The position numbers and the translations under genes are program-made. DNA of 61,390 nt, the filler included. It is 4 parts of 4 records of this genome, joined end to end, with 100 filler letters (N's around TTAATTAATTAA, not from the genome) between each part and the next. Parts side by side here need not be neighbours in the genome. Positions count along the whole stretch, not along the records: positions 26,362 to 47,192 come from SRR22947725_7843; 3 more parts are not named here. One strand, given 5' to 3'. This document shows, one piece after another, positions 1-61,390 of the stretch. The notes beneath the pieces were generated by a model, which did not search any database, was not told the origin of the DNA, and saw nothing but the letters and a program-made list of their open reading frames with translations. How positions within the stretch are numbered: position 1 is the stretch's first letter; each line of letters begins with the position of its first letter.

Positions 1-182
1 GCTCGTGCACCCGCACCTCCTGATATATCCTCATCACAGCAACCTCCAGCAACCGTTCAGCACAGCACTGGCGCTGAACCCACCCAAACTGTTTCCCGAA
101 CTTTACCCCAAACGCAACCTGCAGAGGGAAAACCCGGCGCGGCATCTTCCACCTTCTCCACAAACACGTGAGTCTTGCTTAG

Positions 183-1427
183 GTGCCACAGTGCACACCT
201 TTCTCGCTGAATCATGCATGTGCGCACTGCACAGGCACATTGGATGTTATATTCTGGCCCATCAGACACCTCTCCAGAGGGTCTCGTCATATCGTGTTGC
301 CCTGCCGCTACTTCCCTGGCCGGCTCCTCTTTTTTTCGCCCAAGTGCGCATTTATGAACACCCTAACACCACCCTCTTCGTTTGAAACTCGAACCCCTGC
401 GGAATCCGTGACCTCCATGTGTGTCCACCCTCGCCTTCTCCTGCACAGAATCGGAAGGATCAATATTGCATCATCGTCAGCATCTTCTGCCCCAACCTCA
501 GCCCAGCCCATGCCACCCGCCTCAACCTCAGCATCACCAACCATCCGTATACCCCCCTCTGGAGCCCGTACTCCAGCCCCCGCCCCCTTGCTCCAGTATC
601 CGTCGGCGGGTGTTCAGGAACTGCTGGCAAAGCTCCAACCCTTTCAAATGAATCAGGGCGTTCAGATGAAGTACTTCACCCCAACCGCAGCTCCTCCCGC
701 CATTCCCGCCATGCGGCCCTCCATGCCCATCCCGCCAGGAGGCCCGACGCCGATTCACAAACCAGCGACCGCGTCCCCGCCTTCCACAGAAGCGCCCTCC
801 AAACCCAACACCCTCACTTCTGTCGCCCCGCATTCATTCGGGATGGACCACCTCCCGGTCAAGTGTGAAGCGACCGAAGCTGCATCTGCCGAGAAGTCTG
901 CGTCACCCAAGTCTTCGTCCTCACAGTCCACGCCGACTGGTAGCCGGGGCAAGACTGGCCCGTCAGTCGGTGATCGGTCTAAAAATAGGGAGGATGACCG
1001 GCTTAGAATGAAAGAGAGTGACGGTCCGTCCACAGGAAAGGGCCAGGGGCTGGGAACACGCGCCCAGTCAAAATTGCAGCCAGGGGCAGCGTCGTCCCGC
1101 AAGCGTGCCACCACCTCATCGAGGCCAGATACGTCCAAACCCAAAAGAGAAAAGAGGTCGCCACCGTCAAACACACGAACCTCGTCAAGCCGGTCAGCAC
1201 GGAGAACTTCATCTCCTCTCGCCAACTCCTCACCAAAACGACAGCCCGTCACCTCCGGCCGGACGTCGGCCGGATCCAGTAAGGCCGGACATGGCAAGCG
1301 GCGCCCTAGCCGGCTCGAGGTGATGGCCTCGAGCTCGATACCGTTACGCAACACCCGTGGTGTCAACAGGGGCAAGCGTGCGGTGATCAAACCGAACCGG
1401 TTTCATCCAGACTCGGACAGTAACTGA
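183..1427 (+). CDS. Low-complexity Ser/Pro/Arg-rich hypothetical protein (eukaryotic; true start uncertain, possibly ATG near 354)
   Basis: 414-codon open frame, Pro/Ser-rich then Arg/Ser/Lys-rich. No recognisable domain, and long ORFs arise easily at this GC content. Confidence 0.4.
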   Translation: MPQCTPFSLNHACAHCTGTLDVIFWPIRHLSRGSRHIVLPCRYFPGRLLFFSPKCAFMNTLTPPSSFETRTPAESVTSMCVHPRLLLHRIGRINIASSSASSAPTSAQPMPPASTSASPTIRIPPSGARTPAPAPLLQYPSAGVQELLAKLQPFQMNQGVQMKYFTPTAAPPAIPAMRPSMPIPPGGPTPIHKPATASPPSTEAPSKPNTLTSVAPHSFGMDHLPVKCEATEAASAEKSASPKSSSSQSTPTGSRGKTGPSVGDRSKNREDDRLRMKESDGPSTGKGQGLGTRAQSKLQPGAASSRKRATTSSRPDTSKPKREKRSPPSNTRTSSSRSARRTSSPLANSSPKRQPVTSGRTSAGSSKAGHGKRRPSRLEVMASSSIPLRNTRGVNRGKRAVIKPNRFHPDSDSN

Positions 1428-1507
1428 TACGGCCGAGTGGACATATCAGTTGCAGCTCGAGTCTGGATGAAACCGGCAACACAGTAATTGATACGGCCAA
1501 GTGGACA
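1397..1507. repeat. Inverted duplication (about 80-nt hairpin) plus 27-bp direct repeat
   Basis: ccggtttcatccagactcg (1397-1415) is the exact reverse complement of 1458-1476. 1420-1429 pairs with 1444-1453. 1417-1443 recurs at 1481-1507 with 2 mismatches. Confidence 0.9.
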
Positions 1508-2244
1508 CGTAGGCAACACCAGCAGCGACACGAAGAAAATTTTGGAGCACTTCGTCACCAATTTTGAAACACATCTGGGCAGTCAAGCATTTCTCTCTGA
1601 CCCCGCAACCCCCAACAACCCCCCCCAGACAACTCCCGACTATGGCTGCGTGTGCGTGCCCTGGACGACCCCCAGCGCAACAACCTCGACCGGCATTTGG
1701 TATTTTATGTAAATCGAGGCAGCCAAGCGTAGGGATTGAGACTGTCTGACATGTTTGTTTCAGTTCGATTTCAAGGATCGACAAAGTGGTCTGATGCATG
1801 TCAAACCCCGTTTTTTGAACCACCGTGATCGAATATGATGTTCATGCGACGCGCATTCCCACGCCATGGCCCACATCTACACACCACACAGCGTGGCACC
1901 ACTTAGATACGCTGTGTTGTGCGCGGCTATTCGGTGCGTCACAGGATGTAAGCGTCTCAACGCTGTTATCGGTGACTGAAAATTCACAGTAAAGATGACC
2001 CGAGAATATGACGTCACTCTGACTCGAATTCGAAATCTACTCGCAACCCAAAGGTTGTGAACGTGTTACGGGTTGAAGTAGATGCTGACATGTTCAGGTT
2101 TATCAAACAAACCTTGCCACATTGCACACTCTCTCAATGAACGACCTCAGGGCGCACAACCACGCCGTGCCGTAGACACCCCTGTGAGTACGAACCGGCC
2201 AGAAACCAGGCTTCTTGATTGGAAGGCTGGACTCGAGATGCCTC

Positions 2245-3037
2245 TCATGTCGATGCTAGCTCCATCGAGAGCGAAGTGATGACTTCACGGACCTGGAACA
2301 GAAGCGTTTCTGCGAACCCACACCCAGGGCACGGGACGACACCAGAGATTACTTCCGAGAATGTTGAAAGCTCGTACGAGTTCGGGGTGGGATGGGGTGG
2401 TGCGGCTCTCACCAGCCTCGGCCAGATCCTGCTCTAGTCCTTCTGATTCCTTTTCATACTCAGAAGTGACCTGGCGCAGTGCCGCCTCCTGCTGCGCGTG
2501 ATCCTGGCTGCATCGCGCCAAGTTGCACGGGCATGTGTCGGAATCCTACCAACACAGATGACGATGCGGCGAATGTTCTCTTACAGCACGATCGCTCCGG
2601 CCCGTTGGTCCACCAATCTAAAGAATACATGGTGTCAAACCGTACAACACCCCCCCACTGGGATCCCGGGTGGGGTCGGGTGTGCAGGGCCGGGAACACT
2701 CACCAGTCGCCAGGGAGGCGACGAGAGAGCGCCTCCACATGCGAATTTGCCTTTTTTACGAGCGTGGCGTACTCGGTAACCATTTTGTCCATCCTGTTCA
2801 TGTCCTCAGCCGCGAATGGGAGGGGCCCATCTTGTGCAGCGCGGGGTGCATCACGCTGCAGCACACCGATACTCTGTGACATGATCCGAACCTGTGTTGT
2901 GTTTGAACGTGACCAAGTCTGCCCAATGTTTCACCGCACATGTCTGACTCCCATGCACGCCGCGGGAGGCCTCTCACCTGGTCGTCCACAGCGTGCTGCA
3001 ACCGTGTGACTACATCCCCACAGTCCCTGCTCTCCAT
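2245..3037 (-). CDS. MED21: Mediator complex subunit 21 (Srb7), 4 exons: 3037-2978, 2891-2704, 2507-2413, 2309-2245; 135 aa
   Basis: GT-AG splicing gives one frame: MESRDCGDVVTRLQHAVDDQ|VRIMSQSIGVLQRDAP...EYATLVKKANSHVEALSRRLPGDC|QDHAQQEAALRQV...LAEA|ETLLFQVREVITSLSMELAST*. This matches the Med21 pattern (D..T.LQ..V, IG.LQ.dAP, ..aLi..LP, C-terminal coiled coil). Confidence 0.8.
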
Positions 3038-3258
3038 TCCAAACTGAAAGTACGGCCCACCGGCCACGAGACACCTGAGCGAACTATTGTACCTCCCGGA
3101 CCAGCCGTTCCCCAAAGGACAGCGAATCCCCCGTGGGTGCCCCGAGGCAACGCAACTGGCCTTGGGCCGCCACGCCGGAGGTATCCCCAACAGCCTCCCC
3201 CCCCCAAGTTGCGGTTCTGGTTTTGGTTGGTTGGTTGTTGAACGCGAACGAGGACCTG

Positions 3259-5986
3259 ATGTCGGCGCTTTGCTCCCATGCGCGCTTTCGCCTTCTCCCA
3301 TCCTGCCGCCACTTCTCAGCTTTGTCCGGAATCGACGTGAGTGATGTGCTGCTTTTGTATGCCTATTGTGCATTTTCAGTCCTGGTGCCCTCCGGATCAT
3401 TGCCCGCGGCGATATGTTGGCCGTCCAGTGTGGAAACTGTTTACCCTCAGCGTTGCTCGCAGGTCTGATCGGATCCGACCCACACACGCGCGTGCAGGTT
3501 TCCAAGCTGGTGGTGTCAAAGACGTCCGCGCCCAAGCCCAAACCAGTGCGTGCCCATGTCACCGTATGCACGGCGAACCCGGGCGACGGGCATTGGGCAG
3601 CCTCTCTCATGGGGCCAGTGCCAACGCGTTTCGTTGCACGTCCCTGAACAGTGCTGCATATGCGTGTGCGCAGGATATGGCCGTCACCGCGTTCGGACAA
3701 GCGTTCTCAGATCACATGCTGACGGTTGAGTGGCACAGAGACAAGGGTTGGATGGCACCCAAGGTGCTCGGCGCACGCACCGTTTTCCAGGCTACTCGCT
3801 CTAGCGCCGCCACCAATTCTTATCTGATACTATCGCCAATCTTCTCCCGGACTGCTTCGTTATGACCATCATCATCCCCGTCAGGGCCAGATCATCACCA
3901 CCGCCACCACCCAATCCCGACGCGCGTGTTTCAGATCATCCCGCACGGACCTTTGTCGCTGGACCCGGCGGTATCTTCCCTCCACTACGCTCTGCAGGGA
4001 TTCGAGGGGATGAAGGCGTACAAGGATAAGGAGGGAAGAATCCGAATGTTTAGACCCGACATGAATATGGCCAGATTCAATACCACGGCAGCCAAGATGA
4101 GTCTGCCCACCCTGGACGGAGCGCAGCTGATCGAATGCATCAAAGAGCTGCTACGTCTTGATCAATCATGGATTCCCGAAGAGAAGGGGTACTCGTTGTA
4201 CATTCGACCCACCATTATCAGTACCGAAGCCACGTTGGGAGTCCAAACCCCCAGCCAGGCCATGGTGTTCGTCATTACCAGCCCGGTTAGTCCTTCGCCT
4301 TTTCTCGTGTCATTCGACCGCGGACCACTGCCTGCTGATCCTGGTCTTCGCATCGGCTGCTGAAGCCGGGCGCGACGAAACTCGCACCACTGCCTGCAAC
4401 ATTGACAGCCCACTCGCCCGCACGCCGCCGGCGGCAGCAGTAACAACAGCGAGGAGCAGCCGCACGCGATAATGATTTCAATGACCAACTCAATGACTGG
4501 GCGGGGCAGGTAGGGCCATACTACAAGACAGGTTTCAAGGCCATCGATTTGTTGGCAGAGTCTGATTACGTTCGAGCCTGGCCGGGTGGCACTGGCGACG
4601 TCAAATGTGGCGGCAACTATGGATGTGAGGAGTGCGGGTTGGGTTGTGTGGAAGTGCGGATACGCTGCCTACCTCGCGGATCCACACGACATGCGCTTGA
4701 GTGCGGCCACGGTGGCCCCTGCTGCGGTTGCCAGGAGGAGAGCATGATCGTCCTTGCTCCCACGATCGCGCGCGCGTGCCATCATCACAGGTACCATCAA
4801 TCCCGCCAAGGGGGCCGAGGCTGAAGGTTGCGCCCAGCTGATTTGGCTGTTTGGTGAAGAGGAATATGTGACGGAGGTATGCATGAGCACCAACGTCCAA
4901 AGTGCGTGCTGTGAGCGTGTGCGTACGGATGTTCCATACGCACTGAATTTGAATTTGGCGGATTCGAAAGGGCTCACCTGTCACCGAGGAAACAAAAAAA
5001 GACAAAACTGCTCCTTTCTAACAGGTAGGGTCAATGAATCTTTTCTTTCTGTGGAAGAAGAAAGACGGCAGCGGGACTGAGCTCATCACCGCACCACTGG
5101 ACGGTACGATTCTGCCTGGAGTTACGCGCGACTCAGTGCTGCAGCTCGTGAGTCATCCTCGTTCTCCACCAAACCGTAGCTTGCTGGTAGGGGCATTCTT
5201 TGAGAAACGGTTTCGTCACGAGTTTTTGCGCTGCACGCCACTCCACAACAACACACGGATCCGCCACCACGACCGGATTCCTGCGTGAAACAGGCACGCG
5301 AGGAAGGGAAGCATACTGTGTCCGAACGGAGTTACACCATTCACGACGTGAAGGAGGCGGTGGACCAAGGGAGGGTGAGAGATGCGGACTGTGCTGCCTT
5401 GACCGGATCCAGACGATTCACGCACGCAACCTTCGACCCACCCCACTCTTTTTGCACGACACGGTTCGATATTATAGACGGTGAAGTGGCCAGTCGGCAT
5501 GCCGGCGTATGTTTGTGGTTGTCTGGCTTAACGTGCCCACATTGACGCAGATGATCGAAGCGTTTGGGGCTGGGACTGCGGCACTGGTGTGCCCCATCAA
5601 GGGCATCCAGTATAAGGGGCAACGCATGGCGATTCCTTTGGATCCGAATGACCCAACATCGCAGGTGAGGTGCCGTTACGATACATTTTTGCACTGCCTG
5701 TCGAGGCAGGTGTCGCGTGTGCATGGAGCTGCAAGTGCGCGCGCGGGGGAACTTTCCCACCGCTTTGTGTTTAATCTCCAGACCAAGGGTTGTGTCTGTT
5801 GGCGTCTGTGTGTGTGACCAAAGCCGTCTCACTTTGGCTGACGTGGGCGGCGCTGGTTATCATGAGTTGGCCACCCCGTATACACCACAAACACGGCAGG
5901 CTGGCGCATTCACACAAGCCATGCAGACGAAAGTGACCAGTATCCAGTACGGGGAGACGGATCACCCCTGGTCGATCGTGGTGTAG
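3259..5986 (+). CDS. BCAT: Branched-chain amino acid aminotransferase, probably mitochondrial, 10 exons: 3259-3336, 3498-3545, 3674-3763, 3935-4285, 4510-4624, 4791-4876, 5025-5147, 5294-5374, 5551-5664, 5900-5986; 390 aa
   Basis: Motifs [45 protein letters not shown] (PLP Lys), [31 protein letters not shown]...HPWS. All nine introns are GT-AG and keep frame. The N-terminus is Arg/Ser-rich, like a transit peptide. Confidence 0.93.
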
Positions 5987-7096
5987 AACTACAACCCTGC
6001 ACTTTAACCTTCGCCTTGGAGGTTACTGTCTTTGCGAGCCTCGACCTACACACACATCGTGACAGACGCGGGCATCGCCATGTCACCGAAATACCTTTGG
6101 AACTCAATCTTGTGTTTGGAGTGTCCTCCACGGAATAAATCATGACAGCATTGGTGTTCATCTGGGTACGGGCTATCTTTCATCTTGGTGACTGTGTGAC
6201 GGCCAGATAACACTTGTAATGCAACGCCAAATGTCCACCTGGTACCGCCCTATACAGTGGAACCACATCACGCGCATCGATGTGACCTGGCAGAGCGGCC
6301 GTCGCACAATCTCGGCACAGCAGATGAGGCAGATGGAGAATTCAATATCATTGCTCACTGCTTTCTGACGAAATGGGGTCATATTTTTAGACATGGCAGC
6401 TCCATGCATGTTCCGGACGTCTCATCGCACGCAGGTGTCAACGACGACGATGATGAATAGAGACGCAGTCGTAAAAGATGGGAAGCTATCCCTATCATTG
6501 AGATGATGATGTTATTTTTGATGATGACAATGATGATAACGATCTGATAGGAGCGGTCAGGAAAGACTGGATCCCGGCAATGTATGCGTACTGCTCGTTG
6601 AGACGGTGGATGGAATGCTTGTGAGCGAGTTCGATGATGACACATGTGTCATGGCGTGTTAGAGTTGACAGCGACTTCCACTGGAGCTCCTTGTTGGCGA
6701 GAACCTGTTGGTAGGGGCGTGCAGAAACTTGGCAGATGGCAGTGAAAGGGATTTGGTCTTGTGCAAGTGATCATCCTCTCTACTCCTCTTGCGTTCGCGA
6801 CTACAAATGCCATTCGAGAGTATTTGTGACCTGCTTCCTGACGACCTACTGATATAATAGAAGCATTCTTCGATTCACAATTTTGAAAATGTTCCACAAT
6901 GACCATGGTCACGTTGCTGTTGTGATGAGTTGACATAGCTGCATGTTTGCCCAGAGAATCAATGTCACAATGCCAGTGCGCCCGCTTTTAATTGCCCACG
7001 TATGCTGTATGTGTGGCATAGGGCCAGTGCCGGCGTGCGAAACGTAAAACACAGTGATAAAACATTAAGAAACGACTTTATACATCCTCGATATGA

Positions 7097-7856
7097 TCAT
7101 TGCTGTGCTGCCATCGCATCTGCCGCTGCATCTGCCGCTGCATCTGCCGCCACCGTGGCCGCGTTGTTGTTGGCAGCCATGTAAGCGGCGACCTCGGCAG
7201 CCGTTTTGTCTCGGGCGACTGCCTCTGCTGCTGCAGCCTCGTGTGCAGCCTTATTTAGATTCTCCATGTGCGCCTCCGCCGCAGCAGCCGCCTGCCTCCT
7301 CTTACACTCCTCTCCCTTGCACTGATATTGGCCGTGGTACCCTTCCTTCATCGGCATAATCTTCCATTGCCGCCATTCAAGCTGCGGGCATGTTCCGATC
7401 TCGATGATGTAATTCTCCTTGTTCCCAAGCACCGTCTTCATTTCCTTCGCCCTGATTCCGTCGTCAACCTTGATCAGCAGATGAACTCCCAACCGGCCCT
7501 TTTCCAGTGTATAAAACTGCACGTCACCCTTCTTCTGGTCCAGCCTGATTCCCCACATTGTTGGCGCCTTGAGACCGCCTGTCAGTTTGCCGTCGTAATC
7601 TTGGTACAGATTGCCCGCCTCGGGAACGATACTTTCAAAGTAGGTCTGTCCATTGTCCTCGTTCTGGTGAATTTGCCACCGCTGAAGCGGGTTGTTCTTC
7701 CAGCAACCGTCCAAGAAAATTTCGCCAGCACGAGGATGGCCCGGCTTGCCCTCAGAGATGACGAGGCAGCTGCATAGTTAACCATAGGTTTCGTCAGGAT
7801 CAGAGTTTGTTCCCTGCTCACGAGGAGGCAAGGGGCTGGGCGGAACATCGAGACAT
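7097..7856 (-). CDS. Hypothetical protein with ricin-B/beta-trefoil-like QxW motifs and an Ala-rich tail (probable exons 7856-7822, 7769-7097)
   Basis: The 205-aa ORF extends upstream through a 52-nt GT-AG intron: CLVISEG...IFLDGCWKNNPLQRWQI...IEIGTCPQLEWRQWKI. The C-terminus is Ala-rich (AAADAAAD). Confidence 0.5.
7116..7151. repeat. 12-bp tandem repeat x3 (GCATCTGCCGCT) encoding AADA repeats on the minus strand
   Basis: Read directly from the sequence. Confidence 0.9.
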
Positions 7857-7959
7857 ATAAAACACACTCCTGTCCTGTCTACCAAATCCACCAAACAACA
7901 ACAGGACAGGGCACCGAACCTCGCAAGATGCGCACACTAGAGAGCTAGCAAAATGTGAC

Positions 7960-9120
7960 TCACTTGTCGGGAAACATGCGCGGCCGAATGGTATAGTTCA
8001 TCATGTCAGGCGGGTCAAAGATCTTGGGAAATTCGGGCGTCTTTGCGGACCCCCAGTGGGTTTCGGCGGTCGTGGTGGCCTGTGCCAGGTCGGTTGCCAG
8101 GGCGGGTTTGGGTGCCTCTGCGACAGGTTCGGCCTCGGGCTCAGGGTTGGGATGGTGGATAGGGGCCTGCAGGACGGGTCCGTCGGGCTTGGCCACGATC
8201 GTGTTGCCCTTGGGTGGCGGTGCCTTCTTCTGGACGAGGGCGAGTCCCACAGGAGGCGGTGGCGCCACAGGCTTGGGCTCGGTGGATTGGGGCACAGGCG
8301 CGACCGGGGCAGTGCCGCCGGTCAGCTTCAGCAGCTGTTCACGCAACTGGTCCGCATCCATGTGGTCAATTGCTTCTTTGGTCAAAGACACGGGTTCGGG
8401 AAGAGCGGCAGCCTCCTGCCCTGTTGCATGACCGGGCTCTGTAGGATGCTGTAAGTCTGTGGCTTTGGGTGAGGTTGCTGGTGCGGCGACAGGAGCGGCT
8501 GCTGCAGGGGTAGCCACATCGTGGTCCCGATGAAGAACCGCACTACCACTCCCAGTTACTTGCACAAGGTTCTGGTTAGCTGCGTGTGCGAGAGAGGCGA
8601 ATGGATTTGTTTCGGGTCTTGGATGACAAGAACAAATATGGGAGTTCAAAATGGCATTGCATTGCAAAGCGTCCTGCACCAAACGTTTGGTCTATCGTGG
8701 TAAGTTGGACTTTACGAGGAGAGGAACTGGCGATAAAGGACGGGAGGAGATATCACAGGCAGGCTTCACCTGGTAATCCATCATGATGAACCAGGCGACC
8801 GTTCAGCTCGACTGCATTCGTTTCCGCCGCCAGGCCCGGAATTTGTTTGCGCTGAGTCATCCGCTTTTTCAAAAGCTGTTATGTTTGGTGTCAGGTCAAG
8901 AGCGGTCGGTTGGTGCAAAAACAAAGACCCTGCTCACGCAAGCGAGGCCAGAATTGGGGCGAGCCAACGGCGCCGGCATCTTGGCAAGATGGCGTGTGGA
9001 ACACTTTAGACATGACGCGATAGTTCTCACCGACGGAATATGCACGCCGGTGGCCTGATAACCGCGTGAAATCGCGTCGACGGCCACGATGGTCGCCAGC
9101 GCGACCACCAGGAGCCTCAT
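7960..9120 (-). CDS. Secreted Pro/Ala-rich hypothetical protein, multi-exon
   Basis: ATG 9120 gives a signal-peptide-like MRLLVVALATIVAVDA. GT-AG junctions join exon LLKKRMTQRKQIPG...HHDGLP in frame to the long last exon ANQNLVQ...RMFPDK*. Internal exon boundaries are partly uncertain. Confidence 0.55.
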
Positions 9121-9735
9121 GTTTGCGAGCCTCTTACTCACGAACTCAGGGGAATGCCTTTCCAGCCGGGGTCCACATATTTACTTTGGATTGGGTTGGT
9201 TACAGGCTTTTGACACAGAGAGTTTTGCCGCTAAGCTGCGTGTGGTGTGGGTGGGTCTGTGTTCGAACAAGCTTGTTGAAGAAGCTGTAGCGAAGGGCAC
9301 TGGGGGGCCACATTGTTTTGTTTTGCCATATACGACACGGTGAGTGCTGGGAGTTGGGAGGTTGTATGCGGTACAGGCGCTGGTTCCGGTTGGTGGGTGC
9401 AGGTGGAAATGATGCGGGTGATGCTGCATGTTGTTTGTGTCGCTGTGTGGGTGACTGCCAAGGTGCTCCACCTTTTGCGTTTGGCACTTGTGGTGAGCTT
9501 TCTTGCACCGTGTACGCATTTTGTGAATTTTCCAATCATATCCGTGGACACACACACGGGAAGAAGCGCGTGACTGTGTGTCTGTGAACCCGTGTGTGCG
9601 TGGAGACAATATGGTGCGGGAGCGTCCGAGGGTTCGATGATCTTGAAAATGAACAGTAGCCAACCGCTGTGCTCGACACCGCACCGCGAATACAACACTT
9701 CAGCAGCATATCTCTGGTGAGGTCCTTATCCCACC

Positions 9736-11294
9736 ATGGCGAAAGGGGAGGATTACAAGTCGAAGAAATTCTCTAAGGATGATGACCCCGAAGAGGAAGA
9801 CAAGGTTTGAGAATGGCCCTGTTTCTGCCTACCGTCTCTGACGATACCCCGTGAATGGCGCTCACGCTCGCGCGTCGACCAATATTCTGTGCACCACCGG
9901 CAGGATTTCAAGCCTCTGGACGAGGAAGACATCGCTCTGCTGAAGACGTACGGACTGGGGCCGTACTCCAAAAAGATCAAATCGGTTGAGACCGACATAA
10001 CCAATCTGCTCAAGAATATCAACGAGATCACTGGCGTGAAGGAGAGCGACACGGGCCTGGCCCCGCAGATATATTGGGACCTGGTCGCGGACCGGCAGAG
10101 GATGCAGGAGGAGCAACCGCTGCAGGTGGCACGGTGCACCAAGATTATAAATCCCAACACTGATGATGCCAAGTACGTGATCAGCATCAAGCAGATCGCC
10201 AAGTTTGTCGTCGCTCTCGGGGACAAGGTATCCCCGACGGACATTGAGGAGGGCATGCGCGTGGGCGTGGACAGGAACAAGTACCAGATCCAGATTCCCC
10301 TGCCGCCCAAGATTGACCCATCGGTGACGATGATGACAGTCGAAGAGAAGCCGGACGTCACATATGACGACGTCGGCGGTTGTAAAGAGCAGATAGAGCG
10401 GCTTCGGGAGGTCGTTGAGCTGCCCATGCTCCACCCCGAAAGATTCGTCAACCTGGGCATCGATCCGCCCAAGGGTGTCCTGCTGTTCGGCCCTCCTGGC
10501 ACCGGCAAAACCCTCTCCGCACGTGCCGTCGCCAACAGGACGGACGCCTGCTTCATCCGGGTGATCGGATCCGAGCTGGTGCAGAAATATGTGGGAGAAG
10601 GTGCACGTATGGTCCGCGAGCTGTTCGACATGGCCAAGTCCAAGAAGGCGGCCATCGTCTTCTTCGACGAGATCGACTCGATTGGCGGTGCCAGGCACGA
10701 TGACGGCCAGGGCGGTGATAACGAAGTGCAACGGACCATGCTGGAGATTGTCAACCAGCTGGATGGTTTCGATACACGTGGTAACATCAAGGTACTGATG
10801 GCCACGAACCGCCCTGACACTCTGGACCCCGCTCTTCTGCGACCCGGCCGCCTCGACCGCAAGGTACGCTCAAACATTGCCTTGACCCCACCTCGGCCCA
10901 GCAGCCCCCAATTGGCGGGTCGCCAAACCCTGTCACACGCGTTCCAGTGTGCTGAACATCCCTCGTCTCGCTTTCCATGTGACCGACCTGCAACGTGCAC
11001 TGGCGAATATCTACCGTCATTCAATATCACGCCGTATTCCTGCATCACGCTGCAAGCCTGCCATCCGTCTGCATCACACTGCACCCCCGGTCTGCAACAT
11101 ACCGACAGGTGGAATTTGGGCTGCCTGACCTGGAGGGCCGGGCCAAAATCTTCAAAATTCATTCTAAGAGCATCAATTGTGAACGTGATATCCGGTGGGA
11201 GCTGCTGGCGCGCTTGTGCCCCAACAATACTGGTGCTGAGCTTCGCAGCGTGACAGTTGAGGCAGGAATGTTTGCTATTCGCGCTCGTCGGAAG
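9736..11294 (+). CDS. PSMC2: 26S proteasome regulatory AAA ATPase subunit 7 (Rpt1), exons 9736-9804, 9904-10863, 11109-11294; 3' end lost at the contig edge
   Basis: [33 protein letters not shown], Walker A GPPGTGKT, Walker [31 protein letters not shown]. Kozak-like ccaccATGg. Confidence 0.96.
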
Positions 11295-11605
11295 GTCAGT
11301 GACCGCCGTCGACACCGGCCTGGGGGTAGGACGTGGGTGCTGCGGTGACGTGCCGGTTGAGGGTTGGTGTGTTTAGATGACGACTGAGTGAGAGGGTGCG
11401 TCTGAATGGCCGGACCTCCCTGTGCAGGTTGAGGTGTAGCCATAGGTAGTGCCGGGGCATCGTGATTTATTCATTCATTGGGGTGACGGTGGTTGAGTGG
11501 CCTGTCTAGGCATGACCATGGCGAGTGGCGGCCGATGCTCAAGCCATCTCTTTTGACATTGATGATGCGTGTCGTGGATATATCAGGAGGTGCGGGTGCA
11601 CGAGC

Positions 11606-11705
11606 NNNNNNNNNNNNNNNNNNNNNNNNNNNNNNNNNNNNNNNNNNNNTTAATTAATTAANNNNNNNNNNNNNNNNNNNNNNNNNNNNNNNNNNNNNNN
11701 NNNNN
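11606..11705. other. Artificial contig linker
   Basis: N44 + TTAATTAATTAA (stops in all six frames) + N44. Taxonomy changes across it. Confidence 0.99.
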
Positions 11706-11814
11706 GGCCCTGACAATTGATTGCCAAAAAACAGCTGAACCCTTACGATAGACCCTGCTTTTTTTAACGCGCTTTAAACCTTTCAAATCTTTTTTATCAT
11801 CAGGGAGCCATCAC

Positions 11815-12138
11815 ATGGCAGATATCGCACACGTAACCGACGCTTCATTCGAATCAGATGTCCTAGGCTCTGATCTGCCCGTTTTGGTTGATTATTGGGC
11901 TGAGTGGTGTGGTCCCTGCAAGGTCATTGCGCCGGTACTAGAAGAAATCGCGGCCGAATATGACGGTAAGATGAAAGTCTGCAAATTGGACATTGATGCC
12001 AATGGCGAGACACCGCCAAAGTACGGCATTCGAGGTATTCCAACGCTGATGCTGTTTAAGAACGGCAATGTTGAAGCGACCAAAGTTGGGGCGTTATCAA
12101 AGTCTCAACTGACCGCATTTTTGGACAGTAACATCTAA
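11815..12138 (+). CDS. trxA: Thioredoxin 1
   Basis: WCGPC active site, GIPTL, located upstream of rho. Confidence 0.98.
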
Positions 12139-12148
12139 ATTTTAGTCG

Positions 12149-12174
12149 CGAGCGTGACCCCCGGGTCATGCTCG
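12149..12174 (+). terminator. Stem-loop after trxA (terminator or attenuator-like, no U-tract)
   Basis: cgagcgtgaccc-cc-gggtcatgctcg, 12-bp stem with one G-U pair. Confidence 0.45.
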
Positions 12175-12358
12175 ACCTAAAACGAACCTAAAATAATAGT
12201 TGACAAAGGGCGCCGAACCCTTCATTTTCCTGTTTCAGCTGTGCAAGCTTGCACCCTTAACCGCACTTGCTGGCAAAAACCCCCTCGAATTTTAAACCCA
12301 AAAGGTCCTTTGGTCCTTCACCTAAGCCTCAACCCTCTTCAACATAAAGTGAATTTGA

Positions 12359-13618
12359 ATGAATCTGACTGATCTCAAAGCGAAGCCTATTCCTGAGCTT
12401 CTTGAAATTGCCCTAGAAATGGGCATGGATAATCTCGGCCGATCGCGCAAGCAAGAAATTATTGCCAATGTCCTGCGTAAGCATGCGAAAAGCGGCGAAG
12501 ACATCTATGGTGATGGCACCCTCGAAATCCTTCAGGATGGTTTTGGTTTTCTTCGCTCACCGGACAGTTCCTACCTTGCTGGGCCCGACGATATTTACGT
12601 TTCCCCCAGCCAGATTAGACGATTCAACCTCCGAACCGGCGACACAGTGTCTGGCAAAATTCGACCGCCGAAGGACAGTGAGCGATATTTCGCACTGTTG
12701 AAAGTCGACCAAATTAATTTCACCGATCCAAGTGAATCGAAGAATAAAATCCTCTTTGAAAACTTAACGCCGCTCTTCCCAGACAAAACACTGTCCCTAC
12801 AGGGCGGTAACGGCAGCACCGAAGACTTGACCTCTAGAATTATCGACTTGACCTCGCCCATCGGTAAGGGCCAGCGAGGTCTGATCGTGTCACCACCCAA
12901 AGCCGGTAAGACACTGATCCTTCAAAATATCGCGCAAGCCATTATGCGAAACAATCCTGAGTGTCATTTGATTGTTCTACTGATCGACGAACGACCCGAA
13001 GAAGTGACTGAAATGCAGCGCTCCGTGCGCGGCGAGGTTGTGGCCAGTACCTTTGATGAGCCACCCTCACGGCATGTTCAGGTCAGCGAGATGGTGATCG
13101 AAAAAGCCAAACGTCTGGTTGAGCATAAAACAGACGTCATTATTCTGCTGGACTCGATTACGCGTTTAGCACGTGCTTACAACACGGTCATTCCTGCTTC
13201 TGGAAAGGTCCTAACGGGCGGCGTTGACGCGCATGCGCTAGAGCGACCTAAGCGGTTCTTCGGGGCGGCTAGAAATATTGAAGAGGGCGGGAGCCTTACC
13301 ATTATCGCAACCTGCCTGGTCGATACCGGCTCTAAAATGGACGAGGTGATCTACGAGGAATTTAAAGGCACGGGCAACATGGAGCTCCATTTGGAGCGCA
13401 AGATCGCCGAGAAACGCGTCTACCCTGCTATTAATATTCGTCGCTCTGGCACGCGTCGAGAAGATCTTTTGATGTCCGAGGAAGAACTGCAGAAAGTTTG
13501 GATTCTTAGAAAAATCCTGCATGAGATGGACGACCTGGCCGCGATCGAATTCCTATTGGGCAAGATGAAGAAGTCCAAAACCAACGAAGAATTTTTTGCT
13601 TCTATGAAACGCAATTAA
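12359..13618 (+). CDS. rho: Transcription termination factor Rho
   Basis: [50 protein letters not shown]; 419 aa. Confidence 0.99.
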
Positions 13619-13620
13619 GC

Positions 13621-14322
13621 GTGACGCTCCAATGCCAAGTTACGACCAATGAGGCCCTGCAAAACGACGTCCGGCGACTGGTTTTAAGCCTGCCCACCGC
13701 GGCAAGTTATCACGCTGGTCAATACCTTTCATTATCCGTTGGCGAGCGCGCTTTTCCCTTTTCGATTGCCAATGCGCCAGGCGGGCAGCACCTTGAATTG
13801 CATATCAAAGCAACCGAAGATTCTGCTGACTCAGCTCTCATTGAACAGTTCCTCAATGACCATCCAAGCTCAGTCACCATAGAGTATCCCCTTGGGCAGT
13901 GCTTTTTGAGTCATGTACCGGCGCAGCCTGTAATTTTTATCGCCGCAGCGACCGGTATTACCCAAATCAAAAGTATGTTTGATTGGTTAACCGCTCAACC
14001 TGACGCACAGACAGTGCATGTTTATTGGGGCGTTGTCACACCAGACGATCTTTATTTAGACGACTATTTTAAGACCGCGGCGGCCCATGCCAATATCACC
14101 TACACGCCGGTTGTCAGCCACGATGACAAAACTTGGGCAGGACGGGTGGGTCTTGTCGGCGACGCGGTTCATGAGGATTTTAAGAATCTCAATGACCATT
14201 TAATCTTCGTTTCAGGCAGCCCAGGCATGGTTTACGGGACGTTAGACCGCCTCACAGCCAAGGGCTTTGATCCTAAAAACATGCGCTCGGACGTGTTCGA
14301 TTACGCCCCTCGTTCAGCTTAA
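13621..14322 (+). CDS. fre: NAD(P)H-flavin reductase / FNR-family oxidoreductase (Fre-like)
   Basis: AGQYL, FSIANAP, IAAATGI, SGSPGMV, SDVF.Y; usual position downstream of rho. Confidence 0.8.
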   Translation: MTLQCQVTTNEALQNDVRRLVLSLPTAASYHAGQYLSLSVGERAFPFSIANAPGGQHLELHIKATEDSADSALIEQFLNDHPSSVTIEYPLGQCFLSHVPAQPVIFIAAATGITQIKSMFDWLTAQPDAQTVHVYWGVVTPDDLYLDDYFKTAAAHANITYTPVVSHDDKTWAGRVGLVGDAVHEDFKNLNDHLIFVSGSPGMVYGTLDRLTAKGFDPKNMRSDVFDYAPRSA

Positions 14323-15422
14323 AGCGCCTGTAGATGAAGCAAGGCGTTGTCCGAGTCACCCAAAGCTAGAAACGAGCGGGCCAACCTTATTCGAATCAAA
14401 GCTGACGATTTCAAAGCAAGACTCTCAGAATAATGCGTCACAGCGGCCGCGTGATCGTCTGCCGTCGCCGCCAGTGCACCCATAGCAGCCAAAACATTCG
14501 CGCCCATCGCCTGCTGTTGCCATCGTGTAATCTGCCGCGATCTTTCGACTTGGGTTTCAGGGCTTAGTTCGGCGTAAACCAAATACAAGGCGAGCGTTGG
14601 AGACTGCTCAATCAGTGCGCGGCAACACTTCTCGGCAAGTTTGGGTTCATCAAAATCATCGAACGCAGCCGCAAGTAAACCATCATCCTGCAGCGAAATA
14701 CTCGGCAGCGCATTAAGCCAAGCTTGCCGCTCGGCGTCGCTCGTCAAGCTTCGACGTCCAGCAACTAACTGCTCATGCTCGGCAAGCGTCAGCGTCTCAT
14801 CAAATTTTGCGACGGCCGGTTTGTGTTTCGCCAAAAGGGCCCAGTTTTTAGCGGCCAACCATACTCTGCGCTTTATCATGAGCGTCTTTGGGTTGTCTGG
14901 CAGCTCGGTTATATGCTCGGCTGCTTGGTCCGTTAAACCCGCCTTCAGCGCAAGCGCTGCTTGGTTCAGCGCCGCCAGTTCTTGCTGGGATTGACTGCCT
15001 AAGGCAAGGGCCTCTAAAGCACTAGCCTGCGCCTCACCCACCTCGCCAGTGGCCAGCAGCGCAAGCGCTGCAGGTTTTGTACTCGGCAGATCGAGCGCTT
15101 GCGAAAGATATCGATTACCACGCTTTACCTCGCCCAATTCACGAAGGGTTGCGCCTTTACCTAAGAACGTTAAGGCCCTCGCCAGTCGACGATGATCAGA
15201 CCAAGCAGCAAGCTTGTTTTTGGTACCCAAAACAGTCCGCAAGAAAAGCCATAACCAGCGCAGCCCCAGCAGCAGCACAAGCAGACCAAGGACCGCAACC
15301 CACAAACTGGTTTGTAGCATCATGTCTTCATAGGCAATCAGGACATAACCCGGTGAGCGGCTCGTGATCGTACCAACCGCAAGCGCCAGAACGACCGTTA
15401 TGATGAGCAAGAAGCGACGCAT
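14319..15422 (-). CDS. hemY: HemY N-terminal-domain / TPR membrane protein
   Basis: PGYVLIAY...LQTSLW motif and two TM helices; last gene of hemCDXY. Confidence 0.8.
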   Translation of the reverse strand: MRRFLLIITVVLALAVGTITSRSPGYVLIAYEDMMLQTSLWVAVLGLLVLLLGLRWLWLFLRTVLGTKNKLAAWSDHRRLARALTFLGKGATLRELGEVKRGNRYLSQALDLPSTKPAALALLATGEVGEAQASALEALALGSQSQQELAALNQAALALKAGLTDQAAEHITELPDNPKTLMIKRRVWLAAKNWALLAKHKPAVAKFDETLTLAEHEQLVAGRRSLTSDAERQAWLNALPSISLQDDGLLAAAFDDFDEPKLAEKCCRALIEQSPTLALYLVYAELSPETQVERSRQITRWQQQAMGANVLAAMGALAATADDHAAAVTHYSESLALKSSALIRIRLARSFLALGDSDNALLHLQAL

Positions 15423-16489
15423 CAGGGCGACACCGCCTGAGGCGTTCGAACCTGCGCTAACGCGGCTATTGACGCCTCGACGGTTGGCAGCTCCGGCTGA
15501 ATGATCTCTATTTTTAGTTGGCCTAAGTCCGCCAAAAAAGCCTGATGCGCCGCAGCCGTCGGATCAAAATAATCACCGACCCAGGTATCAACCTTACGAA
15601 GTTCCTCATCAAAAATAGGCTGCTCCAAGCGAAGCAGAGCACTTTGCGCTGTACTTAAGCTCAGTAATAGATTCTGCCTTAGGTCTTGTGCTGCTTGCGC
15701 CGTTGGAACGGGTTTGGGTACAGACTCGCCCCGCCTAAAGTCGACAAGGCCAACCAATCGCACCCAAAGGGTATCCCATGCCTGCTGGGCCCAGCCCCAA
15801 AAACCTGGGACCAACGGCTGCGTCGACTGCGAGATTTGCTTGGGCGCCAGCATCACGCGCCTAAGAGGCAAATCTGGCACAGCACGCATCAATTGGCCAA
15901 GGCTTAGATAAAGACCAATTCGATCAACCGATGGCACCTGCGCCAAAAGCGCTAAATCAGAGACGATGGCCGCGCGAAGCAAAACCAAGTCGCGCCCCTC
16001 AGCCCCGATTAAGGCCTTGTCTGCCTGACCCAGAAAGCCCATTGCTTGCGGAACATCCGCAAAGACATTGAGCGCAAGCGACGCCATTCGCACAAGGGTT
16101 GCTACCTCTGCCAGCTGCCATACTGCCGCCTGCTCGGTCGATTGTTGACGCACTAAAGCAATGGATTCTGCTTGGCTATCGATGCGCATTGTTACATCTT
16201 GCAGCGCTTCAACGAGCTGGCTTTGTCCTTGGTTGAGATCGGACAACGCTTGCCGCGCTTGATCCAATTCCGTCTGCAAAGTCGTCAAGACGGCCAGTCT
16301 TTCGGCTTGGTTTTTTTGCTCATCTTGTAGCAGCAACATTTGCCAGGCACTGAGCGCGAAACCCGCTAAAAGCAGCAGTAGAACAAATCCGAGGCCTCGC
16401 GCACCCCTTGATTGAGGCGTCGCAGACGCTTCAGGGGTTTGTAAGGTTTCAGATGGATTCTGGGTTGACTCGGGGACTGGCGCCTTCAC
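15422..16489 (-). CDS. hemX: HemX family membrane protein
   Basis: N-terminal TM, coiled coil, W.LAEV..L.R.A, LR.AI..DL, W...YFD. Confidence 0.85.
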   Translation of the reverse strand: MKAPVPESTQNPSETLQTPEASATPQSRGARGLGFVLLLLLAGFALSAWQMLLLQDEQKNQAERLAVLTTLQTELDQARQALSDLNQGQSQLVEALQDVTMRIDSQAESIALVRQQSTEQAAVWQLAEVATLVRMASLALNVFADVPQAMGFLGQADKALIGAEGRDLVLLRAAIVSDLALLAQVPSVDRIGLYLSLGQLMRAVPDLPLRRVMLAPKQISQSTQPLVPGFWGWAQQAWDTLWVRLVGLVDFRRGESVPKPVPTAQAAQDLRQNLLLSLSTAQSALLRLEQPIFDEELRKVDTWVGDYFDPTAAAHQAFLADLGQLKIEIIQPELPTVEASIAALAQVRTPQAVSP

Positions 16490-17232
16490 GGGAACTCGGC
16501 TCCTTGATTTGATGGATCACGGGTTAATCCCTCGAGTATGCCAGAGACACTGGCGTCCGGGGCCTCAATTAACTGGATATATCCCAAGCGCCGCGCAACA
16601 TCGGCAATTCTGCTCGCGGTGACGCACAGCACCACTCGACGCCGGCTCGCCTCGGATAAATGGCTTGATAAAGCCTGCAAAATATCGGTACTGGTTACTA
16701 AGATCGCGTCATAACCCTCGGCAATCAGCGCATCAAGGTTTTCGATGCGCTGGGGGACTCGCTCGTAACACTCGTACCGCGCAACCGTTGCCCCGCGATC
16801 TTGTAAAGTCGTCTCAAGGTAATCCCGACCCAATCGACCGGTCACGATGAGCACCTTCTTAGCGAAAGGCGCGGCGAACACCGGCAAGCTCAGCAAGGGT
16901 TCAGAGCCAGGCCGATCTGGCGCAATGGCCAAGATCCCTAACGCTTCAAGCCGAATTTTTGTTGCTGGACCAACAGCAAAGACATTCGTCTTGGCTGCCC
17001 GAGCCAGTTGCGGGATCAAGTCTCCCGCATAGTCGATCGCATTTTGGCTGGTGAAAATAATATACTGCTCGGGATCAAGGTACCCATCAGGCGGCCGCTG
17101 AGCGGTCGCAAGATTCAGTTGCTGAATCTGAACTAAGGGCGCCTGCACGACCTGAATCTTGCGCGCCTGTAATGCCGCGGCGATCTCGTCATTAAACCCA
17201 GCTGGCCGGGTAAGCAGTATTTTTTTGATCAT
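16486..17232 (-). CDS. hemD: Uroporphyrinogen-III synthase
   Basis: ILLTRP, IFTSQNA, FAVGPAT, GR..L..TL..RGA.V...ECYER. Confidence 0.92.
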   Translation of the reverse strand: MIKKILLTRPAGFNDEIAAALQARKIQVVQAPLVQIQQLNLATAQRPPDGYLDPEQYIIFTSQNAIDYAGDLIPQLARAAKTNVFAVGPATKIRLEALGILAIAPDRPGSEPLLSLPVFAAPFAKKVLIVTGRLGRDYLETTLQDRGATVARYECYERVPQRIENLDALIAEGYDAILVTSTDILQALSSHLSEASRRRVVLCVTASRIADVARRLGYIQLIEAPDASVSGILEGLTRDPSNQGAEFP

Positions 17233-18162
17233 TTAGGGCGACTCAGCAACCAGCGCTAAAGCCCCTTTGTCGATTAGCTCGTCTGCAACCCGATCCGCCA
17301 TAGCCCGGGCATTTTCGATCACATCGCGTCCACTAACAGTGAGCACTTGCTCACCGCGGAGATCGCTCACAAAGGTGTCTAGTTGCACCGTTGGCTCAGC
17401 GTCATTGCCTAAGCGTCGTGCGAAAGCGGCAACCGGTAAATTACAAGTCGCCCCAAGCCTACGCGAAATCTGACGCTCGCAACTGACCGTGGCAAAGGTT
17501 GACTCGTGGTTCACAGCCCTAATGATATCAATCAGATCATCCCGATCGGCACGCGCTTCAAGCCCGACAGCGCCTTGTCCGGCGCTGGGGAGACAAATAT
17601 CAGTCGGGATGTTTTCAGTGATCCGGTGACCCAAGCCCAAGCGGGCAAGGCCAGCCGAGGCCAGGATAATGCCCTGAAAATCACCGTTATCTAAACGCTT
17701 CAGACGCGTTTCAACATTACCTCGAAGGTTTTCAAACACAAGCTGGGGATAAGCCTTGGCCAATTGCAGGCACCGCCGTAAGCTCGACGAACCAATTTTT
17801 GCGCCGGGCGGCAGGTCGGCCAAGCCAGCATAATCATTGGCAACAAACGCATCCCGAGGATCCCCGCGCTGACACAGCGCAACCAACGCTAGACCATCTG
17901 GTAATTCAGCGGGTACATCCTTGGTTGAATGCACTGCGAAATCAGCATCACCGGTTTGTAAGGCAATTTCGAGTTCTTTAACGAAAACGCCCTTACCGCC
18001 AATCTCTGACAGAGCGGCAACACGATTCCGATCGCCTTCGGTCGATAAACCGACTATCTCGACCTGTACCTCGGGGAAACTTGCTCTGATCTGATCTGCG
18101 ACGTCATTAGCCTGCCAAAGGGCCAAGGGGCTTTTGCGCGTGGCAAGGCGAATGATTCTCAA
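17233..18162 (-). CDS. hemC: Hydroxymethylbilane synthase (porphobilinogen deaminase)
   Basis: ATRKSPLALWQA, GGKGVFVKELE, AVHSTKDVP, LRGNVETRL, GQGA. Confidence 0.98.
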   Translation of the reverse strand: MRIIRLATRKSPLALWQANDVADQIRASFPEVQVEIVGLSTEGDRNRVAALSEIGGKGVFVKELEIALQTGDADFAVHSTKDVPAELPDGLALVALCQRGDPRDAFVANDYAGLADLPPGAKIGSSSLRRCLQLAKAYPQLVFENLRGNVETRLKRLDNGDFQGIILASAGLARLGLGHRITENIPTDICLPSAGQGAVGLEARADRDDLIDIIRAVNHESTFATVSCERQISRRLGATCNLPVAAFARRLGNDAEPTVQLDTFVSDLRGEQVLTVSGRDVIENARAMADRVADELIDKGALALVAESP

Positions 18163-18369
18163 GGGGGCCTCTCAACGTCTAAAAACGCAACACTAACTTG
18201 GACGGGATGACGAGTAAACCTTGATTTTCAGAAACCGGGCCGGGCGCCCTAACTGAGACTTGATTCGGGCCAGCCCGATTAAAACCCATCGCCTGCCCTT
18301 GTCTGTAGATCACGCCAACTCTGATTCACCAGCTGGTATACTCTTGTTTTTGAGCATCAGGATACCCCA

Positions 18370-19755
18370 GTGAGCCAAGGCAATGAAAAGCTATGGGACG
18401 GCCGTTTTTCGGAGGCAACCGATGCCTTTGTTGAAGCCTTTACCGCATCCGTCACGTTCGATTTCGAGCTAGCCCTGTTCGACATCGAAGGGTCCGTGGC
18501 TCATGCCACAATGCTGGGGCGATGCGGCATTATCGACGGTGAGACCGCCGAGGCCATTGTCACCGGCCTGACCGAAATCCGAGCAGATATCGAAGCCGGT
18601 GTCTTCAATTGGTCCGTTCAGCTTGAGGATGTTCACATGAACATCGAAGCGGCGCTCACAGACCGGATTGGCGAGCAGGGCAAAGCCCTGCACACCGGCC
18701 GAAGCCGAAACGATCAAGTCGCAACCGATGTCAGAATGTATCTCCGGCACAATATCGACCTGATCCTGGAACAGATCCGGCATTTACAACGTGGACTCCT
18801 GGACCTCGCCGAAGGCCATTGCGAGACCATTATGCCCGGATTCACCCATCTGCAAGTTGCTCAGCCTGTGGTTTTTGGTCACCACCTCATGGCCTGGTAC
18901 GAAATGCTGCGCCGCGACGCCGATCGACTCCAAGACTGTCGACGCCGGGTCAACACCTTGCCCCTCGGCGCTGCGGCATTGGCTGGCACTAGCTTTCCAA
19001 TCGATCGCGCGATGGTTGCGGAGTTGCTGGGTTTTGAGGCGATCGCAGAAAATTCACTCGATGCGGTCAGTGATCGAGATTTTGCGATTGAATTTACCAG
19101 CGCCGCCAGTCTTTTGATGATGCATCTATCGCGTTGGTCAGAGGAGATGATCTTATGGGCCTCGCCCCAATTTGGGTTCATCGAACTGCCGGACCGGTTT
19201 TGCACCGGGTCCTCGATCATGCCGCAGAAAAAGAATCCTGATGTCCCAGAACTCGTTCGAGGCAAAGCGGCTCGGGTCTTTGGCAGCCTTATGGCGCTGC
19301 TCACCCTGATGAAGAGTCAACCGCTGGCCTATAACAAGGACAATCAAGAAGACAAAGAGCCGCTCATCGATACTGTTCGAACCCTGAAAGATTGCCTGCG
19401 CGCTTTTGGCGATATGATCCCCAATATCAAAGCCCAGCCCGATAATATGCGCGCCGCGGCGGAACGCGGCTTTGCCACCGCCACAGACCTTGCTGATTAC
19501 TTGGTGAGGAAGGGCCTGGCGTTCCGTGATGCCCATCACGTTGTCGGGCGTTTAGTGGGGCTTGCGGTCGAGCGGGGCGTCGATTTAGCAGCATTGACGC
19601 TGGCTGATTTCGAGACAGAAAGCGATCAAATCACGGAGGATGTTTACGCAGTGCTCACTTTGGAAGGCTCGGTTGCCGCCAGATCACACCTTGGCGGGAC
19701 AGCGCCCGACACGGTTCGGGCGGCCATTGCCCGGGCTAAGCATCAATTAGGGTAA
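18370..19755 (+). CDS. argH: Argininosuccinate lyase
   Basis: [34 protein letters not shown]. Confidence 0.98.
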
Positions 19756-20077
19756 AGACTTCGACCGGCGCCCCAGATTGTTCACTCACGACCCGGTTGA
19801 GCAGCGCAGATAAGCGCTCCTGAGTCACCGCGCAAAACCACTGATCTTGCTGCTCACGAAGATGAAAGCCGCCCGATTTAGCCGCCACCCAAATTTCTTG
19901 TTGGACCGGCTGTCGACTGATCACGATCTGAGACCCATCAGGAAAGGTTAGCGTCAGCTGACCATTGGCCCCATCAACGTCAACGTCTTGCGGTAATTCA
20001 TCAATACAATCTTCAATCATCATCATCAGCGCATCCAGTTGCTGATGATACTGCTGTTCTATCGAGCCTTGTGACAA
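19736..20077 (-). CDS. cyaY: Iron donor protein CyaY (frataxin)
   Basis: [15 protein letters not shown]....[15 protein letters not shown] start at 20077 follows a purine-rich RBS. Confidence 0.93.
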
Positions 20078-20140
20078 ATCCCTTCTCCCTATCAACCACC
20101 GAACGCAGTATACTCAACGTTTCCGCCTTTATCGTGCGCT

Positions 20141-20254
20141 ATGCGAACAATTGTCATTATTCTTTGCCTCATCCTGACGAGTTGCGGTCAGAAGGGCCCT
20201 CTCTATCCCAAAGAAACCCTGGCCGAGCCGGTAACGGTCAAGGAGCGTGCATGA
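20141..20254 (+). CDS. lptM: Small lipoprotein LptM/YifL (37 aa; below the ORF-track cutoff)
   Basis: MRTIVIILCLILTSCGQKGPLYPKETLAEPVTVKERA*: lipobox plus CGQKGPLY. Its stop overlaps the lysA ATG (ATGA). Confidence 0.9.
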   Translation: MRTIVIILCLILTSCGQKGPLYPKETLAEPVTVKERA

Positions 20255-21534
20255 ACGATTTTAACTACCAAGAAAACCGCCTGCACTGTGAAGACTACCC
20301 CCTCGACAACTTGGCGAGCACCTTTGGCACCCCCTGTTTTGTTTACTCAGCAAGCGCCATGACGGTCGCATTTGAAACGATCCAATCCGCCTTTGATTAC
20401 CATAACCCCCTCATTTGTTACGCGGTCAAAGCGAATTCGAATCTGGCCGTTTTAAAGCGGTTATGCGATTTGGGCGCTGGCTTTGATATCGTTTCAGGTG
20501 GCGAATTGGTCCGCGTTTTGAGAGTGGGTGCGGACCCAAGCAAAATCGTATTTTCCGGTGTTGGTAAACAAACAGATGAAATCGAAGCGGCCCTGGCTGC
20601 CAAAATAAAATGCTTTAATGTCGAGTCAGAGGCAGAACTTCACCACATCGCGGAGATCGCAGAGCGACTTGGCACCACGGCGCCAATTTCCCTTAGAGTC
20701 AACCCAGACGTCGACCCCAAAACCCATCCCTACATCTCGACCGGTTTAAAAGAATCCAAGTTTGGCGTTCCGATGAACCAAGCGTTACGACTTTACGCCG
20801 CGGCCCAAAGTCTGACTGGGATTATGATCAAGGGCATCGATATTCATATTGGCTCGCAAATCACACAGCTTGCGCCCTATCTCGATGCCCTCGACAAGAT
20901 GTTTACCCTCATTGACCAGCTCAATGACCAAGGGATTGTTCTTGAGCACTTTGACATCGGGGGCGGCATGGGGATCCGTTATGAGCAAGAACCGGACTTC
21001 CCGATCAAGGCGCTCTCAGATGCCTTGCAGCAAAAGATGGCCGATCGCAAACTCGAGATTATTTTGGAGCCGGGACGGTACATCGTTGCAAATGCTGGCA
21101 TCCTGCTCACCCAAGTACTCTACACCAAGCATAACGAGTCTCGGGCCTTCGCAGTTGTTGATGCGGCCATGAACGATTTGATTCGGCCAGCGCTCTATGA
21201 CGCGGTGCAGGCGGTGCTGCCGGTGATCGCACAGACCAACCCATCAGAGCGGTTTGAAATCGTCGGCCCGATCTGTGAATCCGGCGATTTCCTGGCAAAG
21301 GACTGCTTGATCGATTTAGAAAGCGGCGCGCTCATTGCCCTTGCGTCGTCCGGCGCCTATGGCATGTCGATGAGCTCCAATTACAATACTCGAGGTCGGG
21401 CTGCTGAGGTTTTGGTTGACGGCGCGGAGGCACAATTGATTCGCCGGCGCGAAACCATCGATGACGTCCTAGCCGCAGAAACCAATCTCGGCACGGTGAC
21501 GAGCGCGCCAACCGTCAACATCAGCGCACGCTAA
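20251..21534 (+). CDS. lysA: Diaminopimelate decarboxylase (true start 20251, not 20071)
   Basis: YAVKANSN (PLP Lys), HIGSQ, DIGGG, EPGR, GPICESGD, MSSNYN.R. Confidence 0.97.
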   Translation: MNDFNYQENRLHCEDYPLDNLASTFGTPCFVYSASAMTVAFETIQSAFDYHNPLICYAVKANSNLAVLKRLCDLGAGFDIVSGGELVRVLRVGADPSKIVFSGVGKQTDEIEAALAAKIKCFNVESEAELHHIAEIAERLGTTAPISLRVNPDVDPKTHPYISTGLKESKFGVPMNQALRLYAAAQSLTGIMIKGIDIHIGSQITQLAPYLDALDKMFTLIDQLNDQGIVLEHFDIGGGMGIRYEQEPDFPIKALSDALQQKMADRKLEIILEPGRYIVANAGILLTQVLYTKHNESRAFAVVDAAMNDLIRPALYDAVQAVLPVIAQTNPSERFEIVGPICESGDFLAKDCLIDLESGALIALASSGAYGMSMSSNYNTRGRAAEVLVDGAEAQLIRRRETIDDVLAAETNLGTVTSAPTVNISAR

Positions 21535-21543
21535 GGCCTGGGT

Positions 21544-22392
21544 ATGATCGTCAACTTCTCGAAAATGCACGGCAGTGGTAATGACTTTGTCGTAATCGAT
21601 TTGGTAACCCAAGCAGGCGCCTTGAGCCCCGCCTGCGTACGCGATCTCGCCCACCGGCATACGGGTGTTGGTTTCGATCAGTTGCTCACAATCGAGCCCC
21701 CAACCATCCGCACAGCCGATTTTTTCTATCGCATCTATAATGCTGATGGCTCAGAGTCAGGCCAATGCGGAAACGGTGCGCGCTGTGTTGCGAAGTTTAT
21801 TTTTGATAAGCAGTTATCGCCCAAGTCAGAATTGGTATTGCAAACAAACACCGGGCAACTCACCACCCAGCGCGTTTCTAGCCAGGCTATTCGAGTGAAT
21901 ATGGGAAAGCCACAACTGGATCCAGCCGCCATTCCCTTTGAACCCACACCAGGCGAGCAGGCCCCTTACGCCGCGTCGTTTCAGGATGGTTCACGATATG
22001 CCTTCGGCGTTGCTAATATTGGCAACCCACATGGGGTGCTGTTGGTTGAGTCCACTCAGGCGCTAGATGTTGCCGGTCTCGCGACTGAATTTCGCGCGCA
22101 AACGCACTTTGAGGCCGGGGTTAACGTAGGCTTTATGGCCTTGACCTCGCAGACCGCCATCACTCTACGAGTATCAGAACGCGGCGCTGGCGAGACCCTG
22201 GCTTGTGGTTCTGGCGCTTGCGCCGCGGTTGCTGTTGGCCGCGCAATGAACCTTTTGTCCGAGACGGTTTTGGTCGAAATGCCGGGCGGCGCTGTGACCG
22301 TCACTTGGCCTGGGCCAGGACAAGACCTTTGGCTCACCGGACCGGCAGTTCGAGTCTTCGATGGTAAAATCAAAATCAATGACCCGTCTTAA
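21544..22392 (+). CDS. dapF: Diaminopimelate epimerase
   Basis: KMHGSGNDF, NADGSE..QCGNGARC, GNPH, ERGAGETLACGSGACA. Confidence 0.97.
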   Translation: MIVNFSKMHGSGNDFVVIDLVTQAGALSPACVRDLAHRHTGVGFDQLLTIEPPTIRTADFFYRIYNADGSESGQCGNGARCVAKFIFDKQLSPKSELVLQTNTGQLTTQRVSSQAIRVNMGKPQLDPAAIPFEPTPGEQAPYAASFQDGSRYAFGVANIGNPHGVLLVESTQALDVAGLATEFRAQTHFEAGVNVGFMALTSQTAITLRVSERGAGETLACGSGACAAVAVGRAMNLLSETVLVEMPGGAVTVTWPGPGQDLWLTGPAVRVFDGKIKINDPS

Positions 22393-22401
22393 GGAGCCCT
22401 C

Positions 22402-23079
22402 ATGAGTGAAAAGGTTACCTACACCCAAATCCAAAACTATTTAAAAGAGCATCCCGACGATTTAGAGCGTCTCGTTCTGGAAGCCATCCCTGACACAAAA
22501 GGTGCGGTCTCGCTTGCAGGACACAAGCTACAGCTGGTGTCCGAAAAATTGGCGCTAGCAGAACAGCAGATCCATGAATTTATAGACGTGTCGACACAAA
22601 ACCAAACGCTCTTCCAGCTCTGTCATCAACTGGTTCAACAGTTGCAAAAACCGCAGTCGATTCAAGCAGCAACGGCTCGACTAGGCGAAATCTTGAAGGC
22701 AACCCTCGACACCCGAGACTACCATTTGTTCATCTTCCAAGATAAGGCTGAGCCCGACTGTACGGCCACCAGCTTCGTGTCCCAAGCAAACTTTCAAACA
22801 GCGGTTGGGGGCTTATTTAATCCAGATAAACCCATTCTGGGTGTCGTGCGGGCAGAAGAATCAAAGTGCCTTTTCCCGGATCTGGATCATGACATTTCAT
22901 CCTGCGCGATTATTCCGCTCGTCAGTGAAGACTTGGTCGGCGCGCTCACCATTGGCAGCCAAGACAGCAATGGCTTCCATCGCGATCAGGACACCTTGTT
23001 CATTCAATTTATCGGCGACTTCTTAGCGGGACTGATCAAACATCGTTTTTTGATCGATGACCCAAAGCAAGGGGACTGA
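22402..23079 (+). CDS. yigA: DUF484 (YigA) family protein
   Basis: YL..HPD, GAVSL, GS.D...F....DTLF; sits between dapF and xerC. Confidence 0.8.
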   Translation: MSEKVTYTQIQNYLKEHPDDLERLVLEAIPDTKGAVSLAGHKLQLVSEKLALAEQQIHEFIDVSTQNQTLFQLCHQLVQQLQKPQSIQAATARLGEILKATLDTRDYHLFIFQDKAEPDCTATSFVSQANFQTAVGGLFNPDKPILGVVRAEESKCLFPDLDHDISSCAIIPLVSEDLVGALTIGSQDSNGFHRDQDTLFIQFIGDFLAGLIKHRFLIDDPKQGD

Positions 23080-24034
23080 ACCATTGATCGGATTGGCCGA
23101 GCAAGTTGATGCCTTCTTGTCTCATCTCAAAAATGAGCGCCGGTTGTCCCGCCATACGCTCGCGGCCTACCAGCGTGACCTAAGAGCGCTCTTAAAGTAC
23201 GCCTGTGAGGCTGATATCGATCAGGCGCAGGATTTGAAAGCAGCCGACATACGAGGCCTCATCAGCCAAGGGCACCGCAAAGGCCTCTCCGGTCGATCTC
23301 AGCAACGCAAGCTGTCTGCACTACGCACTTTTTTTGACTACCTTGCCCGTGAGTCGGGTGTTGATCTCAATCCCGCGCAATTGGTTAGTGCGCCCAAAAC
23401 CCCTCGGCGTCTACCGAAAACACTCGATGCGGATCAAGTCTCCAAGCTCTTAATGGTGGAGGCGCTTAGCTGGCACGACGTACGCGACAAAGCGATATTA
23501 GAGCTGTTTTACTCCTCAGGACTTAGATTGTCAGAATTGACCGCTTGCAATAAAAGCAGCCTTTCCTGGGATGAAAACACCGTCTTGGTTCGCGGCAAGG
23601 GCAATAAAGAACGCATTTTACCGATCGGCCGCCACGCCCAAACGGCGCTCAAGGATTGGTTGAAAGTCCGTGACAATGCCCCAACGAAAGGCGCGGAGAT
23701 AGATGCGGACGCCTTGTTCATCAGCGAGCGCGGCAAGCGCGTCAGCAACACCAATGTTCAAGCGCGAATTAAATCTTGGACCCGTAAACAAGGCAATGGC
23801 TTGCATGTTCACCCCCATATGCTTCGGCATTCCTTTGCCAGTCATATCCTAGAGTCCAGCGGAGACCTTCGAGCCATTCAAGAACTGCTCGGCCACGCAG
23901 ACATTAGTACAACCCAAATTTATACGCATCTTGATTTTCAGCACCTCGCTCAAGTTTATGATCAAGCCCATCCAAGGGCCGCTCGACGCGCTAAACCGGA
24001 TAGCCCCGCGATATTCCCAGAGGACAAAACATGA
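23057..24034 (+). CDS. xerC: Tyrosine recombinase XerC
   Basis: ELFYSSGLRLSEL, GKGNKER, HPHMLRHSFASH, QELLGHADISTTQIYTHLDF; dapF-yigA-xerC-yigB synteny. Confidence 0.96.
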   Translation: MTQSKGTEPLIGLAEQVDAFLSHLKNERRLSRHTLAAYQRDLRALLKYACEADIDQAQDLKAADIRGLISQGHRKGLSGRSQQRKLSALRTFFDYLARESGVDLNPAQLVSAPKTPRRLPKTLDADQVSKLLMVEALSWHDVRDKAILELFYSSGLRLSELTACNKSSLSWDENTVLVRGKGNKERILPIGRHAQTALKDWLKVRDNAPTKGAEIDADALFISERGKRVSNTNVQARIKSWTRKQGNGLHVHPHMLRHSFASHILESSGDLRAIQELLGHADISTTQIYTHLDFQHLAQVYDQAHPRAARRAKPDSPAIFPEDKT

Positions 24035-24747
24035 TCAAGGTCATTGGATTCGATTTAGACAATACGCTGTGGCCTGTTAAACCGGCGATTCTTTACGCCG
24101 AGCAACAACTCAAGAATCATTTCGCAGCGCTTAATCCAGGAATTGATTACCCGCCTGAGGATATCCAGGGTTTACGCGACCTTGTCTTAGCAGAACATCC
24201 AGATTACAGCTTTCGTCTCACCGACCTTAGGCGAGCCATACTGCACCGTCTTGTACAACGCGAGCAGGGACATCATGACCATGCCGAAGACATTGTAGAC
24301 CGCGCCATGCGGGTCTTCTTGAAAGCCCGTAATCACGTCACCTTGTATCCCGGCGCGGAGGCGGCGCTAGGCGCCTTAAGTCAGACCTATGCACTCTGCA
24401 CGCTCACCAATGGCAATGCGGATGTTGGGCAATTGCCCATCGGGGGCTTTTTTCAGTTGAAGCTTTCTGCAGAAGAGGTCGGTGCACCCAAACCAAAACC
24501 CGATTTATTCTTGGCAGCCCTTGCGCATTTCCAGTGTCAACCCGAGGAGATGGTTTACGTGGGGGATGATCCGATTTTAGATGTTGCCGCGGCTTCAAAC
24601 CTTGGAATCCACACCGTTTGGAAGACAACCATCGACGCGAGATCTGCCGCAGAGGCCGTACCCGCCTCAGAGATTATCGTTGACCTCACGGCGCTACCCA
24701 ACGCAATCGAGCGGATCAATACTCGAATCAGCACCGAGCGCGAATAA
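24031..24747 (+). CDS. HAD-superfamily hydrolase (YigB-like)
   Basis: FDLDNTLW, TNGN, KPKP..F, VGDD...DV. Confidence 0.9.
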   Translation: MIKVIGFDLDNTLWPVKPAILYAEQQLKNHFAALNPGIDYPPEDIQGLRDLVLAEHPDYSFRLTDLRRAILHRLVQREQGHHDHAEDIVDRAMRVFLKARNHVTLYPGAEAALGALSQTYALCTLTNGNADVGQLPIGGFFQLKLSAEEVGAPKPKPDLFLAALAHFQCQPEEMVYVGDDPILDVAAASNLGIHTVWKTTIDARSAAEAVPASEIIVDLTALPNAIERINTRISTERE

Positions 24748-26095
24748 AGTCCTTCAACACGTCGGGATCATCAACGATCGCAGTTTTTCGCGTTTCCAAA
24801 CTCAGCAGTGCATCCAACGATGGATGGTGGTTGTTGACGCCGGGGATTGCTGTCTCAACGGTGTCATCGAACTTTGCTGGGTGCGCCGTTGCCAAGCATA
24901 CCATCGGTACCTTGGGGTCTTGGTGCTTCTGCGCCAAGTGAAAACCAACCGCTGTATGCGGATCGGCAAGGTAATTAAACTCACGCCAAATCCCTTGTAT
25001 GCTCTCCAACGTTTCGGTATCGCTCACCGCATCGGCGGTAAACCAATTGAAGAACCCCGCGGGTTGAACCAATGAAGCGCATTGTTCAGTCTGGAAGCGT
25101 TTCATGAATGCCGCACAATCGGTTGCATTCTCACCGAGCTGATAGAACAAATATCGCTCGAAATTGCTCGCAACCTGAATATCCATCGCCGGGCTGTTAC
25201 TGAATCGAACGGCGCCTCGCTCATACACGCCAGACTGAAAAAAGCGCGCCAAAATATCATTCTCATTCGTGGCCAACACCAATTTGCGCAACGGCAAACC
25301 CATTCGTTTGGCAATGAATCCCGCAAATATATTGCCAAAATTACCCGTCGGGACCGTTACATCAAATTCAGCAGGCTGCTTTAGTTGAAACCATGTCCAA
25401 AAATAGTAAACCACCTGGGCCAACACTCGAGCCCAATTAACAGAATTTACGGCGCCGAGCGCGTAGGTTTCTTTAAAAGACAAATCATTGAAGACGGTCT
25501 TTAACAGGTTTTGACAGTCATCAAAACTCCCGTCAATACTCAAATTATAAACGTTGTCGTCCAAAACGGTTGTCATTTGACGTTCTTGGATTGGGCTCGT
25601 TCGCCCATCAGGAAACATGATGAAGATCCGAATCCCGGGCTTTCCGCGTACCCCCGCAATGGCGGCGCTACCAGTATCGCCACTGGTTGCGCCAAGGATA
25701 TTCAGTACCGCGTCCTGTTCAGTCAAAATATGGCTAAACAATTCACCTAAAAATTGCAGTGCAATATCTTTAAATGCGAGGGTTGGTCCATGAAACAACT
25801 CCAGGATGTGAACGCCACCGACGTTCACAAGCGGCGCGACTTCTGGGTGTTGAAAGTTTTTGTAGCTGCGCAGAACGAGCTTTTTAAACACCGCCTCATC
25901 TATATCTCCGACGAAAGGCGCCATCACTTCGCTCGCAAGTTCCGGATACGACAAACCCTGCCAATCGGCAAGGCGCGCGCTGACATCGGGGATCGACTCT
26001 GGTACGAGTAGGCCGCCGTCGCTTGCCAAACCCATCATCACGGCTTGGCTAAAGGATAGACCGCTTACGCCACCTCGTGTACTTCGATACTTCAT
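24728..26095 (-). CDS. thrC: Threonine synthase
   Basis: MKYRSTRG, LELFHGPTLAFKD, GATSGDTGSAA, VPTGNFG, DPHTAV, LATAHPAKF. ATG at 26095. Confidence 0.97.
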   Translation of the reverse strand: MKYRSTRGGVSGLSFSQAVMMGLASDGGLLVPESIPDVSARLADWQGLSYPELASEVMAPFVGDIDEAVFKKLVLRSYKNFQHPEVAPLVNVGGVHILELFHGPTLAFKDIALQFLGELFSHILTEQDAVLNILGATSGDTGSAAIAGVRGKPGIRIFIMFPDGRTSPIQERQMTTVLDDNVYNLSIDGSFDDCQNLLKTVFNDLSFKETYALGAVNSVNWARVLAQVVYYFWTWFQLKQPAEFDVTVPTGNFGNIFAGFIAKRMGLPLRKLVLATNENDILARFFQSGVYERGAVRFSNSPAMDIQVASNFERYLFYQLGENATDCAAFMKRFQTEQCASLVQPAGFFNWFTADAVSDTETLESIQGIWREFNYLADPHTAVGFHLAQKHQDPKVPMVCLATAHPAKFDDTVETAIPGVNNHHPSLDALLSLETRKTAIVDDPDVLKDFIRARC

Positions 26096-26192
26096 GCAGA
26101 TTAAGCCTTCTCGCGCTGACACTCATTATAATCTGCTATGGCTCGGAGCGACACTCTATGAGCGCGTCTTTAACGGTTTCCTTGGCGTCTGC

Positions 26193-26261
26193 TTAGACCG
26201 CATCAGCCCCCGTTTCGCCGGTTCGGATTCGTATGACGTCTTCAAGCGCAGTCACAAAGAT
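26193..26261 (-). CDS. P-II nitrogen regulatory protein (GlnK/GlnB), C-terminal fragment
   Basis: IFVTALEDVIRIRTGETGADAV* is the P-II C-terminal signature; cut by the linker. Confidence 0.9.
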   Translation of the reverse strand: MFVTALEDVIRIRTGETGADAV

Positions 26262-26361
26262 NNNNNNNNNNNNNNNNNNNNNNNNNNNNNNNNNNNNNNN
26301 NNNNNTTAATTAATTAANNNNNNNNNNNNNNNNNNNNNNNNNNNNNNNNNNNNNNNNNNNN
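26262..26361. other. Artificial contig linker
   Basis: N44-TTAATTAATTAA-N44. Confidence 0.99.
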
Positions 26362-27110
26362 TTGGCTGTTCCGGGAACTACGGCTTCAAGGACTTGCATG
26401 GTAATGGAGGGGTCTGAGCCTTGGTATTTATAAACTTGAGTTTCGGGAGTAATGGGGCTGGTATTTTCCAGATAGGTTTGGATTTGGCCCTGACCTTTGA
26501 GTTGAGCAGGATTTTTCATAACTTGCTTAATTTTGTCTTTAGAGATACGAATGCCAGAGTGCATGTTCATGGCTTCGTGGAGAGTTACTTTTTCGACTCC
26601 AGGTGCAAATTTATTCCGATCTAAATCTTTTAGAAAGCTAACATAAGGCTTGTTTAAATCTTCCATGGTTAGATATCCAAGCTGAATGGCACGGCCAAGG
26701 GCGAGGGCCGTATATGATTTAGTGATGGACATTTGATAATGGGGAAGATCGATGCGGCCTCGTTTGTAGTAGGACTCAAATAGTAGTTTTCCTTTATAAG
26801 CGATAAGCAGGCTATCATAAACATCGTGTTTTGAGTTAGCGATTTCTTCGGCTAATTTTAGGATTAAAGCTTTATTTCCACCATCATCTCCTAAGGAACC
26901 CACCTTTATGCCATCTTGTCGATTTTGTGGTGTTGTCGTTATATAAGCTTTTTTTAGATAGGGAACCTTTTTTTCAAGGTTATATGAGGAGTCCTTAGCA
27001 TTGAAATCTGTTACCTCAGGAGCGAGGCCATTGCTTTCATTAGCGCTTAGTGAATGTATCGAGTAAAGCGAAAGTAGGGTGAGTGTGGTGAGTTTTATGA
27101 AGCTTTTCAT
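26362..27110 (-). CDS. Secreted serine hydrolase, beta-lactamase class C-like family (3' truncated)
   Basis: Signal peptide, SLLI...GKLLFESY, S-x-x-K motif (MSITKS), M.SG, Y.Y. Confidence 0.8.
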
Positions 27111-27315
27111 TTATTCTCTCATTTAGTTGTCATGCACAATTATAAAATCAAAATACTGTTAATAGCAACAACGTCGCTTTTTTCTATGAATTGACAATGA
27201 TTAACAAATGAGCTTAAAAAGTAGACTACTTTATTGATTATGTAGTGAAAGCTGTCTATAACTCTGGAGTTGGCCTTGTGTTAAGGCCTATATTTAATCA
27301 TAAATTGGAGCGTCC

Positions 27316-27717
27316 ATGAAATACTTAATGATGTGTTTGACATTATTATTCACCGGAGCCTGTGCTACAGGTTTTTCAGGAAATGAAACATCAGTTATCA
27401 TTGATTCATCACCAAGCGGCCAAAAGTTTTCGGTAACTAATGCTAAGGGTAAAGTTGTACATCAAGGCGTCACTCCAGAAACCGTTATGTTAGATACAAG
27501 TGCCGGCTTTTTCGAACCTGCACAGCACAGTCTGAAAGTTGGTAAGCAAGCTGTGCCTTTGAAGGCAGAAATGTCGGCTTTCTACTTTGGTAATGTGTTT
27601 AATTTAGTCGGTTTTGTTGTTGACCCATTTACAGGAGCAATGTGGAATCTACCAGATGTTGTTACAGTTTCTGGTAAAGATGTTGATGCGCAATTTTCTC
27701 CAGACACAGTCAAGTAA
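27316..27717 (+). CDS. Hypothetical lipoprotein
   Basis: Lipobox-like FTGAC, then S.PSG...G.TP and C-terminal GN...G..VD..TGAMW.L. Confidence 0.75.
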   Translation: MKYLMMCLTLLFTGACATGFSGNETSVIIDSSPSGQKFSVTNAKGKVVHQGVTPETVMLDTSAGFFEPAQHSLKVGKQAVPLKAEMSAFYFGNVFNLVGFVVDPFTGAMWNLPDVVTVSGKDVDAQFSPDTVK

Positions 27718-27725
27718 GCTCTTTT

Positions 27726-27757
27726 AGTGTGCTCTTTGATAAGAGCACACTTTTTTT
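27726..27757 (+). terminator. Rho-independent terminator
   Basis: agtgtgctctt-tgat-aagagcacact followed by a T-run. Confidence 0.9.
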
Positions 27758-27830
27758 ATTTATTTTAAAAATTCGCTGACATGTTTCTATTCTTGTAGCG
27801 ACTCATCCATAAAGTTAAGGCAAGACTCTT

Positions 27831-28772
27831 ATGGATGATAATATTATGAAAGCCCACTCCGGGCCTTTTAAAAAACTGTTATATTTACTTCTCATTGTTA
27901 CCCTTTTGGGGGCCATTAAGTCAAGTTTTTGGAATGATGGTAGTCACACAGCAAAATACTTAAGTAAGATACACACTTTAAAAGTCAATAAGGACGCGCA
28001 AGCGGAATCCTTTTTGTCGTCTTCATTATACGAAGATGGCATTCAAACTGACTCAAGTGTTTCCCCTCAAGAATCATCTTTTTTTTTTGAATCGGCAGAG
28101 AGTTATTTTCTTTTAGATAAAGTTGTAGCTCTAAGTTTATTAGTAAGCTGCCTTTGTGGATTCTTCTTAGGAGAGAGCTCTCGATCAAGCCGTTTTATTT
28201 TTGGCGCTGTAAGTTTATATTTTTTATCAGAGGCTTTATGTATTTCCTTAACCGGTGGTAAAAAATACTCTGAATTCGCCCTCTTGGCTCATGCGACTCG
28301 TTGGGGGTTTCCTCTAATTTTGTGGGGTCTCTACGAAGGCGTTAAGTTTCAAAAGGCAACTGTTATGTTAGCGTCAATATGCTGTGCTTTGACCTTTGCT
28401 ATTCACGGCTGGGAAGCCTGGAACCTCAATCCTCCTTTTCAAGATCTTTTATATCGCTTTGGGGCGTTATTCGGATTTAGTTTGCCGGTAAACTCTTTCC
28501 TTAAAGTTGTTGGCAGTATGGACCTTTGCTTAGCTGTTTTGGTTATGATTAAGCCACGACGAGAGGTTCTATTAATGATGATCATTTGGGGTGTAATAAC
28601 AGCCTTTAGTCGGCCCCTGTGTATGGGTATCGAAGCTTGGTCTGAATGGGCCATTCGTCTCGCTAATGGAGTTGTTCCATTCATCGTCTTTTATCTCAAG
28701 TATCCAATTAAGTCTCCCCTGACAAATTCAAAAAATATTAATTACGCCATGGAGGTATCCCGTGAACATTAA
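27831..28772 (+). CDS. Multi-pass membrane protein of unknown function
   Basis: Several hydrophobic helices; overlaps the start of the downstream phosphoesterase. Confidence 0.75.
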   Translation: MDDNIMKAHSGPFKKLLYLLLIVTLLGAIKSSFWNDGSHTAKYLSKIHTLKVNKDAQAESFLSSSLYEDGIQTDSSVSPQESSFFFESAESYFLLDKVVALSLLVSCLCGFFLGESSRSSRFIFGAVSLYFLSEALCISLTGGKKYSEFALLAHATRWGFPLILWGLYEGVKFQKATVMLASICCALTFAIHGWEAWNLNPPFQDLLYRFGALFGFSLPVNSFLKVVGSMDLCLAVLVMIKPRREVLLMMIIWGVITAFSRPLCMGIEAWSEWAIRLANGVVPFIVFYLKYPIKSPLTNSKNINYAMEVSREH

Positions 28773-30003
28773 ATTCATAAAGTTCGTTATGTTGTTTTCT
28801 TTAATTCTCAGTACAGTTGGTGCGGATTCGAAGCAAGAGCTGAAGGTATTTACCGCGAAGTTGACACCAATGAAAGGAGTGACTCCAGCTCAATGGCGAC
28901 TTATATGGACTGGTGATGCTGCTCGAGAAGTAACGGTCTCCTGGTCTACAGCAGAGAAGGGGAAGACCCATAAAGTTTATTATTCGGAAAAGTCATTTGG
29001 TGGAGCTTGGAAAAAGTACCCTCAGAATGTAGAGGCTCAGCGCAACGGGAAATATAGCTTAACAAAAAATGACCTTAATAAAAAAGTTGCCGCAGCGTAT
29101 TATCATCACGCCCATATCAAAGGTTTAAAGCCATTCACTCAGTATCATTTTCTCATTGTTAGTGATAACGCCGCTTCACGACCTTTGTATTTTAAGACAG
29201 CTCCAGAAAGTGGTTATGGATTCTCTATCATTCACGGTGGAGACTCGAGATCAGGCTTGTTGGCGCGTTGCCGAGTCAATGAAAAAATATCTATGACGGC
29301 CAAAGAAAATCCGCATATTTTGGCTTTTGCTCATGGCGGCGACTATGTAGTTAAAGGTACTTGGGGTTTGTGGCGCTTATGGTTGAGCCAGCATGAATTA
29401 ACAACTGCTGAAGATGGCCGTGTTTTGCCAATTATCCCGACGAGAGGAAATCACGATGGTGGACCCATTTATAAGGAGGTTTTTAATATTCTTCCTAATG
29501 AAAGCGATTGGCACACGACAACAATAGGCAGGGATGTCGCCTTGGTGACCTTAGATACAAATGTTTCCGCTGGGGGTGCTCAGGAGAAATGGCTTGAAGG
29601 CGAGTTGAAAAGACTTAGGCCTCAAGTTAACTGGTTGTTAACTCAGTATCACCGCCCTTTATATCCTGCTATAAAGTCAGTTCCAAGGCATGCGTCTTTC
29701 TTTTGCCCTTTATTCGATAAGTATAATGTTGACTTAGCCTGTGAAGCCGATGGCCATTGCATAAAGCGTACAATTCCAATTCGAGCCGGGAAGCCAGATC
29801 CTAGTGGTGTAGTTTATGTAGGAGAGGGTGGGCTTGGTGTCGGTCAACGTAAACCAGATATTCAACGTTGGTTTCTTAAAGATGGAGTCTATGGCAGTGA
29901 GCATCACTTTATGTTGCTAGATTTTGATAAGACTTCACTTCGGATTCAGACTATACTTCTCGATGGTACAGTTTTTGACGATCATAGTTTAAAAAGTCGC
30001 TAG
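28762..30003 (+). CDS. Secreted purple-acid-phosphatase-like metallophosphoesterase with an FN3-like N-terminal domain
   Basis: Signal peptide, VSW.T...GLKP.T.Y, GGDSR, GGDY, RGNHD, YH.P.YP, EADGH. Confidence 0.88.
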   Translation: MNIKFIKFVMLFSLILSTVGADSKQELKVFTAKLTPMKGVTPAQWRLIWTGDAAREVTVSWSTAEKGKTHKVYYSEKSFGGAWKKYPQNVEAQRNGKYSLTKNDLNKKVAAAYYHHAHIKGLKPFTQYHFLIVSDNAASRPLYFKTAPESGYGFSIIHGGDSRSGLLARCRVNEKISMTAKENPHILAFAHGGDYVVKGTWGLWRLWLSQHELTTAEDGRVLPIIPTRGNHDGGPIYKEVFNILPNESDWHTTTIGRDVALVTLDTNVSAGGAQEKWLEGELKRLRPQVNWLLTQYHRPLYPAIKSVPRHASFFCPLFDKYNVDLACEADGHCIKRTIPIRAGKPDPSGVVYVGEGGLGVGQRKPDIQRWFLKDGVYGSEHHFMLLDFDKTSLRIQTILLDGTVFDDHSLKSR

Positions 30004-30181
30004 TAGTGCTCGTGGTTTCAAAGATTTTAATTAGTCGGAATTTACACCTTTAATGGATTAGGATAGTTGTCTTTTTGTCATTATTTGTTGTGAAAGAGAA
30101 TTTAAATCGAACACAATTGCTGTATGATTAACTAAATTACAGCAAATTTAACTGATTTTTAATAATATAACAATAATTACA

Positions 30182-30751
30182 ATGGCTGATATAGTTTTTC
30201 TAGACGATAAAAAAATTGTAGGTGTAGGGCTGCATCGAAAGTGTTATGTACACCCTAAAGCTCAAGACCTTTGCATAAAGGTAGGTCATAATATTAATCC
30301 TAAAGAAGATAAGAGAGAACTAGGTTATTATTCTTTTCTTAACAAGCGCAAAATATCTTGGGAAATGCTTCCAAAGTATCATGGTAGTATAGAGACAAAT
30401 TTAGGCTTAGGTCAAGTATTTGATTTAATTAGAGATGAGGATGGAACTGTCTCTAAAACTTTAGAGCACTATCTTGAGGTTGATAATTCAGCAATACCTA
30501 AGGAAGGCTTAAAAAATTCCTTAGATCAGCTGAAGAAATATCTTTTAAGACAAAATATTTTAACAATGACGATAAAGTCGAAGAATATAGTCTACAAGAA
30601 AAATAAGGATTTAACCGGTAATCTATACATCGTTGATAATATAGGTTACTCTGAGTTTATCCCACTTTGCAAGCTTTCTAAATACGTAGCAAAAAAGAAA
30701 ATTTTGCGTAAATGGGGAATGTTTGAGCGTTACTTAAATCATTATTTGTAA
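30182..30751 (+). CDS. YrbL-family kinase-like protein
   Basis: G.G.HR.CY.HP....CIK, RE..YY, YHG..ETNLG.G..FD.I.D.DG..S.TL, NI, IVD.IG. Confidence 0.8.
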   Translation: MADIVFLDDKKIVGVGLHRKCYVHPKAQDLCIKVGHNINPKEDKRELGYYSFLNKRKISWEMLPKYHGSIETNLGLGQVFDLIRDEDGTVSKTLEHYLEVDNSAIPKEGLKNSLDQLKKYLLRQNILTMTIKSKNIVYKKNKDLTGNLYIVDNIGYSEFIPLCKLSKYVAKKKILRKWGMFERYLNHYL

Positions 30752-31163
30752 ACTCATTTATATCTTTGTTTTGTCCATGAATAATAGTTTGACCTATAGC
30801 TTAATTAAATTTCGATCAACAATTTACTCCACGCTTTTTTAAAGCCGTTTTATTATAAATTTTCATCTTTTTTTGATTAGTTAATATGGCTTCCTTACAG
30901 CCGTTAACTTATTCTTTTGCAGGTTAATCTATTATTTTAGGCGTTGCTTTTTGTATCTTAATTTGAATTATTTTTTAACGTCTTCGATAACATTTTTTTT
31001 AATGGCGGTGTTCGATAAGAGACGCAATGCTCAAGTTATAGCTAAAAAAACTCTCATATAATCATTTAAATAGCCTAGGCTTTACGATACAAATTCCATA
31101 TACTTAGTAAGTCGGCACAAAATTCGCGTGTCACTGCATCAGTGTAAAAAGGATACGGTTTCT

Positions 31164-33281
31164 ATGGGTGAACTTAATAAAGAGAATCGGCTCAAGAAAG
31201 AGCTTGGTTTATTTGATGTCTATTCAATTTCCACCGGTGCGATGTTTTCGTCCGGTTTTTTCTTATTGCCAGGTTTAGCTGCCGCTAAGGCGGGTCCAGC
31301 TGTGGCACTTGCTTATCTATTTGCCGGTATTTTAATCTTGCCAGCAATGTTTAGTAAGGCAGAGTTGAGTACAGCTTTGCCTAGGGCAGGTGGAACCTAC
31401 TACTTCTTGGATAGAAGTTTAGGGCCTATGTTGGGAACTATTGGAGGGCTTGGAACCTACCTTTCTTTAGCCTTAAAAACTGCTTTTGCTCTTATTGGTA
31501 TCGGCGCTTATGCTTCAATCTTCTTAAATTTACCCATCAAGCCCTTAGCAGTGTGTTTAACTGTCGCTTTTGTCGGTATAAATATTTTTGGTGCTAAAGA
31601 GACTGCGAGTTTACAGCGCATGTTAGTTGTTACATTAATTGCAGTGTTGTCGTTTTTTTTATTTCAGGGAATATATGAAGTCTCAGTAACCCAAAGCGCT
31701 GAAATCACGAAGGAACGTTTTGATGACTTTATGCCTAACGGCTTTGCCGGTTTATTATCGACCATTGGTTTTGTTTTTGTCTCATATGCAGGTTTGACTA
31801 AGGTGGCGAGTGTCGCTGAAGAAGTTAAAAACCCTGATCGGAATATCCCTTTGGGGATGATGCTATCTTTAGGTTCAACAACAGTTATATATGTTGTCGG
31901 CGTTTACTTGATGGTGGCTTTAATTCCACCGGAAGCTCTTCATGTAGATTTAACTCCAGTTGCCACCGCAGCGGAAAGTTTCAATACACCCTTAGATTCT
32001 AAGACAGTTGTAGGCTTAATCGTTATTGCGGCTTTAGCAGCGTTCATATCAACAGGGAATGCCGGAGTAATGGCAGCTTCTCGATATCCTATGGCTATGG
32101 CTCGTGACTCTTTGCTCCCGGACAAGTTAGCGAACTTAGGTAAACACAAGACGCCAACAGCATCCATCTTGGCGACAGGATTATTGATGATTTTCTTCAT
32201 TCTTGTTCTTGATGCAGAAGGGATTGCGAAATTGGCGAGTGCTTTCCAATTGTTGATCTTCATGTTGGTGAATTTAGCCGTTATTGTCATGAGGGAGAGT
32301 CGAATTTCGTCTTATGACCCGGGTTACAAATCACCGCTTTACCCTTGGATGCAGATATCGGGTATGATCATTTCGTTTATTCTTATTGTCTACATGGGCT
32401 GGATGGCCATTTTATTTACAGTAGCGATTGTTTTGATTTGTCTCATTTGGTATTACAAATATGCCCGCAAACGAGTTAGTCGAGATGGCGCCATTTTTCA
32501 CTGGTTCAGACGTCTAGGCCAGAAACAATACGACGAGCTTGATCACGAGTTTCGCGGCATTATGAAAGAAAAAGGCCTACGCCAAGATGACCCTTTCAAT
32601 GAAGTTGTTGCGAAAGCTCACTTTATGGAAGTTGAAGAGACTGACTCTTTCGAGAATATTATTGCGAAAGCATCACTTGTTTTAGGTGACCGCATAGGCG
32701 TTGAAGCCGAAAAGCTTGAGAAATGTTTCTTAGAAGGAACTCGTACAGGAGCGACTCCGGTCTCCCAAGGTGCAGCTTTACCGCATATGCATTTGGTCGG
32801 GATAGACCGACCTGAGATGGTGTTAGTCCGTTGTAAAAAAGGTGTTCAGGTTGAAGTCTTTGATGTTCTCGGAGATGAAGTGGCTCAGAAGACTTATGCC
32901 ATTTTTATTTTAGTGAGTCCAGAAGAGAATCCAGCTCAACACTTAAGGATGTTAGCAGAATTGGCTAATAAAATAGATAAAGGTGACTTTACTCACCATT
33001 GGAATGAAGCAATCAACGCAGCTCATATTAAGCGATTATTGCTAAATGATAGTCGTTACATATTGTTGACTCTGCGCGAGAAGGATGAGACCTACCATAT
33101 GATTGGTATGGCAATTAGAGACTTAGGTCTTCCTGATGGTTGTTTGATTGCAATGGTTCAAAGAGGGACGCAAATGATTGTACCTCGAGGGGCAACGGAG
33201 CTGGAAGCGAATGATCGGATAATAATCATTGGTGAGCCAGGAGGTCTTGAGACACTTAAGGCCAACTACAGCGCGGCTTAG
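31164..33281 (+). CDS. APC-superfamily amino acid permease fused to PTS EIIA and TrkA-C (RCK_C) domains
   Basis: LKKELG, GAMFSSGFFLLPG, AELSTALPRAGG.Y, EEVKNP.RNIP and about 12 TMs. Then EIIA (T....GAALPH, HLRMLAELA) and RCK_C (LGLPDGCLIAMVQRG...IVPRGATELEANDRIIIIG). Confidence 0.88.
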   Translation: MGELNKENRLKKELGLFDVYSISTGAMFSSGFFLLPGLAAAKAGPAVALAYLFAGILILPAMFSKAELSTALPRAGGTYYFLDRSLGPMLGTIGGLGTYLSLALKTAFALIGIGAYASIFLNLPIKPLAVCLTVAFVGINIFGAKETASLQRMLVVTLIAVLSFFLFQGIYEVSVTQSAEITKERFDDFMPNGFAGLLSTIGFVFVSYAGLTKVASVAEEVKNPDRNIPLGMMLSLGSTTVIYVVGVYLMVALIPPEALHVDLTPVATAAESFNTPLDSKTVVGLIVIAALAAFISTGNAGVMAASRYPMAMARDSLLPDKLANLGKHKTPTASILATGLLMIFFILVLDAEGIAKLASAFQLLIFMLVNLAVIVMRESRISSYDPGYKSPLYPWMQISGMIISFILIVYMGWMAILFTVAIVLICLIWYYKYARKRVSRDGAIFHWFRRLGQKQYDELDHEFRGIMKEKGLRQDDPFNEVVAKAHFMEVEETDSFENIIAKASLVLGDRIGVEAEKLEKCFLEGTRTGATPVSQGAALPHMHLVGIDRPEMVLVRCKKGVQVEVFDVLGDEVAQKTYAIFILVSPEENPAQHLRMLAELANKIDKGDFTHHWNEAINAAHIKRLLLNDSRYILLTLREKDETYHMIGMAIRDLGLPDGCLIAMVQRGTQMIVPRGATELEANDRIIIIGEPGGLETLKANYSAA

Positions 33282-33376
33282 ATTTAGACTTAGAAAAAGG
33301 CTGAATTGGCCTTGAGAACTTGCATAACTTCTCCGAACGATTATCTATGGGCATAAACCCGTTTGGAGAAGTATTC

Positions 33377-35551
33377 TTGTCACAAAAAGTTTTATTAGTA
33401 ACTCCACCATTAACGCAGTTAAATACTCCTTATCCGGCAACGGCCTATTTAAAGTATTTTCTTGCCGGTCGTGGTTATGATGTAGAACAACTAGACCTCG
33501 GCATAGAGCTTATTTTGAAGATATTCAGTAAGCAGGGCTTAATGGATCTTTTTGCTCAAGTAGATGAACCCGCCACGGATAATTGTGACCGCATTTTTTC
33601 TATGCAAGCCGCTTATGTTTCTAGTGTTGATGCCGTTCTTCGTTTTTTACAAAATAAAGATTTGACTTTAGCTCACCGTATTTGCACACGAAAATTTTTA
33701 CCTGAAGCTCAACGTTTTGCTGTTCTAGAAGAAATGGATGAAAACCTTTTTGGTAAAATGGCCGTGGAAGATAAGGCTCGTTTTATCGCGACTTTATACA
33801 TGGAGGACCTTGGTGATTTTATTCGGGAGAATATCGATTCAGGTTTTGGTTTTAGTCGATATCAGGAAAAAATATCTGTTGCGGCGAGTTCTTTCGATCA
33901 GTTAAATCAGATGCTCGAAGAAGATGGTTCTTATTTAGATGAGATCATTCTAGAAATCCTCAGCTCTTCACTTAATAGCTTTGAGCCCGATTTATGTGGC
34001 TTTTCCGTGCCGTTTCCTGGCAATTTGTATGGTGCTCTTTTATGTGGCGGATATATAAAAGAGAATTACTCAGAGTGTAAAGTTCTTATGGGCGGCGGTT
34101 ATCCAAATACAGAGTTGCGCGAGTTAAATGACCCCCGTGTTTTTAACTATGTTGACTATATAACTCTTGATGATGGTGAGCTTCCTGTCCTAAGAGTTCT
34201 CGAAAAGTTAGCGGGCTCAAGTGGTGAATTGCAAAGAACGATGGCGTTGGAAGGCGACCAAGTTAGATACTATACGCAAAAAGAAAAAGAAGATTTCCCT
34301 CATACAGAAACAGGCGTTCCAGATTACTCTGGGCTTCCTCTTGATAAGTACTTAAATATCATTGAAATAGCCAATCCTATGCACCGTTTATGGAATGATG
34401 GTCGTTGGAATAAAATGACATTAGCTCATGGCTGTTACTGGAAGCGTTGTAGCTTTTGCGATGTAACTCTCGATTATATAGAGCGTTATGAAGAAGCACC
34501 GGCAAAGATATTAGTTGATCGAATAGAGATCCTCATCAAGGATACAGGTCAGTCTGGTTTCCATTTTGTCGATGAAGCGGCACCACCAGCAGTTCTCAAA
34601 GAATTGGCTTTAGAGCTTATAAAACGAGGTCTAGTTGTAAGTTGGTGGACGAATGTTCGTTTTGAACGAGCTTTTACAGATGATCTTTGCAGGCTATTAG
34701 CGGCATCTGGTTGCATTGCGGTATCAGGCGGACTTGAAGTCGCCTCAGACCGTTTGTTGTCTAAGATGAAAAAGGGGACTAATCTAACGCAAGTGGTTCA
34801 GTCTACCAGTGCTTTTTCACAAGCGGGAATACTGGTGCACTCTTACTTAATGTATGGTTTTCCTACAGAGACAGCTCAAGAGACAATTGATTCTTTGGAG
34901 GTTGTCAGGCAGTTATTTTCTTTAGAATTAATTCAATCGGGATTTTGGCATCGTTTCGCCCTTACTGAGCATAGTCCAATTGGCAAGAATCCGGAAGAGT
35001 ATGGGATAATTATAACAGGCCCAGAATTCGGTGGTTTTGCTAAGAATGAATTAAGCCATGAGGATCCACTTGGCGCAGACCATGATCTTTTTTCGTCTGG
35101 TTTAAAAAAGTCTTTATTTAACTTTATGCACGGAGTCGGCCTTGATAATAAGCTACAATTTTGGTTTGATTGCAAGGTTCCAAAGACAAGTCACCCAATG
35201 GACCTTATCAAGAATAAATATGAAGAGCAACAAGGCCGTAGAAAGTACCTTTCCAAAGATCGTGTTCTTTGGCTTGGCGGGGACCCTGCTTTTATCGTTC
35301 ACGATGAAGATGAGTCTTTGGCAGATTTGGTTCTACCTTACCAATCAGAAGATGTAGTCATTGAAATGGCCGCCCCCTTAGCTGAATGGTTAAGTCACCT
35401 CTTGACTCAAGTTGTTCCAGAAGAAGATGTGGTGACTTATGAAGAAATGGATCAATACTATCAGCAGTATTTTGGTGATAGTCTGAATACACTTACGACA
35501 ACAGCAGCTTGGCAACGCCTATTGTCCTCAGGCTTACTTTTCTTAAGATAA
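33377..35551 (+). CDS. B12-binding-domain radical SAM protein (start probably TTG 33377; frame open from 33320)
   Basis: N-terminal LVTPP..QLNTPYP, GGGYPN, CYWKRCSFC (CxxxCxxC), FVDEA, GGLE, YLMYGFPTET. Confidence 0.88.
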   Translation: MSQKVLLVTPPLTQLNTPYPATAYLKYFLAGRGYDVEQLDLGIELILKIFSKQGLMDLFAQVDEPATDNCDRIFSMQAAYVSSVDAVLRFLQNKDLTLAHRICTRKFLPEAQRFAVLEEMDENLFGKMAVEDKARFIATLYMEDLGDFIRENIDSGFGFSRYQEKISVAASSFDQLNQMLEEDGSYLDEIILEILSSSLNSFEPDLCGFSVPFPGNLYGALLCGGYIKENYSECKVLMGGGYPNTELRELNDPRVFNYVDYITLDDGELPVLRVLEKLAGSSGELQRTMALEGDQVRYYTQKEKEDFPHTETGVPDYSGLPLDKYLNIIEIANPMHRLWNDGRWNKMTLAHGCYWKRCSFCDVTLDYIERYEEAPAKILVDRIEILIKDTGQSGFHFVDEAAPPAVLKELALELIKRGLVVSWWTNVRFERAFTDDLCRLLAASGCIAVSGGLEVASDRLLSKMKKGTNLTQVVQSTSAFSQAGILVHSYLMYGFPTETAQETIDSLEVVRQLFSLELIQSGFWHRFALTEHSPIGKNPEEYGIIITGPEFGGFAKNELSHEDPLGADHDLFSSGLKKSLFNFMHGVGLDNKLQFWFDCKVPKTSHPMDLIKNKYEEQQGRRKYLSKDRVLWLGGDPAFIVHDEDESLADLVLPYQSEDVVIEMAAPLAEWLSHLLTQVVPEEDVVTYEEMDQYYQQYFGDSLNTLTTTAAWQRLLSSGLLFLR

Positions 35552-35706
35552 TATCTTTTAAAATCTAGATTTTTGTCAAAAAGAATTTAGCAGCGACAAA
35601 GTACAATCATATAAACTGATTCAGGCTTTTAGATTAGAGCCTCATATTAAAAATTTGTTGTGTGAGATTTTCTTTATGTGTTTTGTCAATACTTTGATTT
35701 CTAGGG

Positions 35707-38334
35707 GTGCCTGTGAGTAAAAGGACGCCTATTAAAATAAAAACTTCTTCGAGGGTGAATAAAAAATCACCTAAAGCGCCTAAAAATTCTCAGGCGAAAA
35801 TTGTCTTGACTTTACTTGTCATCATTATAGGGCTTTCATCAGTCTTACTAGGCCTTCCAAAGTCAACTTCTATAGCTGTCCTCGATAAAAAAGACAGTCT
35901 CGATATTGATGCTAAAAGTTCTACAGTAATCAAAGAAGAAATCCCCGAGGAAGTGAGCTTTACGGGTTATAAGCTAGATATGAGCAGTATTAAGCCTTTT
36001 ATGGAGAATTACTGCTATAAATGTCATAATAGCGACAAACAAAAAGGGGATGTTCGATTAGATGACCTACCTGTTGAACTACTTACTGATGCGGATGCTC
36101 AGTTATGGCAAGATGCTCTAGATGCGGTAAATATCGGTATTATGGTGCCTGAAGAAGCGAAGAAGGTTCCTAGCTCCGATGAACTCGAAGAGTTTATAGC
36201 CGCTTTAACTTCCGAGCTTCAAAATGCTCGTAAGGCATTCGGCGATTCGGGAGGGAAAGTTGTTCTGCATAGATTAAATCGCCGTGAGTATGTTAATACA
36301 TTATATGATATGCTAGGTGTTACAGTAAATGAAAAATCTTTGCCACAAGATGGTTTGCACCATGGTTTTGATACCGTCGGTCAAAGCCTCTATTTTTCTT
36401 CACTTCATTTTGAGCGCTATTTACAGACTGCAGAAAAAGTTATTAAGCAAATTATTGATAAAGGCCAAAAGCCATCCTTTCAAAAAGTTAAGATTGAAGG
36501 CGAGTGGAAGTCTAAGAAAGCCGATCAACAATTAGCCTGGTTTACTCGTAGAAAGAACAAACTCCAAAAGGAAATGGACTCCGGTAAGACATTTAAAGAA
36601 TTGCGTTACAATTCTCATGAAGAAATGATCAAAGCTCAAGAATACAATCAGTTAGTTTTGGATCGTTATAAAATCTTCAAGAAAGTTCCCGGTCACGATA
36701 CAGGTTTCTTGCCTTACAGAGTGGATCACCCTAATACTCAGCATTTTAAAATTAAGATCCCAAATGTCGAAGTTGAAGGCGATTATGTCCTACGTATACG
36801 CTGTGCTATAACAAATTACCCCGATGGCAAGAAATATAGATATCGTGATATTCAGCCTCTCAATATTAAGGACCAGACGATTAATAACGGTGAACCTGAA
36901 GATTTCTTAAGAGTTTACGATATCTCAGCACCACTGAATCAGCCAGAATACGTTGAATATAAGTTCCGTATGATTCCTGGTCAGCAGCGTGAAATTGATA
37001 TCCACAGCGAACGCGGAGTCAATAATCTTCGCTTGTGGGTCGATTGGGCTGAGTGGAGTGGCCCTCATAATGTCGAATGGCCATCACGTGGATATAAGTC
37101 TTTATTTTTTAAAGGTGAAGGGGCTCCTAAAAATAACGCTTATGCCCGTCAAATTATTGAAAACTTCGCTCGACTAGCTTTTCGAGGCCAGGAGCCGTCA
37201 GAGCTATTCATTGAAACCCTCTATGGAATTTATCAAAAACATCGTCGTGAAGTATCTTTTGAAGAAGCTTTAGTTTTACCTTTGGCGAGTGTTTTGACGT
37301 CGCCAAAATTTATTTATAAATTTGAACAGAAGTCACCATCAGAGAAAGCTCTAAATCAGTTAGAATTAGCTAATCGCCTTTCATATTTCTTGTGGAACTC
37401 CTTACCCGATACAGAACTTTATAATCTCGCTTTAAATGAGGGACTTAAAGGAGAGGGCTTAGCCGCACAGGTTGACCGCATGTTACAGGACGAAAAGTCA
37501 GAAAGATTTATTGAAAGCTTTGTGACGCAGTGGTTAGAACTCGATAAACTCAATGCGCTTACAAGTTTGCCAGGAGATCTGCTCTACAGTGCTCGTCGTG
37601 AACCTATTGAGTTTTTTCGCCATTTACTCAAAAAGAATTTAAGCTATCAGAATTTGGTAGACTCAGACTTCGTAGTCGTTAATCAAACCTTAGCTAAGCA
37701 TTATAAATTGAGTAATGGGGCGAGCCGTGATTTTGTTCCAGTCGCTTTAAAGTCGTCTTCAGAAAGAGGCGGTTTGGTCGGGCAGGCTGCGTTTATGATG
37801 ATGACATCTGAAGGAAAGAGAACATCTATTGTTCAGCGTGGCGCCTGGGTGATTGGGAAATTACTAAATGCAGAACCACCACCGCCGCCACCGAATGTTC
37901 CTCAGTTGGATCCAGGAAAGAATAAGAAACGCTTAAGTGCTTTGGAATTATTGGAGAGGCATAACTCGATGCCACAGTGCCGTTCTTGTCATAAAAGAAT
38001 CGATCCATTAGGCTATGCGCTTGAAAGCTTTGACCATCTAGGCGCTTGGCGTGGCCATAGTAAACACCATAGAATCGATGTCGAAGGGACCATGCCTGAT
38101 GGCAAAAGAACTTTTAAAGGTTTGAAAGAATTTAAAGAACGTTTGATGGAAGACCATGAAAGGATGTTACATGGCTTGGTCGAAGGCCTATTAGTTTATT
38201 CACTAGGGCGCCCATTAAGTTTTAATGATGGTGTTCTAATAGATGATTTAGTGAGTAAGGCCAGTCAAGGTCAGGCCGGGGTTCGTAGTCTTGTTAGAAA
38301 TATTATTTTATCCTCAACATTTAAGAAGAAGTAA
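35707..38334 (+). CDS. Planctomycete-type cytochrome c / DUF1587-DUF1595-DUF1592-DUF1588-DUF1585 protein
   Basis: N-terminal TM, CYKCH, RLNRREY.NTL, GFDT.G, ELANRLSYFLW.S.PD, RGG, PPPPPNVP, CRSCH..IDP.G...E.FD..G.WR. Confidence 0.88.
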   Translation: MPVSKRTPIKIKTSSRVNKKSPKAPKNSQAKIVLTLLVIIIGLSSVLLGLPKSTSIAVLDKKDSLDIDAKSSTVIKEEIPEEVSFTGYKLDMSSIKPFMENYCYKCHNSDKQKGDVRLDDLPVELLTDADAQLWQDALDAVNIGIMVPEEAKKVPSSDELEEFIAALTSELQNARKAFGDSGGKVVLHRLNRREYVNTLYDMLGVTVNEKSLPQDGLHHGFDTVGQSLYFSSLHFERYLQTAEKVIKQIIDKGQKPSFQKVKIEGEWKSKKADQQLAWFTRRKNKLQKEMDSGKTFKELRYNSHEEMIKAQEYNQLVLDRYKIFKKVPGHDTGFLPYRVDHPNTQHFKIKIPNVEVEGDYVLRIRCAITNYPDGKKYRYRDIQPLNIKDQTINNGEPEDFLRVYDISAPLNQPEYVEYKFRMIPGQQREIDIHSERGVNNLRLWVDWAEWSGPHNVEWPSRGYKSLFFKGEGAPKNNAYARQIIENFARLAFRGQEPSELFIETLYGIYQKHRREVSFEEALVLPLASVLTSPKFIYKFEQKSPSEKALNQLELANRLSYFLWNSLPDTELYNLALNEGLKGEGLAAQVDRMLQDEKSERFIESFVTQWLELDKLNALTSLPGDLLYSARREPIEFFRHLLKKNLSYQNLVDSDFVVVNQTLAKHYKLSNGASRDFVPVALKSSSERGGLVGQAAFMMMTSEGKRTSIVQRGAWVIGKLLNAEPPPPPPNVPQLDPGKNKKRLSALELLERHNSMPQCRSCHKRIDPLGYALESFDHLGAWRGHSKHHRIDVEGTMPDGKRTFKGLKEFKERLMEDHERMLHGLVEGLLVYSLGRPLSFNDGVLIDDLVSKASQGQAGVRSLVRNIILSSTFKKK

Positions 38335-38348
38335 AAAGGAAGTTTATC

Positions 38349-39611
38349 ATGAATAGAAGACGTTTTTTACAAAGTGGCGGCTCCTTATTAGCTCTTCCTT
38401 TTTTGGGAAGTCAATTATCCGCTAAAGATAATGTCAAAGCTCCAGTGAGAATGATCTTTTTAGGCTATGGGTATGGACCAACTAGTGATTGGTACCCTAA
38501 GATTAAAGAAACATGCCCTTTAGAAAATTTCACAGCGGCATTGAAGCCTTTACAAAAACACCAAAAAGATATTTCCTTAATTAGTGGTTTACACCATATG
38601 AATCATAAAGCGGTTCATTCTTCTTGCGAAACTTTTCTGACTGGGGCAGATACTAAAAGGACTCCGGGGCGTGCCTTCCATAACAGTATTTCTGTCGATC
38701 AGGTCTTCGCAGAAGCCGTTGGTCAGAATAATCGTTTTTCATCATTACCTTTATCTGATGCGAAAGTCGACGGTTGTGGTAAAGGAGCATCTTTATCTTG
38801 GGATGTCGTAGGGAATCCAGTTATGGGCATTCAGGATCCTTTAGATTTATATAATATGATGTTTGGTAGTGGACTCATCCCCCTTAAAAAGCGCAAAGCT
38901 TTATTGGCGGATCGCCGGAGTGTTCTCGATGCTGTCTTACATGAAGCTGGTTCATTAAATAAGAAGGTTTCTGGCGAAGATAAAGCAAAACTAGATGAGT
39001 ACTTTACGTCTATTAGGAATCTTGAGAATAGACTCACAAAAGAAGTTGAATGGGTCGATACACCACCACCTAAAGTAGACATTAAAGCGCCGCCTTCTCG
39101 CATGACAGGTATGGCCAAGTACAGAACTATGATAGATATGATGGTGATGGCTTTTAAAACAGATCTCACTAGGACCAGTACTTTTCGTATAGGGACAGAT
39201 GAGCTTTTAGCAGAGTGCAATAAAGCTCTTGGATATCGAATGGGTGGCCATGTTATGAGTCACTACAAGCTAAGTGGAGGTCCAGAACTCGAAGTAAGCC
39301 GTATGCGTGACCTTCGTCATTCACAGTTATTAGATTACCTTATAACACAGCTTAAGAATACTTCAGATAGTGATGGCAAAAGCCTTTTTGATAACACTAT
39401 TATTGTTATGGGGACAGGCGTACACACTCATCACAATTTAAAGAACTTACCCATAATTGTCGCTGGACATGGTGGTGGCCTAAAGCAAGGTCAACATATT
39501 GTCGCCAAAGATGGTCGCTTAGCCAACTTATACCTAACACTACTCAAAGCATCAGGAGTCCCTGTTGAACGTTTTAGCGATAGCGATGGCTTTATTGATC
39601 AACTAATATAA
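38349..39611 (+). CDS. DUF1552 family protein
   Basis: MNRRRFLQ.G...LALPFL, ISVDQ, SVLD, D..KLDEYFTSIR.LE, D.TR, G.SLFDNT, H...NLP...AG. Confidence 0.88.
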   Translation: MNRRRFLQSGGSLLALPFLGSQLSAKDNVKAPVRMIFLGYGYGPTSDWYPKIKETCPLENFTAALKPLQKHQKDISLISGLHHMNHKAVHSSCETFLTGADTKRTPGRAFHNSISVDQVFAEAVGQNNRFSSLPLSDAKVDGCGKGASLSWDVVGNPVMGIQDPLDLYNMMFGSGLIPLKKRKALLADRRSVLDAVLHEAGSLNKKVSGEDKAKLDEYFTSIRNLENRLTKEVEWVDTPPPKVDIKAPPSRMTGMAKYRTMIDMMVMAFKTDLTRTSTFRIGTDELLAECNKALGYRMGGHVMSHYKLSGGPELEVSRMRDLRHSQLLDYLITQLKNTSDSDGKSLFDNTIIVMGTGVHTHHNLKNLPIIVAGHGGGLKQGQHIVAKDGRLANLYLTLLKASGVPVERFSDSDGFIDQLI

Positions 39612-39718
39612 TTCAATATCCATCTTATTTTTTTATGTATGTGATGTTAGAGGCTTGTCTTTTACTAAAAAATTGTAAAATATCCAGAAAAAGAAGTATG
39701 CTAATTACTAGTTAGGGA

Positions 39719-40327
39719 GTGGGTATGGAAGCAGATAAGCATTTAACTAGGCAGACTTTACTTGAACGTTTAAAAGTAAAGCGTGATGACCATTCTTGGG
39801 AGGAGTTTGTCCAGTACTACCGTCACTTTATTTATATAATCTGTCGCCGTATGAACCAAAGCCATCACGATGCCGAAGAAATTACCCAAGCTATACTTTT
39901 GAAGATTTGGAAGGCTATTGAAAATTTTGAGTATGACCAAAATAGACGATTTAGGAGTTGGCTATACCAAGTAACAAGAAATGCCGTTCGCGATCATTGT
40001 CGTACAGTTACTCGTCAAAAACAACTCCTTGAGAAAGCCTCAGAATATGAAGTATGGGACCTCGGCGATGACTTTGACCTTCCTTATTTAGAAGAATTAG
40101 CGGAAAAGGAGTGGCAGAATTACCTGACAAATTTGGCTTTGGAACAGGTTAGACCTTATTTTTCAAAGAATGTTATGGATATTTTTACGCGCTTGATTCA
40201 CGGAGCTGAGGCGTCGCCATTAGCGGCAGAATTAAGAATCCCAAGGAATACAGTCAATGTCTATAAGAAGCGTGTTATGAAAAAGCTTAAAGAAGAGATG
40301 TCTAAGTTAAAGTTTGAGCTTAATTGA
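39719..40327 (+). CDS. ECF-type RNA polymerase sigma factor (PVC kinase-associated type)
   Basis: TRQTLLERL...SWEEFV..Y, HDAEEI.Q, RFRSWL..V..N, EW...L...AL, C-terminal HTH ending NTV..YK.RV...L. Confidence 0.9.
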   Translation: MGMEADKHLTRQTLLERLKVKRDDHSWEEFVQYYRHFIYIICRRMNQSHHDAEEITQAILLKIWKAIENFEYDQNRRFRSWLYQVTRNAVRDHCRTVTRQKQLLEKASEYEVWDLGDDFDLPYLEELAEKEWQNYLTNLALEQVRPYFSKNVMDIFTRLIHGAEASPLAAELRIPRNTVNVYKKRVMKKLKEEMSKLKFELN

Positions 40328-40330
40328 ATA

Positions 40331-42211
40331 ATGGACAATGATGGTCGCTCAGAAGAAATATTTTCTAAACTTATTCCCAATTTAAATGATGAGCTTGATG
40401 AAGATACTATTTTCCCTATTTCAGATGAAATATTAGAGCTAAAGTCACGTTATAGGGCAGGCCCTAAGATTGGCTCTGGCGGCATGAAAGATATTTTTAC
40501 CTGTAGCGATAAGCTGACATCTCGCCAAGTTGCACAAGCCCGCTTACATGATAGTAATGATCCAGAAATAGTCGAACTTTTTTTTAAAGAAGCTCGCTTA
40601 ACTGCTCATTTAGAACACCCAAATATCATGCCCCTTTATGACATCGGCTATGATGTTAATGGCGAACCCTACTTTACGATGAAGGTTATTGATGGCCATA
40701 ACCTTACTGACTTTATACAAAATATTAAAGAATTTGGAGAAGTCAATTTTCGAGAGATGATGGATATATTCTTGAAAGTTTGTGACGCAGTTGCTTATGC
40801 CCACTCTAAAGAGATTGTGCATTTAGATTTAAACCCGAATAATATACGACTTGGGCAATTTGGAGAAGTATTGGTCTGTGATTGGGGACTCGCTAAGTAT
40901 ATCGGAGAGGACGAAGAAACACTTACAGACTACTTAGAGTTTAATAATGAGGCGACATTGTATGGGGTTATTAAGGGGACTCCTGGGTATATGGCCCCAG
41001 AGCAAGTTGATATAGAACTTTCAGCTCGTGATCGACAGACCGATATCTATGCACTAGGTGGTGTTATGTACAGTTTACTTTGTTTTGAGGCTCCAATAAC
41101 AGGGGACTTAAAAGATGTACTTAAGCAAACTTTGAATAATGAAATTTTACCTCCTAGTAAATTGAATACCAAAACCCCTAAAAGCCTTGAGGCAGTTGCT
41201 ATGAAGGCCTTATCTCAGAATTCACAAGATCGCTATAAGAATGTAGGGGCTTTACAACAAGATATACGCAACTGGCTTGATGGTTATTCGACATCAGCGG
41301 AGAATCGGTCTTCTTGGAGAGACTTGGCTTTGCTCGTAAAAAGGCATCGTACCTTATTTATATTTGCGAGCTTACTGTTTGTCGCTTCAGGAATATTTAG
41401 TGTAGCGATAGTGATTAAGGAACGTCAGGCAGTTAGTGCTCTAAAGAGGTTTGAACAGGAGCGTTTAGCGAAAGAGGCCGCCGGTCGAGAGGCAGCTCCA
41501 CGTTTAACTCACCTAGCATTATTAGCGTTTAAGAATTACGATTATGAATCAGCAGAAGACATACTGCAACAAGCTTTTGAACGAGATCCGAATTCACAAG
41601 AAGCATGGCAATTAAAGGCGCGCTTTTCATTCTTTGAGCAGAACTTCACTCAAGCTGCTGAGGCTTTAGTAAAAGTTAAGCCTCCATATGAGCACAATGC
41701 GATCAAGAACTTAGTTAGTTATTTTCCTAATCTGCCCAAGCGCTTGTTAACTGCTGAGGAGTTAAAAACTTTATATAAAATGTATGGTGCTAAATACGAT
41801 ATCTTATTTCTCTATAATCGTTCATTTAAGCGCTATAGTCGCCCTCATCAGTTGGTATTATGTAAGACTTTTTTGAAGCTTCAGAATAAAAAAATGAAGT
41901 CATTAAAATTCGATTTTGTAGAAGAGGGCAAGAAGCTTTCATTAGATCTCTCCAAAAATACAAAGCTAGAGTCTGTAGAAGCTTTAGCCCCTCTAATGGT
42001 GACTCATTTGGATATATCAGAGACCCGCATTAATTCTCTTGCAGAGATATCACACTTACCGCTTATTGAGCTTAACTTAAGCCATACTTCACTGCGAGAC
42101 TTTTCAGAGCTAGAAGAGTATTTAGGACTGAAAAAGTTAATCATTTCGGCAGGGCAGGAAACGCGACTTCCATTATTATCTGAAAAAGTCGAAATTATTA
42201 TAGTTGAGTAG
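40331..42211 (+). CDS. Membrane Hanks-type Ser/Thr kinase with an atypical active site, a TM helix, a TPR-like region and C-terminal LRRs
   Basis: GSGGMK, F..EAR..A.LEHPNI, HLDLNPNN, DWGLAK, GTPGYMAPEQ, DIYALG. TM FIFASLLFVASGIFSVAIVI. LRR units LSLDLSKN, LDISETRI, LNLSHTSL. Confidence 0.9.
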   Translation: MDNDGRSEEIFSKLIPNLNDELDEDTIFPISDEILELKSRYRAGPKIGSGGMKDIFTCSDKLTSRQVAQARLHDSNDPEIVELFFKEARLTAHLEHPNIMPLYDIGYDVNGEPYFTMKVIDGHNLTDFIQNIKEFGEVNFREMMDIFLKVCDAVAYAHSKEIVHLDLNPNNIRLGQFGEVLVCDWGLAKYIGEDEETLTDYLEFNNEATLYGVIKGTPGYMAPEQVDIELSARDRQTDIYALGGVMYSLLCFEAPITGDLKDVLKQTLNNEILPPSKLNTKTPKSLEAVAMKALSQNSQDRYKNVGALQQDIRNWLDGYSTSAENRSSWRDLALLVKRHRTLFIFASLLFVASGIFSVAIVIKERQAVSALKRFEQERLAKEAAGREAAPRLTHLALLAFKNYDYESAEDILQQAFERDPNSQEAWQLKARFSFFEQNFTQAAEALVKVKPPYEHNAIKNLVSYFPNLPKRLLTAEELKTLYKMYGAKYDILFLYNRSFKRYSRPHQLVLCKTFLKLQNKKMKSLKFDFVEEGKKLSLDLSKNTKLESVEALAPLMVTHLDISETRINSLAEISHLPLIELNLSHTSLRDFSELEEYLGLKKLIISAGQETRLPLLSEKVEIIIVE

Positions 42212-42225
42212 CTCATTTAGTATAT

Positions 42226-42252
42226 TGTCACCGTTTTATATTTAGCCGCGTA
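42226..42252 (+). promoter_or_regulatory. Putative ECF-type promoter TGTCAC-N17-CGTA
   Basis: TGTCACCGTTT is shared exactly with the site at 44551; lies upstream of a sulfatase start. Confidence 0.5.
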
Positions 42253-42286
42253 TGACTTCTATGAATAAAATTAATAAGGAGTGGTA

Positions 42287-43852
42287 ATGCGTATTTTAAG
42301 TATAGTTATCTGTGTTTTGATTGGTGTTTGTAGTGCAAATGAAAAGATGAATGTCGTTTTATTGACGGTGGATGATATGAATGCCGATTCGATTGGAGCT
42401 TTTGGCTGTAAAGTAAAAGGGACAACACCGAATATTGATAGCTTTGCTAAAGACTCTTTTCGATTTAACTATGCTCACGTTCACGCCACGAGTTGTATTC
42501 CATCGCGAAATGCTATAACGAGTGGGCGCTATCTTTATAACAGCGGAGTCGAAGGCTTTTATACTTTGCCGAAAGATCAGGTGACATTTGAAACCATTCC
42601 CGAAGTGCTGCGTAAAAATGGTTACTTTACGATGATTCGCGGCAAATCTCATCACTCTTATCCGTATGTGCCGTTCCCGGCATTTGATATTAATTTTGAT
42701 GATATTTTGAAAGAGAAAAAAGAAAATATTCGTCATCCCGAAACTTTTTATCGTTACACAAAAATGGGCATAGAGGCAGCAGGGAAAGCGGGTAAGCCAT
42801 TCTTCTTTTCGATGGATATTCACGATCCTCATACAGGCTATTATAATTGGGACAAGAAGAGTTCTAAGCCGGGAATGAATAAGGAAGACAAGGATAACGC
42901 TCCAAGTCGGATTTTTACTGCAGATGAAATTGTCGTCCCTGGATTTTTACCGAGTACGCCTTTGGTGAAGCAAGAGATGGCGGCTTATTATTCTACAGTT
43001 CGCCGTGCCGATGATTCTTTTGGTCAGGTTATTCGCGCTTTGAAGGAAAAAGGGCAGTATGAAAAAACGCTATTTATTTTTTTGTCGGATCACGGGATGC
43101 CAGAGCCTTTTGCGAAAACAGCAAATTATTATCACAGCTCGCATACACCTTTGACAGTTCGTTGGCCAGGATCTACGAAAGCAGGGGCCGTTGATAATGA
43201 TCATATGATTGGTACGATAGACATTTTCCCGACAATACTCGAGGCTCTGGGGCTTAAAGAGATTGCCGGTTTAGATGGCCGTTCTTTTGCTTCTATTCTC
43301 AAAGGAGCCAAGCAGGATGGCCGCGATTATGTTTACACTATGTATGAAGAAAATGTCGGGGGTAATCGTCAGCCTACGCGTTCTATAATTAGCAAGGATT
43401 TCGCTTATATCTGCAATATCTGGTCCGATGGTAAACGCAGATTCTCTTCTGCGACGAAAGGCATGGCCGCTTATGATGAGATGCGGCGCCTAGCGAAGGT
43501 AGATGAAAGGTTTAGTGACCGTTTGCAGCTTTACAATCATCGGGTTCCAGAAGAACTTTACAATTATGAGAAAGATCCAGATGCTCTAAAGAATGAAGTC
43601 GCTAATCCAGAATTTAAACAGACCTTAGCGAAGTTGCGCACAGTTATGCAAAAATTTATGGCAGAGAGTAACGACCCTTTAAAAGAGCTTTTTATTAATC
43701 GTGAAGATAAGCAGAAAGTAGCTGCTCATCTTGCTACCGTAGATGCAGAATCAAAGGTTCGTCGTATGAGTGCCGAGTATTCGCGTAATGGTAAAGCTAA
43801 AATTCGAGAGGATAAAAAGAAAAAGAAAGCTAAGAACAAGTCACAGAAATAG
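42287..43852 (+). CDS. Sulfatase (formylglycine type, sulfamidase-like)
   Basis: Signal peptide, NVVLLTVDD, TPNID, CIPSR....SGRY, DPH, SDHG, EELY...DP....N. Lys-rich C-terminus. Confidence 0.93.
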   Translation: MRILSIVICVLIGVCSANEKMNVVLLTVDDMNADSIGAFGCKVKGTTPNIDSFAKDSFRFNYAHVHATSCIPSRNAITSGRYLYNSGVEGFYTLPKDQVTFETIPEVLRKNGYFTMIRGKSHHSYPYVPFPAFDINFDDILKEKKENIRHPETFYRYTKMGIEAAGKAGKPFFFSMDIHDPHTGYYNWDKKSSKPGMNKEDKDNAPSRIFTADEIVVPGFLPSTPLVKQEMAAYYSTVRRADDSFGQVIRALKEKGQYEKTLFIFLSDHGMPEPFAKTANYYHSSHTPLTVRWPGSTKAGAVDNDHMIGTIDIFPTILEALGLKEIAGLDGRSFASILKGAKQDGRDYVYTMYEENVGGNRQPTRSIISKDFAYICNIWSDGKRRFSSATKGMAAYDEMRRLAKVDERFSDRLQLYNHRVPEELYNYEKDPDALKNEVANPEFKQTLAKLRTVMQKFMAESNDPLKELFINREDKQKVAAHLATVDAESKVRRMSAEYSRNGKAKIREDKKKKKAKNKSQK

Positions 43853-43878
43853 AGTCTTGAGTCTCTACTTTGACGTTG

Positions 43879-44427
43879 TTAGAGCTTTTTTGCGAAGTTT
43901 TTATCGACTTTAAGTAATTCCGCAAAACTTGAGACTTGTTGATGTTTGCAAAGTTCCAAGCCTAAACGAGCACAGGCAAGTGCATCGGATGCGGCGTTGT
44001 GGTGCTGAAGCTCAAAGTTAAAGTGCTGACAAAGAGTGTCTAGTTTGTGATTGTAGTGTTGTGGCCAAAGTTTCTTAGCCATACGCATGGTACAACTATA
44101 CGTTGCTTGGGGTTTTTGCAGACCGTAAGCTTCGAGGGTTTTGCGCAAGACGCTCATGTCGAAAGCGGCGTTGTGAGCGATTAGAACTCGGTCTTTTATA
44201 TATTCAGCGATCTCTGGCCAACTTTGATCAAAAGTGGGCTTGTTGTAGACATCTGCCATAGTAAGTCCATGAACCATAGTGTTCATATAGTCAAAACCGC
44301 CGATAGGCTTAAATAACCAATAGTTAGTCTCGAGAATCTGCTGATTGTCAATGAGACTGACGCCTAAAGCACAGGCACTGTTTCTTTGGGAGTTGGCAGT
44401 TTCGAAATCGAGTGTTGCGACTTTCAT
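43879..44427 (-). CDS. DEDDh 3'-5' exonuclease (DnaQ/PolC-epsilon-like)
   Basis: LDFETAN, AHNAAFD, CT, HHNAASDA.AC. Confidence 0.92.
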   Translation of the reverse strand: MKVATLDFETANSQRNSACALGVSLIDNQQILETNYWLFKPIGGFDYMNTMVHGLTMADVYNKPTFDQSWPEIAEYIKDRVLIAHNAAFDMSVLRKTLEAYGLQKPQATYSCTMRMAKKLWPQHYNHKLDTLCQHFNFELQHHNAASDALACARLGLELCKHQQVSSFAELLKVDKNFAKKL

Positions 44428-44550
44428 AGAGGCTATCTTTTTATTGATTCATTTAATGAAAATATGAAAGATAAACTGAGTAATGCAATCGGGGGATTGT
44501 TCTAAGTTTACTGAAGCTGAGAGATTTTTTTTTTAATATTTTTTCGAAGC

Positions 44551-44578
44551 TGTCACCGTTTGCACTTTCATACCCGTA
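44551..44578 (+). promoter_or_regulatory. Putative ECF-type promoter TGTCAC-N18-CGTA
   Basis: Same TGTCACCGTTT as at 42226; upstream of the two-sulfatase operon. Confidence 0.5.
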
Positions 44579-44630
44579 AGAACTGAGCAGATAAGAAATT
44601 AACTCTAATTATTTGCGAGGAATTTATATT

Positions 44631-46067
44631 ATGAAATGGCTGACATTTTTCTTTTGTCTTCTCAGTGGTCATTCAGTATTTGCTGATAAGCCAAATATTA
44701 TTATCATTATGGCAGACGACATGGGGGCGGAGTGCATTGGCGCTCATGGAAGCTTAGATTACAAAACCCCTCATCTTGATGCTATGGCCAGTCGCGGTCT
44801 GAAATTTAACAATTGTCACTCTATGCCGATATGTACGGCTTCTCGTGTAAAAATGATGACAGGTCGTTACAATTTTAAAAACTATCAAGGTTTTGGCCTT
44901 TTGCCTTCGTCAGAGACGACCTTCGGCACACTTATGAAAAATGCCGGTTACACTACTTGTATGACAGGCAAGTGGCAGCTCGGAGGAGATTCAAAGTCAC
45001 CACATGAATTTGGTTTTGATGAGTATTGTCTACTCAATGGTATAGTCCCCAAAGAAAACTACGATCGGAGTAGTCGAGGAAGAGAACGTTATTGGGGGAA
45101 GCCAGCAGTCGTCGCCAATGAAAAACTCTATGAATCAGATGAGAATTTTGGCCCAGATATGATTTCGGAGTATGCCGTTAACTTTATCAAGAAACGAAAA
45201 GATAAACCATTTTTTCTTTATTATCCGATGGTGTTGCCTCATTCGCCATTTGCACCGACTCCCTTATCGAAAAGTGGCGATAAAACTGGCAAGAAGATTA
45301 GTGAACTAAAGTACTTTCCAGACATGGTGCAGTATGTAGATGTCTTGGTCGGTCGTGTTATTAAGGCCCTTGAAGATAGCGGTCAGCGCGAAAATACCAT
45401 CGTTATGTTTACTGGAGATAACGGTACGACTTATCCTGTAAATATCACCAAGGCTTCAGCACAAGATTTGGCCATACTTTATACAGGAGGTCATAAAGCA
45501 GGAGCAGGGAAAGAAGGGCCTATAACAAATACGACTTACGGTAAGGTTCCCGGGGGAAAGGATCTTATGAAAAAGCGGGGTACACATGTACCTATGATTG
45601 TCGAGTGGCCTAAGTATAACGACTCCTATAAAGGGGCGAGACATAGCGTTGATGACCTTGTTGACTTTACGGATTTTATGGCGACCATTCTCGAACTTGG
45701 CGGTACTACCTCACACGGAGACGGAGTGTCTTTTGCTAAGCGTTTAAAAGGCGGAGCCGCTTCTACAAGGGAGTTTATCTTTTGTCATTATTGGTATTTC
45801 GGCCGGGATGCCAGTCGCGGTCGAGACGCAATACACGATGGTCGTTGGAGACTCTATAATAATGGTGACTTTTTTGACACCCAAAAAGATCCAGAGGAAG
45901 CGTTTGCATTAGCCGAAGATACTCTTTCACAAGAAATTCTTGAAGTTAAAAATGAGTTAGCGGCTCACTATACCAAGTTGCGCCAACTACCTCTTCCCAA
46001 TGAATTCCATACGGCTATGCCGAAGCCCGTCAAGAAGAAGAAATCTAAGAAAGGAAAGAAAAAATGA
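44631..46067 (+). CDS. Sulfatase (arylsulfatase A-like)
   Basis: Signal peptide, KPNIIIIMADDMG, CTASR...MTGRY, GKWQLG, PH.P, GDNG. Lys-rich C-terminus. Confidence 0.93.
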   Translation: MKWLTFFFCLLSGHSVFADKPNIIIIMADDMGAECIGAHGSLDYKTPHLDAMASRGLKFNNCHSMPICTASRVKMMTGRYNFKNYQGFGLLPSSETTFGTLMKNAGYTTCMTGKWQLGGDSKSPHEFGFDEYCLLNGIVPKENYDRSSRGRERYWGKPAVVANEKLYESDENFGPDMISEYAVNFIKKRKDKPFFLYYPMVLPHSPFAPTPLSKSGDKTGKKISELKYFPDMVQYVDVLVGRVIKALEDSGQRENTIVMFTGDNGTTYPVNITKASAQDLAILYTGGHKAGAGKEGPITNTTYGKVPGGKDLMKKRGTHVPMIVEWPKYNDSYKGARHSVDDLVDFTDFMATILELGGTTSHGDGVSFAKRLKGGAASTREFIFCHYWYFGRDASRGRDAIHDGRWRLYNNGDFFDTQKDPEEAFALAEDTLSQEILEVKNELAAHYTKLRQLPLPNEFHTAMPKPVKKKKSKKGKKK

Positions 46068-47192
46068 AAAGTATTTTACTACTTCTGTTCTCATTAATTT
46101 ACAGTTCGTCTGCTACAGAGAAACCCAATGTTATTTTAATTCTTGCTGACGATATGGGCTTTGGCGATGTTGGTTATCATGGCACTCGCAAAACTATAAT
46201 CACTCCCAATATAGATCGCATTGCCGCCGATGGCGTTCAGTTTACCCAGGGCTATGCGTCGGCATCAGTTTGCGGCCCATCGCGTTCTGGTTTGTTGACA
46301 GGAGTTTATCAGCAGCGTTTTGGCTGTGGAGAGAACATGACGGCGACAGGCTATCCAGATAACATGAAGTATCCCATGTCAGGCGTCCCGCGCAGTCAAT
46401 CAATGGTTTCTGAAATGTTTAAAGCGAAAGGTTATAAGACAGGCATGGTTGGTAAGTGGCACCTTGGTATGGATAAGACTCTACAACCTTGTGGTCGCGG
46501 TTTTGATTTTTATTTTGGTTTCCTAAATGGTTCACATGATTATACCGCTTGGACAAATAAGTTTTCTAAAGGTAAAGGCAAGTGGCCGGTGTTTAGAAAT
46601 TTTGCTATGGAACCACCTCAAAAAGATATCTATCTGACGGATATGTTTTCGGATGAAGCGGTGAACTTTATAGATAAAAATGCCGCAGAACCTTTTTTCC
46701 TTTACATGGCTTACAATTCAGTCCATGCTCCATGGCAGGTTCCAGATAAGTACATTGAGAGAGTTAAGCACTTAAGTGCGGTCAAAGATACACAGGTTTT
46801 TGCTGGTATGGTTTTGGCAATGGATGACGGGATTGGCCGTGTTCTGGATAAACTTGAAGAGAAGAAGATTACCGAGAAAACAATTGTCATATTTTTAACA
46901 GATAATGGCACACCAAGAGGTCAAGGGCTTAAGGCTGGTAAAAAAAGTGATCACCAAAAAAGAGGCGATCATCTTATGTCGAGTCCTGCCACTTTAAGAG
47001 GTTTTAAAGGCGATACTTATGAAGGAGGGGTTCGCATTCCTATGGCAATGAAATGGCCAGGTGAAATAAAAGCTGGCTCTAAGTATGAATTACCGGTGAG
47101 TGCATTAGATGTTGTGCCGACGGTTTTAGCTCCACTAGCGATTACGGCTCCAGCGCAAGGCTTTGCTTTTGATGGTGTCGACCTTTTGCCTT
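46064..47192 (+). CDS. Sulfatase (3' truncated)
   Basis: KPNVILILADDMG.GD, CGPSRSGLLTG, GKWHLG, DNG, RGFKG..YEGGVR.P. Confidence 0.93.
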
Positions 47193-47292
47193 NNNNNNNN
47201 NNNNNNNNNNNNNNNNNNNNNNNNNNNNNNNNNNNNTTAATTAATTAANNNNNNNNNNNNNNNNNNNNNNNNNNNNNNNNNNNNNNNNNNNN
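47193..47292. other. Artificial contig linker
   Basis: N44-TTAATTAATTAA-N44. Confidence 0.99.
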
Positions 47293-47544
47293 AAGGCCCG
47301 TGAGGTCAAAAGAGCAAAATTAGCCGCAAAGTACGCCGATAAGCGCGCTGCCTTAAAAGCGGCAGGTGATTACGACGCATTACAAAAGCTTCCTAAAAAC
47401 GCATCTCCTGTACGTGGTCATAACCGCTGTAAACTAACAGGTCGTCCAAAAGGATATATGCGTCAATTTGGACTCTCTCGTGTAATGTTCCGTGAGATGG
47501 CAAATAAGGGGTTAATTCCTGGAGTTAAAAAAGCAAGCTGGTAA
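47293..47544 (+). CDS. rpsN: 30S ribosomal protein S14 (5' truncated)
   Basis: KAREVKR...[30 protein letters not shown]...PGVKKASW*. Confidence 0.95.
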
Positions 47545-47554
47545 ACAAAGAATT

Positions 47555-47953
47555 ATGAATACAGATCCAATTTCAGATTATTTAACGCGAATTAGAAACG
47601 CAAACAGTGCAGGGCATCGTGTGGTTTCCATTCCAGCGTCTAAATTAAAGCTTGAAATCACTAAAATTTTGTTTGATCAAGGGTTTATCTTGAGTTACAA
47701 ACATGAAGATGATACCGTTCAAGGAAGTATTAAGATTGCATTAAAATATGACAGGTTAACAAAAGAGCCTGTGATTAAAAAATTGCAACGCATCAGTACT
47801 CCGGGTTTGCGTAAATATTCAGCTTCAACGGGAATTCCACGCGTTCTTAACGGATTAGGTGTTGCAATTATTTCTACATCTCACGGGGTGATGACTGGAA
47901 AGCAAGCGAAACAAGATAATGTAGGTGGTGAAATCATTTGCTACGTACACTAA
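47555..47953 (+). CDS. rpsH: 30S ribosomal protein S8
   Basis: [29 protein letters not shown]. Confidence 0.98.
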
Positions 47954-47967
47954 TAAAGAAAAGAATT

Positions 47968-48510
47968 ATGTCAAGAATTGGTAAAAATCCTATTACAATC
48001 CCAGAGGGCGTTACTGTCGACATTCAAGCCGACGTAGTTACTGTTAAGGGTAAGTTGGGTGAGTTGTCTCAAACATATGATTCCATTAGCATTTCTCAAG
48101 AAGATGGTCAGGTACTACTTACGCGTCCTTCAGAAAGCAAGGCACATAAAGCCAAGCATGGACTCTATCGCGCACTTATTGCCAACATGGTAGAGGGTGT
48201 TGTTACAGGATTTACAAAAGAATTAGAATTGGTTGGAGTAGGATATCGTGCTTCCAATCAAGGTCAGAAATTAGAACTTGCCCTTGGATTTTCGCACAAT
48301 ATCGTGTTTGAACTTCCTGTAGAAGTTAAATTAGAAACAATTTCTGAAAAAGGTAAAAATCCTATTATCAAACTGAGCTCTTACGACAACCAATTGGTTG
48401 GTTCTATTGCTGCGAAGATTCGTTCGTTCCGCAAGCCTGAACCATACAAAGGAAAAGGAGTCAAGTTTGTAGGAGAAGAAATTAGAAGAAAAGCAGGTAA
48501 ATCTGCATAA
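47968..48510 (+). CDS. rplF: 50S ribosomal protein L6
   Basis: MSRIGKNP, GVGYRA, RKPEPYKGKG. ATG at 47968. Confidence 0.98.
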   Translation: MSRIGKNPITIPEGVTVDIQADVVTVKGKLGELSQTYDSISISQEDGQVLLTRPSESKAHKAKHGLYRALIANMVEGVVTGFTKELELVGVGYRASNQGQKLELALGFSHNIVFELPVEVKLETISEKGKNPIIKLSSYDNQLVGSIAAKIRSFRKPEPYKGKGVKFVGEEIRRKAGKSA

Positions 48511-48521
48511 GAAGTAGGGAT

Positions 48522-48878
48522 ATGAAAATGAATAAAACCCAACGTAGACAACGCATTCAAAAGCGCTTCCGAGACACTGTTCTTGGTACTGCTGATACGC
48601 CTCGCATGTCTATTTTTAGAAGTAATAAAGAAATTTATGCTCAAATCGTCAACGACGAAACGGGAGTTACCCTAGCGGCCTCCTCTTCTCGAGATAAAGA
48701 CTTTGCTGAGCATAGCGGGACTAAAGTCGAATTAGCACAAAAGGTTGGAAAGGCTATTGCCGAGAAAGCCAAAGCAGCAGGAGTTTCTGCAATTCGATTT
48801 GATCGCGGAGGTTATTTGTATCATGGTCGTGTAAAGTCACTAGCTGACGGTGCACGCGAAGCAGGATTAAAATTTTAA
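48522..48878 (+). CDS. rplR: 50S ribosomal protein L18
   Basis: [22 protein letters not shown]. Confidence 0.98.
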
Positions 48879-48880
48879 GT

Positions 48881-49405
48881 ATGTATCAAGATTATAAAAA
48901 TGTAGAATTTGTAAAACCAGGTGGTCTCGATTTGAAAGACCGATTGGTTGGTGTACAACGTGTAACTAAAGTAACAAAAGGGGGGCGTGCTTTCGGATTC
49001 TCTGCTATTGTTGTTGTTGGTGATGAAAACGGCGTTGTAGGTCAAGGACTTGGTAAATCCAAAGAGGTTGCTGAAGCAATTTCAAAAGCTGTTGAGGATG
49101 CAAAGAAGAACTTAGTACGTATTCCAATTAACAAAGGAACGATCCCTCATGAGCAAAAAGGCAAATTTGGTGGTGCCCGTGTTTTTATAAAGCCGGCATC
49201 TGAAGGTACTGGAGTTATTGCTGGTGGTGCTGTTCGTGCAGTACTTGAAGCCGTTGGCGTTCATAACGTACTGTCAAAATCTCAAGGATCTTCTAACCCA
49301 CATAACGTGGTTAAAGCTACCTTTGACGCATTATTACAACTACGTGACGCTAACACTGTTGCAAAACAACGTGGTATTTCATTAGATAAAGTGTATAACG
49401 GATAA
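48881..49405 (+). CDS. rpsE: 30S ribosomal protein S5
   Basis: [18 protein letters not shown]. Confidence 0.98.
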
Positions 49406-49408
49406 GCT

Positions 49409-49588
49409 ATGGCAAAGATAAAAGTCACACAGGTTAAGAGTTACATCAAACGTCCAGAAGATCAGAAGCGTACGCTTCAAGCTTTGGGGTTACATAAAAT
49501 TGGTCAAGTTGTTGAGCATGATGACACAGCCTCGATCAAGGGAATGATTAACAAAGTAAAACATTTGGTATCTGTCCAAAACGCATAA
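49409..49588 (+). CDS. rpmD: 50S ribosomal protein L30 (59 aa; absent from the ORF track)
   Basis: MAKIKVTQVKSYIKRPEDQKRTLQALGLHKIGQVVEH...GMINKVKHLV. Confidence 0.96.
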   Translation: MAKIKVTQVKSYIKRPEDQKRTLQALGLHKIGQVVEHDDTASIKGMINKVKHLVSVQNA

Positions 49589-49589
49589 T

Positions 49590-50045
49590 ATGGAATTAGG
49601 AAATTTAAAACCTGCTAAAGGTTCAGTTAAAGGGGCAAGCAAACGCCTAGGTAGAGGCCAGGGTTCTGGTACTGGTGGTACTGCATCACGTGGACACAAG
49701 GGTGCAAAATCACGTTCTGGATATTCTAAGAAAATTGGTTTTGAAGGAGGTCAAATGCCACTTCAACGTCGTGTTCCAAAGTTTGGTTTCACCAATATCA
49801 ACCGCAAGGAGTATGCAGGGATCAATTTGGATCGATTACAGACACTTGTAGATGCTAAAAAAGTTAAAGGCACTATTGATCTTGATGCCATGATTTCGTT
49901 ACGTTTAGTTGGTAAAAACGACTTGGTTAAAATTTTAGGACGCGGAGAATTATCTGCAAAATTAAAAGTAAGTGCACATAAATTTACAGCTACAGCCAAA
50001 GCAGCTATTGAAGCAGCTGGTGGGGAAGCTATTACGGTAGAATAA
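49590..50045 (+). CDS. rplO: 50S ribosomal protein L15
   Basis: GRGQGSG, GFEGGQMPLQRR.PKFGF. Confidence 0.98.
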   Translation: MELGNLKPAKGSVKGASKRLGRGQGSGTGGTASRGHKGAKSRSGYSKKIGFEGGQMPLQRRVPKFGFTNINRKEYAGINLDRLQTLVDAKKVKGTIDLDAMISLRLVGKNDLVKILGRGELSAKLKVSAHKFTATAKAAIEAAGGEAITVE

Positions 50046-51398
50046 ATGAAACGATTTTTTGAAGTTTTATCGAGTATTTGGAAAATAGAGGAGTTGAAGT
50101 CTCGTATTGGGATTACGCTTGGACTCTTGATTGTTTACCGTATAGGTGCTCAGGTTGTATTACCTGGTATTGATCCGGTTCAGCTTTCAGAACTTGCTAA
50201 CCGTACTGGTGGCGGAGGGCTTCTAAATGTACTTAATATGTTTACGGGTGGCGCTTTTGCTAATGCATCAATTTTCGCCCTTGGTATTATGCCTTATATC
50301 TCGGCTTCTATTGTTGTCCAACTTATGGGTATTGCCGTTCCATACTTACAAAAACTTCAGAAAGAAGGCGAAAGTGGTCGTCGTCGAATTAATCAAATTA
50401 CCCGTTGGCTTACTATCGCTATCTGTCTATTTCAAGCTCCGGCATACCTGTATTCCTTAGGGGCATTGGGTGTTCCAGACTCTGCTTTTATTTTAGGTAA
50501 AGGAGTTGGCTTTATTGTTCCATCTGTGATCATCTTAGTTACAGGAACTATTTTTGCCATGTGGCTTGGTGAAAAAATTACTGATAAGGGAATAGGAAAT
50601 GGGATATCGTTATTAATTACCGTTGGTATTGTAGCTACATTACCTATGTCGTTTGCACAGGAATTTGTTTCACGTGTAACAGAAAACAACGGCGGACCAA
50701 TTGTTATTTTAATTGAAATTATTGTTTGGATTGCAATCAATGCTATTTGTATTTTATTGGTTATGGCTGTTCGTCAGATTCCAGTACAGTACGCACGAAG
50801 AACTGCCTCAGGTGGTATTGACAAAAACCAAATGGGTGCACGCCAGTACATCCCCTTAAAACTTAATGCATCAGGTGTAATGCCAATTATTTTTGCTCAA
50901 GCACTTATGTTTGCTCCAGCAGCATTAGGACGCTTTGCTGGTGATAGTAGTGTGGGACAATGGCTTCAGGCCTCTTTCTCTGATATTTTTGGACTATGGT
51001 ACAATATCTTATTTGCTGTTCTTATTATAGTATTTACTTATTTCTATACAGCAATTACGGTACCAACTAATAAAATGGCTGACGATTTAAAGCGTAGTGG
51101 TGGATTCGTTCCTGGGGTTCGTCCTGGAACTGAAACTGCTGATTTTCTAGATCGCATTATGTCACAAATCACATTTCCCGGCTCACTGTTTTTAGCAGCT
51201 GTTGCCATATTACCTGCAGTGGTATATCATTTATTTGGTATGCAACAAGGATGGGCTCTGTTTTATGGTGGAACGTCGTTATTGATTATGGTTGGAGTTG
51301 CAATGGATACCATACAACAAATCAATGCATATTTATTGAATCGTCATTATGACGGATTAATGAAATCAGGAAATAAACGTAAAACAGCAGGAGTATAA
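50046..51398 (+). CDS. secY: Preprotein translocase SecY
   Basis: [39 protein letters not shown]. Confidence 0.99.
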
Positions 51399-51613
51399 TG
51401 GCTAAGCAAGCAGCAATAGAACAAGATGGCCAAATTATCGAGGCGCTTTCAAACGCAATGTTCCGCGTTGAGTTAGAAAATGGTCACGTGGTTACGGCGC
51501 ATATTTCTGGTAAAATGCGAATGCACTATATTAAGCTTCTCCCTGGAGATAAAGTAAAATTAGAGATGTCACCTTATGATTTGACGAAGGCGCGCATCAC
51601 GTATAGATATTAA
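51398..51613 (+). CDS. infA: Translation initiation factor IF-1
   Basis: [20 protein letters not shown]. Confidence 0.98.
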
Positions 51614-51616
51614 ACT

Positions 51617-51733
51617 ATGAAAGTAAGAGCATCACTAAAAAAAAGAAGCGCAGACTGCAAGATTGTACGTCGCAAGGGACGCTTATACGTAATCAACAAA
51701 AAGAACCCTAGGTTCAAACAAAGACAAGGATAA
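51617..51733 (+). CDS. rpmJ: 50S ribosomal protein L36 (38 aa; absent from the ORF track)
   Basis: [38 protein letters not shown]. Confidence 0.97.
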
Positions 51734-51735
51734 TT

Positions 51736-52110
51736 ATGGCTAGAATTTCTGGAGTAGATATTCCCAAACAAAAAAGAGGACTTATTTCCCTCACCTATAT
51801 ATATGGGGTTGGACGCAGCCGCGCTAAAGAGATTTTGGCAAAAGCTGATGTTGATGAAAATAAAAAAGTAACTGAGTGGAATGACGACGAGATTGGTCGC
51901 ATTCGTGATGCTGTTTCTTCGTTTACTATCGAAGGAGAGCTTCGCTCAGAAACGCAACTTAACATCAAGCGTTTGATGGATATTGGATCGTTTCGTGGTA
52001 TTCGCCACCGTGTAGGTTTACCTCTTCGTGGTCAACGTACCAAAAACAATTCACGTACCCGAAAAGGAAAGCGCAAGACAGTTGCCAACAAAAAGAAAGT
52101 AACGAAATAA
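51736..52110 (+). CDS. rpsM: 30S ribosomal protein S13
   Basis: [22 protein letters not shown]. Confidence 0.98.
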
Positions 52111-52122
52111 AGCAATTGAATT

Positions 52123-52506
52123 ATGGCTAAGACAAGTTCAAAAAAGCGTAAAGTTGTGGTGGAAGCCTTTGGTGAAGCTCACATTACCGCATCGTTTAAT
52201 AACATCATCGTTTCGCTGACCAATAACAAAGGCGAAGTGATATCATGGTCTTCTGCCGGTAAAATGGGCTTTAGAGGATCAAAGAAAAACACCCCCTATG
52301 CTGCGCAGCTTGCTGCCGAAGATGCCACCAAAGTAGCCCAAGAAGCTGGACTACGGAAGGTTAAGGTATTTGTGAAAGGACCGGGTAATGGACGTGAGTC
52401 TGCTATTCGTACCATACACAACGGAGGCGTAGAGGTAACCGAAATTATTGATGTGACGCCAATGCCGCACAATGGATGTCGTCCACCAAAAAGACGTAGA
52501 GTTTAA
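52123..52506 (+). CDS. rpsK: 30S ribosomal protein S11
   Basis: [28 protein letters not shown]. Confidence 0.98.
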
Positions 52507-52561
52507 TACTAACCCGCTGGCGAAGGATAGACCTTAATTCTCAGCACCTAATTTTATAACA

Positions 52562-53167
52562 ATGGCAAGATATACCGGTCCTAAGACAAAAATCGCACGT
52601 AAATTTGGCGAAGCTATTTTCGGCGATGACAAGTCTTTTGAAAAACGTAACTACCCTCCAGGGCAACACGGAAACAACCGTCGCAGACCCAAAAAATCAG
52701 AATATGCAATCCAGTTAATGGAGAAGCAAAAAGCGAAGTTTACCTATGGTATCCTTGAGCGTCAATTCCGCAACCTGTTTCTTAAGGCAAATGCGAGTAA
52801 AGGCGTAACAGGTGAGGTATTACTTCAATTTTGTGAAACCCGTTTAGATAACTTGGTTTATCGTCTTGGAATTGCATCAACAAGGAGTGCTGCACGTCAG
52901 TTTGTAGGCCACCGTCACATTACTCTCAACGGAGAAATCATGAATATTCCTTCTTGTCAAGTTAAAGTTGGCGATGTTATTGGTGTTCGTGAAAAATCAA
53001 AATCTCTTGAAGTTATTGAGCGTTCATTATCTGTTGCTAATCACGATTCAGAGTGGTTGACATGGAATGATGCAACACTAGAAGGCACATTGGTATCCGT
53101 TCCTACCCGTGAGCAAATTACAGAAAACATAAAGGAACAACTAATCGTCGAATTGTACTCAAAATAA
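52562..53167 (+). CDS. rpsD: 30S ribosomal protein S4
   Basis: MARYTGP, PPGQHG, EKQK, E.RLDN.VYR. Confidence 0.98.
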
Positions 53168-53171
53168 TCCT

Positions 53172-54164
53172 ATGGCACTATTTAATTTTCAGAAACCAGA
53201 CAAGGTAATCATGATTGATTCAGATGAATTCGAAGGAAAATTCGAGTTTCGTCCATTAGAACCTGGTTACGGACTTACCGTTGGTAATGCACTGCGACGC
53301 GTTATGCTTGCATCTCTTGAGGGATTTGCAATAACTTCTATTCGTATAGACAAAGTAGATCACGAATTCTCTACACTTCCGGGTGTAGTAGAAGATGTAA
53401 CTGAAATGATTTTGAACTTCAAGCAAGTTCGCTTTAAGCAACAAATTGACTCTGTTGATAGCGAGACTGTAAACGTGGCTAGTTCAGGTCAAAAACAACT
53501 TAAAGCAGGTGACTTGCAGAAATTTATTTCTGGTTTCCAAGTACTTAACCCTGATTTAGTTATTTGTAATCTGGATGAGAGCGTACAATTAAACATTGAA
53601 TTTACGATTGAAAAAGGTCGTGGATATGTGCCTGCAGAAGAAAATAAAAAGGCTTCCGCACCAATTGGCACTATTGCTATCGATTCAATTTATACGCCAA
53701 TCAAAAACGTAAAATATACGATTGAAAACTTTCGTGTTGAGCAAAAAACGGATTACGAAAAATTAGTTTTTGAAATCATTACAGATGGTTCTATTCATCC
53801 TAAAGATGCGTTAACTGAAGCTGCAAAAACGCTTATTCACCACTTTATGTTATTTTCTGACGAGCGTATTACTCTTGAGGCTGACGAAATTGCTGAAACA
53901 GAAACATATGACGAAGAGTCCTTACATATGCGTCAGTTGCTAAAGACTAAACTTATCGACATGGACCTTTCTGTTCGTGCTTTAAACTGTCTTAAGGCTG
54001 CTGAAGTTGACACCCTTGGTGATTTGGTTTCTTTTAACAAAAGTGATTTGATGAAGTTTAGAAACTTTGGAAAAAAGTCACTTACTGAACTTGAGGAATT
54101 GGTCATTGCCAAAGGACTTAATTTTGGTATGGATTTGGCCAAATACAAATTAGACAAAGACTAA
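53172..54164 (+). CDS. rpoA: RNA polymerase alpha subunit
   Basis: [32 protein letters not shown]. Confidence 0.99.
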
Positions 54165-54185
54165 TTCCGAAAAAGCGAATACATC

Positions 54186-54746
54186 ATGAGACACGGAAAA
54201 AAAGTAGCCCATTTGGGCCGAACAAATACTCACAGAAAAGCGATGCTAGCCAATATGGCTTCTTCGCTTATTGACCACAAGCGTATTAATACCACGGTTG
54301 CACGTGCTAAAGCACTTAAGCAATTTCTTGAGCCGCTTATCACACGTTCTAAAAATGATACTACTCATAATCGTCGTGTTGCTTTTAGAGCACTACGCAA
54401 TAAGTATGCAGTAACAGAACTTTTCCGTACCGTAGCTGAAAAAGTGGCTGATCGTCCAGGTGGATATACGCGTATTATCAAAATGGGTAACCGTCTTGGT
54501 GATAATGCAGATATGGCACTAATTGAATTGGTCGATTTCAATACCCTTTATGAAAACGATAAGCCAAAGAAAAAATCTCGTAGAAGAGGAACTAAGAAAG
54601 CTACTACCGAAGCTGCTGCTGAGGTTGTTGAGGCGCAGACTGACACACCAGAAATAGTAGAATCTCCTGAAGCAGTTGCAGAAACTGAAGCACCAAAAGC
54701 TCCAGAAACTGAAGCCGCTGATGACGATACCAACATGGCTGAGTAA
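54186..54746 (+). CDS. rplQ: 50S ribosomal protein L17 with an acidic C-terminal extension
   Basis: [25 protein letters not shown]. Confidence 0.98.
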
Positions 54747-54770
54747 TTTTTAACAGCTTTTTAATAATTC

Positions 54771-54803
54771 AAAGGATAAACCCGCTGGTTTATCCTTTTT
54801 TTT
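54771..54803 (+). terminator. Rho-independent terminator of the alpha operon
   Basis: aaaggataaacc-cgct-ggtttatccttt followed by a T-run. Confidence 0.9.
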
Positions 54804-54807
54804 GTCT

Positions 54808-54815
54808 TAATTTTG
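54808..54815 (+). promoter_or_regulatory. Bacteroidota -7 promoter element for carA
   Basis: TAATTTTG matches TAnnTTTG, about 20 nt before the ATG. Confidence 0.65.
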
Positions 54816-54834
54816 CCAAAACACTTAAAACCGA

Positions 54835-57245
<2,411 letters not shown>

Positions 57246-57282
57246 TTCACACTAGGAGTAACAGATTTATTGGGCGCAAAAA

Positions 57283-58566
57283 ATGGCTAAAAATGTAACA
57301 TTGTCCTACGAGGGCAAAGAAATCGATTTTCCTTTAGTAGAAGGAACTGAAAATGAATGGGGTATAGATGTTAAAACACTTCGAGCAAAAACGAATCTAA
57401 TCACTCTAGATCCTGGTTTTAAGAATACCGGGTCTTGCCAAAGTGGAATTACGTTTTTAGACGGCGAAAAGGGTATTCTTCGCTATCGTGGGTATGATAT
57501 TGAGGATCTAGCAGATAATGCCGGTTTTTTAGAAGTAGCTTATTTGCTCATTTTTGGAGAACTCCCTAATACAGAACAATTAGATAAATTTTTAGTTGAT
57601 ATTAAGGAAGAGTCTTTCATAGATGAAGACTTAAAGAAGATTTTAGAAAGCTTCCCAAGTGCAGCACACCCAATGGGCGTGCTATCCTCGCTTACAAGCG
57701 CCCTGACGGCCTTTAATCCGAATTCGGTAGATGTAGACAGTGAAGAGGATATGTATCGGGCTATCGTTCGTATTATGGGTAAGTTACCTGTTTTAGTTGC
57801 ATGGGTCTTTAGAAAAAAAGAGGGCTTACCATTAAAATACGGCGATTATTCTCTTGGTTACGTAGAAAACATTTCTCGTATGATGTTCCGTAAGCCTAAC
57901 AAAGAATATGTTGCCAATCCTGTCATTGACTCTGCATTGAATAAACTACTCATCTTACATGCTGAGCATGAGCAAAACTGCTCTACTTCAACCGTGCGTA
58001 TTGTAGGTTCTTCCCACGCTGGGTTATTTGCTTCTATAGCTGCTGGGATTTCTGCTTTATGGGGTCCCTTACATGGTGGCGCAAATCAAGCAGTTGTCGA
58101 AATGCTTGAGGCGATTCGTCATGATGGCGGAGATATCAAACGCTATATGGAAAAGGCTAAAGATAAATCAGACCCTTTTCGTCTTATGGGCTTTGGACAT
58201 CGTGTTTATAAAAATTTTGATCCACGTGCACGTATTATTAAAAAGGCAGCTAACGAAGTGCTCACTGATTTGGGCTTGGTAGATCCAGTGTTGGATATTG
58301 CTAAAAAACTCGAAGCAGAGGCACTCAGCGATCCATATTTTGTGGATCGTAAGCTGTATCCTAATGTTGACTTTTATTCGGGTATTATTTATCGTGCCAT
58401 GGGAATTTCAACAGAAACATTTACAGTAATGTTTGCTCTTGGTCGTTTGCCAGGATGGATAGCCCAGTGGAGAGAAATGCGTAAAAACAAAGAGCCTATT
58501 GGCCGTCCTCGTCAAATTTACGTAGGAAAAAACCACCGCGAATTTCCACCCATAAAGAGCCGTTAG
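57283..58566 (+). CDS. gltA: Citrate synthase
   Basis: HEQNCST, GPLHGGAN, GFGHRVY, YPNVDFYSG, RPRQ.Y. Confidence 0.98.
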   Translation: MAKNVTLSYEGKEIDFPLVEGTENEWGIDVKTLRAKTNLITLDPGFKNTGSCQSGITFLDGEKGILRYRGYDIEDLADNAGFLEVAYLLIFGELPNTEQLDKFLVDIKEESFIDEDLKKILESFPSAAHPMGVLSSLTSALTAFNPNSVDVDSEEDMYRAIVRIMGKLPVLVAWVFRKKEGLPLKYGDYSLGYVENISRMMFRKPNKEYVANPVIDSALNKLLILHAEHEQNCSTSTVRIVGSSHAGLFASIAAGISALWGPLHGGANQAVVEMLEAIRHDGGDIKRYMEKAKDKSDPFRLMGFGHRVYKNFDPRARIIKKAANEVLTDLGLVDPVLDIAKKLEAEALSDPYFVDRKLYPNVDFYSGIIYRAMGISTETFTVMFALGRLPGWIAQWREMRKNKEPIGRPRQIYVGKNHREFPPIKSR

Positions 58567-58629
58567 TCACCATTTTTTTCACACCGTTTTTTAGACGAGT
58601 GTTGTTCAAAATATTATTTTAGAATCTAA

Positions 58630-59046
58630 CTATAAATAGTTTTCTGAGACACTTGCTTTTAGCTTTTGTATCTTTTTAAAAAACACACGTACAGGTTCAG
58701 ACTGCGCTGATACCGTAACTTTATAGTGTTCAAAATGAACACTATAGGCATCACTTCTTCCTTTAAAGAGCGTGAGTTTATAATAAGGAATTACAAGCGC
58801 ATAGGTTTCTAAAAGCGATCGAAATCGCAAAACAATTCCTTTAGGACGTAACTCAATATTACAGGTGTTGTCATTTTGATCGAGTAAAAAAAGGTTATTT
58901 ACTTCTTTGCTGCATGTTATAACATGCAGCTTTGGAGAACCAATCCCACCTAATTTTATGCGGTTTACTAATGTAAAGGGTTTCCCAACCATTTCGTCAA
59001 TGGTTGCTCTTTGCATTTTGTCGTTATAGGATATATTTGCAAGCAC
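58630..59046 (-). CDS. Conserved-looking flavobacterial hypothetical protein (start probably GTG 59046)
   Basis: MLANISYND...VGKPF...GGIGSPKL...CNIELRPKGI..RFRSLLETYAL.IPYYKL; preceded by a TATCTTTG element. Confidence 0.75.
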   Translation of the reverse strand: MLANISYNDKMQRATIDEMVGKPFTLVNRIKLGGIGSPKLHVITCSKEVNNLFLLDQNDNTCNIELRPKGIVLRFRSLLETYALVIPYYKLTLFKGRSDAYSVHFEHYKVTVSAQSEPVRVFFKKIQKLKASVSENYL

Positions 59047-59091
59047 TATACAAAGATACAGCAAAACCCGTTTCTACCTTTTGGAAAGCAT

Positions 59092-59099
59092 TATCTTTG
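59092..59099 (+). promoter_or_regulatory. Bacteroidota -7 element for argS (a divergent TATCTTTG on the minus strand at 59051-59058 serves the hypothetical gene)
   Basis: TATCTTTG matches TAnnTTTG on both strands. Confidence 0.65.
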
Positions 59100-59115
59100 T
59101 TCTCGATTATTACCT

Positions 59116-60882
59116 ATGGAGCAACTAATAGCACAACACCTCAAAGCGTATTTTTCCGACAATTACGGAAAAGATACCGACGGTATTGAAATTCAACCCA
59201 CAAAACCTCAGTTTAAAGGTGATTTAACAGTAGTGGTGTTTCCATTGTTAAAGGTGGCGCCTAAAAAGCCCATTGAATTGGGTGAAGAACTAGGAGACTA
59301 TCTCATTAAGAATATTGATGAGTTAATTTCCTATAATGTTGTTCAAGGATTTTTAAATATTGAAATATCTGATTCTTATTTTCTAAAAGCGCTTTTGCAA
59401 AGACAGGAAGACCCCGTCTCAGTAACACAGCTACCTGCAGATTGCCCAAAAATATTGGTTGAATATTCATCCCCCAACACTAATAAACCTTTACACTTGG
59501 GGCATATTCGAAATAACCTTCTTGGTGCTTCTGTTTCTAAAATCTTAGCGGCGAATGGAAATCGTGTACATACCACACAAATTATTAACGATCGCGGCAT
59601 TCATATTTGTAAATCCATGGTGGCTTGGCAAAAATTTGGAGCTGGTGAAACACCCACTTCTTCAGGTCTGAAAGGGGATGCCCTTGTAGGAAAATATTAT
59701 GTGTTATTTGATCAACACTATAAAAAGGAAGTTGCTGATTTGGTGGCTTTAGGAGTGTCTGAAAAACAAGCAAAAAGCGAGGCGCCTATCTTGCTAGAAG
59801 CAAAGGCTATGTTGGTCCTTTGGGAAGAAAACGATGTTGATGTACGTAGTTTATGGAAACAAATGAATGCTTGGGTGTATGATGGGTTTGATGAAACCTA
59901 TTCTCAAATGGGAGTTCAGTTTGATTCTTATTATTATGAAAGTGACACCTACCTTTTAGGAAAAGAAATTATTGAAGAAGGGCTTAAAAAAGGTGTTTTT
60001 AGTAAACGAGAGGATAATTCCGTTTGGGTAGACCTTACCGAAGACGGACTTGATGAAAAATTGGTACTTCGTTCCGATGGTACATCAGTGTATATAACCC
60101 AAGACTTAGGTACAGCTCGCTTACGATTTTCTAACCATCCTGATATGAAGGGAATGGTTTATACGGTTGGAAATGAGCAAGACTATCATTTTAAAGTGTT
60201 GTTTCTAATCCTAAAAAAACTGGGTTACGAATGGGCAGAACAACTTTACCATCTGAGTTACGGTATGGTAGACTTGCCTAGTGGCAAAATGAAAAGTAGA
60301 GAAGGAACCGTTGTTGACGCTGATGCTTTAATGACTGAAATGCAAACCACGGCTAAACAAATTTCCCAGGAATTAGGGAAACTAGACGGGCTGTCTGAAA
60401 CAGAGAAAGAGTCTTTGTATCACAGTATTGGTATGGGTGCTTTAAAATATTACATCCTTAAGGTAGATCCAAAGAAGCGAATTTTATTTGATCCAAAAGC
60501 TTCTGTTGATTTCACAGGAAATACAGGGCCTTTTATACAATATACTCATGCTCGTATCCAATCCATTCTTCGTAAGGCTGGAGAAAATGACAGTTCGATT
60601 TCACTATCCTATGGAATGCATCCTAAAGAAAAAGAAGTACTAAAGACAATTTTGCAGTATCCTTCTGTAATTGATGCTGCTGCAAAGCAATACAGTCCTG
60701 CGCTAATTGCCAATTATGTGTATGAACTTGTAAAGCAATTCAATTCGTATTATCAAGAGGTGCCTATTTTGGTAGATGCTGATGATACACGTACTTTCCG
60801 TGTGAACTTATGTGGAGAAGTTGGGACTGTAATTCGAGAAGCATTAGGATTATTGGGGATAGATGCTCCGAATAGAATGTAA
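59116..60882 (+). CDS. argS: Arginine--tRNA ligase
   Basis: VEYSSPNTNKPLHLGH, RSDGTSVY.TQD, MKSREG, GNTGPFIQYTHARI.SI. ATG at 59116. Confidence 0.98.
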   Translation: MEQLIAQHLKAYFSDNYGKDTDGIEIQPTKPQFKGDLTVVVFPLLKVAPKKPIELGEELGDYLIKNIDELISYNVVQGFLNIEISDSYFLKALLQRQEDPVSVTQLPADCPKILVEYSSPNTNKPLHLGHIRNNLLGASVSKILAANGNRVHTTQIINDRGIHICKSMVAWQKFGAGETPTSSGLKGDALVGKYYVLFDQHYKKEVADLVALGVSEKQAKSEAPILLEAKAMLVLWEENDVDVRSLWKQMNAWVYDGFDETYSQMGVQFDSYYYESDTYLLGKEIIEEGLKKGVFSKREDNSVWVDLTEDGLDEKLVLRSDGTSVYITQDLGTARLRFSNHPDMKGMVYTVGNEQDYHFKVLFLILKKLGYEWAEQLYHLSYGMVDLPSGKMKSREGTVVDADALMTEMQTTAKQISQELGKLDGLSETEKESLYHSIGMGALKYYILKVDPKKRILFDPKASVDFTGNTGPFIQYTHARIQSILRKAGENDSSISLSYGMHPKEKEVLKTILQYPSVIDAAAKQYSPALIANYVYELVKQFNSYYQEVPILVDADDTRTFRVNLCGEVGTVIREALGLLGIDAPNRM

Positions 60883-60884
60883 AA

Positions 60885-60915
60885 AAAAATGCCCCGATTA
60901 AATCGAGGCATTTTT
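60885..60915. terminator. Bidirectional terminator between the convergent argS and rhodopsin genes
   Basis: aaaaatgccccgatt-a-aatcgaggcattttt, with A and T tracts on the two sides. Confidence 0.85.
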
Positions 60916-60932
60916 AAAATATGTTTTTGGAA

Positions 60933-61390
60933 TTATTTGTTTGAAGAAACAGCAGCAGCATATACTACTAAACCAAATCCAATTTTGTTAACAGCATCAC
61001 CAATGTTGTAAACAACATCCATGTTTAGTCCAATACCATCAACAAAGTCATACCATCCGTCAGTTCCGATCATGTATCCTAATGGGTAAATTGCCCATCC
61101 GATAAGAACGAATAACGTTAAGGTATTGTGTGCTTTTTCAACAGCTCCACCTGCAGAAGCTGCAAGTTTAGCCAATGGACCGAACTTGATCAACCATGCA
61201 ATGTAAAAATAAGCAAGACCTGAAGCAAGACCCCAAAGTTCAGCACCGTGTGCAGCTTCAGAAACTTCTCCAAAGTATCCAGTTACTAGCATTACTAAAG
61301 AAGCCCAAATTAATGTGCTTAAGTGCTTAGTTGTTGCACCAGCAGCTTTAAGAATTAAGTAAAACTCAACACACATTAATGGAACAGTTA
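60933..61390 (-). CDS. Proteorhodopsin, C-terminal part (5' end outside the window)
   Basis: (L)TVPLMCVEFYLIL (helix C), MLVTGYFGE, GWAIYPLGY, YNIGDAVNKIGFG (retinal Schiff-base Lys). Confidence 0.95.
   Translation of the reverse strand, partial: TVPLMCVEFYLILKAAGATTKHLSTLIWASLVMLVTGYFGEVSEAAHGAELWGLASGLAYFYIAWLIKFGPLAKLAASAGGAVEKAHNTLTLFVLIGWAIYPLGYMIGTDGWYDFVDGIGLNMDVVYNIGDAVNKIGFGLVVYAAAVSSNK

Follow-up and report, generated by a model that had tools for sequence, protein, structure and literature searches.

Gene organization of the locus

The window, by which we mean the whole stretch of DNA analysed (61,390 nucleotides, filler included), carries a gene for a predicted receptor Ser/Thr kinase and, next to it on the same strand, a gene for an ECF sigma factor (Table 1). 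The sigma factor gene ends with a TGA stop codon at 40325-40327, which leaves a gap of 3 nt before the ATG of the kinase gene. The sigma factor scored 80.7 bits against the TIGR02937 (sigma70-ECF) model, the cutoff of which is 42.9, and its translation is likelier to start at ATG 39725 than at the listed GTG 39719, because the homologues begin at ATG 39725. The whole window holds one kinase and one sigma factor of these two families and no further copies. A scan of positions 39400-42500 for promoters and terminators gave 6 promoter-like sites where 8.4 were expected, and no terminators. Sulfatase genes are located downstream of the kinase gene within the window.

Table 1 Features of the kinase and sigma factor locus (positions along the window)
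Feature	Position	Strand	Basis or remark
ECF sigma factor gene	39719..40327	+	Sigma70_r2 E 1e-18; HTH (GerE) match; TIGR02937
Receptor Ser/Thr kinase ORF, 626 aa	40331..42211	+	Kinase domain in the cytoplasm, one predicted TM helix, TPR and LRR-like region outside
Protein kinase domain (Pfam Pkinase), residues 41-303	40451..41239	+	PF00069 E 1.9e-34; AlphaFold2 model; PknB match
Lys53 codon AAA	40487..40489	+	Third-Gly position of GxGxxG; first residue of strand β2
Ala70 codon GCC	40538..40540	+	Site of the canonical β3 (VAIK) lysine
Catalytic loop HLDLNPNN, H164-N171	40820..40843	+	Non-RD; Asn168 (AAC 40832-40834) in place of the catalytic-loop Lys
DWG motif (DFG equivalent, Mg-binding Asp184)	40880..40888	+	D184, W185 and G186 each in 205/205 K53-type domains
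Juxtamembrane motif G-[FY]-A-T-x-A-E-N, residues 318-325, here GYSTSAEN	41282..41305	+	Conserved in alignment A1
Single transmembrane helix, residues about 341-363	41351..41419	+	Kyte-Doolittle; KRHR on the kinase side
TPR region, extracytoplasmic, residues 394-454	41510..41692	+	TPR_19 E 9.5e-06; TPR_14 E 2.4e-05
C-terminal LRR-like repeats, residues about 535-626 (weak assignment)	41933..42208	+	LxxLxL-type repeats in sequence

The Pfam match of the kinase domain, together with fold matches headed by PknB, places the protein among the Hanks-type Ser/Thr kinases. PknB was also the top PDB sequence match (1.4e-34), and the best PDB matches by sequence and by fold were PknB, StkP and PknA. PknB headed the matches (1mru_B, Z 32.6, rmsd 1.5 over 256 residues) when the AlphaFold2 model of the kinase domain (pLDDT 87.5; β strands at residues 41-50, 53-60 and 65-72) was searched with Foldseek and with VIA. 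CaMK, DAPK and kinases like them were listed too; no WNK kinase was among the matches listed, which is in itself no evidence. The window kinase thus resembles PknB of Mycobacterium tuberculosis in its fold, in about 30% of its residues, in its N-terminal cytoplasmic kinase domain and in its one transmembrane helix. PknB differs in having the β3 lysine (Lys40), Ser at the third Gly, the HRD and DFG motifs and outer PASTA domains, and the window kinase scored 207 bits with the NCBIfam model PknB_PASTA_kin, the cutoff of which is 450.

Behind the kinase domain, the juxtamembrane motif is nearly invariant in alignment A1 (79 rows), with G318, T321 and A323 present in 78/79 rows and E324 in 77/79; two of these positions, T321 and E324, also help to set the kinases of this type apart from their canonical relatives. 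The highest 19-residue Kyte-Doolittle window covers residues 344-362 (mean 2.59). A Pfam scan of the window kinase detected neither an LRR match nor a WNK-type accessory domain, and a relative (P0105) gave an LRR_4 match at E 5.8e-07. The closest relative, P0001, is 67% identical and can be aligned from residue 1 of the 626-aa protein.

The relocated lysine is a family trait

Residues 46-72 of the kinase read KIGSGGMKDIFTCSDKLTSRQVAQARL. A preliminary description of this DNA, which singled out positions 40469-40888 (Ile47 to Gly186 of the DWG motif), had claimed that a lysine stands at the third glycine of the glycine-rich loop while the invariant β3 lysine is replaced by alanine. This claim is confirmed when the kinase is aligned with PknB of M. 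tuberculosis by HMMER: GSGGMK of the kinase falls on GFGGMS of PknB, with K53 on Ser23, and VAQA falls on VAVK, with A70 on Lys40, the β3 lysine. The spacing between K53 and A70 is 17 residues, equal to that of WNK as had been stated. The αC glutamate (E87), D166, N171, DWG and APE (222-224) are all present, also as described.

The swap is not confined to this protein. Both positions could be read in 539 distinct related kinase domains. K53 without K70 is found in 274 of them and K70 without K53 in 261; 4 domains lack the two lysines, and no domain combines them. The 274-member group is defined by K53, so that the presence of this residue in 274/274 members holds by definition; the informative counts are those of position 70 in this group (A 267, G 3, V 3, T 1) and the absence of K53 from all 261 domains that retain the β3 lysine. 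The same mutual exclusion was repeated in each sequence subset, and the four domains without both lysines are outliers outside the K53 clade. Of the 295 columns compared, 53 and 70 separate the K53-type group from the canonical group best. The covariation of GGMK with loss of the β3 lysine, proposed in the preliminary description as a check, is therefore perfect and far beyond chance. What that description had read as a single odd protein belongs to a large family of the PVC group, of which a single Lentisphaera genome encodes 56 copies.

The catalytic machinery of the family is tightly conserved. E87, H164, D166, N171, D184, W185 and G186 are each found in 205/205 K53-type domains and K168 in 204/205, in proteins of only 40-50% identity, whereas the canonical relatives are looser (D166 in 78/85, D184 in 75/85). 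As judged from this pattern, the catalytic machinery of the K53 clade is under purifying selection, and residues that are essentially invariant point to active enzymes. Leu165 of the HLD motif is present in 197/205 K53-type domains. DWG is common to the K53 clade and its canonical sister kinases. A Cys residue precedes DWG in K53-type kinases.

The preliminary description had pooled three oddities, namely the lysine swap, the non-RD loop HLDLNPNN and the asparagine in place of the catalytic-loop lysine. All three readings are correct, the asparagine codon being backed by metagenome contigs, but the oddities are not of one kind: in the alignments the GGMK/VAxA swap and the non-RD HLD are traits that define the whole family, and Asn168 is peculiar to the window copy.

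Asparagine 168 in the window kinase

Asn168 occurs in 1/121 related domains and in 1/205 K53-type domains, each time in the window copy. Across the 274 K53-type domains, another non-Lys residue at this position was seen only in a frameshifted fragment (L012) and in a degenerate domain (L159). The AAC codon is unchanged in metagenome contigs of three runs (X1, X3 and X4), of which the X1 contig retains it despite being different at 11/260 positions. Asn168 is therefore real and no sequencing error.

The window copy is not decaying. Of the 28 listed population differences 19 are synonymous, and those within kinase residues 36-330 number 7 synonymous to 1 non-synonymous, small numbers as these are. 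Its terminal branch in the IQ-TREE phylogeny is 0.32, compared with a median of 0.53. Copies that are in decay are of another kind, as shown by L159, a domain with K166/S168/E184, and by L012, a frameshifted fragment with AWG. The best match in a search of JGI metagenomes for close orthologues was 52% identical, so that the K168N substitution can be dated no closer than after the split from P0001. Transcription has weak support from one identical contig of 186 nt in an RNA library, as DNA may be present in that library. In PKA the catalytic-loop lysine helps hold the γ-phosphate, and the window copy may therefore be much less active than its relatives. In our view it still works as an enzyme, possibly at a lower rate.

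Evolutionary origin of the K53 clade

Phylogenetic trees were built with the trait columns removed. FastTree with 128 rows gave a single change of lysine state (support 90). In a careful IQ-TREE analysis of 68 of those 128 rows, 30/30 K53 rows fell into one clade (UFBoot 100, SH-aLRT 94), and there was one change in 100% of 200 bootstrap trees. On these phylogenies, the K53 group is a single-origin clade nested inside ordinary bacterial PknB-like DWG kinases. The members of the clade and their canonical kin are from Lentisphaerota, Kiritimatiellota and Verrucomicrobiota; in our sample, 0/20 loci with titles that name Planctomycetota groups were K53-type, which for so small a sample is no proof of absence.

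Since the clade is nested within bacterial kinases, it appears to have converged on the WNK arrangement and not to descend from WNK. The trees comprised bacterial kinases; the nesting in them and the best PDB sequence and fold matches both argue against an ancestry shared with eukaryotic WNKs. The preliminary description had suggested a convergently evolved WNK-type kinase. The sequence and evolutionary part of this suggestion stands, on the strength of the covariation, the single origin, the invariant residues and the PknB fold, and the interpretation as a whole is partly supported.

We found no description of this clade in the literature on WNK-like bacterial Hanks kinases, Lentisphaera ECF kinases and pseudokinases, and supplementary tables (of the STK atlas, of pseudokinase surveys of the Kwon type and of the ECF reclassification, PMC7826278) may list it without comment. 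The bacterial STK atlas preprint (10.1101/2025.01.12.632604) makes no mention of Lentisphaer, Planctomyc, PVC or sigma, and refers to WNK as a comparison only.

Comparison with other kinases having a relocated charge

The lysine of WNK lies at PKA position 55, the third Gly, and WNK was described as the sole functional protein-kinase family without a β3 lysine (Kannan 2007, PMC1821047). Like WNK1, the K53 clade is without the β3 lysine, has a lysine at the third Gly at the same spacing and keeps the αC Glu, the catalytic Asp, the Asn and the metal-binding Asp. Unlike WNK, it is of separate origin, PknB being the nearest match of solved structure in sequence and fold, and it has HLD where WNK has HRD (R348; Kannan 2007, PMC1821047). 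The window kinase also differs in being a predicted membrane receptor, the outer part of which is TPR/LRR-like, and in having an ECF sigma factor as partner.

An independent migration of the lysine is also known in POMK (SGK196), in which the VAIK lysine is absent and the β2 lysine is needed (PMC10211241). POMK moved its DFG and HRD equivalents as well and phosphorylates a sugar, whereas all the other motifs of the clade are canonical and its likely substrate is a protein. In the CAK-chloro subfamily of choline/aminoglycoside-type kinases the positive charge is shifted from position 72 to 55 (M72/R55), and Kannan et al. (2007, PMC1821047) saw in this the WNK solution invented a second time. 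These are small-molecule kinases that have Arg instead of Lys and have also lost E91, while the core of the clade is otherwise intact.

Association with ECF sigma factors

The sigma factor gene adjoins the kinase gene in 11/15 K53-type loci of GTDB species genomes, the other 4/15 having no sigma factor gene nearby. The Lentisphaera marina genome (which holds L001) encodes 56 K53-type kinases and 54 sigma factors of the matching family. There, a sigma factor gene is in the locus of 45/56 K53-type kinases (11/56 are without one), compared with 3/30 canonical kinases. Among the 30 best L. marina loci, a sulfatase gene is beside 10 and other carbohydrate-active genes are beside 8 more.

In an alignment of 34 partner sigma factors, T8 is invariant and lies inside the motif TRxTLLxR, and the acidic D-x-E-D..Q motif of region 2.2 is kept (family consensus D-x-E-D-L-x-Q). 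The window sigma factor reads HDAEEITQ in region 2.2 and retains all 14 residues that are invariant in the family.

A transmembrane Hanks-type receptor kinase gene beside an ECF sigma factor gene is also the arrangement of the ECF43 pairs EcfP/PknT of Vibrio parahaemolyticus and EcfK/PknS of Xanthomonas citri, whose sigma factors are reported to be activated by direct phosphorylation by the kinase (PMC13147305, PMC8999054). In ECF43 the acidic DxxD of region 2.2 is replaced by QTTA, which is the site of phosphorylation according to the same reports (PMC13147305, PMC8999054). Unlike ECF43, the sigma family of the window keeps D-x-E-D..Q, and its kinases have the relocated lysine, while PknS of X. 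citri is described as a typical Hanks-type kinase. Because the acidic motif is kept, the window sigma family probably works differently from ECF43 sigma factors, and the ECF43 mode of activation, the sole proven route for a Hanks kinase, should not be transferable to it. Reviews name ECF59, 61, 62 and 217 as other kinase-linked ECF groups, with a DAED-like motif.

Proposed mechanism and alternative explanations

The explanation that we consider best, and hold to be slightly on the probable side, is that the window kinase is a single-pass receptor kinase with a WNK-style Lys53, that it belongs to an active clade and that it controls its partner ECF sigma factor. The ATP-anchoring lysine would have moved from β3 (VAxK to VAxA) to the third Gly (GxGGMK), accompanied by a change of HRD to HLD. 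Lys53 would reach under the glycine loop, hold the phosphates of ATP and pair with Glu87, and a lysine so placed suggests that the members of the clade have kinase activity. The kinase would be turned on by an outside signal through the outer TPR/LRR-like sensor; this signal is probably a glycan or envelope cue, because sulfatase and glycoside-hydrolase genes neighbour the pair. The kinase would then control the sigma factor, most likely by phosphorylation. As a guess from conservation, the candidate phosphosites lie in the flexible N-terminal tail of the sigma factor (TRxTLLxR) and are the invariant Thr8 and Thr/Ser11.

Pseudokinases are usually defined from sequence by the loss of the β3 lysine, and on this definition the window kinase is one. 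WNK itself fitted that definition until its activity was shown, as recounted in PMC10211241. The preliminary description had offered a pseudokinase acting as a scaffold or anti-sigma factor as its alternative, and since K168N is unique to the window copy, this alternative concerns that copy only. The clade would then be active, and the window copy would be a newly made pseudokinase in which K168N cripples phosphotransfer, so that it either acts non-catalytically, by an anti-sigma-like hold and release, or is being lost. This is unlikely in our judgement: the substitution is real and unmatched among the K53-type domains apart from visibly broken copies, but all the other catalytic residues of the window copy are intact, N168 persists in a contig that has diverged elsewhere, the end branch is not long, and truly decaying copies show wider damage, either at several residues or to the reading frame. 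The excess of synonymous differences in the kinase core also speaks against it, with the proviso that a non-catalytic scaffold would likewise be under purifying selection.

A broader view, which we regard as improbable, takes the whole clade to be pseudokinases, maybe binding nucleotide but performing no phosphotransfer, with the sigma factor regulated by binding in the manner of a membrane-anchored anti-sigma factor. Loss of the β3 lysine in 274/274 members, the change of HRD to HLD, and a near one-to-one pairing with the sigma family, as in sigma/anti-sigma pairs, are in line with it, as is the retention of some motifs by several bacterial pseudokinase families (reported in PMC12599244). The catalytic residues, however, are held more tightly than in the canonical relatives, and the lysine occupies the very position from which catalysis is rescued in WNK1 and POMK, in both of which mutation of the β2 lysine abolishes activity (PMC10211241); loss of the β3 lysine without gain of K53 is seen only in the four outliers outside the clade. 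It is very improbable, we think, that K53 is not a functional replacement, ATP being held by other basic residues or in a metal-independent manner (as proposed for ULK4-like pseudokinases) and K53 serving substrate binding or regulation. R65 is invariant (121/121) and position 69 is often Lys (41/121), but R65 is equally kept in relatives with the β3 lysine (80/85) and so offers no compensation, and position 69 is variable (M 53, K 41, Q 10 of 121); both were rejected as alternative ATP anchors. The strict exclusion of the two lysine states likewise argues against this idea.

The preferred explanation, an active receptor kinase with a WNK-style Lys53, can be carried further, to a version whose chances we regard as even. 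The active clade would have reinvented the WNK solution, and a one-kinase-one-sigma system, with about 55 pairs in one Lentisphaera genome, would replace anti-sigma factors and act at a site other than the region-2.2 threonine of ECF43. Its expansion in that genome would serve the sensing of glycans or envelope cues. The activating site would perhaps be the invariant N-terminal Thr8 of the sigma factor, and K168N in the window copy would be a natural substitution that illustrates the extent of drift open to the catalytic loop. It is much less likely that the cavity left by the missing β3 lysine binds an anion or a small ligand, like the chloride site of WNK1.

Biological significance

If true, this would be a third independent natural migration of the lysine, and a very large one (hundreds of sequences) in bacteria, which would indicate that rewiring of the ATP site is repeatable; besides WNK, the other known cases of a migrated charge are POMK (PMC10211241) and the small-molecule kinase subfamily described by Kannan (2007, PMC1821047). 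The clade would provide kinase biochemists with a comparative set in which to see what else changes with the swap, such as HRD to HLD and the Cys before DWG. Automated pipelines that take absence of the VAIK lysine as the mark of a pseudokinase would classify the entire K53 clade wrongly. The family also points to a major unstudied system of sigma factor control in marine polysaccharide degraders, which would be unlike the ECF43 paradigm.

Domain architecture and ATP site of the window kinase

The sigma-kinase pair and its surroundings are listed in the table. The domain order and the single transmembrane helix of ORF 40331..42211 predict a receptor kinase that crosses the membrane once and has its catalytic domain on the cytoplasmic side. 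The juxtamembrane motif is nearly invariant in the K53 clade defined below (77-78 of 79 rows) and clade-specific. Thr321, conserved within it, is a possible site of autophosphorylation or docking.

Features of the sigma-kinase locus
Feature	Position	Strand	Details
PSCyt1/PSD3/PSD5/PSD4/PSCyt3/PSD2 protein (DUF1587/1595/1592/1588/1585)	within 35707-39611 (with DUF1552 gene)	+	875 aa
DUF1552 (HXXSHH) protein	within 35707-39611 (with PSD/PSCyt gene)	+	420 aa; 3′ of PSD/PSCyt gene, directly 5′ of sigma-kinase pair
ECF sigma factor	39719/39725..40327	+	Sigma70_r2 E 1e-18; TIGR02937 80.7 bits vs cutoff 42.9
Sigma TRxTLLxR region	39725-39760		Sigma residues 1-12, numbered from ATG 39725
Receptor kinase ORF	40331..42211	+	626 aa
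Protein kinase domain	residues 41-303		Pfam E 1.9e-34
Asn168 codon AAC	40832-40834	+	Unchanged in three contigs
Juxtamembrane motif G-[FY]-A-T-x-A-E-N	41282-41305 (residues 318-325)		Between kinase domain and transmembrane helix
Sole transmembrane helix	residues 341-363		Strongly hydrophobic stretch, KRHR just before
TPR repeats	residues 394-454		Pfam
LRR-like region	C-terminal 90 residues		By eye; Pfam LRR match in a relative only
Sulfatase 1	42281-43852	+	PF00884 E 1.8e-40; 3′ of kinase
DEDDh/RNase T-type exonuclease	43879-44427	-	Between the two sulfatases
Sulfatase 2	44613-46067	+	PF00884 E 4.1e-48; 3′ of kinase

The preliminary description placed a lysine at the third glycine of the GxGxxG loop and an alanine at the β3 lysine. 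In the N-lobe (residues 46-72, KIGSGGMKDIFTCSDKLTSRQVAQARL), HMMER aligned GSGGMK to GFGGMS of M. tuberculosis PknB and VAQA to VAVK; K53 therefore occupies the third-glycine position and A70 the β3 lysine position. The AlphaFold2 model (pLDDT 87.5) has strands at residues 41-50, 53-60 and 65-72, with K53 starting β2 and A70 within β3. The residue statements on the catalytic half also hold: the loop reads HLDLNPNN, and E87 (the αC Glu), the catalytic D166, N171, D184-W-G and A222-P-E are all kept.

Lys53/Ala70 exchange as a family trait

The best 120 relatives in a collection of 5.8 billion proteins showed 41-67% identity (one at 33%), and those with a name belonged to Lentisphaera marina, L. 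profundi or Lentisphaerales MAGs. When these and the window kinase were aligned with MAFFT (121 sequences), E87, H164, D166, N171 and DWG (184-186) were present in all 121, K53 in 120, A70 in 118, L165 in 116 and K168 in 120, the exception at 168 being the window kinase. A family HMM then gave the residues at positions 53 and 70 for all kinase domains in the collected proteins and loci (610 domain matches, 598 distinct sequences, 539 readable at both positions). K53 without K70 (K53-type) was found in 274 domains, K70 without K53 (canonical) in 261, neither in four and both in none; K53 of the GGMK motif and loss of the β3 lysine thus co-vary among homologues. Columns 53, 70 and 165 (HRD to HLD) were the top three of 295 in discriminating K53-type from canonical domains, and a Cys ahead of DWG and an activation-segment Lys ranked next. 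Among the top-scoring canonical relatives, many (proteins P0121-P0146 and similar; 800-2400 aa) carry two to four tandem kinase domains, some with degraded catalytic residues, e.g. S/E, S/I or A/Q at 53/70.

Of 80 loci taken from species genomes in GTDB, 15 encoded a K53-type kinase and the other 65 were canonical. The record titles of the 15 were Lentisphaera, Lentisphaeria, Lentisphaeraceae, Victivallis/Victivallaceae, Pontiella/Pontiellaceae, Chthoniobacter, Verrucomicrobiaceae, Roseibacillus and unclassified Verrucomicrobiota. All loci with Planctomycetota titles, a small sample of 20, were canonical. The L. marina genome that holds locus L001 (G001) has 86 readable kinase domains, 56 K53-type and 30 canonical, and the genomes of four other K53-bearing lineages gave 1-11 strong matches each, counted irrespective of K53 state. 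Transposase (DDE_Tnp_1_2) and integrase-core ORFs adjoin two L. marina kinase loci (L081 4552-4992, minus strand; L104 3-539, plus strand) and may bear on the expansion of the family.

Origin of the K53 clade

After removal of the trait columns, FastTree placed all 49 K53-type rows among 128 domains on one side of a single branch (support 90). IQ-TREE, run on 68 of those rows, grouped 30 of 30 K53-type rows, with SH-aLRT 94 in a quick search and UFBoot 100/SH-aLRT 94 in a careful one; each of the 200 bootstrap trees of the careful search (100%) had only one change. The clade branches from within canonical GxGxxG/VAxK/HRD/DWG kinases, which come from Verrucomicrobiota, Myxococcota, Acidobacteriota and Planctomycetota, and the nearest solved sequences and folds to the window kinase are PknB, StkP and PknA (VIA-align with PknB 1mru_B: Z 32.6, rmsd 1.5 over 256 residues). 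In these trees of bacterial kinase domains the clade has one origin, and given this nesting and these nearest matches its resemblance to WNK appears convergent, which supports the earlier proposal of a convergently evolved WNK-type prokaryotic kinase. A literature search that took in passages of a bacterial pseudokinase review and an STK atlas preprint found no report of a relocated lysine in bacterial Hanks kinases; supplementary tables may list the family.

Catalytic competence of the clade and of the window copy

Across 205 K53-type domains, in proteins only 40-50% identical, E87, H164, D166, N171, D184, W185 and G186 were each present in 205, and K168 in 204. The canonical relatives were looser (D166 in 78 of 85). 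Decaying copies appear different from these conserved domains. At locus L012 (6966-8008, plus strand), 3′ of an intact pair, a second K53-type copy survives as a fragment with a frameshift and with V70, N168 and AWG for DWG, marking it as a decaying paralogue, and one L. marina paralogue, at L159 1402-3264 (+) (G001:C2 about 1356027-1357760), has K53/V70 but K166, S168 and E184 and is likely a true pseudokinase within the clade. In the literature, the WNK lysine lies at PKA position 55 and WNK is the only functional ePK family without K72 (Kannan et al. 2007, PMC1821047), and mutation of the β2 lysine abolishes activity of WNK1 and POMK (2023 review, PMC10211241). Since the catalytic residues are invariant, decaying copies differ and the WNK1/POMK record agrees, we infer that the members of the K53 clade are active and use K53 to hold the ATP phosphates.

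The window copy has Asn168 in place of the catalytic-loop lysine. The substitution is real and common to strains about 4% apart, because three metagenome contigs read AAC unchanged: X1 (40703-40962; 11 differences elsewhere), X3 (40620-40845) and X4 (40805-40990), the last identical and from an RNA library in which some DNA may be present. In PKA, the catalytic-loop lysine helps hold the γ-phosphate, and by analogy the window copy may be slower or inactive. It could even be a new pseudokinase, crippled by K168N within an active clade, which we consider rather unlikely. The gene itself is under constraint; 19 of 28 listed population differences are synonymous, and within kinase residues 36-330 seven are synonymous vs one non-synonymous.

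ECF sigma partner and genomic neighbourhood

The sigma stop codon lies 3 nt 5′ of the kinase ATG. A same-family sigma adjoins the K53-type kinase in 11 of the 15 species loci, and in L. marina 45 of 56 K53-type kinases have a sigma in their locus, vs 3 of 30 canonical kinases. The same genome encodes 54 members of the sigma family at E ≤ 1.7e-55, the next match following after a gap at 4.3e-36. An alignment of 34 partner sigmas revealed a TRxTLLxR motif with invariant Thr8 and Thr/Ser11, located in the sigma model in a low-confidence tail just ahead of the first helix; in ordinary ECF sigmas of L. marina, the match to the family model does not start until about position 10-30. All 14 family-invariant residues are kept in the window sigma. 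ECF43 sigmas, the only kinase-controlled ECFs known to have been studied experimentally, carry QTTA in place of the acidic motif and are phosphorylated there (PMC13147305, PMC8999054). In contrast, region 2.2 of the partner sigmas retains D-x-E-D..Q, and because of this the kinase must, judging from these motifs, act on its sigma in a mode different from that of ECF43. Thr8 and Thr11 are no more than candidate sites of such action.

The gene pair of the PSD/PSCyt and DUF1552 proteins is typical of Planctomycetes-like genomes. Among the best 30 L. marina loci (67 ORFs scanned), a sulfatase was found among the flanking ORFs in 10, and eight more had glycoside hydrolases, carbohydrate esterases or sugar transporters nearby. 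These neighbourhoods fit, but do not prove, control of polysaccharide-use genes by the kinase-sigma pair. The window kinase reads as a receptor kinase of the Hanks type, with an ATP site in the WNK style, a presumed catalytic mechanism and a coupled ECF sigma factor.
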